A program made the position numbers and the translations under genes. From an uncultured archaeon (lineage in GTDB: Archaea > Asgardarchaeota > Lokiarchaeia > Sigyniarchaeales > SOKP01), in NCBI GenBank assembly GCA_964508365.1, contig CAZDTP010000077.1, positions 1 to 14,661 on the forward strand: DNA of 14,661 bases, read 5' to 3'. Below the pieces are notes generated by a model that was not told the DNA's origin, searched no databases, and worked only from the letters and a program-made list of their open reading frames with translations. Positions 1 through 14,661 of the stretch are shown piece after piece (within the stretch, counting starts at the first letter, position 1; the number at the start of each line of letters is the position of its first letter).

Positions 1-500
1 CACATAATTTATGGGGGTTAGTTCCTGGCTTTACAGCCTTAGACGCAGAATGTCACACGCCAATTACCGCATATCCAGGGATTTTAAAAGATGTAGAACT
101 TTGGGATTTAGAGCACTCTAATGAAATGGAAAAAATTCTAGAAATTTCAGGAATGAGACCAATTTCTGGAGCAGGCCCAATTATATTAATTGGAGATCAT
201 AACGTTGAGTTAACAACCGGATTTACAAGCTTCGAAAGCTATATTGATGGAAAAAATTATGAAATTATCGAAAAATTAAACATCAAACTCTGGAAAACGC
301 TACTCGAAAGAATAACTAAACACGGAGTAACATGGTACATGTTAGGAGATATTCTAAGTAGATTATTGGTTGAAATTGGAGCGTTTCAACCAGAATACTT
401 AGAATTCTTGAGTTCAATTAAAAAAACACTTGATCCTCGATTTATTTTAAGTAGAGGAAAGTTTAATTTTTGGGGGGAAAACGGAAAAAAAATAAATTAA
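1..500 (+). CDS. FAD-linked oxidoreductase (GlcD/D-lactate dehydrogenase-like), C-terminal part; 5'-truncated by the window edge
   Basis: The frame of ORF 126..500 is open back to base 3 (HNLWGLVPGFTALDAECHTPITAYPGILKDVELWDLEHSNEMEK). It aligns residue for residue with the C-terminus of 589..2106 (HNLWGIYPSMQPLTAECFSP...LDPKMILSRGKFNFWG), roughly 60% identical over the last ~107 aa by manual count. Confidence 0.88.
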   Translation, partial: HNLWGLVPGFTALDAECHTPITAYPGILKDVELWDLEHSNEMEKILEISGMRPISGAGPIILIGDHNVELTTGFTSFESYIDGKNYEIIEKLNIKLWKTLLERITKHGVTWYMLGDILSRLLVEIGAFQPEYLEFLSSIKKTLDPRFILSRGKFNFWGENGKKIN

Positions 501-572
501 TATTCTCTTATTTGATGAGAATACATTTAAGTAATTAGAAATTCTATTATGAATTAGTTTTATTAAAAATTG

Positions 573-578
573 AAGGAG
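573..578 (+). promoter_or_regulatory. Ribosome-binding site AAGGAG for the TTG start at 589
   Basis: AAGGAG lies 10 nt upstream of TTG 589. Confidence 0.6.
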
Positions 579-588
579 TTAGACAAAT

Positions 589-2106
589 TTGTCCGAAGTA
601 TATAAAAAATTAGAAAATATCGTTAAAGAGAAATACATTTCCAATAATCTTTACGTACGACATGCGTATTCAAGAAATGTAGATCTCGTTTTACAAGGTG
701 TACCTGATATAGTAATTAGACCAAAAGATGCTCAAGAAATCTCAGAGATTCTAAAAATTGCAAATGATGAAAACATACCTGTCATACCCCGTGGAGGGGG
801 AGATTGTGAATTTGGTGGTAGTAAACCTATTGGTGATGGCGGAGTCGTATTGGATACTAAGAGAATGAATAGGATTATTAATTTAGACCAAGATAATCTT
901 ATCGTTACAGTTGAAGCAGGAATATCGTGGGGAAAATTAAATGAATACTTGTGTCATTTTGGATTATATACCGGCTGTATGGGTCCTGGATCTGGCATGA
1001 CTGCAGCAATAGGAGGGGGGATTTCCCATCATTCTGTAGGAGGTGGAGGTTGTGCTAAATATGGTGCTTGTACAAACCAATTAGTCTCTTTAGAAGTTGT
1101 TTTACCAACGGGGGAAATTATAAATACGGGTTCTCAAGCTAATAAGTATTCTAAATATCCTTTTAATAGATTTGGCAATGGTCCAGACTTAGCAGGTCTC
1201 TTTTGTGGTGATAATGGAATTTTTGGAGTGAAAACAAAAGTCTCATTACAGGTATTTTCAAAGCCACCTTTTGCTGCTTACAAAACCTTCCAATTACCAA
1301 GAAAAGAACGAGAAGTTTCAGCTAAAATTTTAACTGAGATAAGACAAAAGGGAATTGATGTCTATGATGCAATGTATTTAATGGATCTAATAGTCAGACT
1401 TGGATGTGAACAGGGGATGTTTCCATTTTGGGAAAATTTAAAAAAGAAAAGAGGTGTCTTTTTTTATACAATAGAAGCGAATTCCGAAGGAGAATTAGAT
1501 GAGAAAGTTAAACAATTAGATGAAATTATGCTAAATAATAAAACAGAAGAATTAGGTCAAGAAATCTCTGACGGAAATATGGCTAAATGGCACTATACTG
1601 AACAAGGACACTGGCAATTTTATCATAATTTATGGGGAATCTATCCGTCAATGCAACCATTAACAGCTGAATGTTTTTCACCAATTAGTTTATATCCTAG
1701 TGTTTTAAATGATATAGATCAATGGGATATCGAAAATAGCGAAGAAATACAAAAAATAATCAATATTACGCAAGTAAGACCAATTGCTGGAAGCGGTCCT
1801 GTTGTTTTAATTGATGGAAATAATGTAGAAATAACTTGTGGCTTTACGAGCTATTGGAAGTATTTTGACGGCAAAAATCACGAAATTATTGAGGAAACTA
1901 ATTTAAAATTATGGAAATCTTTATTAGAAAGAGTAACCAAACATGGAATGCAATGGTACATGATGGGTGACTATATGTCGAGATTGATGGTCGACATGGG
2001 TGCATATTCCGAGCAATATTATAATTTAATGAAATCAATTAAGCAAACATTAGATCCAAAAATGATTTTAAGTAGAGGAAAATTTAATTTTTGGGGTAAA
2101 AGTTAA
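589..2106 (+). CDS. FAD-binding oxidoreductase, FAD_binding_4 plus FAD-oxidase_C (GlcD/LdhA-like), 505 aa
   Basis: N-terminal PDIVIRP...IPVIPRGGG, VVLDTKRMNRII, VTVEAGISW, SLEVVLPTGEI and LFCGDNGIFGVKTK motifs of the PCMH-type FAD domain; C-terminal IKQTLDPKMIL. TTG start with RBS. Confidence 0.92.
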   Translation: MSEVYKKLENIVKEKYISNNLYVRHAYSRNVDLVLQGVPDIVIRPKDAQEISEILKIANDENIPVIPRGGGDCEFGGSKPIGDGGVVLDTKRMNRIINLDQDNLIVTVEAGISWGKLNEYLCHFGLYTGCMGPGSGMTAAIGGGISHHSVGGGGCAKYGACTNQLVSLEVVLPTGEIINTGSQANKYSKYPFNRFGNGPDLAGLFCGDNGIFGVKTKVSLQVFSKPPFAAYKTFQLPRKEREVSAKILTEIRQKGIDVYDAMYLMDLIVRLGCEQGMFPFWENLKKKRGVFFYTIEANSEGELDEKVKQLDEIMLNNKTEELGQEISDGNMAKWHYTEQGHWQFYHNLWGIYPSMQPLTAECFSPISLYPSVLNDIDQWDIENSEEIQKIINITQVRPIAGSGPVVLIDGNNVEITCGFTSYWKYFDGKNHEIIEETNLKLWKSLLERVTKHGMQWYMMGDYMSRLMVDMGAYSEQYYNLMKSIKQTLDPKMILSRGKFNFWGKS

Positions 2107-2145
2107 AATTTAATTTAGTAATATACTAATTCTTATCCTTACTAC

Positions 2146-2152
2146 TTTTTTT
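2146..2152 (+). terminator. Oligo-T archaeal terminator-like tract after the FAD oxidoreductase
   Basis: T-run about 40 nt downstream of the TAA at 2104-2106. Confidence 0.4.
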
Positions 2153-2332
2153 CGATTTATAATTTCTAACACTCATTTTATATAAATAGTATCAATACAA
2201 TACTCTACATGCGGATATTAGAGCGACAATTGACCGGAAGTTACTTTTTTTCTTTTAAATAGATATAGTTTATATTTTTAATAAGAAAAACAGGCTAAAT
2301 TATTACTGAATTAAGGTTTAATGTGATCAAAT

Positions 2333-4135
2333 ATGAGTTTCGACCAACCCAAGTTAGAACCTAATAAATCAATTAAAAAAATGGATACAGAGAAATGCGA
2401 TAAGACCGAAATCGCTTCAAAACCAAACCAAAAACCGAACTACAAACCTAAAAACAAAATTGAACGACAAAAGATAGATTTCAAAGAAGAATCAAGAAAT
2501 AAAATTAAACGCGAAAAAATTAACCTGCACACTCCAGCCAAAAACAAAATCGAACGCCCAAAGATAGACATTCATGCACCGTCTAGAAATAAAATAGAAC
2601 CTCGTAAAATAGATCGCAATAAGGCACCTAAAAATGATCTTCAATCTCGATTAATTGACCCTAAATCTCCCCCCAGACATAAAATTGGAAGTCCAAACTT
2701 CATTCCAAATCTTGATAAAGTGAAAAAAGAAATTAAAAATATTGATTGGAAGAATATTTCAAACGACTGGAGCATAACTACGCGTTCTAATCAATACGCT
2801 GAATACAGGAAAATTCTTTTAGATCCTACAAAAAAAGTCTCAAAAGAAAATCCACTTTACAGACATAAAGAATGGTTAAACAACATCTACAATAATAAAA
2901 GATGGAAATTAAATGATAATGATATTGCTAAAATTTGTGGGGTTTATCCAACGGTGATTGGTAAATGGCGAAAAAAGCACCAAATTTCTACAAAATTGCA
3001 AGGAGAAGGAAAGTGGATAGATAACAGAAGTGGAAAAGTTTACGTTCGTGTACCTCGAGATAAAAATAACCCTAGATTAACAGATAACTCAAGAAGTAAG
3101 AGTGTGTATAAATTAGAACATATTCATAACATAGAAGTATATTTATCGCAACATCCTGAACTTGAAATTTCAAAAAAATTATTGGTTGATGGTAAATATT
3201 TGAAACCAGGAGCTGAAGTTCATCACATTAATCAAAATGGGAGGGATAATCGAATAAAGAATCTCTGGATTTATGAAAGCAAGAAAGAACATGCTAAGGG
3301 TGAATTAACCTTATATAATAGTCTGAAAACTCTTGTTAGCACCAATTATATCCGATTTAAAGATGGAAAATATTTTTTAAATCCTGAAATTGATTCACTT
3401 AAAGCTAGAACCTCAGAATTAGGTTTAGAAAGTAAAAACCGAATCAATTATAAAGATATAAATATAGTAAAGGAAGAAATTAAAAAGATTGATTGGAGTT
3501 TAATTTCAAACGACTGGTTGGTACAGGTTAAGAAGAATCAATTCTTACAAAAAGATGTCAAACTCGATCCTACTCGAGACCCTTCGAAGGAAAATCCACT
3601 CTACCAACATAAAGAGTGGTTAAAACACATAATTAACGATAACCGATTCAATCTGACAGATTCGCGATTAGCTAAACTGTGTGGTATTACTAGAGATACA
3701 GCACGATACTGGCGAGACAAAAAATATGACATTAAAGGGAAAACCGAATGGGGTGTTGAAATGAGAGTTGATGATAAAGATGGAAGAATTTGGATAAAGG
3801 TTCCTAAAGACTATGCTAATCCCGTAGTACAAAAAGAGGACCATCATCGTCGATTTATGCTAGAACACAGATACACCATAGAACAGCACCTTGCAAAGCA
3901 TCCAGAACTAGAAATTTCTAGAAAATGTTTGATTGAGGGGAAATATCTAAAAACTGAAGCTCATGTTCATCACATTAATTTGAATTATCAAGATAATCGA
4001 CTAGAAAATTTATGGGTGTTTGAAAATGATAGTAATCATAAAGAGGCAACAAAATCCCTTTACAACCTCGTGGAAAAATTATTAAAATCCAGAAAGATTA
4101 AGTTTAATGAAGGGAACTACCACATTGATATTTAG
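2333..4135 (+). CDS. Free-standing HNH endonuclease-like protein: N-terminal 15-aa repeats plus two tandem HTH+HNH modules (600 aa)
   Basis: Two HNH_3-type motifs, EVHHINQNGRDNRIKNLW (His at 3221) and HVHHINLNYQDNRLENLW (His at 3968), exactly 747 nt apart. Each is preceded by LEH(I/R) and an HTH-like segment (LNDNDIAKICGVYPTVIGKWRKK / LTDSRLAKLCGITRDTARYWRDK). Confidence 0.85.
   Translation: MSFDQPKLEPNKSIKKMDTEKCDKTEIASKPNQKPNYKPKNKIERQKIDFKEESRNKIKREKINLHTPAKNKIERPKIDIHAPSRNKIEPRKIDRNKAPKNDLQSRLIDPKSPPRHKIGSPNFIPNLDKVKKEIKNIDWKNISNDWSITTRSNQYAEYRKILLDPTKKVSKENPLYRHKEWLNNIYNNKRWKLNDNDIAKICGVYPTVIGKWRKKHQISTKLQGEGKWIDNRSGKVYVRVPRDKNNPRLTDNSRSKSVYKLEHIHNIEVYLSQHPELEISKKLLVDGKYLKPGAEVHHINQNGRDNRIKNLWIYESKKEHAKGELTLYNSLKTLVSTNYIRFKDGKYFLNPEIDSLKARTSELGLESKNRINYKDINIVKEEIKKIDWSLISNDWLVQVKKNQFLQKDVKLDPTRDPSKENPLYQHKEWLKHIINDNRFNLTDSRLAKLCGITRDTARYWRDKKYDIKGKTEWGVEMRVDDKDGRIWIKVPKDYANPVVQKEDHHRRFMLEHRYTIEQHLAKHPELEISRKCLIEGKYLKTEAHVHHINLNYQDNRLENLWVFENDSNHKEATKSLYNLVEKLLKSRKIKFNEGNYHIDI
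2450..2719 (+). repeat. Six degenerate in-frame 45-nt (15-aa) tandem repeats in the HNH gene
   Basis: Units start at 2450, 2495, 2540, 2585, 2630 and 2675: KNKIERQKIDFKEES / RNKIKREKINLHTPA / KNKIERPKIDIHAPS / RNKIEPRKIDRNKAP / KNDLQSRLIDPKSPP / RHKIGSPNFIPNLDK. Confidence 0.85.
2720..4132 (+). repeat. Internal duplication of a ~249-aa HTH-HNH module (copy 1 from 2720, copy 2 from 3467)
   Basis: VKKEIKNIDWKNISNDW...LLDPTKKVSKENPLYRHKEWL versus VKEEIKKIDWSLISNDW...KLDPTRDPSKENPLYQHKEWL, with a constant 747-nt offset. Confidence 0.9.
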
Positions 4136-4219
4136 TTTTTAATATCTATTTTTTGAATTACTTTTAAATAGGTTTCACACATAAATATTATTAAGATTTA
4201 ATTATTAACTTGTTTAAAA

Positions 4220-5486
4220 ATGAGTGAATTAAAGCATTTAAAGGAAGAATGGAAAGCAATCATGTCGTGTATAAGGTCCTAGATGTCCTAGATTAGACCT
4301 GCGCAGGGGTTGTGGTGATTGTGGGTACGCCATTCGACCAGCAGTTGATAGATATTTAACATGTCCAGTTAAGGAAGCTAAAGGAGAAGAAGGTTTTGAG
4401 ATATATTTTTCTCGAGGAAGGATGAACGTACTGAAAAGTATATTACTAGGACAAATTCCTCTCTCAAGGGAACTTGCTGAATTTGTCTACCAGTGCTCAG
4501 AATGTGGTAACTGTACAGAAGTATGCCATATGTCTCAGAACGAATATATTGTTCTTAACACATCTAAGTGGATAGACCACGTAAAAGTTTGGGAAGCGTT
4601 GCGACAAGATTTGATTGAAGCTGGTTTTGCTCCCCTTGATAAACATAGTAAACTAATAGATTATATGAATGACGATACCATGAGAAATCCTTACGGTGAA
4701 GAAGAAGCTAAGAAATTCGAGTGGATATCTGAATTTCCTGAAATCAAGAATAAAGGTGAATTAGTATTTTTTGGAGGATGCACAATGCCATTAAGACAAG
4801 TAGATACGCTAAAAAGCATGATGAAAATTTTAAAAGCCGCAGGAAAAGATATTGCAATGTCTACAGATGAGTGGTGTTGTGGTTCTGTAGCTATAAGAAT
4901 CGGAGATCAAAGTTCTCTTACTGATATTATTAAACATAACATAGAAATTTTTAAAAACATGGGAGCTAAAACGATATTTACAGCATGTGCGGGATGTTAT
5001 AGGACATGGAAAAAAGATTATCCAGAATTGTTAGGCGAAGAATTGCCGTTTGAAGTGAAACACATAACAGAAATAATAGTTGAAATGCTAAATAACAACG
5101 AGATACCGTTTAAAACCATTGAGGGTTCGGAAACAGTAACCTGGCACGATCCCTGTCATTTAGGGAGGCATATGAATCTTTACGAGATCCCTAGAGAAGC
5201 CTTACTTAAAATACCGGGATTAGAATTAATAGAAATGAAAAGAAATCGCAATAATGCTTGGTGCTGTGGAGCTGGCGGAGGCGTAAAAAGCGAGTTTCCA
5301 GATTTAGCTCTTGACATTTCAAAGGAAAGAATTAATGAGGCAATAGATACGGGAGCGCAAATATTAACTACGAGCTGTCCATTTTGTATCGGTAATTTTA
5401 ACGATGCATATAAAGAAATGGACGCTGAAGTTCGAGAAAAAATTCAAGTAATTGACATAATTGATTTAATAGCTGAAAAAATTTAA
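4220..5486 (+). CDS. (Fe-S)-binding protein, GlcF/HdrD-like (2x4Fe-4S ferredoxin domain plus 2 CCG domains); predicted spliced CDS join(4220..4272,4307..5486), 410 aa
   Basis: ORF 4422..5486 has CSECGNCTEVC, WCCG, TACAGC, WHDPCHLGR, WCCGAGGG and TSCPFC. Its frame continues upstream without a stop to 4275 (GCGDCGYAIRPAVDRYLTCPV). A different frame from ATG 4220 gives MSELKHLKEEWKAIMSC. Removing 34 nt joins the two into CMGCGDC...TCP. Confidence 0.85.
4273..4306 (+). other. Predicted 34-nt bulge-helix-bulge (tRNA-type) mRNA intron
   Basis: Central 4-bp helix GUGU 4267-4270 / GCGC 4301-4304. 3-nt bulges AUA 4271-4273 and AGG 4305-4307. Intron stem AGGUC 4274-4278 / GACCU 4296-4300. Exon stem GUC 4264-4266 / GGU 4308-4310, extended by GCAAUCAU 4256-4263 / GUGAUUGU 4315-4322. 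Cleavage after the 2nd nt of each bulge removes 34 nt and restores the frame. Confidence 0.8.
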
Positions 5487-5495
5487 TTTTTTTTT
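5487..5495 (+). terminator. T9 terminator-like tract immediately after the (Fe-S) gene stop
   Basis: Nine consecutive T directly after TAA 5484-5486. Confidence 0.55.
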
Positions 5496-5709
5496 ATACA
5501 CTTAAACTTTTTATTTTGTTTTCTAGTGCCAGTTAAGCGATAACAGATATTAAAATGTTTGCTTTTTATTATTCCAACTTTCTATTTGACATATTCTCCT
5601 TTATAGTTTTTCATAAATATTTAAATATTAAAGAACTAATTATTAAATTACTCCAAATTTAGCGAAAAACCTAATTAGATAATAAAACAATAGTTGAATA
5701 TAATATATT

Positions 5710-6621
5710 ATGAAAGAGGATCATTCTATCAAAACAATTAGAGATCCTAAAGAAACACATAAGGATAGACAGGTGGAATCTCTAATCTTTACTCCTGATG
5801 GAAAATACATTATCTGCACTCCAAAATATAACGCTATAGAGATATGGGAAACGGAATCTGGAAACCTTTTTAAGAAAATTCAAGTCAATAAAGCGCTTAA
5901 TGGTACTGTTAAATCTGTTCAAATAACTCCTGATGGTCAATATATAATTACAGGATCTAGAAATGGAGAACTAAAAGTTTTTGATTTTTTTTCTGAAGAA
6001 TTAGTGTGGAGTTTTAAGACATTAGGCAATTTAAATAGAGTAGCTTTATCGCTAGACGGACGTTATATTATTGGTGCCACTGGTGGCAGAAGAATAAATA
6101 TATTTGATTTTCCTAATAGAGAAAATATTCATAGATTTAAATCAGGTGGTAATGTTTTTGCAATCGCAATAACTCAAGATAACAAATACTTTTTTATTAG
6201 TGGTCTCACAAAAAAAATCGAAATGTGGGATTTATTAAATAAATCTGAAGTCAGAACAATGAAAACTAAAAAAATGGGAAGTATTTATTCACTTGCGGTT
6301 GCATCAAATCTAAACTATGTAGTCAGTGGGTCTAGTAACAATTTAATACGGGTATGGGACTTTTCATCTGGGAAGTTACTCAATACAATTGAAGGCCATA
6401 CTGGTTGGGTGAATAGTGTTATAATTTCCCCTGATGATAAGTACATTCTTAGTGGTTCATTGGATAAAACTATAAAGATATGGGAATTAGAAACCGGTCG
6501 GCTTGTTCATACATTGTTCGGACATATAGGAAGCGTACAATCATTAGCATTATCTCCTGATGGGAAATATATTGCTAGTGGTTCAAGTGATAGAACAATC
6601 AAGCTGTGGAATATGATATGA
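5710..6621 (+). CDS. WD40-repeat beta-propeller protein (about 7 blades), 303 aa
   Basis: Repeated GH...V.S..ISPDD/G.YI.SGS.D.TI(K/R)(I/L/V)W units, e.g. GHTGWVNSVIISPDDKYILSGSLDKTIKIWE and GHIGSVQSLALSPDGKYIASGSSDRTIKLWN. Confidence 0.95.
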   Translation: MKEDHSIKTIRDPKETHKDRQVESLIFTPDGKYIICTPKYNAIEIWETESGNLFKKIQVNKALNGTVKSVQITPDGQYIITGSRNGELKVFDFFSEELVWSFKTLGNLNRVALSLDGRYIIGATGGRRINIFDFPNRENIHRFKSGGNVFAIAITQDNKYFFISGLTKKIEMWDLLNKSEVRTMKTKKMGSIYSLAVASNLNYVVSGSSNNLIRVWDFSSGKLLNTIEGHTGWVNSVIISPDDKYILSGSLDKTIKIWELETGRLVHTLFGHIGSVQSLALSPDGKYIASGSSDRTIKLWNMI

Positions 6622-6649
6622 TCATCTTCAGTGTTAAAGATTCCTGAAT

Positions 6650-6671
6650 GGTAAATTCAGAGTCTGAATTC
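6650..6671. repeat. 22-nt intergenic palindromic element, copy 1
   Basis: GGTAAATTCAGAGTCTGAATTC with inverted repeat AATTCAG/CTGAATT; 20/22 identical to 12708-12729. Confidence 0.45.
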
Positions 6672-6906
6672 GGAGGAATTTTGGTAAAAGAATGAAAACT
6701 AGAATTTTGGAATTTAGACCTTTTTATATCCAAAGTTAAGTGTTCATTAACTTATTATAATTGGTATTGTCTAAACTTTTATTATTTCTAAAATGCTATT
6801 TATCATTAATATCTAATAAGTATTTCAGATAAAATATGTCTTTACCATTAAAACCGATTATGTATATATATTATAATTGGAGATGCTGGAGGTGTTGGAT
6901 GACATA

Positions 6907-8244
6907 ATGGATGATGATTATGATATAGTGATTATTGGATCAGGTTTGGGTGGATTAACAGCAGCAAGTTTCCTCTCCCGTAAGGGATTTAAAACTCTTG
7001 TGGTGGAGAGTAGAAGTCGTATAGGAGGGAGATTTTCCACTTTTGAGTATGAAGGTTTCAAATTACCCACTGGTGCGATTCTTATCCCAGATGGGTGGGT
7101 GGTAAAATTGCTTGAGGAGATGGGAATCAAGGCTAACATTTTAAGACCAATAACACGAGTTTATTATAGAATTGATGGTGAAAGATATGAAATCCCCTCT
7201 GAAATAGGAGTACCAAAGGCACTTGATATAATAGATAAGCTTGAAAGAAAAGATGCTGAAGAGAAGAAGCGTCCAACGAAACCTGTCGAATTAAGTAAGA
7301 TTATGCGTGGTTATTATAAAAAAATGCGAGGAATAAATCAAGAAGAAATTATAACTGTGCGAGATTGGCTTCTTCAATATACTGAGAATGAAAAAGTGCA
7401 CGATGCTTTTGATACTCTCTGTACAGGATTGATGATGGCTCATTCTTGGGAGCTACCTGTTTCAAAATTTTTCCTCTTCCAAGAAATGACTAAATTTTAC
7501 ATATCACCTAACGGAAACCTCAGTATAGCAAAAGAACTTGCTAGAGTAGTTGAGAAAACCGGTGCTATATGGACTAATTCCCTTGCGAGGAAAATAATGA
7601 TCAAAGAGGGAAAAGCTACAAGTGTAATTGTTGAAAAAGCAGGAAAACAAATTGAAATAAAATGCAAGATAGTTATTAGTAATACAGGGGCTAAATCAAC
7701 GGTGAGTCTGGCAGGAAAAGAAAATTTTGATAATGAATATCTTGAAAAGATGCGTATAAAACTCCGACCAAGCCCTTGTTTACTGGTTCTAATCGCAAGT
7801 GATAAACCTCTGTGCTTGGAAGGAATACATGATGGGTTGGAAATAATAATGGGATCTCGAAGAATTAAAACTGTTATCCCTATAAGTAATATCTGTCCCG
7901 AACTTGTTCCCCCGGGGCAACATCTTATTTACACTTCAGCTAAATCCGAATCAACCCTCCATCCTATGGATATAAAATACGAAATGCAACAAGTTATGAG
8001 TGATATTAGGGAATTTTTTCCAGATTTCGAAAAGCACGGTCGGATTTTAAAAATGAGAGCATGCGGCATTATCAATGAATGGCCTGAAGGTCGGACTTGG
8101 CTTGGTTATGGTATGCCATTAGAAACGCCGATATCTAATCTATTTAACGTAGGAGATTCATGCATTGCTCCAGGTCTTATAGGAACTCCTGGTTCTGTAG
8201 AAAGTGGTTACCGGGTGGTTGATATTGTTGAAAAAATATTATAA
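6907..8244 (+). CDS. NAD(P)/FAD-dependent oxidoreductase, phytoene dehydrogenase (CrtI)-like family
   Basis: Rossmann motif YDIVIIGSGLGGLTAA...LVVESRSRIGGR, PTGA, C-terminal TPISNLFNVGD. GGAGGTG RBS at 6888-6894 favours ATG 6907 over the ORF-track TTG 6877. Confidence 0.85.
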   Translation: MDDDYDIVIIGSGLGGLTAASFLSRKGFKTLVVESRSRIGGRFSTFEYEGFKLPTGAILIPDGWVVKLLEEMGIKANILRPITRVYYRIDGERYEIPSEIGVPKALDIIDKLERKDAEEKKRPTKPVELSKIMRGYYKKMRGINQEEIITVRDWLLQYTENEKVHDAFDTLCTGLMMAHSWELPVSKFFLFQEMTKFYISPNGNLSIAKELARVVEKTGAIWTNSLARKIMIKEGKATSVIVEKAGKQIEIKCKIVISNTGAKSTVSLAGKENFDNEYLEKMRIKLRPSPCLLVLIASDKPLCLEGIHDGLEIIMGSRRIKTVIPISNICPELVPPGQHLIYTSAKSESTLHPMDIKYEMQQVMSDIREFFPDFEKHGRILKMRACGIINEWPEGRTWLGYGMPLETPISNLFNVGDSCIAPGLIGTPGSVESGYRVVDIVEKIL

Positions 8245-8275
8245 TCCAATTTGAAGAAATATAAAATTTGATATT

Positions 8276-9400
8276 ATGGACATTAGTGATCTTAAGATAG
8301 GAAGAGAAGGAACATTTATTCCCCCATTTAAAAGTAATATCAATACAGTCAAAAGCTATGAAAGTGAGGGATATGATTCCATATTTTTTGCCGATCATAT
8401 CTTAAATTGGATACCGGAATCTATTTGGACTCCAGATATTACTGATCTTGCTAATATTTATCCCAGCCCCCACCTAATATATGATGTTTTTGCTATGATG
8501 ACTGTTGCTGCCTTAAACACAAAAAAAATTTACCTCGGAACAGGAGTAACCGAAGCTTTTAGAAGGAATCCCGCGGTACTTGCGCAAACCTTTCTGACTT
8601 TAGATGAATTATCCAGAGGGAGGTCAATATTGGGGATAGGAGCGGGTGAAAAAGAAAATACCGTTCCCTACGGAATTAAATGGGAGAAGCCTGTAAGTAG
8701 ATTAGAAGAAGCAGTTATAATCATTAGAAAATTATGGGAAAGTGATGAAAAAGTAAATTATGATGGAAATATTTGGAAGTTAGAAAATGCCCTCCTCAGA
8801 TTAAATCCTTTTAAAAAAGGAAAATTTCCCCCAATTTGGATTGCTGCTCGTGGTAACAGAATGCTAGATATAACCAGCAGATTAGGTGATGGCTGGTTAC
8901 CTATATTTTTAAAACCGGAAGTTTATAAAGAAAAACTAAGGATTCTTCAAAAATACACACAGAAAGCAGATAGAAATATGGATGAAATTACTCCTGCAGT
9001 TATTTTGGGAGTTATCACCGATGAGGATAGGGAAGAAGTCGATAAAATGCTCAAAAATCCAATTACTAAAAATAACTTAATTACGTTATATCATGAAGAT
9101 TTCAAGCCATATGGATTATCACATCCTCTTGGAGAAAATATTGATGGGACTTTAGAATTTATTCCTACACATTACGATAAAGACTCATTGCTGCAAATAC
9201 TTGAAAAGATCCCTAATAAAATGTGTCATGATTTTTACTTAAATGGTAGTCCTGATGAAGTTATTGGTCAAATTGAAAATTATAGCAAAGTTGGTGTAAA
9301 ACATATAATTCTATTTAATGTTTCTATATTATGTGGTTCTAAATATATTCCACGTTCAAATAAGTGTATGAAAAAAATAATTACATATTTCAAAAATTAA
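8276..9400 (+). CDS. LLM-class (luciferase-like, probably F420-dependent) oxidoreductase, 374 aa
   Basis: GYDSIFFADH, LGTGVT...RNPAVLAQTFLTLDELSRGRSILGIGAG, PPIWIAARGNRML..T.RLGDGWLP, G.PDEVIGQI. Confidence 0.92.
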   Translation: MDISDLKIGREGTFIPPFKSNINTVKSYESEGYDSIFFADHILNWIPESIWTPDITDLANIYPSPHLIYDVFAMMTVAALNTKKIYLGTGVTEAFRRNPAVLAQTFLTLDELSRGRSILGIGAGEKENTVPYGIKWEKPVSRLEEAVIIIRKLWESDEKVNYDGNIWKLENALLRLNPFKKGKFPPIWIAARGNRMLDITSRLGDGWLPIFLKPEVYKEKLRILQKYTQKADRNMDEITPAVILGVITDEDREEVDKMLKNPITKNNLITLYHEDFKPYGLSHPLGENIDGTLEFIPTHYDKDSLLQILEKIPNKMCHDFYLNGSPDEVIGQIENYSKVGVKHIILFNVSILCGSKYIPRSNKCMKKIITYFKN

Positions 9401-9417
9401 TGAATTAGTAGATAAAT

Positions 9418-10347
9418 ATGCCAATAAACTCTCAAAAAATTGACGTTCACCATCACATTGTACCTAAAGAATATCTTGCAGCTTTAGCCTCAGTAGGCAT
9501 CAAAAATGCTGTTGGTGAACCATTCCCTCAGTGGGATATTGAAAACACTCTTGCTTTTATGGATAGACAAGGGATAGCTATAGCAATTAATTCAATTTCT
9601 GCACCAGGTATTTATTTTGGAGATAATGATTTTACTCAAAAGCTAGCACGCAATTGTAATGAAATCTCTGCTCGTATGGTGAATGAATATCCAGATCGCT
9701 TTGGTGCGTTTGCTATTTTACCCCTACCAGATATAGAGGCATCCATAGTTGAATTGGAGTATGCCTTAGATACCTTAAAACTAGATGGGGTGGTTTTTCT
9801 AACAAATTTTGGGGGTATATACCTCGGAGATGCCCATTATGATGATCTTTTTTATGAGTTAAATCGCAGGAAAGCTGTAGTTTTTGTACATCCAAGTGTG
9901 CCCCCTTTAGATACATTACCCATGATAATAAAACCCGCAGTTTTAGAATTCGTTTTTGATACCACAAGGGCAATTGTTAATCTTATACATAGAGGAGCAA
10001 CAAAACGCTTTCCGGATATAAGTTTTATATTCTCGCATGGAGGAGGAACTGTTCCCTTTATAACTTGGAGAATTACTTTTGGAAATAAAAAGATAATTAA
10101 TCAGTTAAAACGCTTTTATTATGATACGGCAGTGTCAGCAACCCCCTATACATTAAGTTCCCTGCTGAGTTTAGTGGAACCAACGCAAGTATTATATGGG
10201 AGTGATTATCCATTTTTGCCCGAAAGGGTTGTAAAACTAATGAATGAAAATCTTCAAAATTATAATTTTGAAAGAGAAGCCCTCACGAAAATTGTCCAGC
10301 AAAATGCTGTTACTTTATTTCCAAGGTTTAAGGAAATATTGTTTTAA
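9418..10347 (+). CDS. Amidohydrolase family 2 (ACMSD / aromatic acid decarboxylase-like), 309 aa
   Basis: IDVHHH metal motif, RF.AFA.LP, VFVHP, FSHGGG, YYDTA, LYGSDYPF. Confidence 0.92.
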   Translation: MPINSQKIDVHHHIVPKEYLAALASVGIKNAVGEPFPQWDIENTLAFMDRQGIAIAINSISAPGIYFGDNDFTQKLARNCNEISARMVNEYPDRFGAFAILPLPDIEASIVELEYALDTLKLDGVVFLTNFGGIYLGDAHYDDLFYELNRRKAVVFVHPSVPPLDTLPMIIKPAVLEFVFDTTRAIVNLIHRGATKRFPDISFIFSHGGGTVPFITWRITFGNKKIINQLKRFYYDTAVSATPYTLSSLLSLVEPTQVLYGSDYPFLPERVVKLMNENLQNYNFEREALTKIVQQNAVTLFPRFKEILF

Positions 10348-10357
10348 AAATTTTTTT
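10348..10357. terminator. Compact A/T tract between convergent stops, possible bidirectional terminator
   Basis: Only 8 nt separate the amidohydrolase TAA (10345-10347) from the esterase TAA (10356-10358 on -). T7 on + and an A-run giving U5 on -. Confidence 0.4.
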
Positions 10358-12092
10358 ATAATTTAGGTTCTTTAATTCCAAAAGGTATCATCTCATCAAA
10401 ATAGGATAGGATCGTTCCTAGTTCAGGTTCTTTAAGCTCAAAATTAATGAGGTCAATAACACTCTTCACAGTAAGTATATCGTTTAAATAGGAAAACCTT
10501 AAATCATCAATACCAGCATCAAGGACGAGAATTTTGTCTTTTCCTTTAGTATTATCCCAAGGATACCAATTAGGTAAACCTTCTCCGTTTGGATTTCCTG
10601 ATCTTGCAAAATTGGCAAGATAATTCATGCACAAATCTTTTAATTTTTCCCGACCAAGTCGATTACGCTTAGTGTGTGTTTTTCCGATCAGCATAAATAT
10701 GGAACTATTACCCATCCCTAAAAAGAAAGGAATTTCTGAAGCATGATGGGCACCCAAGTTTCGTCCCATCTCTTTAGGGAGAACACTCATGCCATCTTTA
10801 TCGGGGCTTCCCCAATCAAAACGGTAAGCATAAAGGGGTATATCATTCTTTAAATTCATCTTATATGCTAAGGAATCAAGACCACTCACACGCCATAGTA
10901 GAGACCTATAACCCCAAATTAAATCATACTTTCTTGTATTCTTTGGAGGATCTTTTCTAAAATTGCCAAAAAGCTTCAATTCATCTTTCGTGCAACCGAA
11001 AATTAGTGGTACCATATTTGCCCAATCTCCAGATGAAAGTATATCATATCCTTCCTTTGGTATTACCGTACCGTCAGTGAAGATAGCCCGCCAGTTAGCC
11101 ATTCCAAAATCCATTTTGGGGATACATTTCAAAATTTTAAATGCCGATTTTGAACGAAGATACTCATTTACTTCTTTTTCCGACATTTTATCTAGAATTC
11201 TCTCAGCTTCTTCTTGGTTTTTTGCTTTATGATCATTAATGAGGAGATCAATAAGAAGAACTCTACTTTGAGATTCTGCCATGTCAGTACTTGAAATGAG
11301 AGATAATCCGCTTTCAGCAATAGCTTGATGGAAGAATCCTTTTGCGAGCGGAGAAATAAGGAGTGAGAAAACATTAAAAGCACCGCCCGACTCACCTGCA
11401 ATTGTAACATTATTAGGATCCCCTCCAAATGCTTCTACATTGTCTTGTACCCATTCTAAGGCTTTTATCAGATCAAGAGTACCAAAATTTCCACTTTTAT
11501 CTTCAGGAGAACCAGTAGCTGTAGTCGCAGGATGTATAAACCAACCCATTGCTCCAAGACGGTAATTAACTGAGATATACAACAAGTTAGATTTCTCAAC
11601 GACCGCATTACCATAATAGGCAACCTCCGCAGATGAACCAATTGAATTTCCTCCTCCATGGATATAAAAATAGACGGGTAATTTGGTCTCTGGAGTCTTG
11701 GGACGCCAAATGTTAAGATAAAGACAATCTTCTGAACCAATTGAACCTATAAAAGGCATAACTTGGGCTGCAGAATTCCCAAACTTTTTTGTTTTGCAGG
11801 TTCCAATCCATGGGATAGGATCAAGTGGTGCTTTCCAGCGAAGAGAACCAATTGGAGGATTTGCGTACGGAATTCCCTTCCAGCACCAAGATTCTTTATC
11901 GGAAAAACCAGATACTAAACCATACTTCGTTTGGACGATTGCATCATTATTCCATGAACCAAGTTTAAAAATTGTGTCAGATGGTTCTAACGTACAAAAA
12001 TGCCTAATGTAGGGAGACACGATCCTTTTAATCATATTGGTTAATCTAATAAAAGGAGAAAACAAATAAGCTAGCTTTATTATTAAACTCAT
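10356..12092 (-). CDS. Carboxylesterase type B (COesterase, pNB-esterase-like), 578 aa
   Basis: WKGIPYANPPIGSLRW, SEDCLYLNIW, YIHGGG, NYRLG, FGGDPNNVTIAGESGG nucleophile elbow, catalytic Glu region GCTKDE, catalytic His region GAHHASEI. Confidence 0.95.
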   Translation of the reverse strand: MSLIIKLAYLFSPFIRLTNMIKRIVSPYIRHFCTLEPSDTIFKLGSWNNDAIVQTKYGLVSGFSDKESWCWKGIPYANPPIGSLRWKAPLDPIPWIGTCKTKKFGNSAAQVMPFIGSIGSEDCLYLNIWRPKTPETKLPVYFYIHGGGNSIGSSAEVAYYGNAVVEKSNLLYISVNYRLGAMGWFIHPATTATGSPEDKSGNFGTLDLIKALEWVQDNVEAFGGDPNNVTIAGESGGAFNVFSLLISPLAKGFFHQAIAESGLSLISSTDMAESQSRVLLIDLLINDHKAKNQEEAERILDKMSEKEVNEYLRSKSAFKILKCIPKMDFGMANWRAIFTDGTVIPKEGYDILSSGDWANMVPLIFGCTKDELKLFGNFRKDPPKNTRKYDLIWGYRSLLWRVSGLDSLAYKMNLKNDIPLYAYRFDWGSPDKDGMSVLPKEMGRNLGAHHASEIPFFLGMGNSSIFMLIGKTHTKRNRLGREKLKDLCMNYLANFARSGNPNGEGLPNWYPWDNTKGKDKILVLDAGIDDLRFSYLNDILTVKSVIDLINFELKEPELGTILSYFDEMIPFGIKEPKL

Positions 12093-12263
12093 GATTTCAG
12101 ATCAGAAACATTATTGAAAGCTTTTATAATTTATCATATTGACCGAATTCTTGTGGCATAAACGATTTGAAGAAATACTTAATATGAACGAAGTAATTTT
12201 GAATAAAAATGTCATATTTATATAGTATCAAAGCAAATCATTCTACACCAACTATAAGTTATA

Positions 12264-12587
12264 ATGGTGAAAAATCGAATGTTATTTGTAATTTATTTCG
12301 AATTAGATCCAGCTATCGATCCCTCCAAAATAATCGATGCGTTTCAGAAGGTTCAAGAAGCTAATCTCGAAGATCAAAAATGGGAAACAAAAAGCTGGTA
12401 TATTACTCCTGAATATTGGGGTATTGCTGTAGTGGAGACAGAAAGTGCTGAAGATTTTGCTCAGAACGCTAATTCCTGGAGAGTTGCCCTTCCAGGTATC
12501 TTTAAGAAGTATAATACTGCGCCTGCCTTGGATGTAAGGACATATGTTCCCATAGCTGCAAAGTTAGTGAGAAAAATTAAAAAATAA
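12264..12587 (+). CDS. Small hypothetical protein, possibly DUF3303/GYD-like dimeric alpha-beta barrel, 107 aa
   Basis: Clean ORF followed by a T11 tract. Pattern (M)LFVIYF...SWY....WGIAVVETESAE...W...F.....P recalls DUF3303-type proteins; family call from memory, not from a search. Confidence 0.65.
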   Translation: MVKNRMLFVIYFELDPAIDPSKIIDAFQKVQEANLEDQKWETKSWYITPEYWGIAVVETESAEDFAQNANSWRVALPGIFKKYNTAPALDVRTYVPIAAKLVRKIKK

Positions 12588-12628
12588 CTAATTTTGGTCA
12601 TTAAATCAAGCCTGATTAAATTCAATCC

Positions 12629-12639
12629 TTTTTTTTTTT
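12629..12639 (+). terminator. T11 terminator-like tract
   Basis: Eleven T about 40 nt after the stop at 12587. Confidence 0.55.
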
Positions 12640-12707
12640 ATATATAAAATGGAATTTTACTATTGTACATAGGAAAAAGCATAATTGAATTATTGAATTG
12701 CAGAAAA

Positions 12708-12729
12708 GGTAAATTCAGCGTCTGATTTC
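12708..12729. repeat. 22-nt intergenic palindromic element, copy 2
   Basis: GGTAAATTCAGCGTCTGATTTC, 20/22 identical to 6650-6671. Confidence 0.45.
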
Positions 12730-12779
12730 AATGAAAATTCAATAATTAGAAATATCTGACATTTTATTATTTATGGTAA

Positions 12780-12965
12780 TCATTCAAGATTATCTAGAAC
12801 ATAATCAATAAGTTCCGTATGATTATTGAACGAGCTTTCATAACAGAAATCTGGTTGTGCTCGCACTTCTTCATTTGCATGCCCCGTATGGTCTAATCCT
12901 AAAGCTGAACTTATACAAATAACAAGTTTGCTATTTGGGAGAGTATAATATGTGGGAAATTCCAT
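12780..12965 (-). CDS. Small hypothetical protein (61 aa)
   Basis: Fills an otherwise empty intergenic gap with no overlap; protein-like composition; TATA-like TTTATAAG 25-32 nt upstream. Confidence 0.5.
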   Translation of the reverse strand: MEFPTYYTLPNSKLVICISSALGLDHTGHANEEVRAQPDFCYESSFNNHTELIDYVLDNLE

Positions 12966-12989
12966 TTCTCTATTATAGATAGCATAATA

Positions 12990-12997
12990 CTTATAAA
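12990..12997. promoter_or_regulatory. TATA box readable in both directions between divergent genes
   Basis: CTTATAAA: TTATAAA on + lies about 31-37 nt before ATG 13028; TTTATAAG on - lies 25-32 nt before ATG 12965. Confidence 0.45.
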
Positions 12998-13027
12998 TTA
13001 AGTGGTTGAATTAATAATATATTAATC

Positions 13028-13663
13028 ATGACAGAAGATGAGTCGTTAGAAAAATTAAAACAAGCAATTATACAAGGAGATTCACAGAAAGCAATACTTT
13101 TTGTTAATGAATCTAATGAAATGGGAATAGAAGTCAAAGAGATTTTAAATAGAGCAATTCTTAAAGGCGCTGAAGAAGCAGGGAAATTATATGAAGAGGG
13201 TGAATATTTTCTTCCTGATTTATTAATGACTGGTGATGCTATTAATGCTGCTACTGAAATTCTAAAAAGTTCCTTTGATCGAAAATCTGAAATAGAATCT
13301 AAAGGTACTATATTAATTGGAACAGTAGAAGGCGATATTCATGATTTAGGCAAAAGTTTGGTAGTATCATTATTAAAAGGGCAAGGTTTTGATGTTGTTG
13401 ATTTAGGATCTGATGTTCCACCAGAAGAGTTTCTTCGAAAAGCAAAAGAAATAAATCCCAAACTAATAGGATTGAGTGGATTAATGACAATGAGCATCTC
13501 TAAAATGATAGAAACAGTTAATTTACTTAAGAGTGAAAATGTACAATCTCGAATAATCATTGGTGGGGGAATATTATCAAAAGAATCGTGTGAAATGATC
13601 GGAGCAGATGACTTTGCCAAGGATGGATGGGAAGGAGTTAAAAAAATAAATAAATTAATTTGA
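13028..13663 (+). CDS. Corrinoid (cobalamin-binding) protein, MtbC/MttC-like, 211 aa
   Basis: N-terminal cap domain (GAEEAGKLYEEGEYFLPDLL), B12 motif GDIHDLGK, VVDLGSDVP, LIGLSGLM, IIIGGG, GADDFAKD. Confidence 0.95.
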   Translation: MTEDESLEKLKQAIIQGDSQKAILFVNESNEMGIEVKEILNRAILKGAEEAGKLYEEGEYFLPDLLMTGDAINAATEILKSSFDRKSEIESKGTILIGTVEGDIHDLGKSLVVSLLKGQGFDVVDLGSDVPPEEFLRKAKEINPKLIGLSGLMTMSISKMIETVNLLKSENVQSRIIIGGGILSKESCEMIGADDFAKDGWEGVKKINKLI

Positions 13664-13669
13664 ATTCAA

Positions 13670-13675
13670 GAGGTG
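13670..13675 (+). promoter_or_regulatory. Ribosome-binding site GAGGTG for TTG 13686
   Basis: GAGGTG lies 10 nt upstream of TTG 13686, the same spacing as at 573-589. Confidence 0.6.
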
Positions 13676-13685
13676 TAAGAATAAA

Positions 13686-14661
13686 TTGGGAAAAGATTGG
13701 GCCGCTTCTGTAAATAGAATATTTAGAACAATATCAGGATCAAAAAGAGTTGATAAAGTTCCGTTTCTTGCATTCGCCGGGGAACAAATGATTTGCCGAG
13801 TGACCGGAAAAACGGTGAAAGAATTATATAGTTCCCCAAAAGTTTATAGTAACGCTATTATAAGCACTTTTGAGTTTTTAAATACCGATTCAATAAATGT
13901 TCCAAGTGCTTATGCAGGTCCAATTGAAGCTTTAGCATTTGCAGAAGCGAACAACAAATTGGATGCAATTAAATGGTTTGAATATAAACCTCTAATGTGT
14001 AAACAAGGAGTAATTTGCAAAACTGAAGAAGATATTGATAAACTGGAAATTCCAGATCATAGTAAGAATGATCTTTGGAAAACTTCCTTTCTAACTGCAA
14101 AAATGATTAATGATAAAACTAAATTCCCTCAAGTAATCAGCTTGAGTATTTGGTCCGTTGTTCAGGAGTTACGTGGCATAGATGCCTATAAGGACATGCG
14201 CCGAAATCCTGATTTATTATTAAAACTGTGCGAAAAAATATATGAATCTCAAATGGATGTTTATGAGAATTGGCTTGAAATTGTAGGCATGCCTCCCAAT
14301 GTTTTTATTGCAGGATACGCATTTAACCGTCACATGATGAGTTTTCAAGATTCTATGCGCTATGAAGGTCAGTTTATTAAGAGGATGATGAATAAAATAA
14401 AAGTTCCGTTCATGCTTCATAATTGTGGAACTTCACCGTATTTCACAGAAGTCGTTAAGGAAATTGACTTCATTGCCGTGAATGGTAGTCATCCGTTAGA
14501 TATTGAATATTGGATTGATTTTAAAAAGAAACATCCAAAAATCGCAATAATAGGGGCTAATATTGATGTGAGTCGAGAAATGTTCTGGGGATCTCCTTCT
14601 GATGTCGAAAAAAAGGTAAAAGAAAACATCTTAAACTTAGCTCCTGGGGGTAGATATATTT
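13686..14661 (+). CDS. Uroporphyrinogen decarboxylase / MtaA-CmuA methylcobamide methyltransferase family protein; 3'-truncated, absent from the ORF track
   Basis: My translation is open from TTG 13686 to the window end: MGKDWAASVNRIFRTISGSKRVDKVPFL...ELRGIDAYKDMRRNPD...FMLHNCG...IIGANIDV...GSPSDVEKKVKENILNLAPGGRYI. It carries HxCG and G(A)NID motifs and follows a corrinoid gene. Confidence 0.88.
   Translation, partial: MGKDWAASVNRIFRTISGSKRVDKVPFLAFAGEQMICRVTGKTVKELYSSPKVYSNAIISTFEFLNTDSINVPSAYAGPIEALAFAEANNKLDAIKWFEYKPLMCKQGVICKTEEDIDKLEIPDHSKNDLWKTSFLTAKMINDKTKFPQVISLSIWSVVQELRGIDAYKDMRRNPDLLLKLCEKIYESQMDVYENWLEIVGMPPNVFIAGYAFNRHMMSFQDSMRYEGQFIKRMMNKIKVPFMLHNCGTSPYFTEVVKEIDFIAVNGSHPLDIEYWIDFKKKHPKIAIIGANIDVSREMFWGSPSDVEKKVKENILNLAPGGRYI

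What the first reader, a model, noticed from the sequence alone, without database searches (positions are those of the whole stretch)
4256..4322. Canonical bulge-helix-bulge intron inside a protein-coding (Fe-S) gene, splitting its first 4Fe-4S motif
Seen in sequence: ATG 4220 gives MSELKHLKEEWKAIMSC and then hits TAG 4280. The rest of the N-terminal ferredoxin domain (GCGDCGYAIRPAVDRYLTCP) is in another frame. The intervening 34 nt (AAGGTCCTAGATGTCCTAGATTAGACCTGCGCAG, 17/34 GC against about 30% background) form every element of hBHBh'. These are a 4-bp central helix GUGU/GCGC (2 G-C, 2 G-U), two 3-nt bulges (AUA, AGG), a 5-bp intron stem AGGUC/GACCU, and a 3-bp exon stem extended by 8 bp (4256-4263/4315-4322). 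Established: the archaeal splicing endonuclease EndA cuts after the 2nd nt of each bulge. Applying that rule excises 4273-4306 and yields ...TGT ATG GGT TGT GGT GAT TGT (C-M-G-C-G-D-C), a proper CxxCxxC, in a 410-aa ORF. Structure, cut rule, frame restoration and motif repair all agree. The BHB mRNA introns I know of are mainly in crenarchaeal cbf5; one in a metabolic gene of a putative Asgard archaeon may be undescribed (inference, novelty not verified).
Basis: partly seen in the sequence, partly recalled or inferred. Interest (0 to 1): 0.95.

Follow-up and report, generated by a model that had tools for sequence, protein, structure and literature searches.

The report
tRNA-type intron splits Asgard Fe-S gene
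A 34-base insert shaped like a tRNA intron breaks an iron-sulfur enzyme gene of an Asgard archaeon; relatives either lack it exactly or keep a differently spelled, equally folded version, so the messenger RNA is very probably cut and rejoined by the tRNA-splicing enzymes, which papers I could search report inside an archaeal coding sequence only for cbf5.

Summary
ATG 4220 opens a 17-codon exon that hits TAG 4280. Removing 4273-4306 gives a 410-aa GlcF/HdrD-like protein with C-M-G-C-G-D-C.

- Across 135 genomes of the family, 55 orthologous loci have no insert and read exactly the predicted junction. 23 carry one insert and 6 a double insert at the same nucleotide.
- 22 distinct single inserts keep the 4-bp central helix (98% of cells paired) and the intron stem (89%), with compensatory changes well above the shuffle and slide controls.
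- Both exons are under purifying selection in insert-bearing lineages (dN/dS 0.09 overall, 0.14 for the 5' exon).
- The genome encodes a two-subunit EndA and RtcB.
- The exon-side helix is short (2-3 bp), so the motif is relaxed on that side.
- Double inserts are nested: a second BHB sits on the first one's 3' splice site.

The scan has found this intron before in other genomes (e1-5051082, e1-5630060), and similar mRNA introns in this genome.

- The insert travels with its own 5'-exon haplotype, always with a TCN Ser codon.
- A free-standing double-HNH nuclease gene (2333-4135) lies upstream of 7 of 29 insert-bearing loci and 0 of 55 insert-free loci. This fits homing in trans but does not prove it.

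No transcript evidence could be obtained.

The parts
4220..4272 (+). 5' exon of the GlcF/HdrD-like gene: ATG, 17 codons (MSELKHLKEEWKAIMSC) and the first two bases (AT) of the split Met codon
   Evidence: The exon is conserved as protein in all insert-bearing loci. 5'-exon dN/dS is 0.14.
4273..4306 (+). 34-nt BHB-type intron. It holds the in-frame stop TAG 4280-4282 and a tandem 9-nt repeat GTCCTAGAT (4276-4284, 4285-4293).
   Evidence: The boundaries are fixed by insert-free orthologues. It is a single copy in the genome.
4307..5486 (+). 3' exon: the G of the split ATG, 392 codons (GCGDCG...; Fer4_8 and 2 x CCG domains) and the stop at 5484-5486
4267..4270 (+). Central helix H, 5' strand (GUGU: the wobble base of the Ser codon plus the Cys codon). 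It pairs with 4301-4304.
   Evidence: 97.7% of cells are paired. The first pair is seen as U-A, U-G, G-U, C-G and G-C.
4301..4304 (+). Central helix H, 3' strand (GCGC), inside the intron
4271..4273 (+). 5' bulge AUA. The predicted cut is after 4272.
   Evidence: AUA is present in all 22 aligned single inserts and in the other inserts listed. The cut rule is from established knowledge of EndA.
4305..4307 (+). 3' bulge AGG. The predicted cut is after 4306.
   Evidence: In relatives the bulge reads AAG, AUG, UUG or UGG.
4274..4300 (+). Intron hairpin h': stem 4274-4278/4296-4300 (AGGUC/GACCU), with an inner CUAG/CUAG extension and a loop
   Evidence: All five pairs show changes on both sides; 89% of cells are paired.
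4264..4266 (+). Exon helix h, 5' strand (GUC), pairing with 4308-4310 (GGU). Only C-G and U-G are general.
   Evidence: The TC of the Ser codon is kept in every insert-bearing locus seen; 21 of 55 insert-free loci use AGY instead.
4256..4263 (+). Distal exon helix (GCAAUCAU) pairing with 4315-4322 (GUGAUUGU)
   Evidence: It appears in the minimum-energy fold. 85% of cells are paired in relatives but covariation is almost absent, so its role is undecided.
2333..4135 (+). Free-standing 600-aa double HNH_3 nuclease gene, inserted between glcD and the intron-bearing gene, 85 nt before its ATG
   Evidence: It is a possible partner of the intron, not a shown one.
589..2106 (+). GlcD-like FAD-binding subunit, the usual direct upstream partner of the Fe-S gene

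Best explanation
Positions 4273-4306 are an archaeal bulge-helix-bulge intron in the pre-mRNA of a GlcF/HdrD-like iron-sulfur subunit.

Proposed mechanism:
1. In the transcript, the Ser-wobble base plus the Cys codon (GUGU) pair with GCGC at the intron's 3' end. This forms the 4-bp central helix.
2. The helix is flanked by the 3-nt bulges AUA and AGG, by a covarying intron hairpin on one side, and by a short exon helix (UC of the Ser codon with GG of the Gly codon) on the other.
3. The two-subunit splicing endonuclease EndA cuts after the second base of each bulge.
4. RtcB joins ...UGU AU to G GGU..., restoring the Met codon and the first CxxCxxC...CP cluster motif of a 410-aa protein.

What is shown: the structure and its covariation, the exact agreement of the predicted junction with insert-free orthologues, purifying selection on both exons, and the presence of the enzymes. 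What is inferred: cleavage and ligation in vivo.

In some relatives a second BHB intron sits on the 3' splice site of the first. It must be removed first, or its 3' cut used directly.
For: - Junction: 19 insert-free loci in the genus and 55 in the family read C-M-G-C-G-D-C at exactly the predicted join.
- Same site, many species: 23 single and 6 double inserts in 7 of 13 genera, plus 24 metagenome contigs.
- Structure: RNAalifold recovers H, the 3-nt bulge and h' on its own.
- Covariation: on 22 distinct sequences H is 97.7% paired and h' 89%. The covariation score is 0.512 against 0.246 for shuffles (0 of 500 reach it) and at most 0.13 for slid partners.
- Chance: a random insert forms the motif in register with p of about 5e-4.
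- Selection: every insert-bearing locus that reaches both gene ends keeps a start codon, the 17-codon exon and a spliced ORF of about 410 aa. dN/dS is 0.088 overall and 0.136 for the 5' exon.
- No alternative start: there is none in the 3' frame before ATG 4422.
- Enzymes: two EndA paralogues of about 200 aa, one closest to the crenarchaeal catalytic subunit 3p1z_B, and RtcB. Asgard EndA is reported as the broad-specificity (alpha-beta)2 type (PMC5829648).
- Nested second BHB: H is GCAG/CUGC or, with a compensatory change, GCGG/CCGC. It is the minimum-energy fold in two species.
Against: - There is no RNA evidence of any kind.
- The exon-side helix beside the 3' bulge is only 2-3 bp, and its bases are fixed by codons, so it cannot be tested by covariation.
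- The fold of the single sequence is no more stable than shuffles.
- One relative (G020) has an A.G mismatch in H. The G004-type doubles have a G.G mismatch in the first BHB.
Confidence: 0.88

Rival explanations
1. The gene is a pseudogene, inactivated by a 34-bp insertion (for example a slippage product, given the 9-nt tandem repeat) that happens to fold like a BHB.
For: The insert holds a tandem GTCCTAGAT repeat. Two paralogues of the gene exist in the genome and could cover the function. BHB-like motifs are common by chance.
Against: Inserts sit at the identical site in 29 genomes and 24 metagenome contigs, with different sequences and conserved, covarying pairing. Both exons stay intact with dN/dS of about 0.09-0.14. 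No locus shows secondary decay.
Confidence: 0.03
2. The insert is not removed. The cell makes an N-terminally shortened protein from an internal start (ATG 4422, 354 aa), as public gene callers annotate it, perhaps together with a separate 20-aa peptide.
For: Public annotations-aa or 393-398-aa products at insert-bearing loci. ATG 4422 is in frame.
Against: A product from 4422 would lose the whole first cluster motif (C-x2-C-x2-C...CP), which is conserved in all orthologues and both paralogues. The called starts differ from species to species and lie inside the insert by accident, for example M-Q-K from UGCAGAA. The 17-codon exon is under purifying selection and always keeps its start codon. 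The stretch 4308-4421 is conserved as protein.
Confidence: 0.05
3. The interruption is bridged at translation (ribosomal bypass or frameshift, as in phage T4 gene 60) rather than at the RNA level.
For: A stop codon follows the break closely, the gap contains a hairpin, and the gap length (29-61 nt) is like that of the gene 60 gap. This comparison is from own knowledge.
Against: The orthologous product needs a Met codon assembled from AU and G across the gap, which hopping cannot make. There are no matched take-off and landing codons at 4270-4275 and 4304-4310. The conserved pairing is in exact BHB register with the junction, including a helix made of exon and insert-end bases. Gap length varies freely and doubles by insertion of a second BHB.
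Confidence: 0.02
4. The insert is an assembly or sequencing artefact.
For: The window is a whole 14.7-kb contig of a metagenome-assembled genome.
Against: Near-identical 34-nt inserts occur in independent metagenome contigs (L077 and L074). Related inserts occur in 28 other genome assemblies.
Confidence: 0.01

Closest known systems
cbf5 pre-mRNA intron of Desulfurococcales and Sulfolobales (Watanabe 2002; Yokobori 2009, PMC2738675)
   Same: It is a short ORF-less BHB insert (16-44 bp there, 29-34 here) inside a coding sequence, and it must be removed for a working protein. The host has a two-subunit EndA that accepts relaxed motifs. Presence and absence are patchy among relatives, with precise losses.
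   Different: The gene is a metabolic Fe-S subunit, not an RNA-modification enzyme, and the phylum is Asgard. Here the insert is polymorphic within a genus, comes in at least five sequence types, and can be doubled by a nested second intron. cbf5 splicing was shown by RT-PCR and in vitro cleavage; this one has not been shown.
Non-canonical and nested tRNA introns of Thermoproteales and Asgard archaea (Marck and Grosjean 2003; PMC11291895; bioRxiv 10.64898/2026.10.13.758758)
   Same: The motif, the cut rule, the size range and the enzymes are the same. Multiple and nested introns whose removal order is set by which BHB can form are also shared. ARAGORN finds introns in 17 of the 29 tRNA genes it can detect in this genome.
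   Different: The host RNA is an mRNA, so the exon strands of the helices are codons, and splicing decides the reading frame. The Asgard tRNA-intron preprint does not mention mRNA introns.
BHB intron in the 5' UTR of Haloferax volcanii HVO_1309 mRNA (PMC7714728)
   Same: An mRNA substrate of EndA outside tRNA and rRNA.
   Different: That one lies in the untranslated leader and does not interrupt the protein. It is cleaved by an alpha'2-type enzyme.
Collaborative homing: a free-standing endonuclease beside an ORF-less intron (F-CphI and the psbA intron of cyanophage S-PM2, PMC6083498; T4 mobE and I-TevIII, PMC2790892)
   Same: A free-standing HNH nuclease gene lies about 140 nt from an intron that has no ORF of its own, inside a very conserved target sequence. 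The nuclease gene is sporadic and ranges from intact to decayed. The intron is linked to a distinct flanking-exon haplotype.
   Different: Those introns are self-splicing group I ribozymes in phages. Here the intron is a 34-nt protein-spliced BHB in a cellular chromosome. Neither cleavage of the insert-free allele nor protection by the intron has been tested.

Membership tests
Archaeal BHB (hBHBh') intron cut by EndA | Two 3-nt bulges on opposite strands, separated by a 4-bp helix | tested here: met
   H is 4267-4270/4301-4304, and the bulges are 4271-4273 and 4305-4307. The geometry is kept in 22 of 22 distinct single inserts, with H 97.7% paired.
Archaeal BHB (hBHBh') intron cut by EndA | Intron-side helix h' of at least 2-4 bp next to the 5' bulge | tested here: met
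   There are 5 bp in the window and 5-10 bp in relatives. All five pairs covary.
Archaeal BHB (hBHBh') intron cut by EndA | Exon-side helix h next to the 3' bulge (needed for the strict motif; dispensable for relaxed motifs cut by (alpha-beta)2 enzymes) | tested here: inconclusive
   Only C-G and U-G are general, with a third G-U pair here. The bases are fixed by codons, so no covariation is possible. Indirect support: the Ser codon is TCN at every insert-bearing locus seen, against 32 of 55 insert-free loci. The distal 8-bp helix is not supported by covariation.
Archaeal BHB (hBHBh') intron cut by EndA | Cutting after the second bulge base on each strand gives a functional joined RNA | tested here: met
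   The predicted join equals the sequence of 55 insert-free orthologues and gives a 410-aa ORF.
Archaeal BHB (hBHBh') intron cut by EndA | The host encodes the splicing endonuclease and the RtcB ligase | tested here: met
   Two EndA paralogues lie on C9 and C1, both above the TIGR00324 cut-off, and RtcB lies on C18.
Archaeal BHB (hBHBh') intron cut by EndA | Excision and exon ligation seen at the RNA level (spliced transcript, linear or circular intron) | not testable with these tools
   No transcriptome is on hand.
cbf5 intron family | Located in the cbf5 (pseudouridine synthase) gene of Crenarchaeota | tested here: not met
   The host gene has Fer4_8 and 2 x CCG domains. Its nearest NCBIfam models are TfrB, LdhH and GlcF, all below their cut-offs. 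The organism is an Asgard archaeon.
Self-splicing group I or group II intron | Ribozyme core of hundreds of nucleotides | tested here: not met
   The insert is 34 nt. Rfam gives no match in the window.
Collaborative homing pair (free-standing HEG and ORF-less intron) | A nuclease gene adjacent to the intron-bearing allele and absent from intron-free alleles | tested here: met
   An HNH gene lies within 2 kb upstream at 7 of 29 insert-bearing loci and 0 of 55 insert-free loci, in 3 genera. The uncorrected p is about 3e-4; kinship was not controlled.
Collaborative homing pair (free-standing HEG and ORF-less intron) | The nuclease cuts the intron-free allele at or near the insertion site, and the intron protects its carrier | not testable with these tools
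   This needs an in vitro cleavage assay.
Collaborative homing pair (free-standing HEG and ORF-less intron) | Co-conversion of flanking exon markers with the intron | tested here: inconclusive
   The 5' exon of the window is 94% and 88% identical to two insert-bearing relatives, but 73-80% to its nearest insert-free kin. G029 shows a local divergence peak from -150 to +50. An old linked polymorphism would look the same.

The most novel reading that the evidence does not exclude
The mini-intron and the double-HNH nuclease gene 140 nt upstream form a collaborative homing pair. The nuclease cuts insert-free glcF alleles in the conserved DNA that encodes C-M-G-C-G-D-C. The BHB intron splits that site and shields its carrier. 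Break repair then copies nuclease gene, 5' exon and intron together into new genomes. The mix seen among relatives would be the stages of a homing cycle: intact nuclease, decayed nuclease, intron alone, empty site. This would give ORF-less archaeal BHB introns a DNA-level way into protein genes in the closest prokaryotic kin of eukaryotes.
Probability: 0.3. Interest if true: 0.9.

Novelty: new member of a known kind. Interest (0 to 1): 0.72.

Why it matters
Papers I could search document tRNA-type splicing inside an archaeal coding sequence for one gene only, cbf5. A 2020 study says so explicitly (PMC7714728).

This case has four features of wider interest:
- It is an ordinary metabolic gene in Asgard archaea whose working protein depends on that machinery.
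- The intron is gained, lost, resized and even doubled within a single genus.
- Public gene callers mis-start all such genes and drop the first cluster cysteine. Annotation and metabolic reconstructions of these genomes are therefore affected.
- Together with the other cases this scan has met, it suggests that mRNA splicing by EndA and RtcB is routine in this lineage.

The link to a neighbouring homing-type nuclease offers a testable answer to how such tiny introns spread.

Tried and rejected
1. Genome-wide BHB scan for other interrupted genes (H 4/4, h' 5/5, h 2/2, insert length 16-110). Raw hits equal a parallel-pairing decoy: 30,987 against 30,438. After an ORF-merging filter the counts were 176 against 144. 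After a paralogue-across-junction filter they were 29 against 28, and the window's own intron was not recovered. The motif alone does not discriminate, so I dropped this and give no count of introns in the genome. An identity-pairing decoy was biased by low-complexity runs and was discarded.
2. Exact spliced junction in metagenome contigs: 0 hits.
3. The look-up of encoding contigs, intended to compare P0087 and P0089 (100% identical over 393 aa, one apparently without its N-terminus), was closed.
4. Other copies of the intron sequence in the genome: none. It is not a repeated element at the sequence level.
5. Rfam on the window: nothing.
6. A stranded old copy of the gene's 5' end between glcD and the HNH gene, as in 'replace-the-end' cassettes: none seen at 2107-2332.
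7. Genes next to other members of the HNH family (FAD-binding, DsrE, ChsH2-like, hydrolase): no interruption seen. The nuclease family is therefore not always beside an intron.
8. The gene between glcD and glcF in G020, G022 and G030 is an ordinary short-chain dehydrogenase, not a nuclease.
9. The HNH protein has no sequence match among solved structures.
Full report
**The observation**

The window is one whole contig (C77) of a 4.07-Mb genome in 149 contigs, 100% complete. Database names and earlier notes place it among Loki-type Asgard archaea (Promethearchaeota).

- ATG 4220 opens MSELKHLKEEWKAIMSCIRS and stops at TAG 4280.
- From 4308 a second frame reads GCGDCGYAIRPAVDRYLTCP... for 392 codons to the stop at 5484-5486. 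It carries a Fer4_8 dicluster match and two CCG domains.
- No ATG, GTG or TTG lies in that frame before ATG 4422.
- The 34 nt at 4273-4306 are 50% G+C, in a genome of 31.8%.
The minimum-energy fold of 4250-4330 shows essentially that structure, but it is no more stable than shuffles (z = 0.36).

**What the relatives show**

The 3' exon finds orthologues of 71-91% identity in the same genus.

- I read the DNA upstream of each. 19 of 31 loci have no insert and read ...TGY ATG GGN TGY GGN GAY TGY..., that is C-M-G-C-G-D-C, at exactly the junction that the cut rule predicts for the window.
- 12 loci have an insert at the same nucleotide: 8 single (29-34 nt) and 4 double (56-61 nt).
- Pattern searches over the 135 genomes of the family give 55 insert-free, 23 single and 6 double loci. 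Inserts occur in 7 of 13 genera.
- A pattern scan of metagenome contigs added 24 more insert-bearing loci. They include near-identical copies of the window's own 34-mer, which rules out an assembly artefact.
- The two more distant orthologues I read, from other families of the order, are insert-free. So are the two paralogues in this genome.

**Structure**

- On 22 distinct single inserts with 20 nt of exon on each side (alignment A2), H (columns 15-18 with 49-52) is paired in 97.7% of cells. The intron stem is paired in 89%.
- The first H pair joins the wobble base of the Ser codon to the last H base in the intron. It occurs as U-A, U-G, G-U, C-G and G-C.
- All five stem pairs change on both sides.
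- The covariation score is 0.512. Shuffles average 0.246 and none of 500 reach the observed value. Partners slid by 1-3 columns score at most 0.13.
- RNAalifold finds H, the 3-nt bulge and the stem without being told.
- The insert boundaries are fixed by the insert-free orthologues, so there is no free choice of register. A shuffled or random 34-mer placed there forms H plus a 5-bp stem about 5 times in 10,000.
- The weak element is the exon helix beside the 3' bulge. Only C-G and U-G (the TC of the Ser codon with the GG of the Gly codon) are general, with a third pair in the window.
- The motif is therefore strict on the intron side and relaxed on the exon side.

**The gene works**

- Every insert-bearing locus that reaches both gene ends keeps a start codon, the 17-codon exon and a complete ORF of about 410 aa once the insert is removed.
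- Among insert-bearing lineages dN/dS is 0.088 for the spliced coding sequence and 0.136 for the 17 codons of the 5' exon.
- This excludes a pseudogene. It also argues against a protein started downstream, which would lack the first cluster motif.
- Public gene calls at these loci start by accident inside the insert (MQKGCGDCG..., MEIIRDRRK...) or at the internal Met (354 aa). All of them lose the first cysteine.

**The enzymes**

- The genome has two EndA paralogues of about 200 aa. The one on C9 is closest to the catalytic subunits of the crenarchaeal heterotetramers (3p1z_B, 3ajv_B, 2zyz_B). The one on C1 is more divergent.
- It also has one RtcB.
- Asgard EndA has been described as the (alpha-beta)2 type with the loop that confers broad specificity (PMC5829648). 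This fits a motif that is relaxed on one side.
- ARAGORN detects only 29 tRNA genes, 17 of them with an intron. That agrees with reports of heavily interrupted Asgard tRNA genes (PMC11291895; bioRxiv 10.64898/2026.10.13.758758).

**Nested introns**

- The double inserts consist of a 30-nt outer intron ending GC(A/G)G AA, followed by 26-31 further nt.
- The extra piece is a second BHB. GCAG, the 3' H strand of the first motif, pairs with CUGC. In G061 this is GCGG with CCGC, a compensatory change.
- The bulges are AAA and CUG, UUG or AGG. There is a 6-10-bp hairpin, and a 4-6-bp outer helix between the outer intron's 3' arm and the 3' exon.
- In G030 and G061 this second BHB is the minimum-energy fold.
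- Cutting it after the second bulge bases regenerates GCAG AA|G, which is the ordinary single-intron substrate.
- One metagenome locus (L088) has the outer intron alone.
- Proteins 98-99% identical differ in having one or two inserts.
I derived it here independently.

**History**

- On a tree of the 3' exon protein, insert-bearing and insert-free loci are interleaved. The tree needs 8 changes, and its strongly supported branches alone force at least 5.
- The 5' exon does not follow that tree. The window's 5' exon is 94% and 88% identical to those of insert-bearing G004 and G029. It is 73-80% identical to those of its nearest insert-free kin, while the rest of the gene is about 76-93% identical to all of them.
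- G029 differs from its closest relatives by a local peak of mismatches from about -150 to +50 around the site.
- The Ser codon before the Cys is TCN in all 29 insert-bearing genomes and all 24 metagenome loci. Among 55 insert-free loci it is TCN in 32, AGY in 21 and a non-Ser codon in 2.
- Two explanations remain open. TC may be needed for the exon helix, or the intron may move or persist as a block with its flanking exon. Both may hold.

**The neighbouring nuclease**

- A 600-aa ORF (2333-4135) lies between glcD (589-2106) and the interrupted gene. It has two HNH_3 repeats and matches phage HNH endonuclease families.
- It is a single copy in this genome and occurs sporadically, in 25 of 160 genomes of the class, at varied loci.
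- Insert-free loci have glcD directly upstream.
- Members of this nuclease family lie within 2 kb upstream of glcF in G000, G007, G061, G108 and G148 (intact), in G099 (one TAG) and in G090 (a fragment with a TGA). That is 7 of 29 insert-bearing loci and 0 of 55 insert-free loci, spread over three genera.
- The chance that all seven fall among the insert-bearing loci is about 3e-4 if loci were independent, which they are not.
- There is no stranded old 5' end upstream of the nuclease gene.
- This is the layout of collaborative homing in phages (PMC6083498, PMC2790892). It is also what one expects if conversion by an insert-free allele removes both features together. I give the homing reading about 0.3.

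**Comparison with what is known**

- The searched literature reports BHB introns in mRNA for cbf5 of Crenarchaeota (coding) and for the 5' UTR of Haloferax HVO_1309. The 2020 paper states that cbf5 was the only earlier example (PMC7714728; PMC2738675).
- The recent Asgard tRNA-intron preprint does not mention mRNA introns.
- By mechanism this is the cbf5 kind. It is not a member of the cbf5 family.
- Within this scan the finding is not new. The same intron was met in other genomes (e1-5051082, e1-5630060), and similar mRNA introns were met in this genome (e1-5717951, e1-5717811).

**Limits**

- No RNA data were available.
- The exact spliced junction was absent from metagenome contigs.
- My genome-wide motif scan could not separate real from decoy hits, so I make no claim about how many genes of this genome are spliced.

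Noticed in passing
window 2333-4135: A 600-aa ORF made of two repeats, each with a helix-turn-helix-like piece and an HNH_3 motif, behind a Lys-rich repetitive N-terminus. It is a single copy here and sporadic in 25 of 160 genomes of the class. It matches phage HNH endonuclease PHROGs but no solved structure by sequence.
   Followed up: partly
L025:1790-1850 (G019), L022:2681-2741 (G030), L040:329-389 (G061), L009:2678-2733 (G004): Double inserts of 56-61 nt are two nested BHB introns. The second sits on the 3' splice site of the first and borrows the first one's H strand and stem arm for its own helices.
   Followed up: yes
window 4264-4266 and the same codon in relatives: The Ser codon before the first Cys is TCN at every insert-bearing locus (29 genomes, 24 metagenome contigs) but AGY at 21 of 55 insert-free loci. 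The whole 5' exon behaves as a separate haplotype linked to the insert.
   Followed up: partly
P0015-P0025, P0034, P0041 and others: Public gene calls for insert-bearing orthologues start inside the insert (MQKGCGDCG, MEIIRDRRK...) or at an internal Met (354 aa). They are annotated as complete (Fe-S)-binding proteins that lack the first cluster cysteine.
   Followed up: partly
P0087 and P0089: Two NCBI proteins are 100% identical over 393 aa. One is 411 aa with the full N-terminus. The other is 'partial' and starts at GCGDCG. This may be an insert presence/absence difference between near-identical strains.
   Followed up: no
window 3-500 and 589-2106: Two GlcD-like FAD-binding genes lie in tandem. 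The cut first one is 57% identical to the C-terminus of the second. G061 and several metagenome loci also have tandem glcD copies upstream of the Fe-S gene.
   Followed up: no
window 4276-4293: A perfect tandem duplication GTCCTAGAT GTCCTAGAT lies inside the intron. It suggests the intron grew in length by slippage; relatives of this intron type are 29-30 nt (G029, G105).
   Followed up: no
window 10356-12092 (minus strand): A 578-aa protein gives a strong match to the type-B carboxylesterase family (PF00135, E = 1e-88), which is better known from eukaryotes and bacteria than from archaea.
   Followed up: no
window 13028-14660: A corrinoid (B12-binding) protein is followed by a URO-D/MtaA-like methyltransferase. 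This looks like a methyl-transfer module.
   Followed up: no
one search list: G013/G022 against G127/G108; G007 against G099/G124; G004/G019/G030/G061 against G126/G140: The same intron sequence types, including the double-intron layout, recur in two different genera. This points to very old polymorphism or to lateral spread of the intron.
   Followed up: no
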